From sequence record MN850610.1: a stretch of DNA of 64,000 bases; one strand, given 5' to 3'. Below, piece after piece: positions 1 to 64,000 of the stretch (positions are counted from its first letter, which is position 1; each line of letters begins with the position of its first letter). The translations under genes and the position numbers were made by a program. The notes beneath the pieces were generated by a model. It was not told the origin of the DNA, did no database searches, and was given only the letters and a program-made list of their open reading frames with translations. The stretch comes from Escherichia phage Andreotti.

Positions 1-90
1 TGCAGACCACACTCAGGTCTGGCTCTCTATAAAAACCTACCTGCACAAATCTAAAATGATTTTTCTTGCCCGACCTGAGTGTGGTCTGCA
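1..90. repeat. perfect 19-bp inverted repeat (arms 1-19 and 72-90); may extend beyond window start
   Basis: tgcagaccacactcaggtc (1-19) is the exact reverse complement of gacctgagtgtggtctgca (72-90). Confidence 0.8.
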
Positions 91-227
91 CGTTTTGAAA
101 ATGAAAAAGCTCTTTGGAGATTATCTGCACAGTTTGAAAATGAATTTTCTCTTTGGAGTTCAAAATTCTCTCTACAGATTTCTCTACAGAACTCTACCTG
201 CACAATTCTGAAATGAAAAAGCCCTCC
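41..227. repeat. four degenerate direct repeats CTGCAC-N-TTTGAAAATGAA-(AAAAGC/TTTTCT)-CTTTGGAG (approx 41-68, 86-118, 125-158, 198-227)
   Basis: read directly: ctgcacaaatctaaaatga / ctgcacgttttgaaaatgaaaaagctctttggag / ctgcacagtttgaaaatgaattttctctttggag / ctgcacaattctgaaatgaaaaagc. Confidence 0.7.
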
Positions 228-289
228 TTACCTGAAAAATTTACCAGATAAGAAAGGCTTAGGCTATTGTGAATATCCTACAGAGTTTC

Positions 290-1075
290 TTAGTTCTTTG
301 CGTCTAAGAAGGTAACTTCTGGTGAAGAGAAAACTGTCTCGATATCCTCATCAGTTCTTGCATAGATATAAGTATCTGCATCACTGCCAAATGTTACTGC
401 AATCCTGTGATTGCTCTTCGACAGGTGGGTAACTAGAGCGTTACTCAGAGACATCTTTTCAACCGGAGGGTTACTTTGATGTATCTTACCTTTTCTTCGT
501 CTGAAGAGGGTAACTGCGTTATCTGTGAACACTGCTACACCTGCAAAGTATTCTGGTTCACAGTAGTTCTTCCAACCTGAGCGTAACTTGTGGTACATCT
601 CTCCTTCGTAGACATAAAGATACACATCTACACTCTTCATCACCTGATTAATGATAACTGTGACGGCTTGAGGGTCTAGCCCACCGATACCTGCACCAAT
701 CATAGGTAAACCAACCTTCTTCAACTGGTTGACTTCACAGTATCTGTTAAGCTGCTTCAAAGATGACTCTAAAGCACTGTATCGGGCATCTTTACCAGTC
801 TTAAGCTGAGTGTAAAGGTTAGCTATACGGCCTTGTTCTAAACGTGCTACAGAGAAATTACCCAGTAAATTTTCACAGGGTTTGTGGCCTATACCACCTG
901 CATATAGATAAACTTCTGTATCGGTCTCATATGCTTTTGGGTAAAGTTTAGAAATCTTGTCAGCGATACCTGCACCCATTAAATTCATACAGTTGCAACC
1001 GTGACCGATGATGTCAAACTTACCTTTATCAAATGCGGCAAAGATATCACCATTGATTATTTTTACAATACCCAT
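290..1075 (-). CDS. macro-domain-like (ADP-ribose binding/processing) protein, N-terminal half; C-terminal half unassigned
   Basis: N-terminus IINGDIF...DIIGHGCNCMNLMGAGIADKI fits the macro-domain pattern (GDIT...N...G.GV..AI); family assignment from motif only. Confidence 0.4.
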   Translation of the reverse strand: MGIVKIINGDIFAAFDKGKFDIIGHGCNCMNLMGAGIADKISKLYPKAYETDTEVYLYAGGIGHKPCENLLGNFSVARLEQGRIANLYTQLKTGKDARYSALESSLKQLNRYCEVNQLKKVGLPMIGAGIGGLDPQAVTVIINQVMKSVDVYLYVYEGEMYHKLRSGWKNYCEPEYFAGVAVFTDNAVTLFRRRKGKIHQSNPPVEKMSLSNALVTHLSKSNHRIAVTFGSDADTYIYARTDEDIETVFSSPEVTFLDAKN

Positions 1076-1276
1076 TTAACATCTCTCCCAAGACTCTTTA
1101 TCTTCTGAAGGTTTTACACGCTGTCCTTCGTGGTCTACCCAGATGCACCCACAACCTTCACAGATTACTGGCATTGCGTAGCCAGCTTTAAAGTCATCTT
1201 CAGTGATAAGACCTTTTAAGTCACCTGTATCACGTCCGAACATTTCGATAGAACAATCTTTACAGAAGTCAGCCAT
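1076..1276 (-). CDS. small Cys-rich (zinc-binding?) protein; start moved to ATG at 1276 (MADFCKDCS...)
   Basis: CxxC...CEGCGC motifs; GAGG Shine-Dalgarno about 10 nt upstream of the internal ATG; the upstream part of the track ORF overlaps the neighbouring gene. Confidence 0.4.
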   Translation of the reverse strand: MADFCKDCSIEMFGRDTGDLKGLITEDDFKAGYAMPVICEGCGCIWVDHEGQRVKPSEDKESWERC

Positions 1277-1496
1277 GAATAATTGCCTCTTGAATGATGA
1301 TACCTTTACCACAACGACTTTTAAAGTCTTCCAATGGTTCAGAGATGAAGCCACGTAAGCAGTCAGTGAATACTAAGTTCTTCCTGTAAGCTATCACATC
1401 ATTTGCTGTAAATGGGATGACCTCATTTCGTCCAATGAACACTGCTGACCTGATAAGCTTTCGTGTCTTTTTATCTCTGGCTAGTATTACTTTCAT
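1269..1496 (-). CDS. hypothetical protein
   Basis: co-directional ORF, 8-nt overlap with downstream gene; no recognisable motif. Confidence 0.4.
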   Translation of the reverse strand: MKVILARDKKTRKLIRSAVFIGRNEVIPFTANDVIAYRKNLVFTDCLRGFISEPLEDFKSRCGKGIIIQEAIIHG

Positions 1497-1797
1497 AGTT
1501 TACCTTCTCAGTTAGCTCATATAAATCAACATGCTCAATACTATCAATGTTGATATCAATCTTTTTGAAGCGTTCTATCACTTCGTTGTCAGTCATCCAT
1601 ATCAGACACCAATGATTCTGAATGGATTCTTCAAGAAGGTCAACACAATCTTTAAAAGTTTTTGTGTCACTTCTTGTTCCGACCACTGCAATTGTTCCAT
1701 ATAGCCACTTACCATTGCCGTAAGTTACTTGTGCTACACCAACCTCTTTATCTTTCTCGTAGTAAACGGCTACAAAATCTCTTCCATTAATCTGCAT
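1471..1797 (-). CDS. hypothetical protein
   Basis: co-directional ORF in tightly packed block. Confidence 0.45.
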   Translation of the reverse strand: MQINGRDFVAVYYEKDKEVGVAQVTYGNGKWLYGTIAVVGTRSDTKTFKDCVDLLEESIQNHWCLIWMTDNEVIERFKKIDINIDSIEHVDLYELTEKVNYESNTSQR

Positions 1798-1799
1798 AG

Positions 1800-2069
1800 T
1801 TACTTCCTCGTTTTAAGAACTGCTAAGATTTCTTTAGAGTCTGGTAAGAACCATGTGTAGTGATTCTCTTTGATTTCTGGATGAGTGTCAACCTTTATTT
1901 TGCACTCTTTACCAACATGCTTAAGCTGTGCTGTGACACCTTGCATAAAGATATGACACATCACATTATCCATAATGGTTGGTAAGAAGTCAATTCGCAT
2001 ATAAGTTTCTTTTGGTCGTGGTAACAGTAAGTAACCTTCTACATAGAAAGTGTCTTGATTCTCTGTCAT
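1800..2069 (-). CDS. hypothetical protein
   Basis: co-directional ORF, 2-nt gap to upstream gene. Confidence 0.45.
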   Translation of the reverse strand: MTENQDTFYVEGYLLLPRPKETYMRIDFLPTIMDNVMCHIFMQGVTAQLKHVGKECKIKVDTHPEIKENHYTWFLPDSKEILAVLKTRK

Positions 2070-2335
2070 TGCTGCTTATTCCCTAATAAAATCATGTCAA
2101 TAAGGTTATTAGCTTTAATTGTACACTGGTAAAAGCCGTCACGGTAGAACTCAAGTGCTTCTGCTACATCACTGCCTGTGTTGCCTTTGATGATATACCG
2201 TGACTCTTCTTGAGTGTACTTATCACTCTCACTTACTTGGGAGTTTTTGAATGTACTGTTCACTTTGTTCGTTGAACACCCTGACATAGTTATCAGTAAC
2301 ACAAACATTATAAAACTCTGGCTTAGTTTTTTCAT
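2066..2335 (-). CDS. o-spanin candidate (outer-membrane lipoprotein), overlapping the 3' end of the upstream gene
   Basis: N-terminal signal MKKLSQSFIMFVLLITMSGC with lipobox-like MSGC; start lies inside 2229-2576 in another frame, the classic overlapped Rz/Rz1 arrangement. Confidence 0.4.
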   Translation of the reverse strand: MKKLSQSFIMFVLLITMSGCSTNKVNSTFKNSQVSESDKYTQEESRYIIKGNTGSDVAEALEFYRDGFYQCTIKANNLIDMILLGNKQQ

Positions 2336-2576
2336 ATGTTAGTACCTCTTTTGTATGCTTATTCTTAGCAAGCACATCTTTCAAATCATTTTTGTAATTG
2401 GTGCTCAGTGTGACTAATCCTTCCTGATAAGCATCTTTAGCAACACTTATGAGCTTTTGATTGTTTAGCTCAGTTTCAGCAACTTGATAGTCTCTGTAAG
2501 AGTATCCTCCCCAGACACCTGCACCAACTAAGAAAACAATTATGAAAGTAGCTTGACAGAACTCTTTAAATGTCAT
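2229..2576 (-). CDS. i-spanin candidate (N-terminal TM anchor plus periplasmic helical domain)
   Basis: hydrophobic segment ATFIIVFLVGAGVWGGY then charged helical region; overlapped by lipoprotein ORF. Confidence 0.4.
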   Translation of the reverse strand: MTFKEFCQATFIIVFLVGAGVWGGYSYRDYQVAETELNNQKLISVAKDAYQEGLVTLSTNYKNDLKDVLAKNKHTKEVLTYEKTKPEFYNVCVTDNYVRVFNEQSEQYIQKLPSK

Positions 2577-2595
2577 TTAACAATCTCCTGAAATG

Positions 2596-2616
2596 AAAAA
2601 GGCTCCCGAAGGAGCC
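2596..2616 (-). terminator. intrinsic terminator (hairpin ggctcc-cgaa-ggagcc followed by U-run on minus-strand transcript)
   Basis: plus strand shows A5 then GC hairpin; downstream of gene ending at 2629. Confidence 0.55.
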
Positions 2617-2628
2617 TGTATCTTAACC

Positions 2629-3093
2629 TTAACCGAGGACTTTAGCAAGGATATTTGCAGCCATCGAAGAAGCTTTTGCAGCAGCAACTACGCCAGCTTT
2701 GACAGTGCTATCCTTGATAGCAGATACCGTTGCAGCATCAGTAAAGAGATAAGTAGTTGTTTTAGAACCACTTGTAAAGGAAAGCATAAGAGCAGTTTCC
2801 AGATTGAAAGAGCGATACGGAGCACCTTCTTTAACGATACCTTCAGCACCTAATTCTGAAGCCATCCCCATATCATAGATAGTCATCAGGTTTTCTTTGT
2901 GTGCTGTGGTTGAGCCAGAACCTTTTACGTGTTTCTTAACATTCAAAAGAGCACGATACTCTCGGATGTTACCGTCTGCTTTTACGTTGACAGCACGGAA
3001 AATTTTACCCTCAAAGTTGCTCTTGATAATGTTACGAACTACTTCAGATTTGTTTGCCGTAACGTCCAGTGCTACCGTAATGATATTGTTCAT
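2629..3093 (-). CDS. hypothetical protein
   Basis: co-directional ORF; no recognisable motif. Confidence 0.5.
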   Translation of the reverse strand: MNNIITVALDVTANKSEVVRNIIKSNFEGKIFRAVNVKADGNIREYRALLNVKKHVKGSGSTTAHKENLMTIYDMGMASELGAEGIVKEGAPYRSFNLETALMLSFTSGSKTTTYLFTDAATVSAIKDSTVKAGVVAAAKASSMAANILAKVLG

Positions 3094-3103
3094 AAGTTTT
3101 CTC

Positions 3104-3799
3104 TCAATGTTTAACTAACATGGTTTTGATGTGTGGAAGTATTCTGTTCACCTTCTGCACATTCTTCTCTGTGTCTTCTATAAAACATACTATATTAAAG
3201 TAAGGCAGAATGCAAGACTGAATCATCCTCACTTTCAAACTTTCTGCACTTATAGAGTTAGTCCCAAAACCACGCATAAAAAGCATGTAGTCATGCTCTG
3301 TGTTATGCCTTAAAAACATCTCAGTAGGTATTCTCTGAGATTCACCTCTCGCTGTCAAGAGTCCAATGGCAGCATGACTAGCAATTGCATCAATAATACT
3401 AAAGACATACGTTGGTTTTGCTCTTACAGAGTCAAGAAGATTAGTGTACTGTGAGAATGACCCATCAGTCAATTCCGTTGAGCAATCTTCGTGATTAAAA
3501 TTTGTAAGAACACCATCAATATCTGCTAAGATGAGGTTACCTTTTTCTACAAGGTCTTTATTGACTATGACTAAACTGTCACGTCTTACACCTATAGATT
3601 GTCCGGTCTCTTTGTCCACAACGTTCACAATTGGCTCTGATGTGTGAAACTCTTCAAGTGAACATACAACTTCTCTTGCAGTGTCTTCAAAATCCCTACA
3701 CTGTTCTGGAGTCCATACACAGGAATCAAGACCTAACTCATGAGGATGTAAGTCATAAGCATGGCACAGTACTTCATCAGACTTTTTTAATTTTTTCAT
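3104..3799 (-). CDS. HAD-superfamily phosphatase, possibly 5'(3')-deoxyribonucleotidase-like
   Basis: LILADIDGVLTNF resembles the DxDGVLxDF motif I of HAD/NT5C enzymes; motif sits about 90 aa from the N-terminus, so assignment is tentative. Confidence 0.35.
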   Translation of the reverse strand: MKKLKKSDEVLCHAYDLHPHELGLDSCVWTPEQCRDFEDTAREVVCSLEEFHTSEPIVNVVDKETGQSIGVRRDSLVIVNKDLVEKGNLILADIDGVLTNFNHEDCSTELTDGSFSQYTNLLDSVRAKPTYVFSIIDAIASHAAIGLLTARGESQRIPTEMFLRHNTEHDYMLFMRGFGTNSISAESLKVRMIQSCILPYFNIVCFIEDTEKNVQKVNRILPHIKTMLVKH

Positions 3800-4325
3800 G
3801 GTTTACCTTAGAAATGTTTATTGCAAATTCACATTGAGCGATGACTTTCATATTGTTATAGACATCTTGAGAGTATTTCTTAGCTTTAGGAATTTTGTAC
3901 GAATACCCAGCATTATATGATGCTAAAACTTTTTGTAAAGTCTTCTTTGACTTTGGCTGACCATGCACCTTTGTCCAAAACTCAAGCTCTTTGTGCGTTT
4001 CCTTCGCAGCATAGTCAAAGTCTTTTAAGAGTTTCTTTTTAGCCACATTAGGACTAATTTTGTTACGCTTTACAACAGTCTTCAAGTGATTCTGGAAAAT
4101 ACCATAATCATGTGTCTTTTTATTCTCTACCTTCAGACCTAACTCTGACTCTTGTAAGGCTATAGCAGCTAGAGTGATACCCCAACCTTTACCCATGTTA
4201 TTCTCACCATACTGGTAAGCTTTTAACATGTTTACTTTTTGGCTAATTGATAGCTCTGGGCAGTCAACTGCATAAGATAAGTGTGCTGTAAACATTAAGC
4301 ACAAACCTAGAATCAATTTCTTCAT
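3777..4325 (-). CDS. soluble lytic transglycosylase (SLT domain) with N-terminal signal peptide; endolysin candidate
   Basis: signal MKKLILGLCLMFTAHLSYA; SLT motifs AIALQESELG (catalytic Glu), GIFQ, SYNAGY. Confidence 0.65.
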   Translation of the reverse strand: MKKLILGLCLMFTAHLSYAVDCPELSISQKVNMLKAYQYGENNMGKGWGITLAAIALQESELGLKVENKKTHDYGIFQNHLKTVVKRNKISPNVAKKKLLKDFDYAAKETHKELEFWTKVHGQPKSKKTLQKVLASYNAGYSYKIPKAKKYSQDVYNNMKVIAQCEFAINISKVNHEKIKKV

Positions 4326-4384
4326 TGGTTCTCCTGTTTAGTTTATCGTGACAACAATTATACAGTACTCTGCACAAAACACAA

Positions 4385-4412
4385 ATAAAAAAGGCCGCCG
4401 AAGCAGCCTTTT
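4385..4412. terminator. GC hairpin flanked by A-run and T-run (bidirectional terminator-like)
   Basis: aaaaaaggccgccgaagcagcctttt between convergent-like gap after gene ending 4426. Confidence 0.4.
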
Positions 4413-4425
4413 AAGAAATTACTTA

Positions 4426-5535
4426 TTAGCTTTCACGTTTACGTTGGGAGATAAGTTCTCCAGCAGTACCAACGATGACATGTAAAGCTTCAGTCTTGCC
4501 ATCCCATGCTTTCAGCACTTTACGTTGATTATCAACGATTGCTGCAACTTCATAACGAGACGAGCGCATCTTCATATCGTTGTAATCAGTTGGTACGGAT
4601 ACAACGTCTCGTGGATGGACACGAACCTTCAGAATTGTATCACCTGAGAAACAACGAACATAATCCCAAGCACCAACATGAAGACCTTGAGAGCAAGTCA
4701 CGTTACGGTTATTATCAACCATCCAACGTGGCATTTCTACAATGTTACCCAAATCATTAGGTACTCTGTAGGTGTGGGAGTCAACCAGCTTGCCTTCACG
4801 AGTAGATACTTTCTTCCAACCAATGATGTAGCCTTCTTCATCAATTTCAACATCAAGGTGAGATACGAAGCCCCAAAGTTGTTCTACGGAATCTTTAGAT
4901 GGGTTTTCCATCAGTTTTTCGAAGAACATCACAAGGCGTTCGAAACCTTTATCTCCAGTCTTCATCATGTGAAGAATACGGTCAACCAGAGTAGAACGCA
5001 TCTCAACAGCACCATAGAATAGTTTGTCGCCTTTGATTGTGATAGCACCCTGAGTGAAGTTTTCGATAGACTTACGAATGTTCATCAGTTCAAAGGCTTT
5101 CTTAAACTCACCTTTCACAACATGAACTACAATCTCTTGATAGTTCGGATGAGTAGATTCAACAATTTCAGACTCTGAACCGTAAGTCATAATTACAGAG
5201 TCACCAGTAATCATGTACTCAATCTTGTCATCTTTCTGCATAGCTTCATGCAGTTTATTTACTGGAGCTTTCTGTACAGCATCTTTAACAACCTTTTCAA
5301 CTGGTTTGTCAGCTTTCTTTTTAAAGGTCTTAGCAACTTGCTTCAAAGTCTTCGTAGCTGGTGTAGAAGTCACCTTCTTATTCCCTTTTAAGGTTGCTTC
5401 ATGACGCTCTACAGCACGACCGACTGAACGGGTTGAGGTGTTAAATTTCTGTGCAATAGCGGTTTTAGTCAGCTTGCCCTCTTTAACCAGTTTGTAAATT
5501 TCTGCGTCAATCTGTGCTTTAGTTTTAGTAGTCAT
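4426..5535 (-). CDS. rIIB: rIIB-like protein
   Basis: immediately downstream of the rIIA-like gene in the same orientation and of comparable size to T4 rIIB; no motif verified. Confidence 0.45.
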   Translation of the reverse strand: MTTKTKAQIDAEIYKLVKEGKLTKTAIAQKFNTSTRSVGRAVERHEATLKGNKKVTSTPATKTLKQVAKTFKKKADKPVEKVVKDAVQKAPVNKLHEAMQKDDKIEYMITGDSVIMTYGSESEIVESTHPNYQEIVVHVVKGEFKKAFELMNIRKSIENFTQGAITIKGDKLFYGAVEMRSTLVDRILHMMKTGDKGFERLVMFFEKLMENPSKDSVEQLWGFVSHLDVEIDEEGYIIGWKKVSTREGKLVDSHTYRVPNDLGNIVEMPRWMVDNNRNVTCSQGLHVGAWDYVRCFSGDTILKVRVHPRDVVSVPTDYNDMKMRSSRYEVAAIVDNQRKVLKAWDGKTEALHVIVGTAGELISQRKRES

Positions 5536-5584
5536 CTTATTACTCTCTCTTGTTAGTTAATAAATCATTTTGTGATGCCATTTT

Positions 5585-5604
5585 AAGGGGCTTCAAAGCC
5601 CCTT
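5585..5604 (-). promoter_or_regulatory. conserved intercistronic stem-loop AAGGGGCT-N4-AGCCCCTT upstream of the rIIB-like start
   Basis: perfect inverted repeat, no U-run; the same hairpin family recurs at 10359-10374 and 45042-45059. Confidence 0.45.
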
Positions 5605-5614
5605 GTCAAACACT

Positions 5615-7981
5615 TTAATCGTAAATTGTAGTCCCTTCTGGAACACATTTTACATCAAAGCCTAAGAACTTACTCACTTCGATGGGTGACACTTTATTCC
5701 AATCCAAATGAGAAAGCAAGAAGTTTTCTTGTTTTCTTTTTGAAAGGTAGTTTGTCACCTTAATGACCATACGGTCACCAGCTTTCTTAATTTTCTTGTA
5801 AAGCTTTGTATCATTGTCAAGACAGTCTTTCAAAGTTTTCAATACACTAACAGTATAAGTGTATGCAAATGGTGCAGCAACGTATTGGATTTTACCGAAC
5901 ATTGCCTCTACAGCCTCTTCATTACCTTCTAAGAAGATAGTTTTGTTTGTGTCTCGTGAATAGCAATAGCCACGAGAAATCTTCCTGTTATTGAACGTAA
6001 AGTTTCTGGCAATAATCCAACTGCTTGTAAGGTCAAGGACACCATTCATATAGATACGTGTCATATACCTGTTATGATTAATCCAATGAACATCAGTTAA
6101 GCTGTCGTTCAAGAGTTTCTCATCTACTTCAATCCAGTCTTCTGGTATCTTTTTCCAATTTGCTTTTCGGAAAATATAGACTGTCTTCCCTGTAACATTA
6201 GCAACTGACTTGGCTACATCTTCTGGAGATGAGCAAAAACATTCGCCATCAACTGTATCACCAACTGCCTTAATGTAAAGCTGAGGTTCTTCAATTGTAT
6301 CGAAGTCCTCTGAAACCTCTTTATAGGAAGCTACACCTTCTGCTGGAACAGCTTTCCAGAGTTTTACAACACCCCTTACAGCTTCTTTGCGCTGGTAATG
6401 GTGCTCCTTATCAGACATTTTCACAATCTTTAACAAGCTTTTATCAAGTTTGTGTAGATTGATTAGGTCGTCTAACTCTTTTTCAGTCGAGAATACAAAC
6501 ACAATACCATTATATCTGTGAAACAGACTTGACTCACTGGCGTAGTCTCGACATGCACCACGCAGAATCTGATTGCGGCCTACAGTCTTTTCAGTACCGT
6601 TTTTATTGCGACGGTCATTAATCACGAACAAAAACTGTTCAATTTGGCTTTTACGCATTGCACCAAAGATATTGAACATGCTCGCCTCTTGAGTGTAGGA
6701 AAGTGCTGTTGCACGAATCTTACTCTCTAAAGAGTTGAACTTAACATAAGCAACTGGATTGTATAGGTAGTCCACTTTAGGAATGTTGTTTCCTTTACTG
6801 TCAACCTTAATATTACCTTTGCCGTCACGTTCATAGATGACTGAGCCGTCCTCTGCGTAGATAATTCCACGACGAATGTTTAGTAATTCTTCTTCCAGAG
6901 AATCAAGCTTAACACCTCCCCACTCTAGCTTTGGACACACAACATTAAACATCTCTCGTGAGTTCAAGCGTAACTCAGCATAAGCCTGTGCAGCATCCAT
7001 GAGTGTAGGTTGACTATTAACTTTCTTGATAACATCCTTTGTAATTGCTTCAGTTATCTTTTTAGTAGCCTCGATGATAACATTTTTTGTCGTGTCATTC
7101 ATCTGCAATGCTTCACGAGAAGCTGCAATAGCAACTGAACCAATAGGCATGTAGATGTTTACAAGGTCTATGCTCCTGCGGAAAAATTCTGGTAATACTT
7201 TGAAGAAATCATCACCAAGTAATGCCTCCATATTAACTGGGTAGGCAATATTACCCATAACCACGTTAAACTCTGTTCTATTGCTGCTTGAACGCCAGCT
7301 ATGCTTATGAGTCATGGCATCATAGACACCTTCTTCACGAGCAATCACATCCATATCTGCTAATATATCATTATACTCCACATTACTCTCTGGTTTTACA
7401 GCAAAGTATGAGTATACATTACCAGCCTCTTCAAAGAACTTTGAAATACGGTGGTCAGCAACTGCCACACGTACAGCTAAACCATTAGGTTCATTTGTTT
7501 GGTTAGTAGTAAGCTTAGTTACTTGAGGGATACCATTCTCAAGGTAAACAGAGTACTTATTAACAACACCATCAACATAGCTAGATACTGTGAATGACTG
7601 AGCAATTGCAAACGGTGACTTTGAGCCGATACCCATTGCACCAATGTAGTCATTAGAGTCATTCTTCGTAGAAGCCCCGTAGTTCAGATACAAGCTCATT
7701 ACTTTGTCATGGGTTAAACCAGTTCCAAAGTCACGGACTTCAAAGTAAGGCTCAAATCGAGTAGGCAAATGCACATGGAACGGGATGTTTTCTTTTCCAG
7801 CTTCTTTCTGAGCATCTACTGCGTTACATGACAGTTCACGAATCACTGCTCGCTCTTTAAACGTGTATACACCAGAACTCAAAAGGCTGAACATTTCAGG
7901 TGTCATTGTAATTTGTGCTTGAGATGTCTCCAAAGAAGTTGAACTCTTAATCACTTCTGCGTGGTCGTTTACCATGCGCAT
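5615..7981 (-). CDS. rIIA: rIIA-like protein with N-terminal GHKL-type ATPase fold
   Basis: N-terminal motifs RELSCNAVDA (N-box), VRDFGTGL (G1), GAMGIGSKSPF (G2), matching the pattern remembered for T4 rIIA; about 790 aa. Confidence 0.6.
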   Translation of the reverse strand: MRMVNDHAEVIKSSTSLETSQAQITMTPEMFSLLSSGVYTFKERAVIRELSCNAVDAQKEAGKENIPFHVHLPTRFEPYFEVRDFGTGLTHDKVMSLYLNYGASTKNDSNDYIGAMGIGSKSPFAIAQSFTVSSYVDGVVNKYSVYLENGIPQVTKLTTNQTNEPNGLAVRVAVADHRISKFFEEAGNVYSYFAVKPESNVEYNDILADMDVIAREEGVYDAMTHKHSWRSSSNRTEFNVVMGNIAYPVNMEALLGDDFFKVLPEFFRRSIDLVNIYMPIGSVAIAASREALQMNDTTKNVIIEATKKITEAITKDVIKKVNSQPTLMDAAQAYAELRLNSREMFNVVCPKLEWGGVKLDSLEEELLNIRRGIIYAEDGSVIYERDGKGNIKVDSKGNNIPKVDYLYNPVAYVKFNSLESKIRATALSYTQEASMFNIFGAMRKSQIEQFLFVINDRRNKNGTEKTVGRNQILRGACRDYASESSLFHRYNGIVFVFSTEKELDDLINLHKLDKSLLKIVKMSDKEHHYQRKEAVRGVVKLWKAVPAEGVASYKEVSEDFDTIEEPQLYIKAVGDTVDGECFCSSPEDVAKSVANVTGKTVYIFRKANWKKIPEDWIEVDEKLLNDSLTDVHWINHNRYMTRIYMNGVLDLTSSWIIARNFTFNNRKISRGYCYSRDTNKTIFLEGNEEAVEAMFGKIQYVAAPFAYTYTVSVLKTLKDCLDNDTKLYKKIKKAGDRMVIKVTNYLSKRKQENFLLSHLDWNKVSPIEVSKFLGFDVKCVPEGTTIYD

Positions 7982-8009
7982 AATACTTTCCTCTCAGTTT
8001 ACTGTTAAA

Positions 8010-8186
8010 TTACTTATTAAACATTTTACCAGAACCACCACACATAGGGCAACATCCTGCCCTTATGTACCCCTCTCCATTACAGTAGTCACATTTTTTG
8101 TGCTCTGCAAAGTACTTACAAAGGAGGTAAACAAATACTGCTACACTACCAAGTGACAGTAAAATTTCTATCCAATATGCTTGCAT
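8010..8186 (-). CDS. small membrane-anchored protein with DnaJ-type zinc finger (58 aa, not in ORF track)
   Basis: hand-translated MQAYWIEILLSLGSVAVFVYLLCKYFAEHKKCDYCNGEGYIRAGCCPMCGGSGKMFNK; two CxxCxGxG repeats; GAGAGGTGA Shine-Dalgarno upstream. Confidence 0.35.
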   Translation of the reverse strand: MQAYWIEILLSLGSVAVFVYLLCKYFAEHKKCDYCNGEGYIRAGCCPMCGGSGKMFNK

Positions 8187-8503
8187 GACTCACCTCTCAT
8201 ATTTTTGTAAAGGATAAAGCTTCTGTCATGGACAATACTTGTAGACACTGCAAAGTTACTTTCAAGCATCTGTTTGTTTGGATTGTAGAAGCTTTCTTTA
8301 AACTCGTCAAGTGCAAATTGGTGATTGTCTGGAAGACCTTTTACACAGACTTTTATTGTGATTGCTGCTGCAATCTTACCAGTCAGTTCTTCTTTAGCTG
8401 CTACTAAAATTTTGTTAAGGAACTTTTTACCATCTTCAGGTTTCTTAATGTTCTCCCAACGTTCTTCTAGGACAACGTTAATGTTCATTTCTTTGATTTT
8501 CAT
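8168..8503 (-). CDS. hypothetical protein
   Basis: co-directional ORF; no recognisable motif. Confidence 0.5.
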   Translation of the reverse strand: MKIKEMNINVVLEERWENIKKPEDGKKFLNKILVAAKEELTGKIAAAITIKVCVKGLPDNHQFALDEFKESFYNPNKQMLESNFAVSTSIVHDRSFILYKNMRGESCKHIG

Positions 8504-8518
8504 AATCTTCTCCAGAAA

Positions 8519-8543
8519 TTAAAAAGGCTCCCGTAGGAGCCTC
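8519..8543 (-). terminator. intrinsic terminator (ggctcc-cgta-ggagcc plus U-run on minus transcript)
   Basis: A-run then GC hairpin on plus strand, just downstream of gene ending at 8557. Confidence 0.55.
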
Positions 8544-8556
8544 TTATCATATACTT

Positions 8557-10338
8557 TTAAAGCTGCTTGTCAATATTATTTCGAATATCTCCAAGAGTTG
8601 TATAACCGAACTGCTCAGAGTCGCTAAAGACTAAACGTAAAGCACAAGCTTGGTGGTCAAGTACATCTGCAAAACTCTGGAATCCATAGCCATCTACAGC
8701 TTTCAGCTTATCACCATCCCACATAGGTGCTACACCACCAAAGGCAGATTTCTTAACACCACTATCTGTTTTAGGGTCTTTTGCAAGCATAATCTCTTTA
8801 CCACCAATGCTTGCAAGAGTTGCTTTGACAGCAAATGCAAAGGTGTCACGAGTCATGTACTGGTAAGTGTAAGAGCCTACACCAAACACTACGTTAGAGC
8901 TTGCAAAACCCATTTCATACAGACGCTTCAGGATTTCGTTTGCACGTTCCAGCGTGATAGAGTCACCATAGATAAGGCCGATGTGCTCATCCAGTACCTT
9001 AAACCCTTTAGAGTTAATAGTCCCTCCGAAGATGTTGTACAGGGTCTTAATAGCTCCATCAATCTCTGCTACAGGACGTGTTACAACGTTTGCAGAGCCA
9101 ACCATATAAGCATTTTTCAACATCACTGTATCAGCAACTCCAAAGTCTTCTCTGTCAACAACCATTTCGTAGCCTTCTGACAGTAGCCATCCAGCAATAC
9201 CATAGTTGATGTTTTCAAGCTTCATGTTCAGAACAGCATTCAACATTGTGTCACTAGCTTCCAGCTTGCTTAGGTGCTCATAATAAGCCTTCTTAGCACA
9301 CTCTAAGTGGATTGCTTTATAGCCTGTGACAATATGTACAGGGTCTCCAGAGTCAGGGCGAATTACCAGCTTACCATCACGTTCCATAATTTCTTTACGA
9401 AGTGCTGGTAAGATTTCTGACACAGTTCTCCAGAAGTTATAAGTATCTGAAACAATACTTGCAATACCAGTTGGGTAAGTTTCTGTTAAGAAACGACGGA
9501 AGGTTTGCAACTCACCTTTAAAGCGTCTTTCCTCTTCAATCAATTCATTACCACCTTCCCAAGCAATGTTTGCACACATTACAGAGTGTTCAGTGGCTGG
9601 TACAGAACTACCAATATCAGAAATTGGGTAAGACTGTCCATAGATGCGTTTAGCCGTGTATACAGCAGGGAAGCTATCAGTTCCTTTAAAGCTGGTTAAG
9701 TGACCTACAGCATTAAATGCGTCATCGGTAAAGCCGGACATACCACGCATAGCAAAGTCATGGCACTGATAAGGTAAATGTAAGTCATTGTCGCAAGTAA
9801 GGTCAGCCCACTTCTTACAGATACGTTTGTAGTGCAATGCAATAGTTGCAATGGTGCAAGTCTTCCAAATCTCAGCAGAGAAAGCATCTTCCAGATAACC
9901 TGCTACCCAATGGAAACCTGAAACAGTGTTCTGGAAGACAATCATTGGAACACACATAGGAACAACTGTACCTTCTTCTACAGCGTATACTTCAACTGGT
10001 AGATAGCCTAAATCGTGAAGTGCTTCCCAATGCTCTCGACCGATAGCATCTTTACCCAGAACACCATTCATGACTTCTAAGATTTCGTCAACTGCTTCTT
10101 TTTTATCACGTTCAAAGAAAGTGGCGTTCCAGTGGTCTATCAGGTAATCTTTAACGAAACGTTGAATACCAAAAGCTACTACACCATCAATTGCTAAGGG
10201 GCTGTTAAACCATTTGTCACTACGTGGTGTCAGGTTGAACATCAAGTATTCTGTTGCACTAGGGTACTGGTAAACATGACCAGATTTGTAAGCATCTGCG
10301 TTTAAACCTGCTGGTACTGCGTAAAGCGATTTAGTCAT
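8557..10338 (-). CDS. nicotinamide phosphoribosyltransferase-like protein (NAMPT/NadV family, or the related Namat)
   Basis: 593-aa ORF directly downstream of a Prs-like gene; assignment rests on size and gene pairing known from Felix-O1/KVP40-type phages, not on a verified motif. Confidence 0.5.
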   Translation of the reverse strand: MTKSLYAVPAGLNADAYKSGHVYQYPSATEYLMFNLTPRSDKWFNSPLAIDGVVAFGIQRFVKDYLIDHWNATFFERDKKEAVDEILEVMNGVLGKDAIGREHWEALHDLGYLPVEVYAVEEGTVVPMCVPMIVFQNTVSGFHWVAGYLEDAFSAEIWKTCTIATIALHYKRICKKWADLTCDNDLHLPYQCHDFAMRGMSGFTDDAFNAVGHLTSFKGTDSFPAVYTAKRIYGQSYPISDIGSSVPATEHSVMCANIAWEGGNELIEEERRFKGELQTFRRFLTETYPTGIASIVSDTYNFWRTVSEILPALRKEIMERDGKLVIRPDSGDPVHIVTGYKAIHLECAKKAYYEHLSKLEASDTMLNAVLNMKLENINYGIAGWLLSEGYEMVVDREDFGVADTVMLKNAYMVGSANVVTRPVAEIDGAIKTLYNIFGGTINSKGFKVLDEHIGLIYGDSITLERANEILKRLYEMGFASSNVVFGVGSYTYQYMTRDTFAFAVKATLASIGGKEIMLAKDPKTDSGVKKSAFGGVAPMWDGDKLKAVDGYGFQSFADVLDHQACALRLVFSDSEQFGYTTLGDIRNNIDKQL

Positions 10339-10358
10339 CTTTTAATCTCTCTCAAAAT

Positions 10359-10374
10359 GGGGCTTTCAAGCCCC
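10359..10374 (-). promoter_or_regulatory. conserved intercistronic stem-loop GGGGCTT-N2-AAGCCCC between the Prs-like and NAMPT-like genes
   Basis: perfect inverted repeat about 20 nt upstream of the NAMPT-like start codon. Confidence 0.45.
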
Positions 10375-10383
10375 TATAAAGTT

Positions 10384-11265
10384 TCAATCAATGGTTGCTA
10401 CAGTAACTTGGGCGTAATGTGTTAAGCCACGGTCTTTAGCTTCACCTAAAGTGTTTGTAGTGTAGATATGGTCAATACCGTTGTCAAGTAAGTTTTCAAC
10501 ACCTTTAGAGAAAATACCATGAGTTACATAGAGTTCCACACGTTTTGCACCTGCTTCACGTAGGTGTTTAGCTGCCTCTACGAAGGTTCGACCACCATCA
10601 CAGATATCATCAAGAATCATGACAGTTTTATCGGTCAAATCAACATCGTCAAGGATTCGCATACCAGTGATTTCTCCAGTCTTAAGATTGCGCACCTTAG
10701 ACATTGTGATATACGGTTTATCCACCTCTTTAGCGGTATCTTCAGTCTTCTTAGCTGCACCTGCATCTGGGGCTACCAAGAAATCAATGCGTGGGTCACT
10801 TGCAAAGTGTACTGCCACATCTTTTTGCTTCATGCTTTGAAAGCACTTAAATAAGTTTTCTGCAACATTACTGTGAGGGTCAAGAGCACATACTGCATCA
10901 AAACCCATTGCATTAACTAGGTTGGCAAAGACTTTCAGTGCTGCTGCATCACCTTTGAACATGTGGCGGTCATATCGAGCATTTGGTAAGAACCCGAAAA
11001 CAACGGTTTTCATCGCTGATTTCTGGGGAACAAGACTGTCAACGGCATCCTTAGCCAAAGCTAATGCAAACAGTGTATCTTTGTCATATCCCTGTACAGT
11101 AATTATAACATTATCAATCTTACCAGCATTACGCTCAGTAAACTTAACAAAATCTTCAGAGAAGTTTCCACCAATTTCTCCAGATGGGAATTGAATGATA
11201 TTAAATTTTTCTGTGTGGAAGAATTTCTCTTGAGCGGTGACGACGGCTTCAATAACAGTTTTCAT
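10384..11265 (-). CDS. ribose-phosphate pyrophosphokinase-like protein (Prs family; could be ADPR-PP synthetase type)
   Basis: PRPP-binding motif VMILDDICDGGRTF near C-terminus; start moved to ATG at 11265 (MKTVIE), preceded by a purine-rich GAGAGAG stretch. Confidence 0.6.
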   Translation of the reverse strand: MKTVIEAVVTAQEKFFHTEKFNIIQFPSGEIGGNFSEDFVKFTERNAGKIDNVIITVQGYDKDTLFALALAKDAVDSLVPQKSAMKTVVFGFLPNARYDRHMFKGDAAALKVFANLVNAMGFDAVCALDPHSNVAENLFKCFQSMKQKDVAVHFASDPRIDFLVAPDAGAAKKTEDTAKEVDKPYITMSKVRNLKTGEITGMRILDDVDLTDKTVMILDDICDGGRTFVEAAKHLREAGAKRVELYVTHGIFSKGVENLLDNGIDHIYTTNTLGEAKDRGLTHYAQVTVATID

Positions 11266-11276
11266 AGTTTTCTCTC

Positions 11277-11555
11277 TCAATCAAAAGTTACGTTTGTTAC
11301 TGCCATTGCAGATTTGCATTTTGCAGGGTCTACAACGTGATAAAGTACACTACAGTTACCTGTGCTGTCTGGTACAGGCTTTACCCATTGCTGCTTTATA
11401 TTTGGCTCCCCTAAGTCTTTGTAAGAGCCATCTGTAAAGTTGTTTACCATCTCAAGTGCAATTGGTTCTGGAACATGCCCACGTATCATGTACATTTCAC
11501 AACCATTACCGCCTTCACTGACTAATGGTAAAATCTCCCACTTCTCTTTAGCCAT
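11277..11555 (-). CDS. hypothetical protein
   Basis: co-directional ORF. Confidence 0.45.
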   Translation of the reverse strand: MAKEKWEILPLVSEGGNGCEMYMIRGHVPEPIALEMVNNFTDGSYKDLGEPNIKQQWVKPVPDSTGNCSVLYHVVDPAKCKSAMAVTNVTFD

Positions 11556-12063
11556 TGTAAGTTGCCCTATAAACTGTCTCGAACTTCAACAGGAGAGATA
11601 TTGCCAAATCTGTATAGTTGTTGTCAAGCACATCTGGCATATTATTTTTGATATATTTCTCTTGCTCTTCATAGGTCATCTTAGTTGTGCTTAGAAGGTT
11701 ATCTCCCTGCTTCTGGTTATCAAGTTTAGTCTGGATAAACCAGTTTGCACAGTGATGCTCACCACCCTTTGTAACAGGTTTGTGGTGGCCTAATGTGAAG
11801 GATTGACTACCTGTGTATCTACAAAGCTTATTGAGCACTGCAATGGTGTTCTTCACAACAAAACATTCATACAGGTTATCTATAGTGTAGTGTGGGTAAT
11901 AACGGAATAGTACTCTTTCACGAGTACTTTCACGATTCCAGAGAATCATGTGATTGGAGTTTGAGGGGTCGTATTGGTGGGAGTCAATGAACTCTTGACG
12001 TTCCTCAAAGCTAAGTCTTAACACTGACATTGCAGCAGAACGTTTTAGGTTTGACAGATACAT
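11548..12063 (-). CDS. hypothetical protein
   Basis: co-directional ORF. Confidence 0.5.
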   Translation of the reverse strand: MYLSNLKRSAAMSVLRLSFEERQEFIDSHQYDPSNSNHMILWNRESTRERVLFRYYPHYTIDNLYECFVVKNTIAVLNKLCRYTGSQSFTLGHHKPVTKGGEHHCANWFIQTKLDNQKQGDNLLSTTKMTYEEQEKYIKNNMPDVLDNNYTDLAISLLLKFETVYRATYNG

Positions 12064-12074
12064 ATCATCTCCAA

Positions 12075-12103
12075 AATAAAAAGGGAACTGTAAAGGTTCC
12101 CTT
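12075..12103 (-). terminator. intrinsic terminator (agggaac-loop-gttccct plus U-run on minus transcript)
   Basis: A-run then hairpin on plus strand, downstream of gene ending 12115. Confidence 0.5.
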
Positions 12104-12114
12104 ATAGTATCTGT

Positions 12115-12435
12115 TTACTGAGCTACTTTCAAGATGCTTGTGAATGAAATCTCACTCTCATCCATAAACTCTTTTGCTTCTCCAGTAACTTTTACAAAGT
12201 TATCTAGGCAGATAATCTTCTTATCTTTCTTGCTATAGGTTAGCTTGACCTTTTCAATATCTTTCTTAGAGTTTTTCTCTTCATTAAAGAGCTTCACAGC
12301 TTCTTTAAATGGTAGGTATGAACCATCATCATCGCTAATAAAACCTGTGCCGCAATAGTAGAAGTTATATTCTTTAGCCATAAACTGGCACAGTACGAAA
12401 ATCTGTAATTTGCGAGTGTTATATACTTTGCTCAT
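12115..12435 (-). CDS. hypothetical protein
   Basis: co-directional ORF. Confidence 0.5.
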   Translation of the reverse strand: MSKVYNTRKLQIFVLCQFMAKEYNFYYCGTGFISDDDGSYLPFKEAVKLFNEEKNSKKDIEKVKLTYSKKDKKIICLDNFVKVTGEAKEFMDESEISFTSILKVAQ

Positions 12436-12437
12436 GA

Positions 12438-12704
12438 TTATTTAACCTTCTTATTACGTTTACGGTTACGAGCTTTCTTAGCTGCTCGTTTAATAGCTGC
12501 TGCACCAGACTGGTGGTGAGCTTGTTTCTTACCACCTTTACCACGTCCTACGTAGATGTAAGGCTGCTGTTCAATTTGGCTTGTAAGAACCTGTGCAACC
12601 GCTGAAGCATCTACACCGACCTGCTTTCCAGTCATAGAAATGATTGCTGCTGCTTTTGCCAGTGCCTTCAAGAAGCCAGCCTTCATATTACCTAAAATTC
12701 CCAT
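12438..12704 (-). CDS. small protein with poly-basic C-terminal tail (nucleic-acid binding?)
   Basis: C-terminus KRAAKKARNRKRNKKVK. Confidence 0.45.
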   Translation of the reverse strand: MGILGNMKAGFLKALAKAAAIISMTGKQVGVDASAVAQVLTSQIEQQPYIYVGRGKGGKKQAHHQSGAAAIKRAAKKARNRKRNKKVK

Positions 12705-12719
12705 TTTTAGTCTCTCTCA

Positions 12720-13076
12720 TTAAAGTTTAATACAGAACTTATGGAGTTCTTCTTCAGTGATACCGATTGGAGTTACACCTTCTCTGATGTTTTGAATCCT
12801 GTAGAAGTCTCCAAATTTATCTGACTCGTGTATGGCAAAGGTGACATTCTTTACAATCGTTGCAAGAGCACATAATGAATGTGCACCAAATTTTTCTCTT
12901 GTATAAATAATCCAGGCATCTAACTTGTTGATGTCATAAGTCCACTTGCCAGAATAATCATTCTGCTCGCCATTGACAATCGCCTTGCCATCCATACTCT
13001 TTTCTCCAGAGGTTTTGGTTATCAGAACCACGATATGGTTTAACTGTTGGTTTAGACGAATCATACTTACCATCAA
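12720..13076 (-). CDS. hypothetical protein; true start probably downstream of the track start
   Basis: track start is TTG and overlaps the nrdG 3' end by about 119 nt. Confidence 0.3.
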   Translation of the reverse strand: MMVSMIRLNQQLNHIVVLITKTSGEKSMDGKAIVNGEQNDYSGKWTYDINKLDAWIIYTREKFGAHSLCALATIVKNVTFAIHESDKFGDFYRIQNIREGVTPIGITEEELHKFCIKL

Positions 13077-13443
13077 TCACCACGTCAACATATTTCATTA
13101 CATCTAAGTGGATTTTTTCGTGCAGTTGAAAACCTGTCCAAAGCCATATAGACTTTTCTGGATAAACAGTTTTAATACGCTTGCATATGTTGGTGACCTC
13201 TTGAATGTTTCTGTCATCCAGAGGCTCCCCACCAAGTATTGACAGCCCACTGATAGCATTATCATCCATTAACTTAATGATGCCGTAGAGGTTTGCATAG
13301 GTAAACTCTTTACCAGCATTAAACTTCCAAGACTCCCTGTTAAAGCAGCCTTCACAGTGATGCTTACAACCAGCTACGAAGAGGCTTACACGAACCCCTT
13401 CACCATTAGCTGTGTCAAATGGTCTAATCTCCATGTAATTCAT
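12958..13443 (-). CDS. nrdG: anaerobic ribonucleotide reductase activating protein (radical SAM)
   Basis: CKHHCEGC (CxxxCxxC) radical-SAM motif near N-terminus, about 160 aa, RGSDNQ near C-terminus. Confidence 0.7.
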   Translation of the reverse strand: MNYMEIRPFDTANGEGVRVSLFVAGCKHHCEGCFNRESWKFNAGKEFTYANLYGIIKLMDDNAISGLSILGGEPLDDRNIQEVTNICKRIKTVYPEKSIWLWTGFQLHEKIHLDVMKYVDVVIDGKYDSSKPTVKPYRGSDNQNLWRKEYGWQGDCQWRAE

Positions 13444-13502
13444 CTAGTTACCTCACCAATAAATATAAATGTTCTTTAAACCTTTTCTTCGAATTGTTTT
13501 AC

Positions 13503-13898
13503 TCATTCAAACACCACCTCACAAGGAACCTGTTTAGTAATAAACTCTTCACAGTGTTCTTTAATAAAGTTTTGTAATGGAACACAGTCTTGCGCGCAAG
13601 TCATTAGCATAATGTACTCTGGATTCATGATGTTTTCAAGGGTGTAGAAGACAACATCATTAGATAATTCATGACCATCTTCTTCAGACCAAGTTCCAGT
13701 GACTACAGCTAATTTATCAAGTAACTCATTAGGCAACGCTACACCGTCTTCTACGGAGTCGCTTAGAACATTGTCGCTGATGTACAATGTGAAGACTGTA
13801 TGGAATGTTGAGTATTTTACGTGATTCTTTTCGCAAGAGCCACACTCTGAGGCGTAGTCTTTAACCCACTCTAACTGTTTTTGGTTCAACTTAATCAT
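13503..13898 (-). CDS. hypothetical protein
   Basis: co-directional ORF. Confidence 0.45.
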   Translation of the reverse strand: MIKLNQKQLEWVKDYASECGSCEKNHVKYSTFHTVFTLYISDNVLSDSVEDGVALPNELLDKLAVVTGTWSEEDGHELSNDVVFYTLENIMNPEYIMLMTCAQDCVPLQNFIKEHCEEFITKQVPCEVVFE

Positions 13899-14095
13899 AA
13901 TTTCACCCTAGTTGGTAATGCACTGAATGCTATAGCTAACCCTAAAAATGGTTTGAAGCATGACCATAAATCCATTTGTCCGTGATATGATAATCTCCAT
14001 TGTGGGTCTGAAAAACCCCATACCATAACACTAACCCCAAAGAAGAAGATTAGAATGTGGAGTATGTATATCAACGTTTTTGATATTTTAAACAT
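13895..14095 (-). CDS. small membrane protein
   Basis: hydrophobic segment ILHILIFFFGVSVMVWGF. Confidence 0.4.
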   Translation of the reverse strand: MFKISKTLIYILHILIFFFGVSVMVWGFSDPQWRLSYHGQMDLWSCFKPFLGLAIAFSALPTRVKL

Positions 14096-14199
14096 TTTAA
14101 CTTATCTCTCAATTCACAATAAGAAAGTCCTAAAAAGAATCCTAGTAAGACAGAACCTATGAACAAACCGATAATACTCTCTGCCATGTCTGACATCCA

Positions 14200-14238
14200 A
14201 TAAAAAGGTGATGTAAGCCTATCAAGACCCACATCACC
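14200..14238 (-). terminator. intrinsic terminator after nrdD (8-bp stem ggtgatgt/acatcacc, large loop, U-run)
   Basis: inverted repeat plus A5 on plus strand immediately downstream of nrdD stop at 14249. Confidence 0.45.
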
Positions 14239-14248
14239 TTGTCAAGTT

Positions 14249-15115
14249 TTACATAGAAATCCTGTCACGAATCTCAGCGATTTTTGCATCATTCATTCGG
14301 GATTCACCTTTAATCTTAGTCCATCCCAGATATCCGCACACCCTGTTAATCACAGAGATGTCATGTGAATGGCAAACCTCACATTCTTCAACATCAGCCT
14401 TTGGTCTGTTACCACAATGTTCACAGATTGCTAAGTCAAAGTTAAGTCCCTGATAGAAACCTTTCAACATACCTCTTGTAATACAACTTTTAAGTGCTGG
14501 TAAGTTTTCTGGGTTAGCTACCCTTACATACTGGATTCTGCCACCTCTACAGATATGGAAGAATGGCTCTTCTAAGTCCTGCTTCTCAAATGGTGAGATG
14601 TTTGCTGCAACATTCATATGGAAACTGTTTGTAAAGTATTCCTTGTCAGAAACGCCTTTAATAACACCAAACATATCTCTGAACTGTTTTAGCTGAGTTC
14701 CACACAATGACTCTGCTGGAGTGCCATATACTGCATACAGGAAGCCATCTTCATTCTTAAACTCTTCAGTTTTCATGTTAATGTATGCCAGAACATCGTA
14801 TGCAAAACTAGAACTTCCAACTTCATGAAGTCGTTTACCTTCAGCAAGAACAGATAACTCATCAAGAGCAGTAACCCCAAAAGAAGCTGTGAAGGATTTC
14901 ACAATATCCCAACCAACCTTGTCAGTAGGCTTCTTAGTCCCTTTATACAGACCACCTTGTGTGAATGCAAGAGGGTTAGAACTTGCTGGCATATTGGCAA
15001 TCATTTCGTAACGTTTCTTATGGAAGCTGCGAATCATTTCTAGGTACTTATCAAGCTCTTTCCAGAAATCTAAACCATTCTCTTTAGAATACTGGTAAAT
15101 CATTGGTAAGTTCAA
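14249..15115 (-). CDS. nrdD: anaerobic ribonucleoside-triphosphate reductase, C-terminal part (exon 2)
   Basis: glycyl-radical motif RVCGYLG and Zn ribbon CEHCG...CEVC at C-terminus; exon boundary not determined, track start is only the first Met. Confidence 0.7.
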   Translation of the reverse strand: MNLPMIYQYSKENGLDFWKELDKYLEMIRSFHKKRYEMIANMPASSNPLAFTQGGLYKGTKKPTDKVGWDIVKSFTASFGVTALDELSVLAEGKRLHEVGSSSFAYDVLAYINMKTEEFKNEDGFLYAVYGTPAESLCGTQLKQFRDMFGVIKGVSDKEYFTNSFHMNVAANISPFEKQDLEEPFFHICRGGRIQYVRVANPENLPALKSCITRGMLKGFYQGLNFDLAICEHCGNRPKADVEECEVCHSHDISVINRVCGYLGWTKIKGESRMNDAKIAEIRDRISM

Positions 15116-15935
15116 AGATACAGCACCAATGTTAGCACGACCTACATAAAACTCTTCACCATCTTCGTTATGGTATGGTGATAAAAACGCTCTACACTTG
15201 TTGTTCAGGTAAGTTCGCTACGCTTACCCCGCTTTATTCAAGCTGCTTACTGTCACCAGTAAGTCCAGACTATATCTTCTACTTATTTCTAAGTAGCGTA
15301 CCATTTCGAGTCGCTTGACCCTACACCGCTACATTCATCACGGTTAGTCGTTTGGCATTTAGATGTATTCAAATTCATGTTCAAAGTTATTATGTTCTTT
15401 TACACCCTTCAGTATTGAAGAGATAGTCTTGCGATTATACCCAAGTATCTTGGATAACTCTCGTATCGAGTTCGCAACAATAACTTCTTTTGTTACTTTG
15501 TGTGTAGCCTTCACAGCATATGAACGCTTACAAAACTTGTAGCAACCATTCTCATAACCTTCTTTAACATTCTCAGAATGAGTTCCCCATTCTAAGTTAG
15601 AAGCATGGTTATTCAGTTTGTTATCATCTTTGTGTTTTACAATTGGAAGATTGTTCGGGTTAGGTACATATTTCTCAGCAACTAACCTATGAACATACAT
15701 GTCACGATTCTTCTTACCGTAAAACCTCACTTTCATATACCCAGTGTTGGATTTCCACTGCTTAAGTTCTACACCATTTTTCCTAAAGACTCTTCCGTCT
15801 TCAGTAACATGATAATTTGGCATGTAATACTCCTATGTTGTATAGTTTCTTACATCGTACATCATTTAGCACAGGATTGTCTACATCTGTAGAGTTTCCC
15901 TGTTTAGGCACGTTTTAGATGAGCTATAGAGCCTG
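15116..15935 (-). mobile_element. intervening sequence splitting nrdD, probably a self-splicing (group I-like) intron carrying an HNH homing endonuclease; boundaries approximate
   Basis: nrdD reading frame broken by stop at 15936 and resumed downstream; insertion contains a free-standing HNH ORF plus non-coding flanks; T4-type phages carry introns in nrdD. Confidence 0.45.
15359..15823 (-). CDS. HNH homing endonuclease (intron-encoded)
   Basis: HNH motif HKDDNKLNNHASNLEWGTHSEN; C-terminal helix-turn-helix-like region. Confidence 0.6.
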   Translation of the reverse strand: MPNYHVTEDGRVFRKNGVELKQWKSNTGYMKVRFYGKKNRDMYVHRLVAEKYVPNPNNLPIVKHKDDNKLNNHASNLEWGTHSENVKEGYENGCYKFCKRSYAVKATHKVTKEVIVANSIRELSKILGYNRKTISSILKGVKEHNNFEHEFEYI

Positions 15936-17135
15936 TTAACCCATCGGTGAAATAACCTTGCCAGAACGCTCAAAAGCTTCTGCTACAGCACCATGACCAG
16001 ATACACTTAAGAAATCTGGATACATTGCTTTAGAGCAACACTCAATAGCTTTACTGTACAGGTGTCCTTGACAGATATTCTCATCGTGTCTCTTCTGGTC
16101 ATAAATATAAACCAGTTTAGGGAATACAACAGGCTTCTTGCTCTTACCTTGTCCATTCATACGAACATCTAGGAGAGTACTTGCAATCATGTATTGCAGT
16201 CGGTTATCTTCATTGGACATATCTGAGTCAAGTAACCCGAATGTCAAAGTTGTAAATGCAAAATCCCCACGGCTACAAGGCACAGTGTTTAGCTTCATTT
16301 CAAGTGACTGGAAACCTTGAGTCAGTTCAATCTGTAGCTGCTCCATGACATAGTTGTGGTAATGTTCTTTAGGAATACCATAAGCTGTTGCTTTTTCAGC
16401 ATGGTAACGTAGAGACTTCTTAGCATACGGTACAAGTACCTTATCAATCTCTGCTAAAGTAAAGCCACCAAATTGCTGTGCAGTTGCTGAAAGAACTACA
16501 TCACCAATAACCTGTAAGGCTGATAGTACAGACTTTGGTTCACAATATTCAATGCCAGACATTTCAAAGCCACCTTTCAGGACTTTACCAATGTCAAACA
16601 GACAACAGTTGATACCACCAAAAATTAGGTCTCTTAAGTCATGGATATAAATAAACCCTTTTTCAATGGCTTCAAGTTCCTCTGGTGTTAAGTGGTACTG
16701 TTTAAAGATTTCTTTAGTCAGGTAACCACGAATAATTGAACCTTTTGTAGAAATTAAACTGCTGTCAAAATTAGCGTTTTCTCGGTCACCTAAGAAGAGT
16801 GTATCCTTAGTCTTCTGGTAAAGTTCATCCCAATTTTGAGCAACTTCTTTACGGTAATTTCTATATGTTGAGTAAGACTCATAAATCTCGTGATTGACTT
16901 CTGCCAAAGCACCCTCAACAATACTGTGAATATCATTTACTGAAATTAGCAAATTATTCTGTTTAGTAGATTTTACCAGAATCCTCATAAATGCTGACTC
17001 AAGAGCTTGAGTAACATCTGGTGGAAGCTCTTTATAACCAACTCTGTTAGCTGACTTTGTGACTGCTACTAAAACTTTTTTGATATCAGGTTCTTCAAGT
17101 GAGCCATTCTTTTTAATAATCTGTACTTTGTTCAT
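15936..17135 (-). CDS. nrdD: anaerobic ribonucleoside-triphosphate reductase, N-terminal part (exon 1)
   Basis: about 400 aa upstream partner of the glycyl-radical C-terminal part, adjacent to nrdG; terminates at an in-frame stop before the insertion. Confidence 0.6.
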   Translation of the reverse strand: MNKVQIIKKNGSLEEPDIKKVLVAVTKSANRVGYKELPPDVTQALESAFMRILVKSTKQNNLLISVNDIHSIVEGALAEVNHEIYESYSTYRNYRKEVAQNWDELYQKTKDTLFLGDRENANFDSSLISTKGSIIRGYLTKEIFKQYHLTPEELEAIEKGFIYIHDLRDLIFGGINCCLFDIGKVLKGGFEMSGIEYCEPKSVLSALQVIGDVVLSATAQQFGGFTLAEIDKVLVPYAKKSLRYHAEKATAYGIPKEHYHNYVMEQLQIELTQGFQSLEMKLNTVPCSRGDFAFTTLTFGLLDSDMSNEDNRLQYMIASTLLDVRMNGQGKSKKPVVFPKLVYIYDQKRHDENICQGHLYSKAIECCSKAMYPDFLSVSGHGAVAEAFERSGKVISPMG

Positions 17136-17154
17136 TATTGCCCCTTTACATGTT

Positions 17155-17176
17155 AAAAAGGTCTCCGAAGAGACCC
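17155..17176 (-). terminator. intrinsic terminator (ggtctc-cgaa-gagacc plus U-run)
   Basis: A5 then hairpin on plus strand between genes ending 17184 and starting 17135. Confidence 0.5.
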
Positions 17177-17183
17177 TTTCATT

Positions 17184-17390
17184 TTAAATCTTTTTAGAAA
17201 ACTTCGCAAAGAGTTCTCTTAGTTTTTCAGTGATACCTAACTGTATCTCTAATATTTCGAAGATAACCCATAGTAACATGGCTCCAAACAATGAACCTTG
17301 TTCAAAGTCAGTAAATAGGTTAACAATAAGCATACCAATCACAATAGCTGGTGCATCAACAACCAAACCTTCCCAAATGCGTTTAAGCAT
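17184..17390 (-). CDS. small membrane protein
   Basis: hydrophobic segments VVDAPAIVIGMLIVNLF and LFGAMLLWVIFEIL. Confidence 0.4.
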   Translation of the reverse strand: MLKRIWEGLVVDAPAIVIGMLIVNLFTDFEQGSLFGAMLLWVIFEILEIQLGITEKLRELFAKFSKKI

Positions 17391-17625
17391 TATTCACCTC
17401 TGCCATAAAATTCTGTAGCGTCCCAACAGGTTTTAGGTTTTGTCCATCAGTTTTCATGATGAATGGCATCTGACGAACTGGCATCTGTGCAATATCCATC
17501 AGGTCTGATAGCTCATAGTCCTGTCCTAACATTCTCACAACATGGTCAATACCACGAGCTTTTGCAAAATTCTTTGCAGTCTCACACTGAGGGCATCCAG
17601 TTTTGGAGTAAATTATATAAGTCAT
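17383..17625 (-). CDS. glutaredoxin-like redoxin (RNR electron donor)
   Basis: CPQC active-site motif near N-terminus, 80 aa, directly downstream of nrdB. Confidence 0.6.
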   Translation of the reverse strand: MTYIIYSKTGCPQCETAKNFAKARGIDHVVRMLGQDYELSDLMDIAQMPVRQMPFIMKTDGQNLKPVGTLQNFMAEVNNA

Positions 17626-18698
17626 TAAGGAACCTCTAAAAATCCACTATTCAAATCATCTACAACAGTATTCAACAGGTACGCACCGTTCTGTTGCTCC
17701 TGATTAGCATTCTGCTCTTTATCAATTTCCATCTTCTTAATCATGTACTTCAAAGGTGGTTCTTTGGGAGCTACAAAATCTCTTGGAATGCCAAACATAT
17801 CATACAGTGGGGCAGCATTATAGTAAACCCACTCATGAAGAAGCTTTGTATTTAAGCCAACTACAGCACGTCCTTCGGAGAAGATATAATACGACCATTT
17901 CTCTTCACTTTCAACTACTTCATCTAAGATTACTTTAATCTCTGGAAGAATCTGTTGAAAAGCTTTCTGCCACTCATCATCTCTTAAAGTTTCTTTTAAA
18001 ACTTCAATATCAATTTTAGTGTGAAGGATTTCGTCAAGCATAATTTTCTGTACCGCTTGAGCAATACCCTGAAATTTATCTTGAGCATCAAGTGCAAAAG
18101 TACATGCAAAGGATGCCATAAAAGATATACCTTCCAGTGCAGTCACTGCAAACAGACCTTTCAGAATCACTTTATGGAAGTGTAAAGGGTCTTTGTCCAG
18201 AAGTGAATCACGGACATAACTCAGTCGGTAGTTTATCCCTTCATCCAGTAATTCTTCAAGAACACGATTCACAGTTTTTAATCGGTCTTGCACAGCAACA
18301 TTCTGGTTAATCTCATCTAAGATTGTTTCAGGGTTTTTAATACATTGTCTTACAATCTCTGAGTAAGTAAGAGCATGTAGGTTTTCAATCTCAGACTGCT
18401 TCATAATTGCAGTTGCATAAATGTCATCAGAGATAAAAGGTGCAAAGGCAAATGCCAAGCTCTTAGCAACTTGAGTGTCTGCTTCCCATTGCCACTTAAG
18501 AATCTCAAGCATTACACCTGACATTGATGCTGGGACACTCTCAAAATCAAGACGTGATTGTTCAAAAGGGAACTCATCTTCTGACCAGTCTTGTGCTTTT
18601 TGTTGTTTATAAAGTTCAAAGATTTTTGGGTAGTGCTTATTGAGTGAGTCAAAAGTTTTTCTCTCACCACCTAAAAAGATTGGGTGCTGGTTAATCAT
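17625..18698 (-). CDS. nrdB: ribonucleotide reductase small subunit (class I R2)
   Basis: ferritin-like motif LFAVTALEGISFMASF; start moved to ATG at 18698 (MINQHPIF) because the track start is TTG and overlaps the upstream ORF. Confidence 0.7.
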   Translation of the reverse strand: MINQHPIFLGGERKTFDSLNKHYPKIFELYKQQKAQDWSEDEFPFEQSRLDFESVPASMSGVMLEILKWQWEADTQVAKSLAFAFAPFISDDIYATAIMKQSEIENLHALTYSEIVRQCIKNPETILDEINQNVAVQDRLKTVNRVLEELLDEGINYRLSYVRDSLLDKDPLHFHKVILKGLFAVTALEGISFMASFACTFALDAQDKFQGIAQAVQKIMLDEILHTKIDIEVLKETLRDDEWQKAFQQILPEIKVILDEVVESEEKWSYYIFSEGRAVVGLNTKLLHEWVYYNAAPLYDMFGIPRDFVAPKEPPLKYMIKKMEIDKEQNANQEQQNGAYLLNTVVDDLNSGFLEVP

Positions 18699-19036
18699 AG
18701 CGTGATTTCTCCTTTCTTTATCATTTCTAAGGCTTGTTTTCTGTCTAAAACTTCCCAATTTTCTTTGTTAAACATCTCATAAGGTCTTGCGTAGATTTTA
18801 CCATCTGCTATAGAGATGTAAGAGATACCAGCAACCCATGAGTCATCCTTTTGTTTTATCATCATATCTGTGCTACTCACATAGTACATCGTTTTCCGAG
18901 GCTTGTGGAGCAAGTATATAGGCCGCTCATGTTTTTCTATTAAATCTTTCATGGTCTCTCCAAAGTTATTTTTAGAGGGTCTTTTACGACCCTCATAATT
19001 GTTAAAACTAAACACCACAACCCTCGCAATAAGCAT
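18695..19036 (-). CDS. hypothetical protein between nrdA and nrdB; real start probably the internal ATG near 18952 (MKDLIEK)
   Basis: track ORF overlaps nrdA 3' end; internal ATG has GGAGAG Shine-Dalgarno. Confidence 0.35.
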   Translation of the reverse strand: MLIARVVVFSFNNYEGRKRPSKNNFGETMKDLIEKHERPIYLLHKPRKTMYYVSSTDMMIKQKDDSWVAGISYISIADGKIYARPYEMFNKENWEVLDRKQALEMIKKGEITL

Positions 19037-21242
19037 CTTGCAGTGCAGATTTACCTACACCAATGCGACTGTTAAGGTAGTACATGGTTTTCATACCTAC
19101 CGAGTTGGCATAAATCATGTACTTCAAAGCTTGAGCCAATGATACCTTCTTAGCTTTTGCGTAGTCAACATAGAAATCTGAAGAGATAGCTTGACCAGTG
19201 AACTTTTGAACAATTGCATAACAATCAATCAGGTCAAAGGTGTCAATACCCCAAGCAATTTCATAGACATACTTCAGTTCTTCATAATCTGGAACAATAA
19301 ACAGTACGTTACCGGTTGCAGACTTTTTAGTTAAAATAAAGTCACGAATTGGGTACAAGCCGTTTGTCGTATTAGTTGCTAGTGAAGAACTCTCATTAGG
19401 CATGTAAGCTTCTAATACAGAGTTTCGGATTCCACCATTTTCTTTGATACGTTGTGCTAAGTCATCCCAATCATATCGTAGTTTTGCATCATGCTTCTCA
19501 TCAATCTTCTTGTTGGCTGTCTTTGGAGGAACCCAGCCTTCAGGATACTTAGTGAACTTCATGTACTCTGGAACTCCACGCTCTTTAGCAAGTCTCAGAG
19601 AGGCTTCATGTAGATAGTAAGAGTGCATCTCTGCAAGTTCATGAAGCTTCGTTTTACCTGCTCGTGAAGAGTAGTTCACGTAGTTCTTCGCAAGGTAATG
19701 AGCCACATTTGTAAGGCCAATCCCAACAGAACGACGCTTCTGAACATGGTTACGCATCGACGGATACGGATAATCCATAAGGTCAATAACGGAGTCAACC
19801 ATTGCAAGAGCATAATAAGCAACGTCAGCGTATTCATCTTCTGAAATTCTCCCTGCAACCAAACTAGCTAGGAAGCAAAGAGCCACCTCACCATCCTCTT
19901 TCACAGCATCGTCTCTGTAAAGGTCTGTCTCTTTCTCAAAACCATACACTGGCAATACAATTTCCATACAAAGATTTGACATCTTCAATGGTTCTTTAAA
20001 TGGTGTATGTGTGTTTGCATTGTTGGTGAAGAATGGATACACACGACCTGTAGCATAACGCTGTTGAATAAACAGCTTAGCAATTTCACGAGCCTTGACT
20101 CGTCTGTGCTTAACACCTGAATGTACTGCATGACCAACTGCCATAGCAAACTCATCAGCAGATGCTGTGTAGAACATGTCATAGAGTTTTGGTGCATCTT
20201 TGTAAGAGAATAGCAACCAATCTGTATCATACTGAACACACTGCCAAAAATAATCGTTTGTGCCGAATGAATAGTCCATCTCATTAATACGTTTAGAAGG
20301 AACCGTTGTAGGGTGCTTCAAACGCAGTAAATCTTCAATCTGCGGGTCTAGAGCAGTGTAGAAGTTATTAGCTGAACCGCCACGACTCTTCTGTTTGTTT
20401 GCCTCTACAGATGAACGTACAAGCTTGTAATAAGGTAGTTTACCCATGTGCTCAATCGTATTTTGACGGATACCATCACCAATAGTACGTGTCTCCATCA
20501 GCATACCAATACCAGCTTGCTTTGTGGTCATATCATAAGCAACCTTTGCAGCAATACCAAGAGACTCAGCAGTATCATTTGCCTTAATCAAACAGCATGA
20601 CGCATAACCTGATTTAGTTGCTCTTAACCCGTTTAAATAGGGCGTAGGAGCGTTAATCTTCAGGTCAGATAGGTAAGTGTACAGCTTGATAACATCTTGC
20701 AGTCTACGGTGCTTTGGTTGCTTCTCAAAGGCTTTCATAGCCATACCCATGAACATAAATTGTGGTGACTCAAAAAGTCTTCCCGTTTTAATATCACGGA
20801 TACCATACTTGTCTCTGAACTGTTTCAAGACTGCATAACCGTAAGAGATATCTTTTGAGTGTACGATGTAACCTTGCAGGTATTCAAGCTCTTCCTGTGA
20901 ATAGTCCATCTTCTCCCAAAGTCCCGCCCTCTCCATGTTTTTAACGAAGGTAACCAGCGTAGGAACCTTAGTAAAACCTCCAAAGGCTTCTTTGTAGATA
21001 ATTCCTAGAAGTAGCCGTCCAGCCATATCTGAGTACTCTTGAGTTTGTTTATCAACACAAACATCAATCATGGCTTGGTGCATCTCTTTTGTAGTGCAAC
21101 CTTCATAGACACGTTTCATGGCTTCCATAGTGACTTCTGACCAGATAATACCACGCTTATCTGCCCATGATGCCCACTTATTCAGTCTTTCTGGGTCAAA
21201 GTTTACTACTGTACCGTTTGATTTTTTAATTGTCTTAATCAT
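19008..21242 (-). CDS. nrdA: ribonucleotide reductase large subunit (class I R1)
   Basis: 744 aa; active-site region MSNLCMEIVLP; C-terminal CEGCGV redox tail. Confidence 0.75.
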   Translation of the reverse strand: MIKTIKKSNGTVVNFDPERLNKWASWADKRGIIWSEVTMEAMKRVYEGCTTKEMHQAMIDVCVDKQTQEYSDMAGRLLLGIIYKEAFGGFTKVPTLVTFVKNMERAGLWEKMDYSQEELEYLQGYIVHSKDISYGYAVLKQFRDKYGIRDIKTGRLFESPQFMFMGMAMKAFEKQPKHRRLQDVIKLYTYLSDLKINAPTPYLNGLRATKSGYASCCLIKANDTAESLGIAAKVAYDMTTKQAGIGMLMETRTIGDGIRQNTIEHMGKLPYYKLVRSSVEANKQKSRGGSANNFYTALDPQIEDLLRLKHPTTVPSKRINEMDYSFGTNDYFWQCVQYDTDWLLFSYKDAPKLYDMFYTASADEFAMAVGHAVHSGVKHRRVKAREIAKLFIQQRYATGRVYPFFTNNANTHTPFKEPLKMSNLCMEIVLPVYGFEKETDLYRDDAVKEDGEVALCFLASLVAGRISEDEYADVAYYALAMVDSVIDLMDYPYPSMRNHVQKRRSVGIGLTNVAHYLAKNYVNYSSRAGKTKLHELAEMHSYYLHEASLRLAKERGVPEYMKFTKYPEGWVPPKTANKKIDEKHDAKLRYDWDDLAQRIKENGGIRNSVLEAYMPNESSSLATNTTNGLYPIRDFILTKKSATGNVLFIVPDYEELKYVYEIAWGIDTFDLIDCYAIVQKFTGQAISSDFYVDYAKAKKVSLAQALKYMIYANSVGMKTMYYLNSRIGVGKSALQDAYCEGCGV

Positions 21243-21261
21243 TTTTTGAATCCTACAGATG

Positions 21262-21284
21262 AAAAGAGCCTCCGAAGAGGCTCC
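21262..21284 (-). terminator. intrinsic terminator (gagcctc-cgaa-gaggctc plus U-run)
   Basis: A-run then hairpin on plus strand downstream of gene ending 21290. Confidence 0.5.
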
Positions 21285-21289
21285 CTAGT

Positions 21290-21625
21290 TTAAATCTTGA
21301 AAATTTGCTCATTCTGCCACATATCGTAAAACTTATCACTTACCTTTGTGACTGAAGAAGTGTGCATACAGTTCAGGAACCACGATGGTGTATTACCATT
21401 CATAATTGCTTCAAGCTCTTGTGCAGTGCTCTCATCCATGTCTGCAACAACGTAATTACCTCGTATCTTGCAAACAATTCTTCCAAACAAGATTGCACTT
21501 CTGCCTCTTCGGTCATCACAGTACATAACTGTGTCCCCGTGCTTAACATCTTGTCCGATACTATCAACACCTAATTTAGCACCTGAGATAATGTCATCAT
21601 AAGATAGCTTTTTTGCTTTAGACAC
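21290..21625 (-). CDS. hypothetical protein
   Basis: co-directional ORF. Confidence 0.45.
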   Translation of the reverse strand: MSKAKKLSYDDIISGAKLGVDSIGQDVKHGDTVMYCDDRRGRSAILFGRIVCKIRGNYVVADMDESTAQELEAIMNGNTPSWFLNCMHTSSVTKVSDKFYDMWQNEQIFKI

Positions 21626-21950
21626 GGTATTTCTCCAAGTTTCTTTTTAGATACAACCAACCATAGTCAGTCCTTTCTACACCCATAAAGAGCGGAGCCA
21701 TCACAACTTTACCGAAAGTATTCCTGTGTTGGCAGATTTCAAAGGAATACTCTTTCTCGATATCAATCCCATATTTGTACAGGACTGCTTTTAAAACTTG
21801 TTCATTATCCAGAAGTGTATCTGGAGTCTCACCATACTTCTCAAGTAACGGGTCATACATAAACACCGTCATAGAAATATTGTAGTTTGAGAAGTGGCTC
21901 TTCTGAGCCACACCTTCTTTATTAATGTTCTGTGAATCCATTATAACCAA
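21618..21950 (-). CDS. hypothetical protein
   Basis: co-directional ORF. Confidence 0.45.
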   Translation of the reverse strand: MVIMDSQNINKEGVAQKSHFSNYNISMTVFMYDPLLEKYGETPDTLLDNEQVLKAVLYKYGIDIEKEYSFEICQHRNTFGKVVMAPLFMGVERTDYGWLYLKRNLEKYRV

Positions 21951-22677
21951 CCCCTTTTAACCAGCACTTCAGGTTATTAGCATCATAATTCAGTTTCGGG
22001 TATGAGGTTACATGGAACTGCTCACCATCATAGTAGACAATATCTGCAATCCATAGTCCGTTCTCTTTACAGAAGTCTTTATCTGCTTTAGAGGTAATTG
22101 GATTAACTTCTACAAAACCATCTACACCCAAATCCTTTAAGCTACCTACAATACCTTTGCAGATAACGCATGTCTCAGATACTACCACAAAAAGTTCTTG
22201 GCTTTCAAGCTCTACAATGTATTCACCAAGCTGTACTTTAGGGAGATTTGATTGCTTCATAATCTTCCCATCGTCTGCACGGACAATCGCATACCACTCT
22301 TTACCATCAACCACTGACATTCGAATAATACACTCTTGACCAGTACGCTTCTCAATATCTGCAAGACGTTTTAAAGCTTCTTCATAGTCATCTGTGTACT
22401 TCAGGTCATTATTATGGCAAACAGCTTTCATAGCACCGTTATGGTCATGTTGTGACAGGTAAATCAAACCGTCAAGAACATATTGCAAATCTGCCTGAGC
22501 ATCCAGTGTCTCAATGGGGTCTTTCTCTTCAATTGCTTTTACAAGCTCTTTTGCTTCTTCAAGCATACACAGAGATTGAGATTTTAAAGATTCCCAATAC
22601 TCATTACTGTAAGGTTGCTTTTGAGTGTTTCCACAACGAAGGTTCCAGTTTTTTACTGATTCTCTTGAGTTAAACAT
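21922..22677 (-). CDS. hypothetical protein
   Basis: co-directional ORF. Confidence 0.45.
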   Translation of the reverse strand: MFNSRESVKNWNLRCGNTQKQPYSNEYWESLKSQSLCMLEEAKELVKAIEEKDPIETLDAQADLQYVLDGLIYLSQHDHNGAMKAVCHNNDLKYTDDYEEALKRLADIEKRTGQECIIRMSVVDGKEWYAIVRADDGKIMKQSNLPKVQLGEYIVELESQELFVVVSETCVICKGIVGSLKDLGVDGFVEVNPITSKADKDFCKENGLWIADIVYYDGEQFHVTSYPKLNYDANNLKCWLKGVGYNGFTEH

Positions 22678-22901
22678 TCGGACTCCTTAAAATATCTGTT
22701 AACTTTTAGCTCTCGTGTTTCAATATATTCTAGATGCTCACGTAGCTCTTGACGTTTAAGCATTAGGTGCTGCATTTGTGATTCAACGGCTTCAACTTCT
22801 TTAATTATTGACTCTCTAGCATTTGCAAGAATGCGCTCAAGTTCTTCAATCTTACTGTCAACTTTTGCTACATGACTCACAGCTTTGCTTTTGTTAAACA
22901 T
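22653..22901 (-). CDS. small coiled-coil protein
   Basis: heptad-like charged helical sequence. Confidence 0.4.
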   Translation of the reverse strand: MFNKSKAVSHVAKVDSKIEELERILANARESIIKEVEAVESQMQHLMLKRQELREHLEYIETRELKVNRYFKESECLTQENQ

Positions 22902-22922
22902 TTTATTCTCTCTTAATAGTTA

Positions 22923-23423
22923 TCAAGCACAATTTGCTTTCATTACCTTATGGATTCTTTTTTCAGCATCTTCATAAGTTTCTTTAGTAATAAACTTAAT
23001 TGCTGCAATATTGGCATTGTAGAAGAGTCTGAGCTTCGAGTCAATCCTTTTTGTCATTACATCGAACTTATGCTGAAGGTTTGCTTCACCATAAACTAGG
23101 CCACCTTTTGTGTAGTAGGTTTGGATAATGTAAAAATCAAAAGATTCCTTTCCAAAGCTCTCAATATCTTTTTTAATATACTCAGAAGAAGTTTCATAAG
23201 TCATCCAATCACTCTCCTTAGTGACTACCTTCTTCCGAGTCTTCCCAGCAACTTTTCTTTTGGTCACACTATTAAGCTGCTTCTTACCCAAATAGTACTG
23301 TCCAGTCTTTTTGCAGTACACTAGGTAGACAAAACCAAAGTGCTTTGCTGGGTCAACTTCACCACATAGTGAAACCCAATGTCCATATTCAGGGCAATTG
23401 CCAAAACCTTTAACTTTAATCAT
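22923..23423 (-). CDS. GIY-YIG-type endonuclease-like protein (possible homing endonuclease)
   Basis: N-terminal FGFVYLVYCKKTGQYYLGKK resembles the GIY...YIG module. Confidence 0.4.
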   Translation of the reverse strand: MIKVKGFGNCPEYGHWVSLCGEVDPAKHFGFVYLVYCKKTGQYYLGKKQLNSVTKRKVAGKTRKKVVTKESDWMTYETSSEYIKKDIESFGKESFDFYIIQTYYTKGGLVYGEANLQHKFDVMTKRIDSKLRLFYNANIAAIKFITKETYEDAEKRIHKVMKANCA

Positions 23424-23956
23424 TCATGAGCTTCTCCGTGATTTGTAAACTCTCTATGGAGTTCTTCTCTTTTCTTTTTGACAACTGATTCAGCCTCAGT
23501 GATAGAGTCAAATAAACCTAGATGGTAGCATACTTTATTATGCTTGACTTGTGCAGCCCACCTACCCCTTTGCTTGTGGTAATATACACCCTTCACACCA
23601 GACTTATTATCTTTTCTTTTGACTGCATTGCAGTTGTTGTCTGACCTGCTACACTCTCTCAAATTGTCGAACCAGTTGTCGTGCCTGATACCATTCTTGT
23701 GGTCAACAAATTTTGGGAGGTATCCTTTCATATACAAGAATGCCAGTCTGTGTGCTGCATATCTTTTTCCGAAGAGTTTTATATAAATATAACCACTATG
23801 ATGTTTAAGACCTGCTACTGAGCCAGCTTTGGCCTTACCTTTTCTACCAACTAACCAAGTAAAGACCCCTGTTTCGGGGTCATAGTGCAGGTATTCTTTA
23901 AGAGTTTGTTGAGTTAACATTTGGTGTCCACCCATACTTATCAAAAGTGAAATCAT
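23420..23956 (-). CDS. HNH homing endonuclease (AP2-like C-terminal domain), paralog of 33512-34024
   Basis: HNH region FVDHKNGIRHDNWFDNLRECSRSDN; shares N-terminal YDPETGVFTW with the other HNH gene. Confidence 0.6.
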   Translation of the reverse strand: MISLLISMGGHQMLTQQTLKEYLHYDPETGVFTWLVGRKGKAKAGSVAGLKHHSGYIYIKLFGKRYAAHRLAFLYMKGYLPKFVDHKNGIRHDNWFDNLRECSRSDNNCNAVKRKDNKSGVKGVYYHKQRGRWAAQVKHNKVCYHLGLFDSITEAESVVKKKREELHREFTNHGEAHE

Positions 23957-24944
23957 CTTTCTTGTTTCTTTCCTGATAAGCTAAGAAAAAGTGTTGCTGC
24001 ATTAGCTCTAAGGGTGTTCTGGTAATTGTTTGACCATCCCACGAGACATAAGTGTATGACTCTTTCTTAGCATAAAGCTCATAAATTGCATCAAGACACT
24101 CTTTGTAAGTGGTTTTACCTTCAAGGGCTTTCATTATAGTAACCTTACCAACACCCTTTAAACCAAAATAGTTATCCGCATTATCACCAGCCACAGCTTG
24201 GTAACAAAGAAATTTAAAACCTACCCCAACTGTCTTCTTAGCTTTTGGTGTCGATTTTATTGGGCAATCCCAAATTTCACCAACGTTGTTATCAGCAATG
24301 AAAATCAAAGGTGACTTTTCATAGGTCATATCAATGCAGTAAGTCCCTTCAGCTTGGCGAAGGTCTTTATCAATACTCATTAAGGCAGCCTTTTTTCCCA
24401 TCTTTTCAGCTTTAGCAATAACGATAGAGTCTGCTTCAAATCCATCAAGAATTAGTTTGAACTCTGGTCTTGACAGAAGATACTCACGACAAGCGACTAA
24501 GTGTGTTGGTGTGACAGCATCTTTACGGTTACCTTGATATTGGTGTTCAAGACCTTTAATGTCTTTATGTTTATGCACACCTTTCTCTGTTAAATAACCT
24601 ACCCAAGTTCTTTCTTTACCCACAATCTTAAGCCATTCCTGAAGAACCTGTTGAGTAGCCATGATAGCTTCTTTTTCACTCTTAGCTTCTTTCCAAGTCT
24701 GTCTTTCCCATTCATCTTCATCAAATGTCAGGCCAAGTTCTTCCACAAGGATTCTCTGGTCTGCTAACCATCTTGCAGCGTCTTTCGCATTATCAAATGG
24801 TTCAGATTCCTCTGCTGTGAGTTTATTGACATATTTATATTTTGCTTTCTCAACTACACAAGCACCTTTATAGGCAATACTGTCAGAGTCGATAAAAACA
24901 TGTGTAACTGAATCGGGAAGTTTTGGTAATGTGTACTTCTCCAT
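23898..24944 (-). CDS. 5'-3' exonuclease / flap endonuclease (RNase H-like)
   Basis: FEN motifs VFIDSDSIAY, LILDGFEADSIVIA and LMSIDKDLRQ. Confidence 0.6.
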   Translation of the reverse strand: MEKYTLPKLPDSVTHVFIDSDSIAYKGACVVEKAKYKYVNKLTAEESEPFDNAKDAARWLADQRILVEELGLTFDEDEWERQTWKEAKSEKEAIMATQQVLQEWLKIVGKERTWVGYLTEKGVHKHKDIKGLEHQYQGNRKDAVTPTHLVACREYLLSRPEFKLILDGFEADSIVIAKAEKMGKKAALMSIDKDLRQAEGTYCIDMTYEKSPLIFIADNNVGEIWDCPIKSTPKAKKTVGVGFKFLCYQAVAGDNADNYFGLKGVGKVTIMKALEGKTTYKECLDAIYELYAKKESYTYVSWDGQTITRTPLELMQQHFFLAYQERNKKDDFTFDKYGWTPNVNSTNS

Positions 24945-24960
24945 TATGGCTCTCCATATG

Positions 24961-24988
24961 AAAAAGCCCCATACTAAGTACAGGGCTT
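24961..24988 (-). terminator. intrinsic terminator-like hairpin plus U-run
   Basis: A5 then agcccc...agggct hairpin on plus strand downstream of gene ending 25007. Confidence 0.4.
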
Positions 24989-25006
24989 TAAAGTAACTTT
25001 TAGAGA

Positions 25007-25864
25007 TTAGTCTTCTGTATCGAAGTCTTCATCTTCTTCGTCATCTGGGTCTGGCAAGTCTTCATCATCACCATCATCAGAATCGTTCGAAGGTTTGTGG
25101 TCTTTTGCGTCTTCTTCAGTGATTTCACCGTTATCTTCAACACCATCAAGACCAAGCATAGCCAGTTCATCTTCATCCAGTTCAGGTTCACCATTAGCAC
25201 CGTTACCACCAGTGTAAGGTACAAGAGTATCAATGATAAACTGTTCCTGAATAGGTTTTGTCAGAACATTGTTCTCAAAAGTGTAGAAGTGAGTAGAGAG
25301 AATCACACTACCGAAAGAACCGTTACCAACTGCAATATCTGGATGAATTACATCATAGTTCTTGTCATCTTCATGTTTATCAGATGCTTGAGCTTTGATT
25401 TTCTTCATCGGCTGTTTAACAGCTACACGCTTACCATTTACTTCTTCAATCAGCATTACAGGGAATGACTGTTTAGCTGTCCATACAGCACCATCTTTAT
25501 AAGCTGCTGCACGACTTACTTTCAAGATGTAGTAAGTGTCTGCTTCAAATGGTGGTTTGCAGCCAAACTTCTCTTCGAAGTCATCTGCATCAACTGCTTC
25601 AGTAGTAACTTTATCCCAACCTTCTGGGTTCTTCTTAGACTTAGTAAACTCTTTAAAGAGTTTGTTACCGTCTTCTGCCAGAATTGATACGCTGTAGTTA
25701 CAGTCTTTGCCTGGGAATTTCTTATCAATAGACTTACCTTTTCCCGGACGTGGTGAAGTGTTCAGGTAATAAAACCAGACATCTTTCAGCAGGTAACGCA
25801 GAGTTTGACGTTCAGTACCATTGTACTTCTCTACCGGAGCTTTCATTTTAACAACTTTAGACAT
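25007..25864 (-). CDS. ssDNA-binding protein candidate with acidic C-terminal tail
   Basis: C-terminus DGDDEDLPDPDDEEDEDFDTED, reminiscent of phage SSB tails; sits beside the primase-helicase gene. Confidence 0.35.
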   Translation of the reverse strand: MSKVVKMKAPVEKYNGTERQTLRYLLKDVWFYYLNTSPRPGKGKSIDKKFPGKDCNYSVSILAEDGNKLFKEFTKSKKNPEGWDKVTTEAVDADDFEEKFGCKPPFEADTYYILKVSRAAAYKDGAVWTAKQSFPVMLIEEVNGKRVAVKQPMKKIKAQASDKHEDDKNYDVIHPDIAVGNGSFGSVILSTHFYTFENNVLTKPIQEQFIIDTLVPYTGGNGANGEPELDEDELAMLGLDGVEDNGEITEEDAKDHKPSNDSDDGDDEDLPDPDDEEDEDFDTED

Positions 25865-25936
25865 TATTTAAACCTCTATCTCAATTTATGAAGAGTACCA
25901 ATTCTAGTTTGTTGATACTCTATTGTCAAATACTAA

Positions 25937-26086
25937 TTACTGGAAGTTGTGCTTATCTTTAGAAGCTGCTTTACGTGCAGTTTTTCCAGTTCTTACACGT
26001 TTTTCTTCATAGTATTTTGCTGGTTTTCCAGCAGTGGCTTTTAAGGAATCCCCAAAAACTTTTTCAAATGCTTTAGAGTGTTTCAT
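25937..26086 (-). CDS. small basic protein (49 aa, not in ORF track)
   Basis: hand-translated MKHSKAFEKVFGDSLKATAGKPAKYYEEKRVRTGKTARKAASKDKHNFQ; GGAGA Shine-Dalgarno; ATGA overlap with upstream stop. Confidence 0.3.
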   Translation of the reverse strand: MKHSKAFEKVFGDSLKATAGKPAKYYEEKRVRTGKTARKAASKDKHNFQ

Positions 26087-26376
26087 GATATTCTCCGATA
26101 TACTTGATATTCAAACACATTCTCTTTAATTATAAACAGCCAACTAATATTATGCTGAGGCAGCGCAATGATGACTGTAATCATGCTTTGGTGGAAATCT
26201 TCTTTTATCTCAACTTCCCCGTCGCATTTCATAAGGAGCATTCTATAGAACCTATCAATCTTTGTCAAACACTCTTCCTGAAATTTATTTAAACTTTTTT
26301 CTTCAAAGAAGGGTGTGAACCCCTCTCTTTTATAACTATCACTCAGTTTCGAATGGGCAGTCATCTGCATCCTCAC
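26083..26376 (-). CDS. hypothetical protein (start uncertain; overlaps primase-helicase 3' end)
   Basis: co-directional ORF. Confidence 0.3.
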   Translation of the reverse strand: MRMQMTAHSKLSDSYKREGFTPFFEEKSLNKFQEECLTKIDRFYRMLLMKCDGEVEIKEDFHQSMITVIIALPQHNISWLFIIKENVFEYQVYRRIS

Positions 26377-28330
26377 TTAATACAGGTGGAATCGTTGAGC
26401 TTTGACGCTGCTCTTCAGTATAGACTTCACCAGTCTCACGGTCAAACACTTCATCCTCATAATGTGGCAAAGAGTCATCATAATGGTCTTCAGCTTCACC
26501 AATACCAAACTGTTGGCGAATATTTTCTGCTGCGCCATCAATGTCAACTCCACAACCAGATGCTTTGATAAGACGCCCTGTATCTGGATTGTACCAAGTA
26601 TGACCAGCAATACCAGTTGACTTACCATGACGACGACATTTAGTTAGCTTGATTTTTGTCAAGTTTTTCTTAACAGGGTCTGGGTCAACCTTGTTACGCA
26701 TTAACAGAATGTTGTTCATAGAAATCTGGAAATACGCACCAGAACCTTTAATATCCTCTTCAGAGATATCTCCACCTTCAGAGTTAGCCTTCTGACCACC
26801 TGCACTCTTACGAACGTGACAGACGTTCACCTGTGCATACTGGTAGCGTTTGCAACGACGCAATAGCTCAGATAAAACTTCCTCTTCATCCGTATCTGAA
26901 CGTGACAGAGCCAACGTAATAGGGTCAAGAATAATAATCTTACAGTCTAAGCTGTTAACAAGATAGTCAACAAACTCCAGCAAGTTATCTTGGTCAATTG
27001 CCCCTTGATGGTCAACGATGTGGATACGACGACCTTTAGACAGTTCTGCGTGTGCCTTCTTCAATTCATCCCAATCACGTTCGTCATAAGGAATCTCAGA
27101 AATCTGCTTGCTAAGGTGGATTGCACAGAGCATCTCCATCAACTCTTCATAGGTATCTTCTACAGGAATTACACCAATATTGTAATCGGTATCTTTCCAA
27201 GCAGTATAAATCATTTCACGGGTGTAAGCTGATTTACCTACTGAGGATGGTGCTGCCAGAGTTGTAATCTCACCTAAACCGTAACCACCATAAGTCAGTC
27301 TGTTCAAATCCCCGAAAGATTCTGGGAAAGGAATCAATGGAATCTGACCACGATTCTTCATTGCCTCAAAACCATCTGCGAAGTTCTTGATACCAGCAGG
27401 ACAGTAACGAGGTGCATTGTAGATACGCTGCTTAAATCCTTCCAGAACTGTATCTTTCTCTTTATAGAACTTTGTCCACCATTCGTTAAGGTCTTTTACA
27501 CCCTCTGGATACTGGAATAAACGAACCTTCTCAATCGGAAGGATACCAGCAGCCTCTTTGGTAGCTTTAGCACCTGCTTCATCATTATCAAAGCACAAGT
27601 AAATCTCATCAAATGATGTGATGTACTGATAGTTGTCTTTGATAGACTTAATGTTTGCACCTGATGGGACAGATACGTGACAGTAATTCTTACGACGAGA
27701 CTTGTCCTTAATCGCAAGAGAAGTCATATAGATTGCTGTCGCACATTCCATCTCACCTTCCCAGATGAATAGGCGGTTACCACCTTCTGGAGCAATCCAT
27801 GAACCGAACATTGCAAGTTCACCTTTAATATCTCCAACACCACCAGAAAAGTCTTTTAGCTTACCACGTAGGTGCTCTTTTGGATGGTCTTCTGGATAAC
27901 GATGACGTACACGGTAACCGACGTGCTCTAGCTTACCATCTTCATTACGTTTGTAAGTTGGATAGAAATGCGCATCAATTTCACCGTCACTGTCAATGTC
28001 AACCTTGATACCCAAACGCTCAAGAACTTTTGCAGGAATCTTCCTATCCTTTAAGTCCATTGCTTCAAGGTTTTCTTTGACATCTTCTAAATCCATTCCA
28101 CGGAAAGTACGGTTTTTATTGTCTGAACCAGTAGAATAAGTGCTCACGATTTGTCCTTTATCAAAATCCCACTCTGGGAAACCTTTGTTACAGCTAAAGC
28201 AAGTCATCGAATAAGAATCATCGTCATGATGATAGATTGAACCAGCATCTGATGAACCACAACGTGGACATGCACAATGACCAATAAACTGACCAGCCTC
28301 TTTCAATTTACGACCTTTAGACATTAGCAC
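26339..28330 (-). CDS. bifunctional DNA primase-helicase (T7 gp4-like)
   Basis: N-terminal Zn ribbon CPRCGSSD...CFSCN; Walker A APSSVGKSAYT in the C-terminal helicase half. Confidence 0.7.
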   Translation of the reverse strand: MLMSKGRKLKEAGQFIGHCACPRCGSSDAGSIYHHDDDSYSMTCFSCNKGFPEWDFDKGQIVSTYSTGSDNKNRTFRGMDLEDVKENLEAMDLKDRKIPAKVLERLGIKVDIDSDGEIDAHFYPTYKRNEDGKLEHVGYRVRHRYPEDHPKEHLRGKLKDFSGGVGDIKGELAMFGSWIAPEGGNRLFIWEGEMECATAIYMTSLAIKDKSRRKNYCHVSVPSGANIKSIKDNYQYITSFDEIYLCFDNDEAGAKATKEAAGILPIEKVRLFQYPEGVKDLNEWWTKFYKEKDTVLEGFKQRIYNAPRYCPAGIKNFADGFEAMKNRGQIPLIPFPESFGDLNRLTYGGYGLGEITTLAAPSSVGKSAYTREMIYTAWKDTDYNIGVIPVEDTYEELMEMLCAIHLSKQISEIPYDERDWDELKKAHAELSKGRRIHIVDHQGAIDQDNLLEFVDYLVNSLDCKIIILDPITLALSRSDTDEEEVLSELLRRCKRYQYAQVNVCHVRKSAGGQKANSEGGDISEEDIKGSGAYFQISMNNILLMRNKVDPDPVKKNLTKIKLTKCRRHGKSTGIAGHTWYNPDTGRLIKASGCGVDIDGAAENIRQQFGIGEAEDHYDDSLPHYEDEVFDRETGEVYTEEQRQSSTIPPVLSEDADDCPFETE

Positions 28331-28517
28331 CTCTTCGTTGTAGTTCTGCTTTTAATCCATTTTCAATCTTATCCAGTTCATGAATTTCATCTGCAATCTC
28401 TTTCCTTCGTGATTCAACTCTCTTAAGACGTTCAATCATTACCTCATTGGAAAGAGATGAGAGTTCCACTAAACGGTGGTCAATAACTTTAAAATTGTCT
28501 TTTACTCTCATCTTCAT
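28317..28517 (-). CDS. hypothetical small coiled-coil protein
   Basis: co-directional ORF. Confidence 0.4.
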   Translation of the reverse strand: MKMRVKDNFKVIDHRLVELSSLSNEVMIERLKRVESRRKEIADEIHELDKIENGLKAELQRRGANV

Positions 28518-28525
28518 TCTCTCTT

Positions 28526-29269
28526 TTAAATCTTCAGGATAGCTCTTAGTTTGCTCTCAAGGTCTTCAAGAGTACCATTATTATGAATAATGTCACGCTC
28601 ATATTTTGTAGAAATGCCATTTTCTGAAACATGTGATGAAACTTTGTCCACATTGTCTCTTTTTACTTCAATAGTTTGGTGTGCAAATCTACTCAGCCAC
28701 TCAGCTTCAGAGTCAAATCTTAAATCACTGATTAAAACAACACCTTCTTGATTTCTAAGTGAGCAAACATCAAAGAAATTTACCATTCGTTTTTCGAGGT
28801 CTTTAGACCAGAACTTGTCACCCATAACTTTACGGATAACTTCAGTGCCCCAAATCTGTTGAATTTGTCTTGATGAGAATTTATACTTTTTACTAAATCC
28901 CAGACGTGTTAATAGAGTCGGTTTAGCAACCTTCTTAAGCTCCATGATTAATCGTCCGGTTAACTCTGACATAAGCTTAAAATCCATATGGTAACGTTCG
29001 CCTTTGAAGGTGAACTCCATAGCTTCAGTAACTTTGAACATTAGCTCAGGATATGATAAGTCAAATACCTGTGGAGTCTCTTTAGTTTCACCATACAGGT
29101 CATTCCAAGTCAGGTCAAATATCTTTGATGCAGATAGCTTAAGGTTGTCTGCATAAGCCATTACAGCAACATTATAGCCATATTCATCCTCTAAGATGTT
29201 CTTCACAATAGAACATGAGGTGTCTTTTCCAGAACGTGCCTTTCCAGTAAATGCGATAATATTACTCAT
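28526..29269 (-). CDS. P-loop nucleotide kinase, dNMP-kinase-like
   Basis: Walker A IIAFTGKARSGKDT at N-terminus. Confidence 0.45.
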   Translation of the reverse strand: MSNIIAFTGKARSGKDTSCSIVKNILEDEYGYNVAVMAYADNLKLSASKIFDLTWNDLYGETKETPQVFDLSYPELMFKVTEAMEFTFKGERYHMDFKLMSELTGRLIMELKKVAKPTLLTRLGFSKKYKFSSRQIQQIWGTEVIRKVMGDKFWSKDLEKRMVNFFDVCSLRNQEGVVLISDLRFDSEAEWLSRFAHQTIEVKRDNVDKVSSHVSENGISTKYERDIIHNNGTLEDLESKLRAILKI

Positions 29270-29288
29270 TTTATCTCCCTTAATTACT

Positions 29289-29311
29289 AAAAAGCCCCCA
29301 ACTAAGGAGGC
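29289..29311 (-). terminator. intrinsic terminator (hairpin with G-U pair plus U-run)
   Basis: A5 then gcccccaactaaggaggc on plus strand downstream of gene ending 29331. Confidence 0.4.
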
Positions 29312-29330
29312 TTGTAAGATTTATAAAGAC

Positions 29331-30131
29331 TTAGTGCAGTTGCTCAGCAGACTCTTTTTCAGCCATAGCTGAGATTTGCTTCACAAAATCATCACCGAAG
29401 TTAATGCGTAGTTTCTCTTCAATGATTGAAGCACCAATGTTCACCAAAACATCATTGATTGCTTGCATACTAACGCCACCAGTCATCTCCTCAATGAACT
29501 CAATACTCACACCCATCATCTGTGAAAGTTGGATTAGTGCAACGATATTCATCATCGTGGAGATAGCTGGAATCATCAGTGCAACTTTCACCTGAAGTGG
29601 TTCTATATCAGCTACAGAGTCATTTTCAACAGCTTCTTCCAAAGACTCTTTAGTTTGCTGGATAATCTCTTTGATTCGTGGGTTTAATTCTTCTACGCCC
29701 CAATCAAGTTTTTCATATCGTGAAAGTTTCTCTTCCATACGCTTCTCAAGAACAGCCATAACAGCACTCGTTGATGAGATAAGCGTATCAATAATGAAAT
29801 CAGTGTCCTTAGTCAGCAACAGTTCCTTATCTTCGTCTGACATCCTGATATAGTCATTCTTTTGCATTTCATAAAAAATGAACTCAGCAAGTGCATCAAC
29901 ACCAACCGCAATAGATGCCAGAGCAAGTGTAGTGTCTGTTAACATCATGTTGACCTGTTCTGCAAAAGCACCGTTATCAGACTTGTCTTCAGGCAAGTTA
30001 TAGCTTGCAGGCATAAACTGTTCTGTGTAGTTGTTACCACGAAGAATCATAGCCATGCTTTCTACGGCATTGATTAAGAATGCTTCATCAACACCTTTCT
30101 CTTCAAGCATCTTTTCTACATCGATATTCAT
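29331..30131 (-). CDS. hypothetical protein
   Basis: co-directional ORF. Confidence 0.5.
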   Translation of the reverse strand: MNIDVEKMLEEKGVDEAFLINAVESMAMILRGNNYTEQFMPASYNLPEDKSDNGAFAEQVNMMLTDTTLALASIAVGVDALAEFIFYEMQKNDYIRMSDEDKELLLTKDTDFIIDTLISSTSAVMAVLEKRMEEKLSRYEKLDWGVEELNPRIKEIIQQTKESLEEAVENDSVADIEPLQVKVALMIPAISTMMNIVALIQLSQMMGVSIEFIEEMTGGVSMQAINDVLVNIGASIIEEKLRINFGDDFVKQISAMAEKESAEQLH

Positions 30132-30132
30132 A

Positions 30133-30555
30133 TTATTTCTCTCTCAGTTGGTTAAGTTTCTTTCTAGAACATTTTAAGTTTTCGGATGAAGAAAAGTCAA
30201 GTGTCTTTTCAGAACGTGGATAATAGTGCCTATCCCAAGAAGTTTCAACATCGTTAATCAGTGACGCTAGATTACACAGGTCTGTACCACTTTGCAACCT
30301 CTTTTTAAGAGAATCTAGTAAAGCAACTGTGTCTTTAGCTTTACGTCTCGCTGTAGCAACATCTTTCATATGCTCAAACACAGAGCATTTTAAGTCATCT
30401 TCATAGTTTTCAGATAACTCTATTTCATGTTGTATATCAACCATTCTCCTGTGATGGTGAGCATATTCCCGTTGAGCAGCAATGTCAAGTTCTTCCAACT
30501 TCTGCAAAGCTCTAACAAAGTCAGCTATGTCTGGGTGAACAAACATTTTCTGCAT
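30133..30555 (-). CDS. hypothetical protein
   Basis: co-directional ORF, first gene of the minus block next to the divergent region. Confidence 0.5.
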   Translation of the reverse strand: MQKMFVHPDIADFVRALQKLEELDIAAQREYAHHHRRMVDIQHEIELSENYEDDLKCSVFEHMKDVATARRKAKDTVALLDSLKKRLQSGTDLCNLASLINDVETSWDRHYYPRSEKTLDFSSSENLKCSRKKLNQLREK

Positions 30556-30812
30556 GTAAGCCTCTTTTAAGTAACTATTAAGTTTTAATCTTTTATCTTA
30601 ACGTATTCTATACGTTATACTTTAAAGCTTTTTAAAAGCTATTAAATAATCTTTTAAGAGTTTTAAAGTATCTGTATAGTTAAACTGTTAAGTAACCTTT
30701 TAAGTAAAAACCCACTTCGCAAAGATTAACACCTTGTCAAGTGCATTGTCAACTTGCTTTTTATAATTTTTTGCAGTAATGTATGAGGTTAATGATTTTA
30801 GAGGGAGTAAAA
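30556..30812. promoter_or_regulatory. AT-rich divergent intergenic region with three CTTTTAAG repeats and a consensus TATAAT; candidate divergent early promoters or origin
   Basis: 257 nt non-coding between divergent gene blocks; ctcttttaagt, atcttttaagag, accttttaagt; TATAAT near 30762 with no good -35 at 17 nt. Confidence 0.35.
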
Positions 30813-33512
30813 ATGGAAAACGTAGATTTTAAAAACTTACATTTAGTTGGTGATACAGAAACTGATGGTTTACTCCTTGAGTTCACTAAAGTGCACGTAA
30901 TGGCTTTCGCAGACTATAAATCTGACGATGAAGAGCCGCCTGTATGGGTCTTTACAGATGAGCCTATCCTCGGTCACAAGTATACCAAGTATATTAAGGG
31001 TGGCTTACGTGAAGGTATTGAGTTTGCGTTAAAGGCAAAACGTCTTTGCATCCATAACGGTCTCGGTTATGACTGGTGGGTTTTCAATCACATTGCACCT
31101 GATTTATGGAACTTTGATAATCCAAAGTGTAAACCGTGGAGTAATTTCTTTCAGGATTCTCTTATCCAGTCTCGTGTTCAGTGGATGGATAGACCAACTC
31201 CAAAGGGTTATAAAGGTGCTCATGGTTTGGCTGCATGGGGTGCTCGTGTCGGTGTTCGTAAACCAGAGATTGAACATTGGGGTGTGTGGAATGCAGAAAT
31301 CTTCACTCGTGTTGTAGAAGATATCCGTATTAACGCCAAAACTAAACGGGCACTTGATAACGAGTATCTCAAGCTTAAGAAGTGTGGTATAGACACTTAT
31401 GAAACTTACATGCGAGCTAAAGAAACATCTTTCTGGATGAGTCAACAGGCTATCAATGGTTGGAAAGCTGATAAAGAGCTTATGGAGTTCCATGTAAAGG
31501 AACTTGACAAGTTGACTAATGAACTTGCTTCAGAAGTTGAACCGCATCTACCTCCAACTATTAAGACCAAAGGTAAAGTCACTGGAGAAGAGTTTGCAAA
31601 AGCTTGGAATGAGTATGTTGAAGCATTTGGTCATGCAGATGGACTGAAAAGAATTACCAAGTACCCTAAGACGAAGTATCGTCAGCAGGTGCGTAATGGT
31701 GAGATGCAGACTTATGAAATCAAACCATTTGGTAAGCCAACTACAAAGATTTTTAACATTGAAAAAAGGAATTGCTATACACCAACCAACTCTGTAACTG
31801 GTGAAGAGTACAAGGAAGGTTTTGTAGCAATGAAGGATGCTCGTGCAATTTGCAATGAGTTGAATGCAAAGATTGGTAAGAAATGCAAAGACTGGAAGCC
31901 AGTAAAAACAGTCAAAACTGTGAAGTACTATAACAGCCACGTTGTTAACCACTTTGAACTTGAGTCAAGTCGCTACACAGGTTTGATTGATGCACCATAT
32001 ACACCAATTGAGTTTGAAGTTTCTCGTATGACTCAGGTAGCAGTTGTTAAAGACTACTTGAAATCGGTTGGTTGGATTCCAGATGACTGGAACTACAAGA
32101 AAGACTCAGACGGTCGCCCTGTCAAAGTTTGTCGTTTCAAAGACAATAAAAAGATGATTACAAAACATCCTAAGTGGCAGGAAATGGTTGAGCGGTGTGG
32201 TTTGAGCTATGTTGAGCACGAAGGTGTACAGTACATTGAGCATAATTGGTCTGTGAAGAAATACACAGATTTGCTTGAACCTTGCTTAATCCGTACTTCA
32301 CCAAAACTTACTGAATCATCTTATGATACGATTGAAGGTGAGCTTGGGCAGAAGATTGCTAAATACTACACTTTGATGCACCGACGCAGAACTATTGAGA
32401 ACTCAAAGGATGACGAGAAAGGTTGGCTGAACCAGATTCGTCCAGATGGTCGCCTTAGTGCTGGTGCAATGGTATTTGGTACTTCAACTGGACGTATGAC
32501 CCAGTATGGTATTGTAAACGTACCGTCTGGTGCTGCTGTCTATGGAGAACCAATGAGGGCAGTGTGGATTTGTGAAGAGGGAACCAACGTAGTCTCTGTT
32601 GATATGAACTCAGCCCAGCTAGTTCTACTTTGTAACTTTATGGGTGATAAAGAGTTCACCAAAGCGGTAACGCAAGGTAAAGAAGAGATTGAGTTTATTC
32701 GTCAAGAAGATGGACGCTATTACTGCAAACATTTTGATGAGTACCTAAACCCAGAGATTGATAAGTACCTTCGCTATGACTCTGAGAATGACCTGTACGT
32801 TGTCTATTCAGGGACTGATGCACATACACTGAACAGTATTTACTTTAGCTTGAATGATGAGCAGGATATCTTGACTTGTCGAGCTACTCAGGATGAGAAT
32901 CTTCTTCATGAGATTAGCAAAGGTCGTAAGAAAGCTAAGAATGGTATCTATGCACTACTGTTTGGTGCAGGTGATGAAAAGTTTGCTAAAACTATTAAGG
33001 CAGCCACTACTCAGGAAGGTGCATTAACTAAACAGACTTACTTTGTGCGTTTGCCAAAGATTAAGAAACTATTAGATGACTTGGAAGATGACTACAAAGC
33101 AACTAAAAAGGCACTTGAAGAGGTGTTTGGTAAGACTGCTGCAATCTCTAAAGGGGGCTTTGTAAAGGTTGCTGGAGCTTGGTTGTGGTGTAAATCTCCA
33201 CATAAGTTATTGAATTATTTGCTCATGGGTTCGGAGGCTCAGATTCAGAATGAGGCAATTAACCTTGCTTGTAGAAGAGCATGTGAAGAAGGGTTGACAA
33301 AATTAAATGGACGAAAACCAGCAATTGGTGCTAGGCTTTTGCTGGCATACCACGATGAAAACAGTTGGGAGTGCCCAGAAAGTATGACTCAAGAAGTTAA
33401 AGCCATAACTGACTGGATGTATGGTCAGGCATCTAAGAATTTAGGTTTGAAGAGTGAGACGCTTGTAACTGGCACAGGAAAGGTTGGTAAGAGCTGGTAT
33501 GAGGTACATTGA
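30813..33512 (+). CDS. DNA polymerase, family A, with 3'-5' exonuclease domain
   Basis: Exo I LVGDTETDGL; pol motifs VVSVDMNSAQL (A), RKKAKNGIYALLFGAG (B), LAYHDE (C); start moved to ATG 30813 (MENVDF) after AGAGGGAG Shine-Dalgarno. Confidence 0.8.
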   Translation: MENVDFKNLHLVGDTETDGLLLEFTKVHVMAFADYKSDDEEPPVWVFTDEPILGHKYTKYIKGGLREGIEFALKAKRLCIHNGLGYDWWVFNHIAPDLWNFDNPKCKPWSNFFQDSLIQSRVQWMDRPTPKGYKGAHGLAAWGARVGVRKPEIEHWGVWNAEIFTRVVEDIRINAKTKRALDNEYLKLKKCGIDTYETYMRAKETSFWMSQQAINGWKADKELMEFHVKELDKLTNELASEVEPHLPPTIKTKGKVTGEEFAKAWNEYVEAFGHADGLKRITKYPKTKYRQQVRNGEMQTYEIKPFGKPTTKIFNIEKRNCYTPTNSVTGEEYKEGFVAMKDARAICNELNAKIGKKCKDWKPVKTVKTVKYYNSHVVNHFELESSRYTGLIDAPYTPIEFEVSRMTQVAVVKDYLKSVGWIPDDWNYKKDSDGRPVKVCRFKDNKKMITKHPKWQEMVERCGLSYVEHEGVQYIEHNWSVKKYTDLLEPCLIRTSPKLTESSYDTIEGELGQKIAKYYTLMHRRRTIENSKDDEKGWLNQIRPDGRLSAGAMVFGTSTGRMTQYGIVNVPSGAAVYGEPMRAVWICEEGTNVVSVDMNSAQLVLLCNFMGDKEFTKAVTQGKEEIEFIRQEDGRYYCKHFDEYLNPEIDKYLRYDSENDLYVVYSGTDAHTLNSIYFSLNDEQDILTCRATQDENLLHEISKGRKKAKNGIYALLFGAGDEKFAKTIKAATTQEGALTKQTYFVRLPKIKKLLDDLEDDYKATKKALEEVFGKTAAISKGGFVKVAGAWLWCKSPHKLLNYLLMGSEAQIQNEAINLACRRACEEGLTKLNGRKPAIGARLLLAYHDENSWECPESMTQEVKAITDWMYGQASKNLGLKSETLVTGTGKVGKSWYEVH

Positions 33513-34024
33513 TGAGAGATTGTGGATTCACACATGAACAGTTAAAGTCTTGGTTAGATTATGACCCCGAAACAGGGGTCTTAACATGGATTGGCAGACC
33601 CCCACATAGTAGTAGGGTGGTTATTGGAAGCCAAGCCGGAGCAATTAAGCGCACAAGGTCTGGTGTGTATATGCACACACAGATTTTAGGATACAGGACA
33701 GGTAATCACCGAATTGCTTGGTTCTGGATGACAGGTAAGTGGCCTGATAAACACATTGACCACAAAGATGGAGATGGTTTGAATAACGCTTGGGACAATC
33801 TAAGAGAGGCCACAAAAGAACAGAATATGTCTAATAGGAGACAACCTAGAACATCAAAAAACTTAAAAGGTACAAGTAGAAGCAAGTCTGGTAAGTGGAT
33901 AGCCCAGATTAACCATAATGGCAAGACTATACATATAGGAACATACACAACAGAAGAAGAAGCCCATAAAGCTTACTGTGAAGCTGCTGTGAAACTCCAC
34001 GGAGAGTTTGCAAAACTATCTTGA
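33512..34024 (+). CDS. HNH homing endonuclease (AP2-like C-terminal domain), free-standing downstream of the polymerase gene
   Basis: HNH region HIDHKDGDGLNNAWDNLREATKEQN; start overlaps polymerase stop. Confidence 0.6.
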   Translation: MRDCGFTHEQLKSWLDYDPETGVLTWIGRPPHSSRVVIGSQAGAIKRTRSGVYMHTQILGYRTGNHRIAWFWMTGKWPDKHIDHKDGDGLNNAWDNLREATKEQNMSNRRQPRTSKNLKGTSRSKSGKWIAQINHNGKTIHIGTYTTEEEAHKAYCEAAVKLHGEFAKLS

Positions 34025-34075
34025 CAAGGTGCTCATGGAAGAGTACCTTATACAATATCTTATATAGGAGGGCTT

Positions 34076-34285
34076 ATGAGCCACCGTGGAAGAACCCATG
34101 CAGCGATGATGAAAGGTGCTTCAAAGGAAACTATCAAGAACCGTAAGCAGAAGTTGTTTGAGAGAATGAATAGACTCATTGATAACACTTCCCTGTCTGG
34201 TGGTGAGAAAGTTTTCCTTAAAAGTAACCTTAAAAGTATTGCACAAGAACTTGTAGATATTGAATATTGGAGACATCAAAAATGA
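34076..34285 (+). CDS. hypothetical protein
   Basis: co-directional ORF. Confidence 0.4.
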   Translation: MSHRGRTHAAMMKGASKETIKNRKQKLFERMNRLIDNTSLSGGEKVFLKSNLKSIAQELVDIEYWRHQK

Positions 34286-34500
34286 CACTTGCAGACGTTA
34301 TTCAGCAACTTCATGATAACTGCTACACTCCAGAGTTAATTCAGGAGATGTCCATTGTAGTCATGCCTAGCAAGTTCGTAAAAACCTTTAACAACGACGC
34401 TTTAAGGTCTACACACATCCTTATCGTTGATGGTAAGATTGCAAAAGACCGTACTGGAGTACTCAAAGGCGAACGTATTGATATTCTGGAGTTGCTATGA
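34282..34500 (+). CDS. hypothetical protein (start set to ATG 34282, MTLADVIQ)
   Basis: co-directional ORF with ATGA-type coupling to neighbours. Confidence 0.4.
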   Translation: MTLADVIQQLHDNCYTPELIQEMSIVVMPSKFVKTFNNDALRSTHILIVDGKIAKDRTGVLKGERIDILELL

Positions 34501-34643
34501 AGAAAATGTACAGTCTATGGGGAAGGGTTGGTAAGGGTTTTGACTGGACACTTCTTCGTTCAAACGTTAAACGTAGTGAATTACCAGAACTCATCACTCA
34601 CTATTTAAAAACATACAGAGAGGTAGACTATCGTGAACAATAA
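34497..34643 (+). CDS. small basic protein (48 aa, not in ORF track)
   Basis: hand-translated MKKMYSLWGRVGKGFDWTLLRSNVKRSELPELITHYLKTYREVDYREQ; start overlaps upstream stop. Confidence 0.25.
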   Translation: MKKMYSLWGRVGKGFDWTLLRSNVKRSELPELITHYLKTYREVDYREQ

Positions 34644-34890
34644 GGTTAAGAGTTGTGTGAAAGCAATGGTTGCACTTGGAGTAATTTTTCTGGCTGGCTG
34701 CAACCCATCTTATGAAAACAAAGATGCTTCTTACAGCCTCCCTCCAGAGATGCAAGACTGCAAAATCTACAAACTCAATGGTGATGCTATAAGCAGAGAT
34801 ATTGTTGTTGTCAGATGCCCAAACTCTCAAACAACAACATCTTATAGCTATGGCAAAAATGGTCAATCACATACTACGGTTATTGAGTGA
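34633..34890 (+). CDS. lipoprotein candidate
   Basis: signal peptide with lipobox LAGC (VALGVIFLAGCNPS); GTG start. Confidence 0.45.
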   Translation: MNNKVKSCVKAMVALGVIFLAGCNPSYENKDASYSLPPEMQDCKIYKLNGDAISRDIVVVRCPNSQTTTSYSYGKNGQSHTTVIE

Positions 34891-34900
34891 GGTTTTCACG

Positions 34901-35107
34901 ATGGAAGTATTAGTAAACTATATCTATCGTTATGATGTTGTTCACTCCACTACAACCATAGCTCAACGTAACCCAATAGTCCCACGAGAAGGTGAATTGG
35001 TTCGCATTGATGGTTGGACTTACACTGTTGAGAGCATCATTCATAAGTTTGATGTTGCTGGTGATGTTCAAGTTATCGACGTAGAGATTGGTGGTAAGAG
35101 AAAATGA
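34901..35107 (+). CDS. hypothetical protein (start set to ATG 34901)
   Basis: GAGG Shine-Dalgarno then ATG; upstream part of track ORF overlaps the previous gene. Confidence 0.4.
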   Translation: MEVLVNYIYRYDVVHSTTTIAQRNPIVPREGELVRIDGWTYTVESIIHKFDVAGDVQVIDVEIGGKRK

Positions 35108-35322
35108 CTGTAGAAGATAAATTTAAGAACGCAGTTCTTACAGAAGATGGTGAGCTTGAAACATTCATTCTTCGTGTTGATGGTAAGCTATTCCGGTGTC
35201 GTTGTGGGTCAAACTGTTTCCATAAACCAGATAAAAATGACTTAGAGCTTTACGCATGTAATGCTTGCAATACTTGGTATCACTCAGAGGTTAAAAATGA
35301 CAATCCTATACAAACAAAATAA
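35104..35322 (+). CDS. small Cys-rich zinc-ribbon protein
   Basis: CRCGSNC...CNACN motifs. Confidence 0.4.
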   Translation: MTVEDKFKNAVLTEDGELETFILRVDGKLFRCRCGSNCFHKPDKNDLELYACNACNTWYHSEVKNDNPIQTK

Positions 35323-36400
35323 AGATGGTTCCTTCAACGTCTGGTCATGCGTTGCTGTAGGTGACAAAGTTATCACAACCTACGGTAAAGAAAATGGCAA
35401 GATGATGTTTGAAGAGTACACAGCAGAGCCTAAGAACATCGGTAAAAAGAATGAGCGTAACGCTGAACAGCAAGCTCTCTTTGAAGTTGCTGCTAAGTAT
35501 AAAAAGCAAGTTGACCGTAAAGGCTACGCTTACACAAAAGAGTCTGCAAAGAATACTGAGAAAGTAGGTGTACAACTTGCTCATGATGCTGCAAAGGTTA
35601 GTCATGCAAAGTATCTGAAGTTCCCTGCTGATGCTCAACCAAAACTTGATGGTGTACGTTGTAGAATTTCAAGACACTTAAGTATTGGCAGTGTATTTAC
35701 AGCATATTCTCGTGAGAATACTGTTTACAAAATCCCTACTGAACTAATACCTGACATTATGGCAATGTTAAGGCTCCACAAAGATGTTGATGAATTTGAT
35801 GGAGAGATTTATGCTCATGGGTGGGACTTAGAAGATATTGTCTCCATGATTAAAAATGAAGACAATCCTGACAGACACTTACTTAAGTTCTACTGGTATG
35901 ATATCTGTGACAGTACTAAAACGTGGCCTGAGCGTAGAGATATTATTGAGACTTCACCATTGAATGACTTTAGAGACGGCTGTAAAGTTGTCCCTGTTAA
36001 ATCTCGTCGTGTAAATTCTTGGGAAGAGTTTGATGAAGCTCATGATAAGTGGGTTGAAGCTAAGTTTGAAGGTGCAATGTACCGTTCAATCTCTGAAGAA
36101 TCTTTCTACGAGTGTGGTCACCGTTCATACTTCTTGATTAAACACAAGAAGATGCACACTGAAGAGTTTAAAGTGACTGGTGTAAAGACCGATAAGCGTG
36201 GTCATGGCAAGTTCGTTGTAGAGACTCTTCCTAATGTCTTTGTAGATGTTTCATGGAAAACTACCCATGAGAAGAAGAAGTATCTTGCTGAACATCCTGA
36301 AGAGTTTATCGGGAAACCTTTAACGGTTCAGTTCCAGAAGATGACTCGTAAGGGGTCTTTACAGTTCCCTGTAGGGCTAGTTATTAGGGATTATGAATAA
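35297..36400 (+). CDS. ATP-dependent DNA ligase
   Basis: motif I KLDGVRC (KxDGxR), later FEGAMYRS and LIKHKK; start set to ATG 35297 after GAGG. Confidence 0.65.
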   Translation: MTILYKQNKDGSFNVWSCVAVGDKVITTYGKENGKMMFEEYTAEPKNIGKKNERNAEQQALFEVAAKYKKQVDRKGYAYTKESAKNTEKVGVQLAHDAAKVSHAKYLKFPADAQPKLDGVRCRISRHLSIGSVFTAYSRENTVYKIPTELIPDIMAMLRLHKDVDEFDGEIYAHGWDLEDIVSMIKNEDNPDRHLLKFYWYDICDSTKTWPERRDIIETSPLNDFRDGCKVVPVKSRRVNSWEEFDEAHDKWVEAKFEGAMYRSISEESFYECGHRSYFLIKHKKMHTEEFKVTGVKTDKRGHGKFVVETLPNVFVDVSWKTTHEKKKYLAEHPEEFIGKPLTVQFQKMTRKGSLQFPVGLVIRDYE

Positions 36401-36403
36401 ACT

Positions 36404-36562
36404 ATGTTCAGTACAGTCATTCTGTTTATACTGGTTGTCTTTGTATTGTCATACGTTGCAAGTAAGCTTTTGGACACATCTTTTGCAATGGGTGTCTTGT
36501 TTACAATCTTTTGTTTCGTGACACATATAGCTATCAGAACTTTTTTTATAAAAAGTTGTTGA
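36404..36562 (+). CDS. small hydrophobic membrane protein (52 aa, not in ORF track)
   Basis: hand-translated MFSTVILFILVVFVLSYVASKLLDTSFAMGVLFTIFCFVTHIAIRTFFIKSC. Confidence 0.3.
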   Translation: MFSTVILFILVVFVLSYVASKLLDTSFAMGVLFTIFCFVTHIAIRTFFIKSC

Positions 36563-36586
36563 CATAGAAAATTTGGTGAGTATACT
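36559..36586 (+). promoter_or_regulatory. sigma70-like promoter TTGACA-N16-TATACT directly upstream of the first repeat array
   Basis: TTGACA at 36559-36564, TATACT at 36581-36586. Confidence 0.45.
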
Positions 36587-36619
36587 GAGCAGCATAAACC
36601 AACGGGTACTCACCAACAT

Positions 36620-36926
36620 CACTTAAGAGTCTTTGAAAAGGGTTTTTTAAGTGATGTGGGGCGAGGCTCGGTGAGGTGGGGTAAGGCATAGTGCGGTGCT
36701 GTTTGGTATGGGTAGTTAGTCTCAGCTACATTAAAATGAGACTTACCTTTTTAAAAGGTCTTTAAACAGGGTCTTTTAATAAGGTTGTGTGATGTGATGT
36801 ATGGTGCTGTGGAGTTTGGTTAGGTCCGGTCAGGTATGGTATGGTGATGTGAGGTATGGGTGGATGGTAGTAGCCACGTTAAAAATCTACCAAGTTTCTA
36901 AAGAGTCTTCTGTTGAGGGTTCTTTA
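36620..36926 (+). repeat. repeat array A: two full modules (hairpin-1, G/T-rich pentamer tract, hairpin-2) plus a terminal hairpin-1 copy
   Basis: hp1 36620-36653 and 36745-36785; GT tracts about 36654-36715 and 36786-36865; hp2 36718-36743 (then T5) and 36866-36891; hp1 variant 36899-36926. Confidence 0.75.
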
Positions 36927-36949
36927 CAAACAACTTAACAATCAACTAA

Positions 36950-37555
<606 letters not shown>

Positions 37556-37557
37556 TT

Positions 37558-37998
37558 ATGAATACAAAAGCATTAGCAGCAAAGTTTAGTTACGGTGACA
37601 CTGTATCACACTCTGAGATGGATACCTTCTTAGGTATTGTGAAGCCAACTTATCAAGGTGACATTGTTAAGTACGAAGATGAAATGAAGGCTTATGCGCT
37701 TACACGTCTAAACCGACTTGAGAAGTTTATTGAGAAGCTTCTTAAAGAAGAGAAGATTTATCTGGTTGCTTCAATGGGTGTTGGTTATCGTGTGGTTGAG
37801 CCTAAGCATCAAGCAACTATTGCAAAACGCAAAATGTCTGGTAAGATTGGTCGTGCTTTAAAGCAAGCCACTCAAGCGATTGAGAATGTGAACACTATGG
37901 CACTTAGCCATCAAGAACGTTCACGACTAATTGAACAGCAAAACCACTTAGCTGCTATGAAAGCTAACATTAACAAGCAACGTAGAAAACCTTTCTAA
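37558..37998 (+). CDS. hypothetical protein (cassette gene 2)
   Basis: 2-nt spacing to gene 1; basic C-terminus; followed by a terminator. Confidence 0.5.
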   Translation: MNTKALAAKFSYGDTVSHSEMDTFLGIVKPTYQGDIVKYEDEMKAYALTRLNRLEKFIEKLLKEEKIYLVASMGVGYRVVEPKHQATIAKRKMSGKIGRALKQATQAIENVNTMALSHQERSRLIEQQNHLAAMKANINKQRRKPF

Positions 37999-38011
37999 GT
38001 TGACTAGGTAG

Positions 38012-38034
38012 CCTCTTCGGAGGCTCCTTTTTAA
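38012..38034 (+). terminator. intrinsic terminator (agcctc-ttcg-gaggct plus T5)
   Basis: GC hairpin with T-run 14 nt after cassette gene 2 stop. Confidence 0.55.
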
Positions 38035-38420
38035 AAGGTCTTTAAACAGGGTCTTTTAATAAGGTATTGTTCGGTGTTGTATGGTAGGGTCTGGTCCGGC
38101 AGGGTCTGGTTCGGTCCGGTAGGGTCTGGTATGGGTAGTTAATCGGAGCTACATAAAAATTCGATTACATCACTTAAGAGTCTTTTAAGAGGGTTTTTAA
38201 GTGAGGTGTGGCACGGTAATGCTAGGTAGGGTCAGGTCAGGTCAGGTGAGGTAAGGTGTGGGTAGTTAGTCTCAGCTACATTAAAATGAGACTTACCTTT
38301 TTAAAAGGTCTTTAAGAGGGTCTTTTAATAAGGTATTGTATGGTGTAGTTTGGTTAGGTATGGTTGGGTGTGGTAAGGTAGGGTATGGAAGGATGGCAGT
38401 AGCCTTATAAAAAATCTGCC
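38028..38420 (+). repeat. repeat array B: three modules (hairpin-1, G/T-rich pentamer tract, hairpin-2)
   Basis: hp1 38028-38067, 38173-38205, 38297-38336; GT tracts 38068-38140, 38206-38267, 38337-38394; hp2 38142-38169, 38270-38295 (then T5), 38395-38420. Confidence 0.75.
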
Positions 38421-38439
38421 AAATAAGCTATAAAATCTG

Positions 38440-38474
38440 TTGACAAGTCAGGTGTTATAGCTTATTTTTATACT
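38440..38474 (+). promoter_or_regulatory. possible promoter (TTGACA with weak -10 TATTTT at 17 nt, TATACT further on)
   Basis: TTGACA 38440-38445; imperfect spacing to the better -10. Confidence 0.25.
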
Positions 38475-38512
38475 CAATGTAATACAAAATTTAATATAAC
38501 TTTGAGGTCATT

Positions 38513-38896
38513 ATGAAAAAGGTTTTATTAGCTGCTGCAATGGTTATGGCAATGAATTTACCAGTTAATGCAACAGAACTTCCAAATGTGGACTTATCAG
38601 GTGTTCCAGAAGACACTTGCCAGATTGTTAAAGGTGTTGCTCTAGCTAATGGTGAGTTACTTAAACCAATCTCTGAAGAGTCTTTAACAGAGATGACTGA
38701 TAAGGTAACTGACTATCAGTATCGTGTTCTTGCAGAGTATTTCCTACAATCTGCAAATATTAAAGAGAAGCACCCTGATGATATTGATGTACAGGCTATG
38801 CTCAATCATCGTATTCAGTTTAAAGAAGACTTGATGCAAAAAGCTATGTATGGTGTTGAGTATTTCTTAGAAAACAGAAGCTGCACAGGTATTTGA
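38513..38896 (+). CDS. secreted/periplasmic protein of unknown function
   Basis: signal peptide MKKVLLAAAMVMAMNLPVNA. Confidence 0.5.
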   Translation: MKKVLLAAAMVMAMNLPVNATELPNVDLSGVPEDTCQIVKGVALANGELLKPISEESLTEMTDKVTDYQYRVLAEYFLQSANIKEKHPDDIDVQAMLNHRIQFKEDLMQKAMYGVEYFLENRSCTGI

Positions 38897-38897
38897 T

Positions 38898-39110
38898 ATG
38901 GCTCTTAAAAAGTTACATCCCAGAAGCGGTTATGGTAAGATAATTGACGATACAGACGGCTTTACAGTCTTTACAGTCATCTGTCAAGATGATTCACAGA
39001 TTGAAAAGGTTCTTGATGATTATCTTAATGATGAACGTGAAAAGGTTAGAGCTACAAACATAGATTCATTGCTTGACACTTCACGCAAACGGAAGAAGAA
39101 AGATGAATGA
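38898..39110 (+). CDS. hypothetical small protein
   Basis: co-directional ORF. Confidence 0.4.
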   Translation: MALKKLHPRSGYGKIIDDTDGFTVFTVICQDDSQIEKVLDDYLNDEREKVRATNIDSLLDTSRKRKKKDE

Positions 39111-39402
39111 GGTTTTTGACCCTTATGCCCCACAAGATGATTGGGAGGCTGATAGAGAGGCTGAAATGGAGAGTTATATTTGTCCAATGGATGTAGACGA
39201 AATGAGAGACTTCGTTGCACATCGTTTTAAGAGAGAGATTAAATCCAGAGGTCTTTCTCAAGAGCAAGTTGCTAAAATTTGTGGTATCTCTCAGGCTCGT
39301 GTATCCAACATAATCCATCTCACTGGTAACGTCTCCCTTGAGTATATGTTGGAAGTATGTGAAAAATTTGGTGTTAATTTCAATTTAAGGTTGGCAGATT
39401 AA
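39103..39402 (+). CDS. helix-turn-helix DNA-binding protein
   Basis: HTH-like segment LSQEQVAKICGISQARVSNIIH; start set to ATG 39103. Confidence 0.45.
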   Translation: MNEVFDPYAPQDDWEADREAEMESYICPMDVDEMRDFVAHRFKREIKSRGLSQEQVAKICGISQARVSNIIHLTGNVSLEYMLEVCEKFGVNFNLRLAD

Positions 39403-39403
39403 T

Positions 39404-39763
39404 ATGAAACGTGAAAACATTATCCACTCTGAAAACTTCGCATTAGGCTTTTATGGCGTACCAACTCACCTTGAAAAGTATTATGGTGTGAAGATTCTCT
39501 CCAATCTCATTATGGCTTACAAAGATGGTAAGATTAAGCACACTGAGAAGAAACGTGTCATGGGCTATATGGCTGTAGGTTCAGCAATCTCGAACATTAA
39601 GCTGGAAACCACTAGCAGTCAGATTGTAAAAGACCACTTCATCAAAGAGCTTTACCAGAATCTTGATGGTGTAGATGTTCAGGCTGTTTGGTTGGATGTT
39701 GATGGTCATAATTACACAAGTTTTGTTTTCAAAAACGATGACATTAAGTGTTTGTTCCCATAA
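39404..39763 (+). CDS. hypothetical protein
   Basis: co-directional ORF. Confidence 0.45.
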   Translation: MKRENIIHSENFALGFYGVPTHLEKYYGVKILSNLIMAYKDGKIKHTEKKRVMGYMAVGSAISNIKLETTSSQIVKDHFIKELYQNLDGVDVQAVWLDVDGHNYTSFVFKNDDIKCLFP

Positions 39764-39776
39764 TAGGTGATTAACT

Positions 39777-40292
39777 ATGATTGATATCTTCTTACAAGAT
39801 GCTCATGCAGACTTCCTTAAAGAGATGCTTAAAAAGTTTATGGCTTCACAGTATGAGAATGAAGCATCTTTTAAAATAGTTACATGTGGCGACGAAGCTG
39901 GTTTTGTTGAGATTGAACATGAAGGTACTGGAAAGACTGTTTGTAAGCTACCTGATAGCATGTTCTCTAAAACGTTCTTAACAAAGACTAGTATAAATGT
40001 TAAGCTTGTTCCTCAGATTGAAACATACTCTGGTACAGATTACCCTAAAGGCTTCAAGTCACTGATGAAACACTTCTTAGATGACTTTGTGAGTAATCTT
40101 CTAAGTGAGGTAACAGAAAGCCGTACAATATTAACTGTAGAGAATCTAGGGAACACTATCAGGGTTACTTCTGACCGATATTCTATGAGTCTCTTCGACT
40201 TTGTACCTAAGAACTTTGATGGTATTCTGGATGAAGAAGATGACTGTGTAGACTTTATATTGGTTCTTGAACCAGTTTTTGAGGTTAAATAG
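39777..40292 (+). CDS. hypothetical protein
   Basis: co-directional ORF. Confidence 0.45.
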   Translation: MIDIFLQDAHADFLKEMLKKFMASQYENEASFKIVTCGDEAGFVEIEHEGTGKTVCKLPDSMFSKTFLTKTSINVKLVPQIETYSGTDYPKGFKSLMKHFLDDFVSNLLSEVTESRTILTVENLGNTIRVTSDRYSMSLFDFVPKNFDGILDEEDDCVDFILVLEPVFEVK

Positions 40293-40553
40293 ATGAAAAT
40301 TGAACACTGCTATGAGTCTGATGGAACACCTATCCGTTGTCCACATTGTGGGTGTACAGACTTACAAGGCGAGGTAAGTGAAATAGTCAACGGTCATATT
40401 GCTGAAGAAAGTACCCGATGCACAGTGTGTAATGAAATTATCGCTTTCTGGGCTTATGGTTCATACCAACCCTCTCCACATTTTATCTACCATCGTAGTA
40501 AAGTTGTGAAGAGTGTCATCAACTGGTTCATTAAGAAAGGGTTTACAAAATGA
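40293..40553 (+). CDS. small zinc-ribbon protein
   Basis: CPHCGC...CTVCN motifs. Confidence 0.45.
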   Translation: MKIEHCYESDGTPIRCPHCGCTDLQGEVSEIVNGHIAEESTRCTVCNEIIAFWAYGSYQPSPHFIYHRSKVVKSVINWFIKKGFTK

Positions 40554-41095
40554 TTAAACTAATATTTGCAAGTGGTGAAAACGGTGAATTTGGTACTCCA
40601 ACTGGTATGCCGTGGCCTCGACATAAACAGGACATGCAAGAGTTTAAGAGACTCACTAAAAATAACTTAGTAGTCATGGGTAATGAGACTTTTAAGACTC
40701 TGGGTAGTAAACCTTTACCAGAACGTTCAAACCTCATCTTAACAAATTCTGTACCATACTTAGGCATAGACTTTGGCAAAGATGATGTAATGTATGCTAA
40801 AGCCAGTAAAGAGTCATTTGGAGCATTTTTGAAGTATCTTGATAGCTCTATTGATGAAGATGTCTTTGTAATTGGTGGTGCAGGTGTTCTTGTCGATGCT
40901 TTGCCGTATGCTGGTGTAGTTTTCCATACAGTTTTCCATAAAGTCACTGAAGAGGCCACTGTGTATTTACCTTTTGAAAACTTCTTCGATAAACTGTATG
41001 ATAACCGTGTATTTGCAAAGGTGCAGTCAAGACCCTCAGATGATGGTAAAGCAACCTTTGAGATTTATGTTCCACAAGTAAAAGGACACTTTTGA
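40550..41095 (+). CDS. frd: dihydrofolate reductase
   Basis: MIKLIFASGENGEFGTPTGMPW...VVMGNETFKTLG...LPERSNLILT matches the DHFR N-terminal pattern. Confidence 0.75.
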   Translation: MIKLIFASGENGEFGTPTGMPWPRHKQDMQEFKRLTKNNLVVMGNETFKTLGSKPLPERSNLILTNSVPYLGIDFGKDDVMYAKASKESFGAFLKYLDSSIDEDVFVIGGAGVLVDALPYAGVVFHTVFHKVTEEATVYLPFENFFDKLYDNRVFAKVQSRPSDDGKATFEIYVPQVKGHF

Positions 41096-41096
41096 T

Positions 41097-41996
41097 ATGT
41101 CACAAGCTGATTTGAGTTACAAAAATATCCTGAACCATGTTCTATCTGTTGGTGAACTGCGTACTACACGAACTGGGGATGTTATCTCTGCATTTGCTCC
41201 ACCACAGTTTCGTTTTGATATGCGTACTGGTTTCCCACTCTTAACATCTAAACAGGTGTTTACACGGCAAGTTATTGGGGAAGCTTTATGGTTCCTGAAT
41301 GGTGAGAATAAACTTGGCGAACTCCGTTACCGTACTTGGGGTGAAAATGATGGGGAACGCTGGACTATCTGGTCAGATGATTTTAAACGCTGGTTAAGCT
41401 CTAACTATTCTTCTGAGCAAGACTGGTTAGAAGATGCAGGTGGGAGAATCTACGGGGTTCAGTGGAGAAACTTTGAAGGTCATAACGGTTGTGTTGTAGA
41501 CCAGTTAGAGACCTTAGTAACGAAGATGAAAGGTGATATCACAGACCGTTACATGCTTGTTAATGCTTGGAATGCAGCAGATATTGCAGCTAACTCAATG
41601 GCTTTAGCACCTTGTCATGTTCTGTTTCAGATTTATATCACTAACGAAGGTGAGGTTGACTTACAATGGTATCAACGTTCTGTAGACACCTTTTTAGGTC
41701 TTCCATTTAACATTGCATCTTATGGTTTTATTCTGGAAGTACTTTGCAAGATGACTGGATATACTCCACGGTACTTGATAGGTGTCTTTGGGGATACTCA
41801 GATTTATCAGAACCATATGAAGCAGGTTTATGAACTGATGAACAATGAAGAGTTCCATGCACCAACTTTTGAGATTGGTCTACAACTTAATACTTTAAGT
41901 GACCTGAAACATCTTACTGCAAGTGACTTTATCGGTGGAATTAGTAACTACCAACATGCAGGAAAGATTGAAGCACCTTTGTCAGTAGGTAAGTAG
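41097..41996 (+). CDS. thyA: thymidylate synthase
   Basis: active-site region ALAPCHVLFQIYI (catalytic Cys). Confidence 0.8.
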   Translation: MSQADLSYKNILNHVLSVGELRTTRTGDVISAFAPPQFRFDMRTGFPLLTSKQVFTRQVIGEALWFLNGENKLGELRYRTWGENDGERWTIWSDDFKRWLSSNYSSEQDWLEDAGGRIYGVQWRNFEGHNGCVVDQLETLVTKMKGDITDRYMLVNAWNAADIAANSMALAPCHVLFQIYITNEGEVDLQWYQRSVDTFLGLPFNIASYGFILEVLCKMTGYTPRYLIGVFGDTQIYQNHMKQVYELMNNEEFHAPTFEIGLQLNTLSDLKHLTASDFIGGISNYQHAGKIEAPLSVGK

Positions 41997-42000
41997 AAAC

Positions 42001-42028
42001 AAAAAAGGCTCCCGTAAAAAGGAGCCTT
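42001..42028. terminator. terminator between convergent thyA and minus-strand block (hairpin ggctcc-cgtaaaaa-ggagcc)
   Basis: A6 before and T-rich stretch after the hairpin; strongest for the minus-strand transcript. Confidence 0.5.
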
Positions 42029-42034
42029 AAAATT

Positions 42035-42406
42035 TTATTTTTCAGTATTCTTTGTGTTCTTCTCAGTAATAGCTTGGAGGGCTGATACTGATTGAGCCAG
42101 ATTATTTACACTGTCAGAGAATTTATCAAGAGTTTTGGTAAGTTTTGCGTTTTCACCCTTAACATTCTCTAACTGAACTTTCTGGTTCTCCATCCCTAGC
42201 TGAATCAGTCTCATGTCAGACTGTAAATCACGAATAGCTGAATAGTTACTTTTGGAATAATTATCTAGCTGCTGTAACTTTGTTGTGACAGACACTTCTT
42301 GCTTACCACTTGAAACTTGCATAGTGGTATACATCCCAATAACACTAAAAATACCAACAACAATTACACCAATATTGTTTTTAAAAGCTTCCTCTAGCCA
42401 CTTCAT
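42035..42406 (-). CDS. membrane-anchored coiled-coil protein
   Basis: N-terminal TM IGVIVVGIFSVIGMY then helical region. Confidence 0.4.
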   Translation of the reverse strand: MKWLEEAFKNNIGVIVVGIFSVIGMYTTMQVSSGKQEVSVTTKLQQLDNYSKSNYSAIRDLQSDMRLIQLGMENQKVQLENVKGENAKLTKTLDKFSDSVNNLAQSVSALQAITEKNTKNTEK

Positions 42407-42600
42407 TTATTCTCCCCCTTAAAAGCTTTTTCTAAGTTATCTACGAACTCATCATCAATAGGTGTGTCTGTTTTACTCGCAAGATATCTTGCAAGCCTAA
42501 AGAACACTTTCTCAATCATGTATTCACTTAGAAGGGATAAAATGAGTTTCCAGAAGAAGCTACCTAGATTTTTTAGAAGAATTGCTAGGATTGTAGGCAT
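42403..42600 (-). CDS. small hydrophobic protein (holin-like or tail-fibre associated)
   Basis: PTILAILLKNLGSFFWKLILSLL hydrophobic segment, 65 aa. Confidence 0.35.
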   Translation of the reverse strand: MPTILAILLKNLGSFFWKLILSLLSEYMIEKVFFRLARYLASKTDTPIDDEFVDNLEKAFKGENK

Positions 42601-42679
42601 TTAATCACCTCATCAGCCAAGATGGTGAGAATACCCATAAAGAATATTAACACCATCTTAACAATCAGTCAACAAGGGA

Positions 42680-45022
42680 TTAAGCAGTTCTCACCCAAGC
42701 CATTAACTTGTAGAACTGGTTAGTAACACTAAATGCTGAACCAGAACCTGTACCACCAGTGTTACCACTTACTGTATGACTGTGAGCACCAATACCAACA
42801 CTGTGAGCATGGTTACCAGCAGAAGCGGCAGTACCACTTACGGAGTGGGTGTGAGCACCGTTAGCATCGGTGTAACCCGGTCCTACACCAATACTACCAC
42901 CACCACCACCAGAGTAGTGTGTAGAGTTCTGACCAATCCACGAAATGGAATGGTTGTGGTTACCAGCAGATGAAGTAGAGCCACTTACAGAGTGAGTGTG
43001 AGCACCAGTCGTGTTAGTGTTTTTTGTTCCGTAGTCAAACGATGAGGTAGTCGCAGAAAAACTGTGCGTGTGCGAAGGTAAGTTACCAACAGCTAACGTT
43101 ACAGAATCTGAACCACCAGTTGTAGCAACATCTGAACCATTTGCTGCTGCAATTCTAATAGTCCTACCAACACCATTCTTCAGATACGTCCAAGTTAGGC
43201 CAGGCAGTGCTGTATTAGGGTTAACATTACTGTTAAACCACGTCACAATACCTACTGGATAGATTTTATTCAGGTCTGTAGAGTCACTAATTGCTTCTGC
43301 AATCTTCTGGTCAGTTTCAGCTTTAGTGTATGCACCAATCTCTGAAGGGGTAGGTTTCTGAGCTTCAGTGTAAACCTTAGACCATTCAACCTCAAAGCCA
43401 AGTGTGTCTCTGGCTGACCTGTACCACATCCCACCATTTTTCGATTCAAATCTTAATTGTGCAGATGGTGTTAGGGCTTTCGCATTAGAGGCCATGTGCA
43501 AGACTAAACGGTTTTGCCCACTAGATTTTGTCTCAAGATAGATTCCTGATGGTTGGTCCCAAGCCACACCACCAGCAGCCTCGGTCTTCGAAGCTCTGAA
43601 TGCTGACCAGAAATACTTTGAATCGGCTTTGTCTTTACCGTAATACCTTGCATCAAAGTTTGTGAAGTTGCTAGGTTGTACTTGACCACCAATTACTAAG
43701 TTTGCATTAATTGATACTTCGGAACCAATGCTTAGTCTTTTACCAGTTTTATAGTTATACAACCTAACAGTGTCACTGCCGTCGTCATCATTGCCAACAT
43801 ACCACCTATTCGTTCCATCATAATCCTTACCCATAATGTAAAGTTCGGAGGTTGATTTTCCTTGTAACACGAGAGCTTCACCATTAGTGTTAATAACCTG
43901 CTTTGCAGTGAACGTGTTACTTCCATTAGTTCTTGCAATTGTACTTAATGTTGCTGCTGGAATGTATCTAGAGTCAATGTTAGCCCAATCTGAAGGCTGA
44001 ACTTGACCAGTGATTTTCACAGTCTTAGTAGTGGTAATCACATTTGACAAAGAGATAGTTGTACTCGTGGTGTAGTTATGTAGGTTGACTACAGAATCAG
44101 AGTTATCAGTCCCTAAGTAGAACTTGTTTGTCCCATCAGCCTTCTGCCCCAGCAAGTATAGTCCAGTTGCAGCAGTGGCATTCTTAATGACTAGTACAGC
44201 GTTATCTCTGGTGATATTGAACTCTCCTACAAAATTGTTAATACCCCTGAAGGTGTTATTGCCAACTAGCTGTGCAAATCTCTGATTAGCTGCTGTCTGT
44301 GTGAAGTATCTTGCATCCAAGTTAGAGAAGTCAGAAGGTTGCACTTGACCATTGATTGATAAAGACCTATTAAAAGAAGCAGCCGTGCCTAGAGTGAGGA
44401 TGGAACCTAGTTTACTCTCGATTTGAACATCAAGACTACCCCTAATCAGGTTCCCAATAGCCCAAGTTTTTTCATTACTTGCATCCCTACCTACAATAGC
44501 AGAGTATGCTCTATCCCCACTCACAGGAGACCTTAGTGTTAACTGTTCCCCATTTGCTACAATTGTCTGTCTAGAGTTAAATGTGTTTGTAACAGCCAAC
44601 CTTGCATATCTTGCGTCATTCTCTTCATTAGTTCTCATCCCAAGTTCATTAGGGCTTGGCTTATTCAGAGTATGATAAACAGTTGCAGACCTTGAAGCAT
44701 CTGCAATAGTTAGTTTAAGACCGTTTGCATTGATTTTAAAAGCCTTTAAAACATCCCCCATAGTAATCTCAGAAGAGTCTGTAGGGTCAAATACTGCCTT
44801 ACCACCATAAAGTAACTTGACAATTCCTAAGTCACCCGTCATAGTGCTACCAGCAATCTGAACAAATCTTTCTAGTTTAAAAGACGCTAAGAAGTCTTGA
44901 TAGGTCATTCGACGGTCTTCATCACCTAACATTTCAGGTCTCTTTTTAACCCTGACATGGAGAAGGTCGTCTGAACGGATTGTGTCGATTGAGTTTAATT
45001 CACTCAACTTGTAATCTGCCAT
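42680..45022 (-). CDS. tail fibre protein with C-terminal His-rich HxH repeats
   Basis: 780 aa at distal end of tail module; AHTHSVSG, NHNHS, NHAHSVGIGAHSHTVSG repeats; C-terminal region similar to 45069-46217. Confidence 0.6.
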   Translation of the reverse strand: MADYKLSELNSIDTIRSDDLLHVRVKKRPEMLGDEDRRMTYQDFLASFKLERFVQIAGSTMTGDLGIVKLLYGGKAVFDPTDSSEITMGDVLKAFKINANGLKLTIADASRSATVYHTLNKPSPNELGMRTNEENDARYARLAVTNTFNSRQTIVANGEQLTLRSPVSGDRAYSAIVGRDASNEKTWAIGNLIRGSLDVQIESKLGSILTLGTAASFNRSLSINGQVQPSDFSNLDARYFTQTAANQRFAQLVGNNTFRGINNFVGEFNITRDNAVLVIKNATAATGLYLLGQKADGTNKFYLGTDNSDSVVNLHNYTTSTTISLSNVITTTKTVKITGQVQPSDWANIDSRYIPAATLSTIARTNGSNTFTAKQVINTNGEALVLQGKSTSELYIMGKDYDGTNRWYVGNDDDGSDTVRLYNYKTGKRLSIGSEVSINANLVIGGQVQPSNFTNFDARYYGKDKADSKYFWSAFRASKTEAAGGVAWDQPSGIYLETKSSGQNRLVLHMASNAKALTPSAQLRFESKNGGMWYRSARDTLGFEVEWSKVYTEAQKPTPSEIGAYTKAETDQKIAEAISDSTDLNKIYPVGIVTWFNSNVNPNTALPGLTWTYLKNGVGRTIRIAAANGSDVATTGGSDSVTLAVGNLPSHTHSFSATTSSFDYGTKNTNTTGAHTHSVSGSTSSAGNHNHSISWIGQNSTHYSGGGGGSIGVGPGYTDANGAHTHSVSGTAASAGNHAHSVGIGAHSHTVSGNTGGTGSGSAFSVTNQFYKLMAWVRTA

Positions 45023-45041
45023 TATAAATTTTCCTCTTAAA

Positions 45042-45059
45042 AGGGGCTATACAGCCCCT
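45042..45059 (-). promoter_or_regulatory. conserved intercistronic stem-loop AGGGGCT-N4-AGCCCCT between the two tail-fibre genes
   Basis: perfect inverted repeat about 20 nt upstream of the 42680-45022 start codon. Confidence 0.45.
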
Positions 45060-45068
45060 GTAAAGAAA

Positions 45069-46217
45069 TTAAGCTGTTCTCTGCCATACATACAATACGA
45101 AGGATGGCTGTTCAACACTAAATGCTTGACCAGAACCAGTTGGACCAGTTGTGCCAGAGTGCGAATGCTCACCTGCTCCGGTTACTGTTACTGTTGCTGA
45201 GTGGCTGTGGGAACCAATTGCAACAGAATGGCTGTGAGCACCAATACCAACCGTATGATTATGCGCACCAATTGCTACAGAGTGAGTGTGGTTGTTAGCT
45301 GTTGTCAACGTAGCTCTTGGGTCATAGCTTGCCCCCTCAACCGATAAACCTCTCCAGCCACCATCAGCATAGCCACGGTTAATGAATGTTGTTTGTGTTA
45401 AGCCAGCGGCACTTGTTGTTCTGTTGCCATAGTCGTAAGTAGATACGGTCTTGGTTCCGTAGTCAAACGTTGTAGTCCCTTTAGTGCCATAATCAAAAGC
45501 ACTGATAGAGGACGTTGCACCATGAGTGTGACCGCCACCAGTGACATACACTGAGTGGGTATGTGCAGGGATGTTATTAACCGTCAATGCAGTAGTCTGT
45601 GAACCAAACGTTGAACCAACTGGCCTAGAAGCACTATCATAACCTACAAGTGCTCTTCCTTTTGAAACTAACTCCCAAGTGCCTCCACAAATTAAATATG
45701 TAGAAGGGTTTGCAGGATTCATAGAGAGATGGATAGTACCTACTGGATAAGAAGCCTGAACAGCCTTGTACAAGTTATTTACTGCTCTTGCTGTAGCATA
45801 CTTATCTGCATCCTCGTTATAAAGGTTAGATGTCACCCAGTTCTGAACATTACTTAACCCAACCTGTGCCTTAGTGGTATTGTGTGGGTTGCTCTTATCA
45901 TCAATATGTTGTTGAATAAGATTATTAACCTCTTCTGAAGACATAATCTGTAGATTTGCTCTTGCCTCAGCTACATTAACAATGTCTGATAAGTTATTTT
46001 CAGCAACTAACTGGAGAGCATTAATAACGTTATCTAAACCAATTTGTGTCTTAGTAACACCATGAGGGTTATTTCTTAGGCTTGAGTGTGGAGCAAGTAA
46101 TTGCTCAAGAGTGCATCTCTTATCCTCGATACCCTGTTTAAGATGGAAGATATCACTAAGGTCAATTGGTAAGGCTGCTTGAGGCAAGGCACTAATTTGA
46201 ATTTCACCTACTGCCAT
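45069..46217 (-). CDS. tail fibre protein paralog with His-rich HxH repeats
   Basis: AHTHSV, NHTHSVAIGAHNHTVGIGAHSHSVAIGSHSHS; C-terminus GSGQAFSVEQ...WQRTA parallels GSGSAFSVTNQ...WVRTA. Confidence 0.6.
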   Translation of the reverse strand: MAVGEIQISALPQAALPIDLSDIFHLKQGIEDKRCTLEQLLAPHSSLRNNPHGVTKTQIGLDNVINALQLVAENNLSDIVNVAEARANLQIMSSEEVNNLIQQHIDDKSNPHNTTKAQVGLSNVQNWVTSNLYNEDADKYATARAVNNLYKAVQASYPVGTIHLSMNPANPSTYLICGGTWELVSKGRALVGYDSASRPVGSTFGSQTTALTVNNIPAHTHSVYVTGGGHTHGATSSISAFDYGTKGTTTFDYGTKTVSTYDYGNRTTSAAGLTQTTFINRGYADGGWRGLSVEGASYDPRATLTTANNHTHSVAIGAHNHTVGIGAHSHSVAIGSHSHSATVTVTGAGEHSHSGTTGPTGSGQAFSVEQPSFVLYVWQRTA

Positions 46218-46219
46218 TA

Positions 46220-54235
<8,016 letters not shown>

Positions 54236-54236
<1 letters not shown>

Positions 54237-54475
54237 TACATTTTTCCTGCTCTTCTAAGTTCGTTGTAAGCAATTTCCTCTTTATACGACCTCTGAATTT
54301 CAAGAAATTGTCTCAATGATAATAAATCAGAGAATGTCATAGCAAAGAGTTGGTCAAGTGTTTCTTTACACCCTTCCATACCATAAATAGCAAGCACAAA
54401 TTTCATCTCGTCTGCTTCTTCATAGGTTGCCTCTACAGCAGCATCAGTTAGTGGTGTCTGTAGAGTGTTACCCAT
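54236..54475 (-). CDS. tail assembly chaperone, frameshift-extension (T-like) part; frame open upstream to about 54556
   Basis: ORF in -1 frame relative to 54478-54876, overlapping its last ~26 codons. Confidence 0.45.
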
Positions 54476-54477
54476 GT

Positions 54478-54876
54478 TTACTGAGAAGTTAGGCTTTTGA
54501 AAATGCTTGCTTCGAAAAAACTTCCGAAGTTTGCCTCCAGCGCAAATGCTAAGTAATCAATGAACTCACCATAGTTTGCTTGGAAGTACGTATCAATATT
54601 AAGTGGGAAGTCATCAACAGTTGCCCCTTGAAATAACAGGGTTGCCATCTCTTCAAGGTTAATTTCTTCAATTCTGTCAAAACAAGCTTCAACAAGCTCT
54701 TTAAATGGAACCATTGGAGCTTCTTTCTTATCTTTATCCGTAAGACTTGACAGCATCTGTGCAAATGTTGGAACAACAATTTTACCCAACTTCATAGACA
54801 TCTTAATACCATCTCTTGCCCCAAGCAGGATGATATTTACTTTCTTACCATTAATTACTCTAGATTCTGTTTTCAT
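54478..54876 (-). CDS. tail assembly chaperone (G-like)
   Basis: position between tube and tape-measure genes; contains slippery heptamer near 3' end. Confidence 0.5.
   Translation of the reverse strand: MKTESRVINGKKVNIILLGARDGIKMSMKLGKIVVPTFAQMLSSLTDKDKKEAPMVPFKELVEACFDRIEEINLEEMATLLFQGATVDDFPLNIDTYFQANYGEFIDYLAFALEANFGSFFEASIFKSLTSQ
54514..54520 (-). other. programmed -1 ribosomal frameshift slippery site U UUU UUC
   Basis: minus-strand agt ttt ttc in the zero frame; -1 frame continues into ORF 54236-54475. Confidence 0.5.
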
Positions 54877-54904
54877 TGTGATTCCTTAATACTTTTAAAA
54901 GAAA

Positions 54905-54938
54905 CAAAAAAGGGGAAGACCTTTTAAAGTCTCCCCCT
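54905..54938 (-). terminator. terminator-like hairpin with U-run
   Basis: A6 then gggga(a)gac...gtctcccc on plus strand downstream of tube gene. Confidence 0.4.
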
Positions 54939-54949
54939 TATAGGATTTA

Positions 54950-55396
54950 TTAAACACTTGACGCTGGAATTGTAGAAGTGTAGTCTAACTTCTCACAACC
55001 AAAAATCCAAGTTTTAGAGTTCTGGTCACGACCAAGTTCAATCTGCGGTAACTCCTGCAACCAAGCGTTAATACCAGTTGCCAGAACAGAGCCTGATGGG
55101 TCGTAGATTACGAAGTTAGAAGAGATATCTTCTTCAAGTTCCATATTGTCTTGTTTAGCTTGAATTGCAGAAAGCATCTGGTTAGAGAGAGAAGTCTGCA
55201 TTAACTCAATCTCAATAGTACCTGTCTTGTCTGCATTTCTTGTCAGAGCAACTTGACCACCTGCACCAACAACTGGTGTCACGAGTGGTGATGTTCTCTG
55301 TAGACGCAAGAATGAGTCTGGGGCAAAGCCTTCAATGGCAATACCATTCCAGCTACATACAACGTCTTTAGGGGAATATTGCTGATACATAGCCAT
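54950..55396 (-). CDS. tail tube protein candidate
   Basis: 148 aa between sheath and chaperones. Confidence 0.45.
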   Translation of the reverse strand: MAMYQQYSPKDVVCSWNGIAIEGFAPDSFLRLQRTSPLVTPVVGAGGQVALTRNADKTGTIEIELMQTSLSNQMLSAIQAKQDNMELEEDISSNFVIYDPSGSVLATGINAWLQELPQIELGRDQNSKTWIFGCEKLDYTSTIPASSV

Positions 55397-55411
55397 TCCA
55401 ATTTACCTCTA

Positions 55412-56764
55412 TTATTCGTAAGCCACTGTACCTTTCAAGTCAACATCCAAGATAGCCCCTGCTAAGATACCTGCGAAGGTAACATCTTTCAGGATACGTG
55501 CTTTCTTGTCTGCTAAAGCAACTTGAGAGGCTTTAGGAACATTAACTGTGTAAGATGACAGGAAGTTTCTGTTGACTGCTCTTTGCAGAGAGGTTTCAAT
55601 GACTTGACGAATACGGGTAATACCAGTATCATCATAAGTAATCTTACCACCCTTCTGGTTAATTAGCAAGTCTCTCAGAGAAGTTTTCAGGTCTGATTCT
55701 AACCAGTCAACACCACGGACGATATCAATCCATTCCCCACCAGAAGTAATCCCTCTACGAACCACTGGAACACCACCATCAAGGTCAATAAAGTTACAGT
55801 GACGTACATCTAAAGCAGACTTCTGAATACTTGTCAGAGGTCTCTGATTAGATGGTTGTAGAGAAGCTGCTACGCCAGTTAGCTGAGCATTACCCCAAGC
55901 AATTGAGCCTGCATCATATGGAGCACCATAAGCAATGTATGCCATCTCTGGGTAATCTTCTGCTGCTGCGTGATGCCACAAGCAAACTGTACGAGTGTAC
56001 ATATTCTTAGCAAGCTGTGCTGGAACATCATTTGCACTGGCTAATTCTGTACCTTGTAGGGCTGTTACATCAGAGTTAGCCGTAAAGAAGATTTTCTTAC
56101 GAGCCTGAATCTCAGAAGCCATTGCTAAGACAAACTGTTGAGTTCTGTCTTCTGCTGCAATGAAATACCAGTCAGTAGAGTAAGCTTCGATAGCTGCCAG
56201 AGCAGTTGCTGCTGTATCAGCAGTTGTACTTGCAATATATACAGTCTGTGCTGTGGTTGTTACTTTCACAAAGTCATTATCACCAGCTTTGGTAATAATC
56301 ATTGTGGCAGAGCCATTGCTACCAGTTACATTCACAGAAACCTTATCTTTGATTGTTGGGTCAGCTTCAATCTGTGTTTTAAACTGTTGCAACACTACCT
56401 CAGCAGTGTCTGAATCTTGTGCTGTGTACTGGTATGGTTGAGAAATTCCACCGCCAACAGCTACAGTAATTGAGTAGTCTGTACTTTCGGTAACGGCATC
56501 AGGAATTGATACAGTGTACTGCATAGCACGTCTACCAATATAAAGCTGAGTTACTTTAGGAGTCTGACTCCAAAGTTGTTTAGCAGCCTTATATGCAGCA
56601 GACCTCTCATCGAAATCTTCAGCAACTTCAGTTAAGGAAGTGTAACCACGTACTCTTTCTTCAAAGTTATCTGTTGAAGCTAAGAATAGTGGCAAACCAA
56701 AACCTTCTCTTGTAGTTCCTGCGGTGTTCAATGTAATATCTACATTAACAATTGGATTCCACAT
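55412..56764 (-). CDS. tail sheath protein candidate
   Basis: 450 aa immediately upstream of tube gene. Confidence 0.5.
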   Translation of the reverse strand: MWNPIVNVDITLNTAGTTREGFGLPLFLASTDNFEERVRGYTSLTEVAEDFDERSAAYKAAKQLWSQTPKVTQLYIGRRAMQYTVSIPDAVTESTDYSITVAVGGGISQPYQYTAQDSDTAEVVLQQFKTQIEADPTIKDKVSVNVTGSNGSATMIITKAGDNDFVKVTTTAQTVYIASTTADTAATALAAIEAYSTDWYFIAAEDRTQQFVLAMASEIQARKKIFFTANSDVTALQGTELASANDVPAQLAKNMYTRTVCLWHHAAAEDYPEMAYIAYGAPYDAGSIAWGNAQLTGVAASLQPSNQRPLTSIQKSALDVRHCNFIDLDGGVPVVRRGITSGGEWIDIVRGVDWLESDLKTSLRDLLINQKGGKITYDDTGITRIRQVIETSLQRAVNRNFLSSYTVNVPKASQVALADKKARILKDVTFAGILAGAILDVDLKGTVAYE

Positions 56765-57364
56765 TTATTTTACCCCTTTGGAGTCTACATCTAGATGGAT
56801 AGTATATTCTGGTGGCTCTTGTCCTTCTTCATAAACCAACTCACCATCAACAATGACACGCTCAATAATACTTCCACGTTCATCCTTCAGGACTGAGTTT
56901 TTTACAAGAGTTACAACAAGAGGTGCAGAATTTTCGAAATCTGTATTGAGATAAGTATAGTCATTCGGGATAGCTCCAGTGTCTAGTACTGTAGCTCCTG
57001 TTTCTTCAAGGATTAAATCTCTGACTGAACTCATCTCTAATCGTTGTTTAAGCTCAAGCATAATACTGTGAGCACCTTTACCATTCACCGTAATTAATAC
57101 TGGAATCTGAAAAGCAATTCTGTAGCAAACTACATCATCCTCAACAAACTTATCAAGAACCCAACCATAAGGTGTTGCAGCATCTTGACAATATACGGTA
57201 ATAAATGGCTGGTCAGGTTTTAAACCTTTGTCATTTGAGTTATCAGAAGGGTAAGCTCTAATTACATTTGGTCTATTATTTTTATCACGAGCTAGTCTGT
57301 GACCAATAACACCCACTAAGGTTCTAACTAGACCTTTTTCAAGTTCTGCTGTTTCTAACTGCAT
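56765..57364 (-). CDS. neck / tail completion protein (hypothetical)
   Basis: synteny between capsid and sheath genes. Confidence 0.35.
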   Translation of the reverse strand: MQLETAELEKGLVRTLVGVIGHRLARDKNNRPNVIRAYPSDNSNDKGLKPDQPFITVYCQDAATPYGWVLDKFVEDDVVCYRIAFQIPVLITVNGKGAHSIMLELKQRLEMSSVRDLILEETGATVLDTGAIPNDYTYLNTDFENSAPLVVTLVKNSVLKDERGSIIERVIVDGELVYEEGQEPPEYTIHLDVDSKGVK

Positions 57365-57740
57365 TCATTTTATCCCTTCTAATAATGATATATTCATAAT
57401 GGGATGTATGGGCTAATTGCTGTGACCAATCCATAGTCATAAATACTTCATACTCATGACCATCAATCATAACAATATCAGACTCATTCCACTCTACATC
57501 ATCTGAAGTTCTAAGTCTATATGTGGTATACAGGATTCTTGTATCGGTAAGCCTGATACCTTCCGGTAAAGCAATTTGTGTACCATTCTTTACAGAACCT
57601 TTGATATATGGCTGGATATTACCTTTACAGTTAACCTCTACAATATCTTGTGAAGCTACCCAATCACCATCATCATTATAATAACCGTCTTCAGAGACTT
57701 TACGCTTTACTACAAAGCTGTGTCTGTTTAAGAGTCTCAT
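57339..57740 (-). CDS. neck / head-tail joining protein (hypothetical)
   Basis: synteny. Confidence 0.35.
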   Translation of the reverse strand: MRLLNRHSFVVKRKVSEDGYYNDDGDWVASQDIVEVNCKGNIQPYIKGSVKNGTQIALPEGIRLTDTRILYTTYRLRTSDDVEWNESDIVMIDGHEYEVFMTMDWSQQLAHTSHYEYIIIRRDKMNAVRNSRT

Positions 57741-58219
57741 TTCTTAATACCCTTCTTAGTAGAAATTTTATAAGCAAGGTTATCTCTTAAGTCACCTGTC
57801 TCAACAAGAGGTGCGTTAAAGCCTTTTTTCTTGACTGTGGAAGGTGCGTTAGGAGGGAGGATAGCAGAATTACCAAAACCCCTTTTAATTGCCTTTTGAG
57901 CATTCTTTGCAAATGCTTCTAAGGTATCTGAAGGGTCTGTGTTGAGACTGCTAAGTTGCTTATATAGATTCTTCTTAGTCTGCTCTAACAAGGTCTGTTT
58001 GTTTAGCATCATAGTGATTTCAAACAACCTACGATATACTTTACCAGAAGCTGAAGGAACCCCAATAACTTCTTGCAAATACATTAAAGCAGGATAAGAA
58101 AAACCAGAGCTATGTTGACCTTGTTCTTGAAAATACCCAACTTGAGCATTAGCCGTTTGCAAGTTCTTCATAGCCCCGACTAATTTTGCTCTAGCGGGGT
58201 GAATAACCCTTTTAACCAT
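57737..58219 (-). CDS. head-tail connector protein (hypothetical)
   Basis: synteny. Confidence 0.35.
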   Translation of the reverse strand: MVKRVIHPARAKLVGAMKNLQTANAQVGYFQEQGQHSSGFSYPALMYLQEVIGVPSASGKVYRRLFEITMMLNKQTLLEQTKKNLYKQLSSLNTDPSDTLEAFAKNAQKAIKRGFGNSAILPPNAPSTVKKKGFNAPLVETGDLRDNLAYKISTKKGIKK

Positions 58220-58668
58220 TATTCATCTCGCTCGATAATAAATACGCCATTAACACGGTTGCAGTAATCTCTGCCTTCGTATCTGGCAGCATCACCATAT
58301 TCTGTGTATTTCTTGACAGAGCAAGGATTCTGACGACGCATGTCAATATCACACTGATTAATACCACCTGCATAGGGTAGTCCTGAAACAGAGCTTTTAA
58401 CAAGGTCGTCATAAACAGCTTTCAGAGACTTGAATCTGGAAGAGTTACGTAAATAAACACCACCAACCTTCTCATCTCCCATCTTGGCTACTTGAAAGAG
58501 TAAATATTTAAGAGCTTTGATGGCTGCTTTCTTTTCATCCTTTCCAGATTCTAGATAGAACCACTCTAGCACAGACTGCTCAATAAGAATTTCATCATTA
58601 TTGGTGTCTGTGCAGAGGATTCTTACTCTATCAAGAGGGTTATTGGCTGGGTCGCCTGTATAACACAT
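58219..58668 (-). CDS. head completion protein (hypothetical)
   Basis: synteny. Confidence 0.35.
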   Translation of the reverse strand: MCYTGDPANNPLDRVRILCTDTNNDEILIEQSVLEWFYLESGKDEKKAAIKALKYLLFQVAKMGDEKVGGVYLRNSSRFKSLKAVYDDLVKSSVSGLPYAGGINQCDIDMRRQNPCSVKKYTEYGDAARYEGRDYCNRVNGVFIIERDE

Positions 58669-58689
58669 TCATAACCCTCCTTAAGAATA

Positions 58690-59799
58690 TTATTCTTGAG
58701 CGTCAGAACGAACATCTACCAGCAACTGAGGACGTGTGCAGTATGGCAGCATGTAAGAGTGAGCTTCAAAGTCAATACCTTCGTCACGGTCTTTTTCGTA
58801 TTCGAATACGTACAGTTCCTGACCCAAAGTATTTGCATAACCCATCTTAGGACATGGGCCATATGCCACTTCGAAGATGTTGTTTGCTTCACCCAGCATA
58901 GAAACGTTAGGGAAAGCATGACCTACACCTACAGTTCCATCCTGAGTAACACCATCAATACTAACCAGAGTATGAACCTTACCACGCTTGTCTTTGAACT
59001 TACCGTTGTACTGGACAAACTTAACACCACCGTAGTAGAAAGTGTTCATATGAGCCTGAACGCCGTCAGCACCACCAGTTCTCAGAGAACCAGTAATCTG
59101 TTGCCAAGCCAGTGGAGTCTGCTGTGCAAGATAAGCGTCACGAATCTTAGGGTGCTTAACCAGTTTGCTGAAGAATACACGGTCAACAACTACGTGAATT
59201 TCTTCACCGTTGATTACAGTGCCAGTCTTAGCTTCGTCTTCCATGTGCATACGCAGTTCTTCAATAGCAGCATCGATGTCAGCATTAGGGTTGTCAAGGT
59301 CGAAGTAAATAGTCTTCTTCTCAACGTCGAACTGCTTGTACAGGTCAGCATACAGAGTACCACGAGCATCAACAACTTTACCCTTCAGAGCTTGCATAAA
59401 CAAGAACTCACGAGTAATATCGAACTTGGTACGAATCTTCATCAGCTTCTTAGCACGTACTACAGCTTCAGTAGTCAGTTCGTTTGCAGTGCCTGGCTGA
59501 CGTACACCCTGAATCTCATCAGGAGTAATGCTTTCAACTTCTTTGAAGTACATCATTGGGAAGCTGATTTGACGAACACGCTCAGGTGCGCTAGTCTCTG
59601 CTTTACGGCTATCACGGTCTACCGCATCAAGCAAGCTAACATCCCAATCAGTCAAGTCCATAAGGAAAGTAGTTTGGGTGATTGGTGCTGAACGGAACAG
59701 ACCTAAGTTGGAAATATACCCATAAGTATTAGGGATAGACTGGACTTCACCAGTCAGGTCAGCAAGGAAAAATCTGCTTTTTTCAGAATTAGTCAACAT
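58690..59799 (-). CDS. major capsid protein
   Basis: 369 aa, follows S49 protease/scaffold and a small decoration-like gene in a lambda B-C-D-E-like order. Confidence 0.55.
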   Translation of the reverse strand: MLTNSEKSRFFLADLTGEVQSIPNTYGYISNLGLFRSAPITQTTFLMDLTDWDVSLLDAVDRDSRKAETSAPERVRQISFPMMYFKEVESITPDEIQGVRQPGTANELTTEAVVRAKKLMKIRTKFDITREFLFMQALKGKVVDARGTLYADLYKQFDVEKKTIYFDLDNPNADIDAAIEELRMHMEDEAKTGTVINGEEIHVVVDRVFFSKLVKHPKIRDAYLAQQTPLAWQQITGSLRTGGADGVQAHMNTFYYGGVKFVQYNGKFKDKRGKVHTLVSIDGVTQDGTVGVGHAFPNVSMLGEANNIFEVAYGPCPKMGYANTLGQELYVFEYEKDRDEGIDFEAHSYMLPYCTRPQLLVDVRSDAQE

Positions 59800-59832
59800 T
59801 GTAAAATTCTCCAGAATGTCTTATTATTGTTA

Positions 59833-60210
59833 TTACAGGCCAGTTGGTACGAAATCAATACCTTTAGCAGCCAGAGCTTTCTTGACTTCAGTAGCATCAA
59901 CGCTTGATTCAAGAGTTAGCAGGTCTTTCAGTTCTGCATCACGGTGGATACCTACCACTTTCAACTGACCATGATAAGACAGTTGCAGGTCTGCGTAGAA
60001 ATTAACGATACATACAGAGTCTGCTTGGGCTTCTTCTCCAGCTTGTACCTTAGTACCATCTGCTTTCAGAACTTCACCTACGCGGTATTCTGTTGAAGCA
60101 ACTGGAGTGTACTCTTTACGAGAGTGGCCTGTTGGTGTAATCTGTTCCCAAAGAATGATATCATTCAGAGGTTCTCTGTTACCTAACTTAGTAAAACCTT
60201 GATATGCCAT
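59833..60210 (-). CDS. head decoration-like protein
   Basis: 125 aa between protease/scaffold and major capsid genes. Confidence 0.35.
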   Translation of the reverse strand: MAYQGFTKLGNREPLNDIILWEQITPTGHSRKEYTPVASTEYRVGEVLKADGTKVQAGEEAQADSVCIVNFYADLQLSYHGQLKVVGIHRDAELKDLLTLESSVDATEVKKALAAKGIDFVPTGL

Positions 60211-60221
60211 TATTGTGTTCC

Positions 60222-61568
60222 TTATTTGATAAGAGATTTTAGAGCATTCTGGAGAGCCAGTTTGCGTTGTTCAGCGGTGTCTTCGGAAGCATTCTTAGCT
60301 GGTTCTTTTTCTTCTTCAACCAAATCAGCTTCGCCGTCATTACCCATTTCTTCCATAGCATTAGAATGTTCAAGAACAGCACCAGCAGTTTCTTTCAGCT
60401 TGGTAATTTCTGATTCTTTTTCTTCCATTGCAGAAGCATGGGACGCGATAGTTTCATTAAGTTTCTGGTTAGCACCTTCCATAGCATTCATAAACAGAAC
60501 ACTCAGAGGGTTGTCAAGACCAGCACCTAAAATAGTCGTTGCAGCTTCTTTTGCATCAAATCCAAAAGCTTCAGCAGAAGCAGAAATCTTATTAGTCAAA
60601 TCTGACAAAGCAGCTTCCTGTTCTTTAGCTTTCATTTGAGCAACCTGAAGACGCAAAGCTTCTAGTTCTTGCTTTTCTTGTTCAGTCATTTCTTCACCTG
60701 AATTGTTAACGTTTAAACTTACAGGAGCCTCTTCAGAACCTTGTAAGTAATTTAAGAAATCATCTTGAGACATGATTGAGTTAATTAAACCAAGTTCAAG
60801 AGCTTCCTGAGCAGAATAAACATTCGCCTCAGTATTCTTTACAGCTTCTTCAGAGAGATTACGAGATTCGGCTACAAAACCTGTAAAGGTTGCGTAGGTA
60901 TCATTAATTCTCTTTTGAAGTCTTTCTTTGCTTTCTTCTGAGAGTGCTTGGAATGGTGAACCCATACCTTTAAACTCACCAGCTTTGATGACGTTAATTG
61001 TTACGCCATTCTTTTCAAATGCCTTAGTTAATTCCTGATGAACCATAATTACACCAATAGAACCAACATCTGCATCTGGTGATGCAATAATTTCTTCAGC
61101 AGAAGATGCAAGAGCGTATGCAGCGGAACAAGCGAACTCATCTACATAAGCAATAATTTTCTTTTGGCCTCTTGAAGCCATAATGTGACGTGCTAATTCA
61201 AAGCAACCTGAAGCTTCACCACCACCGGAATCAATATGCAGAACAATAGTCTTGATTGACTCATCTGCTAAAGCTTCGTCAAAGCCTCTACGCAAACCTT
61301 CATAAGAGCTTAATCCACCAGTACACATTGCATCAATGAATGTCATACGATGGGTTAAACCACCCATAATAGGAATAATAGCAATGTCATCTTTTACTTT
61401 TAAAAGACTTCTTGCTTCACCTTTGGGTTTATCAAAGTTTACTGCTGCTTGGACATCACCCAGCAATCTGTTATTCACATAAGTTGCTGCTGAGTGAGCT
61501 AATGATTCAGTGGCTAGTAAAGGTTGGTTGAATAATCTATCAGCAAGTCTGAAGATATTCGAACTCAT
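60222..61568 (-). CDS. prohead protease (S49/ClpP-fold) fused to scaffold-like C-terminal domain
   Basis: IVLHIDSGGGEASG...YVDEFACSAAYALASSA matches S49 peptidase pattern; C-terminal half is charged and helical. Confidence 0.55.
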   Translation of the reverse strand: MSSNIFRLADRLFNQPLLATESLAHSAATYVNNRLLGDVQAAVNFDKPKGEARSLLKVKDDIAIIPIMGGLTHRMTFIDAMCTGGLSSYEGLRRGFDEALADESIKTIVLHIDSGGGEASGCFELARHIMASRGQKKIIAYVDEFACSAAYALASSAEEIIASPDADVGSIGVIMVHQELTKAFEKNGVTINVIKAGEFKGMGSPFQALSEESKERLQKRINDTYATFTGFVAESRNLSEEAVKNTEANVYSAQEALELGLINSIMSQDDFLNYLQGSEEAPVSLNVNNSGEEMTEQEKQELEALRLQVAQMKAKEQEAALSDLTNKISASAEAFGFDAKEAATTILGAGLDNPLSVLFMNAMEGANQKLNETIASHASAMEEKESEITKLKETAGAVLEHSNAMEEMGNDGEADLVEEEKEPAKNASEDTAEQRKLALQNALKSLIK

Positions 61569-61579
61569 TTTTACTCACC

Positions 61580-61912
61580 CTATTTGTTTAAATCTACAGA
61601 GACTGAAGAGATAACATAGATACCTTCTTCAGCAAAGAATTGAGGTTTGCTAAGAGCACCAGTTGCCACGCATTTATCGTTAGCATCCCACAAGCTATAG
61701 TGTGAGACCGTTGCAGAAGCTGGAACAGTAATATTAACTGTATCTTCTGAGGCAATTAAGCCATTATCCGGTTCAGAAAAATAAATAGCCACTGGCTGAG
61801 TAACCTTATTTGCTGTAGGGTCTGCCGTTGGGTCTACATTGTGTAAAATAATAGTCGTTGGGGTTAGCGTGGCGAGGATTTTATTCTTACCATCAATAGT
61901 TAATGTTCCCAT
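61580..61912 (-). CDS. hypothetical head protein
   Basis: synteny. Confidence 0.4.
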   Translation of the reverse strand: MGTLTIDGKNKILATLTPTTIILHNVDPTADPTANKVTQPVAIYFSEPDNGLIASEDTVNITVPASATVSHYSLWDANDKCVATGALSKPQFFAEEGIYVISSVSVDLNK

Positions 61913-62412
61913 TAATTAAACCTTACTTTTTGTTTAAGGACTGTTGAATGGTTACCAGATTCATCTACCACATTTACAATCATATCATATACTTTACCTT
62001 TGACAAGTACTTTGTAATCATTTTGTGAAAAAATGTATTCAAGTCTGTTTGTTTCTTTATTAACTGTCATTGGAGATTGAAATGCAGTGTCGAGGGTAAT
62101 GAAAGCGGCTTCAATGCTATTAACATTGATACGTTTATTCTCGCAGTTATATAACTTTACACCCAAAAGGCATGAACTGTCAAATGGAATTTTAACAATT
62201 TCACTACAATTTCCTGAAATAAACGGTTTTCCACTCATTGGTGCATCAAGTAACCTGCAAATAGTGAAAACGTCAGAGGTTCCACCATCACTTACATAAC
62301 CTGAAAGGCTGACCCTTGAGCCAGCCCCTACAGATAATTTGTCAGTGATAATAAGAACACCTCTATACGAATGCACTCGTGTAGCATTTGAAATAGAGAT
62401 AACTTCAGCCAT
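61912..62412 (-). CDS. hypothetical head protein
   Basis: synteny. Confidence 0.4.
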   Translation of the reverse strand: MAEVISISNATRVHSYRGVLIITDKLSVGAGSRVSLSGYVSDGGTSDVFTICRLLDAPMSGKPFISGNCSEIVKIPFDSSCLLGVKLYNCENKRINVNSIEAAFITLDTAFQSPMTVNKETNRLEYIFSQNDYKVLVKGKVYDMIVNVVDESGNHSTVLKQKVRFN

Positions 62413-63878
62413 TATTTATTTGCCTTATTTGCTGTGCTTGGGTCTTTCGCTGAAGGTGTCTTTGCAGTACCTTCTCCAGCGGTCTTATAACCATCTCCTG
62501 AGCGGCTTTGACTATTTGGAGAAAGCTTTTCAGATACTGGTTGAGACTCATCAGCAGGAGGAAGACCAATATGCTCTCTAAGCTTGTTAGATAGCTCTTT
62601 GTCAACTTCCAAAGCACCTACTGCAACAGTCTTCTGGATATAAGAGCCAATTGCTTCAAGGTCTGGAGTTTCGATATCATCATATGTGATTTGTACATGT
62701 TCTTCATCGTCCCACATATTAAGAGCATAAGTCTGTGCAACTAAATCACGGTTAATTACGTTCTTAATTTGCTTCAGCAGAATATCTACCGACATTGCTA
62801 GTAAGCTTGTCTTAGAATCTGCAAGAGAGAATGAACCGTATTTTGACTGACCCATAGCAAGAACATCTGACATAAATGCCATCATAATCTGCTTGGAATA
62901 TCTGTCAATAATAGAACCTGTGTCGTATGCTTTAGCACCCTGTCTAGAAACTAATGAGAACTCGAAAATATCCTCTTTAGTATCTGGGTCGATATATCTA
63001 GGCCAGATTAAACCTGCTCTGTCATTTGCAATCATATCATTAACAACAGTTTTGCAGTATTGTACGAAAGCTTTCTTTTCAGGTTCTGCATTTTCATCCA
63101 GATAGTCCGGTGGTAAACCAATCTTTGGCATACCTACCAAGTCTCTTGAAACACCAACAGCTTCATACTCTTCAATCTGTACTTTATATTTCCACGGTAC
63201 ATAAGCATTAAGTAATGGTGAACGACCTTCTGGGTTTCCATATTCATCGTCATACTTAAACAGCATGAATTTAGCTCGTGGAAGTTTTCTTGTCAGTGGT
63301 CTTTCTCCGAGATTAATTGCTCCAGCAATATGTGAAACATTTCTCAGATTCTGTCTAACACCAGTAACTTTTCTAAAGTCTTCGTCAAAGTACCACTTAT
63401 CAAGCGTTGACTGGTTTCTGATTGGCAATTTAGCCCATCCGATTAAACCATCATCGAATTTCGATTGGTACTTCCCTTTCTTACCCTGACGCTTCTTATA
63501 AACTTTTTCATTAACACAGAACCCATAAGTGCAGAATGACATTACAGAATTAATAAAATCTGCCCAATCATGCTCCATGTCATCCATTAAAGAATTAAAG
63601 AAGTCTGCTCTTTCAAGCATTTTAGGGTCTTGCTCTTTTCCCTTTGGAGGTACGAATCTCCAGTTGACTTTTCTGACAAACATCTTAATAATATTTACAG
63701 ATGCTGCTACAGCAGGGTCACGCATCATTAATTGGAAAGTTTTAATACTTTCAGGGAACCTTAGTGCCTGACGAGGTTCTTCATAGATTCTTCCATTCTT
63801 AACCTTCAGACCCAAAGAACCTACTTCACCCATTCTAAATGGTGGTAAGCTTTCTTGTGTTTCTGTAATATCTGCCAT
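62412..63878 (-). CDS. portal protein candidate
   Basis: 488 aa at the head-module start upstream of protease; AGGTGA Shine-Dalgarno; terminase expected just beyond the window end. Confidence 0.5.
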   Translation of the reverse strand: MADITETQESLPPFRMGEVGSLGLKVKNGRIYEEPRQALRFPESIKTFQLMMRDPAVAASVNIIKMFVRKVNWRFVPPKGKEQDPKMLERADFFNSLMDDMEHDWADFINSVMSFCTYGFCVNEKVYKKRQGKKGKYQSKFDDGLIGWAKLPIRNQSTLDKWYFDEDFRKVTGVRQNLRNVSHIAGAINLGERPLTRKLPRAKFMLFKYDDEYGNPEGRSPLLNAYVPWKYKVQIEEYEAVGVSRDLVGMPKIGLPPDYLDENAEPEKKAFVQYCKTVVNDMIANDRAGLIWPRYIDPDTKEDIFEFSLVSRQGAKAYDTGSIIDRYSKQIMMAFMSDVLAMGQSKYGSFSLADSKTSLLAMSVDILLKQIKNVINRDLVAQTYALNMWDDEEHVQITYDDIETPDLEAIGSYIQKTVAVGALEVDKELSNKLREHIGLPPADESQPVSEKLSPNSQSRSGDGYKTAGEGTAKTPSAKDPSTANKANK

Positions 63879-64000
63879 TCTTCTTCACCTAGCTATCAAC
63901 GTCTAAGCCCCTCATATGGGTTTCCTCTCACTAAGTCTGTGTGAGCACCCATTGATGGTGGCTTGAATAATTTAACTTCGTTAAGACTGTTGAAAGCATC

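What the first reader, a model, noticed from the sequence alone, without database searches (positions are those of the whole stretch)
54236..54876. Programmed -1 frameshift site (U UUU UUC) in the tail assembly chaperone gene
Near the 3' end of 54478-54876 the minus strand reads agt ttt ttc in frame, giving the canonical X XXY YYZ heptamer. The -1 frame is open from about 54556 through 54236, so slippage would fuse the chaperone to the downstream ORF, giving a product of roughly 210 aa. This is the conserved G/GT arrangement upstream of tape-measure genes and supports the tail-module annotation; the downstream ORF should not be annotated as an independent gene.
Basis: partly seen in the sequence, partly recalled or inferred. 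Interest (0 to 1): 0.5.

Follow-up and report, generated by a model that had tools for sequence, protein, structure and literature searches.

The report
Known tail-chaperone frameshift site, Felix O1-like phage
The slippery T TTT TTC site that would fuse two small tail-assembly genes of this Felix O1-like phage is in the sequence and is strongly conserved, but it is the classic, already annotated "G/GT" frameshift, so the finding is correct and ordinary.

Summary
The window is a Felixounavirus, 99.9% identical to Escherichia phage tootiki. On the minus strand the gene order is sheath, tube, chaperone G (54876-54478), "T" ORF (54475-54236), tape measure (54236-52008).

The heptamer T TTT TTC lies at 54520-54514, in frame (agT TTT TTC). 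The -1 frame is open from 54556 to 54236.

Evidence that the site is functional:
- It is the only one of 48 in-frame heptamers in the window with a long -1 ORF.
- The T ORF's ATG has no Shine-Dalgarno and is not conserved in relatives.
- nnT TTT TTY with an open -1 frame is kept in 55 distinct relatives, down to 23% protein identity.
- Synonymous variation stops at the site.

There is no downstream hairpin here. An upstream SD-like GGAGG (54538-54534) sits 13 nt before the heptamer and is kept by codon choice (GAG in 43 of 50 loci, 20 expected).

The same fusion is already deposited for phages Mushroom (AJF40599.1) and Moogle (YP_009145710.1) and is stated in genome announcements. I found no experimental test. 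Verdict: correct, already known, low interest. The practical outcome is an annotation fix.

The parts
54478..54876 (-). Gene G: tail assembly chaperone, 132 aa, 14.9 kDa, the 0-frame product (stop TAA at 54480-54478)
   Evidence: ORF. Pfam PF21822 Phage_TAC_15 scores 70.9 bits against a cutoff of 22; phrog_1613 'tail assembly chaperone' 7e-49. SD AAGGA lies upstream, -6.1 kcal/mol.
54514..54520 (-). Slippery heptamer T TTT TTC (U UUU UUC) in the frame agT TTT TTC. The C at 54514 is read twice: as the last base of TTC and as the first base of CGA.
   Evidence: Sequence. It is the only in-frame heptamer of 48 in the window with a long -1 ORF. nnT TTT TTY is kept in 55 of 55 distinct IMG/VR loci and in 11 of the 13 GenBank relatives examined, including Vequintavirinae; CL1 reads T7 there and KMM4 has a truncated G. 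No synonymous variation occurs at the S, F, F and A codons, whereas 19 of 21 upstream invariant residues vary in codon.
54534..54538 (-). SD-like GGAGG within codons CTG GAG GCA, 13 nt 5' of the heptamer; candidate upstream frameshift stimulator
   Evidence: Anti-SD duplex energy is -9.3 kcal/mol, and only 1.2% of local positions do as well. The Glu codon here is GAG in 43 of 50 distinct loci, against 20.2 expected from local codon usage; in the AT-rich subset it is 26 of 31 against 9.8. It meets the published criterion of GAGG/GGAG 6-17 nt before the motif (PMC4066793). Function is inferred, not shown.
54478..54513 (-). G/T overlap zone, read in two frames: 0 frame EASIFKSLTSQ*, -1 frame RSKHFQKPNFSV
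   Evidence: Translations. Window 54491-54531, which spans the heptamer and most of this overlap zone, is the only stretch that blastn still detects in Erwinia phages: 92.7% nucleotide identity, while the proteins are about 43% identical. All three codon positions are constrained if both frames are translated.
54236..54514 (-). T segment: the -1 frame part of GT, 92 codons from CGA at 54514 to ATG at 54241-54239, then stop TAA at 54238-54236. Full product is complement(join(54236..54514,54514..54876)), 213 aa, 24.3 kDa.
   Evidence: phrog_4963 'tail assembly chaperone' 2.8e-55 for the 79-aa part. It differs at only 2 residues from Mushroom's deposited fusion AJF40599.1.
54473..54475 (-). ATG used by most annotations to call a separate 79-aa 'T' gene; probably not a real start
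   Evidence: No SD: +0.7 kcal/mol, and only 3% of the 87 window genes have an SD this weak or weaker. It is not conserved in Moogle, Yersinia, Hafnia, Erwinia or Pectobacterium relatives.
52008..54236 (-). Tape measure protein gene, 742 aa. Its ATG overlaps the T stop (ATGTAATG).
   Evidence: Pfam TMP_3 9e-17; phrog_4036 E=0. Sequence.
54950..55396 (-). Tail tube-like virion structural protein (context)
   Evidence: Pfam KPP10_Orf10/DUF3277 3e-7; phrog_280.
55412..56764 (-). Tail sheath (context)
   Evidence: phrog_205 'tail sheath' 4e-122; Pfam DUF3383.

Best explanation
This is a programmed -1 ribosomal frameshift in the tail assembly chaperone gene of a Felix O1-like myophage.

Most ribosomes translate G (132 aa) and stop at 54478. 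A minority slip back one base with tRNA-Phe in both the P and A sites on U UUU UUC. Both tRNAs re-pair on UUU UUU. The ribosome then reads CGA AGC AAG and so on, and finishes at 54236 as a 213-aa GT fusion.

By analogy with lambda G/GT and P2 E/E+E', the shared G part would bind the tape measure protein and the T part would recruit the tail tube. The fixed low GT:G ratio would be set by slip efficiency, and neither protein would end up in the virion.

No downstream RNA structure assists the slip in this phage. An SD-like GGAGG 13 nt upstream probably does, by pairing with 16S rRNA in the elongating ribosome as in dnaX and IS911.

Shown here: the sequence anatomy, the conservation, the lack of an independent start, and identity with deposited annotations. 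Inferred: that slippage occurs, its rate, the role of the SD-like element, and the protein functions.
For: Anatomy.

Gene identities and order (sheath, tube, G, T, tape measure).

Uniqueness: this is the only one of 48 in-frame heptamers with a long -1 ORF.

No independent start: the T ATG has no SD. In relatives a start codon is absent or far downstream of conserved T residues.

Conservation: TTTTTTC sits in the same frame with a 94-126-codon -1 ORF ending at the tape measure gene in Moogle, Sf17, SUSP1, Hafnia, Erwinia, Pectobacterium and Yersinia phages, and in Vequintavirinae CR8 and Av-05 at 26-28% identity. All 55 distinct IMG/VR loci carry AGT or TCT, then TTT, then TTC or TTT. The Ser codon switches between the AGT and TCT families but keeps its final T.

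Synonymous sites are frozen at the slip site only (Fisher p = 0.0012).

Distant GC-rich relatives carry strong hairpins 5-7 nt after the same heptamer.

The upstream GAGG is kept by codon choice.

U_UU.U_UU.C shifts at more than 0.1% without stimulators and belongs to the efficient H_HH.U_UU.Y class in E. coli (PMC4066793).

The predicted fusions for Mushroom and Moogle match AJF40599.1 and YP_009145710.1 exactly. Both are annotated as 2-piece CDS. The frameshift is stated in PMC4319497 and PMC5543628.
Against: I found no experimental demonstration (protein, reporter or Ribo-seq) for any Felix O1-like phage in the searchable literature.

There is no stimulatory structure downstream. The first 60 nt fold worse than shuffles (z = +1.17), and the equivalent 45-nt stretch in near-identical Felix O1-like loci is less structured than about 84% of local windows. 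Efficiency may therefore be low.

The FF dipeptide is invariant at the protein level, so part of the T-run conservation is protein-driven.

The IMG/VR loci were ascertained with a peptide pattern that ends in FF. The codons were not fixed by that pattern.

The SD-like element is missing in the Erwinia, Hafnia and Yersinia phages and in CR8, so it is not essential to the family.

The stop of G and the ATG of T are only 2 nt apart, so some termination-reinitiation cannot be excluded in this phage.
Confidence: 0.88

Rival explanations
1. T is an independent 79-aa protein, initiated at ATG 54475 by termination-reinitiation or translational coupling with G (stop and start are 2 nt apart). The heptamer would be incidental.
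For: Most GenBank records annotate two separate genes. The exact 79-aa sequence is called as a gene on at least 1000 contigs. The TAAACATG spacing would allow coupling.
Against: There is no SD (+0.7 kcal/mol). The ATG is not conserved. Erwinia phage Tian has no start codon before codon 57 of 96, Yersinia P778 has only one TTG, and Hafnia has a GTG at codon 29 without an SD, yet the T residues upstream of these are conserved. The overlap region is frozen at all codon positions, which implies that the -1 frame is translated upstream of the ATG.
Confidence: 0.05
2. GT arises by transcriptional slippage. RNA polymerase inserts one extra U at the T6 run, so a minority of mRNAs encode GT in a single frame.
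For: One extra T does give a single fused ORF, as in the phage CL1 record, which has T7. Some relatives have T7 or T8. A weak hairpin at 54540-54524 precedes the run and was flagged as terminator-like.
Against: The run is only 6 T in 48 of 55 distinct loci. From general knowledge, productive slippage by bacterial RNA polymerase usually needs runs of about 9 or more, or special T5C5-type motifs with a strong hairpin. What is conserved is exactly the X XXY YYZ register, including the wobble T of the preceding Ser codon. Canonical ribosomal stimulators (a hairpin at 5-7 nt, an SD-like element at 13 nt) accompany the site in relatives. The upstream hairpin is weak and not conserved.
Confidence: 0.04
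3. The heptamer is a chance by-product of a conserved Ser-Phe-Phe motif and no fusion is made. The downstream ORF would be non-functional or expressed some other way.
For: In-frame heptamers occur about once per 415 codons by chance. FF is invariant at the protein level.
Against: Other conserved Phe codons in the same gene alternate freely between TTT and TTC, but these two never do. The Ser wobble is always T across both codon families. The -1 ORF of 78-126 codons always ends at the tape measure gene. The T sequence is conserved as protein.
Confidence: 0.02

Closest known systems
Salmonella phage Mushroom CPT_Mushroom69/70 (AJF40599.1) and Citrobacter phage Moogle gp67/68 (YP_009145710.1): annotated tape-measure-chaperone frameshift in Felix O1-like phages
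   Same: Same genes, same heptamer and same junction (...GSFF|RSKH...). My predicted fusions equal the deposited proteins exactly. The window's GT differs from Mushroom's at 2 of 213 residues. Both records annotate a 2-piece joined CDS, and the frameshift is stated in PMC4319497 and PMC5543628.
   Different: Nothing substantive. The window's nearest record (tootiki, MN850647), Felix O1 RefSeq and most others still annotate two separate genes.
Bacteriophage lambda G/GT (Levin, Hendrix & Casjens 1993; Xu, Hendrix & Duda 2004, 2013, 2014)
   Same: [quoted passage not shown] The mechanism and roles assumed here are taken from lambda (review PMC5009743).
   Different: Lambda is a siphovirus and uses G GGA AAG (my recollection). 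Here the phage is a contractile-tailed myophage and uses U UUU UUC. G belongs to Pfam Phage_TAC_15. I did not test sequence similarity to lambda gpG.
Bacteriophage P2 E / E+E' (Christie et al. 2002)
   Same: Myophage; -1 slip on a T-run heptamer (TTTTTTG) between the tube and tape measure genes; no downstream RNA structure (PMC3091744).
   Different: The last base is G rather than C, the chaperone family is different, and the P2 products are smaller (91 and 142 aa). P2's frameshift was shown experimentally; this one was not.
E. coli dnaX and IS911 -1 frameshift signals with an upstream SD-like stimulator
   Same: An SD-like element (here GGAGG) lies within the experimentally stimulatory 6-17 nt interval upstream of an X XXY YYZ motif (PMC4066793).
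   Different: dnaX and IS911 also use a downstream hairpin, and dnaX's shift truncates the protein rather than extending it. The role of the SD-like element here is only inferred from codon-choice conservation.

Membership tests
Tail assembly chaperone G/GT programmed -1 frameshift (Xu, Hendrix & Duda 2004) | Two adjacent or overlapping ORFs between the major tail (tube) gene and the tape measure gene | tested here: met
   Order is sheath 56764-55412, tube 55396-54950, G 54876-54478, T 54475-54236, tape measure 54236-52008.
Tail assembly chaperone G/GT programmed -1 frameshift (Xu, Hendrix & Duda 2004) | The second ORF is in the -1 frame relative to the first, and that frame is open across the end of the first ORF | tested here: met
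   The -1 frame is open from 54556 to 54236 and spans the G stop at 54480-54478.
Tail assembly chaperone G/GT programmed -1 frameshift (Xu, Hendrix & Duda 2004) | An in-frame slippery X XXY YYZ heptamer inside the overlap window | tested here: met
   T TTT TTC at 54520-54514 in the register agT TTT TTC. It is the only such motif in the 26-codon window.
Tail assembly chaperone G/GT programmed -1 frameshift (Xu, Hendrix & Duda 2004) | The slip site and frame arrangement are conserved in diverged relatives | tested here: met
   Found in 11 of the 13 GenBank relatives examined (CL1 reads T7 there and KMM4 has a truncated G), including Vequintavirinae at 26-28% identity, and in 55 of 55 distinct IMG/VR loci. 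Synonymous sites are frozen at the site.
Tail assembly chaperone G/GT programmed -1 frameshift (Xu, Hendrix & Duda 2004) | The downstream ORF lacks its own translation initiation signals | tested here: met
   There is no SD before ATG 54475 (+0.7 kcal/mol against a median of -6.0). The start codon is absent or displaced in relatives.
Tail assembly chaperone G/GT programmed -1 frameshift (Xu, Hendrix & Duda 2004) | Two proteins with a common N-terminus are made at a fixed ratio; both are needed for tail assembly and are absent from virions | not testable with these tools
   This needs Western blot or MS, reporter assays and genetics. I found no published test for Felix O1-like phages.
Pfam PF21822 Phage_TAC_15 | HMM score above the curated gathering threshold | tested here: met
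   70.9 bits against a cutoff of 22, E = 1.9e-19, covering residues 9-124.
-1 PRF with an upstream SD-like stimulator (dnaX / IS911 type) | [quoted passage not shown] 2014) | tested here: met
   GGAGG at 54538-54534. A four-base SD core (GAGG in every case) is present in 43 of 50 distinct loci, and GAG is strongly over-used relative to local codon usage. Stimulatory activity itself was not tested.
-1 PRF with a downstream hairpin or pseudoknot stimulator (IS3 / retroviral / coronaviral type) | A stable structure beginning about 5-9 nt 3' of the heptamer | tested here: not met
   The 60 nt downstream fold at -3.4 kcal/mol (z = +1.17). There is no consensus structure among Ounavirinae. In near-identical Felix O1-like loci the 45-nt stretch is less structured than about 84% of local windows. 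Distant GC-rich relatives do have such hairpins.
Programmed transcriptional slippage | A long homopolymer run (about 9 or more A/T), or a specialised motif with a strong nascent-RNA hairpin | tested here: not met
   The run is T6 here and in 48 of 55 relatives. The upstream hairpin has 6 pairs including 2 G-U and is not conserved. The length threshold is from general knowledge, not tested here.

The most novel reading that the evidence does not exclude
The Felix O1-type signal may be a structure-free, two-part recoding signal: an invariant U UUU UUY slip site and an SD-like GAGG/GGAGG held at a fixed 13-nt distance by synonymous codon choice. This pairing would be maintained across a very large chaperone family (Phage_TAC_15, down to 23% identity), while downstream hairpins are gained in GC-rich lineages and are absent in AT-rich ones. 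That would make the family a natural series for studying how frameshift stimulators are exchanged while the slip site stays fixed.
Probability: 0.4. Interest if true: 0.3.

Novelty: already known. Interest (0 to 1): 0.15.

Why it matters
The main consequence is for annotation. In this genome, and in most of the roughly 300 Felix O1-like records including RefSeq Felix O1, the 79-aa ORF at 54475-54236 should be replaced by a joined CDS, complement(join(54236..54514,54514..54876)), alongside the 132-aa G.

The result also confirms the tail-module assignment.

Two side results may interest people who study recoding. First, the same U UUU UUY site persists across a huge and very divergent chaperone family. 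Second, an upstream SD-like element appears to be maintained by codon choice, while downstream hairpins come and go with GC content. Neither changes what is known about how these phages build tails.

Tried and rejected
- Structure prediction. G alone, without an alignment, gave an unusable model (mean pLDDT 39), so I ran no fold search.
- PDB sequence search with a 9-sequence G profile gave only chance-level hits, the best at E = 0.044 to coronavirus nsp8.
- NCBIfam had no family for G or GT. Pfam had no family for the T part.
- Downstream stimulatory structure. Single-sequence folds of 60-120 nt and RNAalifold on 15 relatives found nothing at the right spacing. A hairpin CUCUACAG...CUGUAGAG starts about 48 nt downstream, too far to be a stimulator, and is not conserved.
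- A hairpin enclosing the T-run (CUUCGGAAG UUUU UUCGAAG, -10 kcal/mol, z = -0.8), and the 'terminator-like' hit at 54540-54524, were both rejected as weak and not conserved.
- Literature searches for experimental proof in Felix O1-like or rV5-like phages returned only genome announcements that state the prediction.
- I did not use the large homology searches (search for homologous proteins, the search of protein representatives). The answer did not depend on them.

Full report
**What the window is.** Bases 54000-55400 match 294 phage records. The best match is Escherichia phage tootiki (MN850647, Felixounavirus) at 99.9% over the full query, and Felix O1-like phages of Escherichia, Salmonella, Shigella and Citrobacter follow at 95-99%. 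All genes around the finding lie on the minus strand in the usual myophage order:
- tail sheath, 56764-55412 (phrog_205, 4e-122)
- tube-like structural protein, 55396-54950
- a 132-aa ORF, 54876-54478
- a 79-aa ORF, 54475-54236
- tape measure protein, 54236-52008 (Pfam TMP_3; phrog_4036)

These assignments rest. The 132-aa ORF is a tail assembly chaperone: Pfam Phage_TAC_15 scores 70.9 bits against a cutoff of 22, and phrog_1613 gives 7e-49.

**The observation.** In the frame of the ATG at 54876 the minus strand reads GGA AGT TTT TTC GAA, so T TTT TTC occupies 54520-54514 in the X XXY YYZ register, at codons 119-121 of 132. The -1 frame is open from 54556 to the stop at 54238-54236, and it is the frame of the 79-aa ORF.

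**Chance.** In-frame heptamers are frequent: I counted 48 in about 19,900 codons of 87 window ORFs. About 0.06 would be expected in the 26-codon stretch where a slip would be productive. Of the 48, this is the only one followed by a long -1 ORF: 94 codons, against 36 for the next longest and 2-16 codons for the other 46. The motif alone would be weak evidence, and the case rests on what follows.

**Is the downstream ORF an independent gene?** Its ATG at 54475 has no Shine-Dalgarno. The best anti-SD duplex is +0.7 kcal/mol, against a median of -6.0 for 87 genes and -5.1 to -12.6 for all 15 neighbouring tail-module genes. The ATG is also not conserved:
- In Moogle and Sf17 the first ATG is 5 codons later.
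- Yersinia P778 has only a TTG.
- Hafnia phage SarahDanielle has a GTG at codon 29 with no SD.
- Erwinia phage Tian has no start codon of any kind before codon 57 of 96.

The T-frame residues upstream of these positions are nevertheless conserved. In those phages T can only be made as an extension of G.

**Conservation of the slip site.** TTTTTTC sits in the same register, with a -1 ORF of 94-126 codons ending at the tape measure gene, in the following relatives:
- Mushroom, Felix O1, Moogle, Sf17 and SUSP1
- Hafnia, Erwinia, Pectobacterium and Yersinia phages
- the Vequintavirinae phages CR8 and Av-05, whose chaperones are only 26-28% identical to this one

A scan of IMG/VR gave 79 loci, 55 of them distinct, with identity down to 23%. 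Every one has AGT or TCT, then TTT, then TTC or TTT, followed by a -1 ORF of 78-118 codons. The Ser codon switches between the AGT and TCT families but always ends in T, and the first Phe codon is never TTC.

One caveat applies. These loci were found with a peptide pattern ending in [SC]FF, so FF itself was selected for, although the codons were not. The GenBank relatives were found by whole-protein tblastn and carry no such bias.

In an alignment of 11 diverged Ounavirinae, 19 of 21 invariant residues upstream of the site vary in codon. That includes four other Phe positions, which alternate between TTT and TTC. The S, F, F and A codons at the site never vary (Fisher p = 0.0012, sequences not independent).

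The only part of the locus that blastn still detects in Erwinia phages is window 54491-54531. That stretch is the heptamer plus the two-frame overlap, at 92.7% nucleotide identity while the proteins are about 43% identical. This pattern is expected if both frames are translated through the overlap.

**Stimulatory elements.** There is none in this phage:
- The first 60 nt fold at -3.4 kcal/mol, worse than shuffled controls (z = +1.17).
- RNAalifold finds no consensus structure among 15 relatives.
- In near-identical Felix O1-like loci the 45-nt stretch after the heptamer is less structured than about 84% of local windows.

Distant, mostly GC-rich members of the same family do carry strong hairpins starting 5-7 nt after the same heptamer. 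One example is CCGCGAGCG-N9-CGCUCGCGG in the L073-L093 group. These fall in the top 1-3% of local windows, which independently marks the site as a frameshift signal.

Upstream I found GGAGG at 54538-54534, 13 nt before the heptamer. Its anti-SD duplex is -9.3 kcal/mol, matched at only 1.2% of local positions. It is formed by the codons CTG GAG GCA. The Glu codon is GAG in 43 of 50 distinct loci, against 20.2 expected from each locus's own GAA/GAG usage. In AT-rich loci it is 26 of 31 against 9.8 expected, and GAG makes up only 30% of Glu codons in this window's tail module. This meets the criterion of Sharma et al. 2014 for a conserved SD-like stimulator: GAGG or GGAG 6-17 nt before the motif in at least half of a family (PMC4066793). 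The element is absent in the Erwinia, Hafnia and Yersinia phages and in CR8, so it is not universal, and its activity is inferred.

**The heptamer itself.** In E. coli, U_UU.U_UU.C is among the motifs that shift at more than 0.1% without any stimulator. It belongs to the efficient H_HH.U_UU.Y class and is used by IS elements (PMC4066793). P2, another myophage, uses TTTTTTG for E/E+E' without downstream structure (PMC3091744).

**Prior knowledge.** GenBank records of Salmonella phage Mushroom (Felixounavirus, 97.7% nucleotide identity here) and Citrobacter phage Moogle annotate a two-piece joined CDS over exactly this region. The fusions I predicted from a slip at the heptamer are identical, residue for residue, to AJF40599.1/YP_009600435.1 and AIW03804.1/YP_009145710.1. 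The window's GT differs from Mushroom's at two residues. [quoted passage not shown] 2004 for it (PMC4319497, PMC5543628). Most other records still list two genes, including tootiki, LinBro and RefSeq Felix O1. I found no experimental test in the searchable literature.

**Mechanism and rivals.** The best-supported reading is a ribosomal -1 slip on U UUU UUC that gives G and GT at a fixed ratio. The functional roles are taken by analogy from lambda: G binds the tape measure protein and T recruits the tube protein (PMC5009743). My confidence is about 0.88.

- Independent initiation or reinitiation of T is contradicted by the missing SD, the non-conserved start and the frozen overlap. I give it about 0.05 as the sole route; a minor contribution in this phage cannot be excluded.
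- Transcriptional slippage on T6 would also give GT, and the CL1 record with T7 is a single 213-aa ORF. However, the run is short, what is conserved is the heptamer register rather than run length, and ribosomal-type stimulators accompany the site. I give it about 0.04.
- A meaningless chance motif gets about 0.02.

**Verdict.** The feature is the well-known G/GT tail-chaperone frameshift, already deposited for phages of the same genus. Novelty: already known. Interest: low. The useful outcomes are an annotation correction and two side observations: the upstream SD-like element kept by codon choice, and the lineage-specific downstream hairpins.

Noticed in passing
window 54910-54939 (minus strand), T-tail to about 54900: A strong rho-independent terminator (13-bp stem, 6 G-C pairs, then TTTTTGTTTCT) lies in the 73-nt gap between the tube gene stop (54950) and the G start (54876). 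It could lower transcription of the chaperone and tape measure genes relative to sheath and tube. The phage KhF2 record annotates a terminator in this region.
   Followed up: partly
L010 (Escherichia phage CL1, OK040806.1) 857-863: This record has T7 instead of T6 at the slip site, so G and T form a single 213-aa ORF, annotated as one 'tape measure chaperone' (UCJ01344.1). This is probably a homopolymer sequencing error. If real, the phage would make GT only.
   Followed up: partly
L013 (Citrobacter phage BSwM KMM4, OP902293.1) 501-770: The chaperone gene is truncated to 89 aa and tblastn recovers it in three pieces. Indel errors in that assembly are the likely cause.
   Followed up: no
IMG/VR loci L073-L093 group, L078, L079, L066, L070 (just 3' of the TTTTTTC at about 1870-1880): Distant, mostly GC-rich relatives of the chaperone carry strong hairpins beginning 5-7 nt after the same heptamer, for example CCGCGAGCG-N9-CGCUCGCGG with G-U wobble variants. 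These fall in the top 1-3% of local 45-nt windows. Felix O1-like phages have none. I did not formally test covariation.
   Followed up: partly
GU169904.1 'Staphylococcus phage SA1' 74360-75000; WP_252560994.1 'Staphylococcus hyicus': Records labelled Staphylococcus hold sequence about 97% identical to this Felix O1-like region. This points to chimeric assembly or contamination rather than a Staphylococcus phage.
   Followed up: no
window 54236-54475 homologues in SUT_S820 (OQ871556) and VpaE1_ev035 (LR699048): The T ORF or its neighbours are labelled 'head closure protein' and 'Tail sheath protein' in these records. These look like mis-annotations.
   Followed up: no
window 54499-54502 (minus strand, codons ATT TTC): A second, weaker slip candidate lies inside the overlap: a U_UUC tetramer that could shift by the A-site tRNA alone. 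It would lead into the same -1 frame and give a GT with five more G-frame residues. It is conserved in Ounavirinae but not beyond.
   Followed up: no
window 54234-54241 (minus strand ATGTAATG): The stop of the T frame (TAA 54238-54236) overlaps the ATG of the tape measure gene (54236-54234). The tape measure gene's SD (AGGA, -5.1 kcal/mol) lies inside the T coding sequence.
   Followed up: no
window 14012-14018 in ORF 13895-14095 (minus strand): An in-frame G GGT TTT heptamer has a 36-codon -1 ORF, the second longest in the window. The shifted product would be shorter than the normal one. This is probably chance.
   Followed up: no
window 1-64000: ARAGORN finds no tRNA genes in the 64-kb window, although Felix O1-like phages carry about 22 (PMC5543628). 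The tRNA cluster must lie in the part of the genome outside the window.
   Followed up: no
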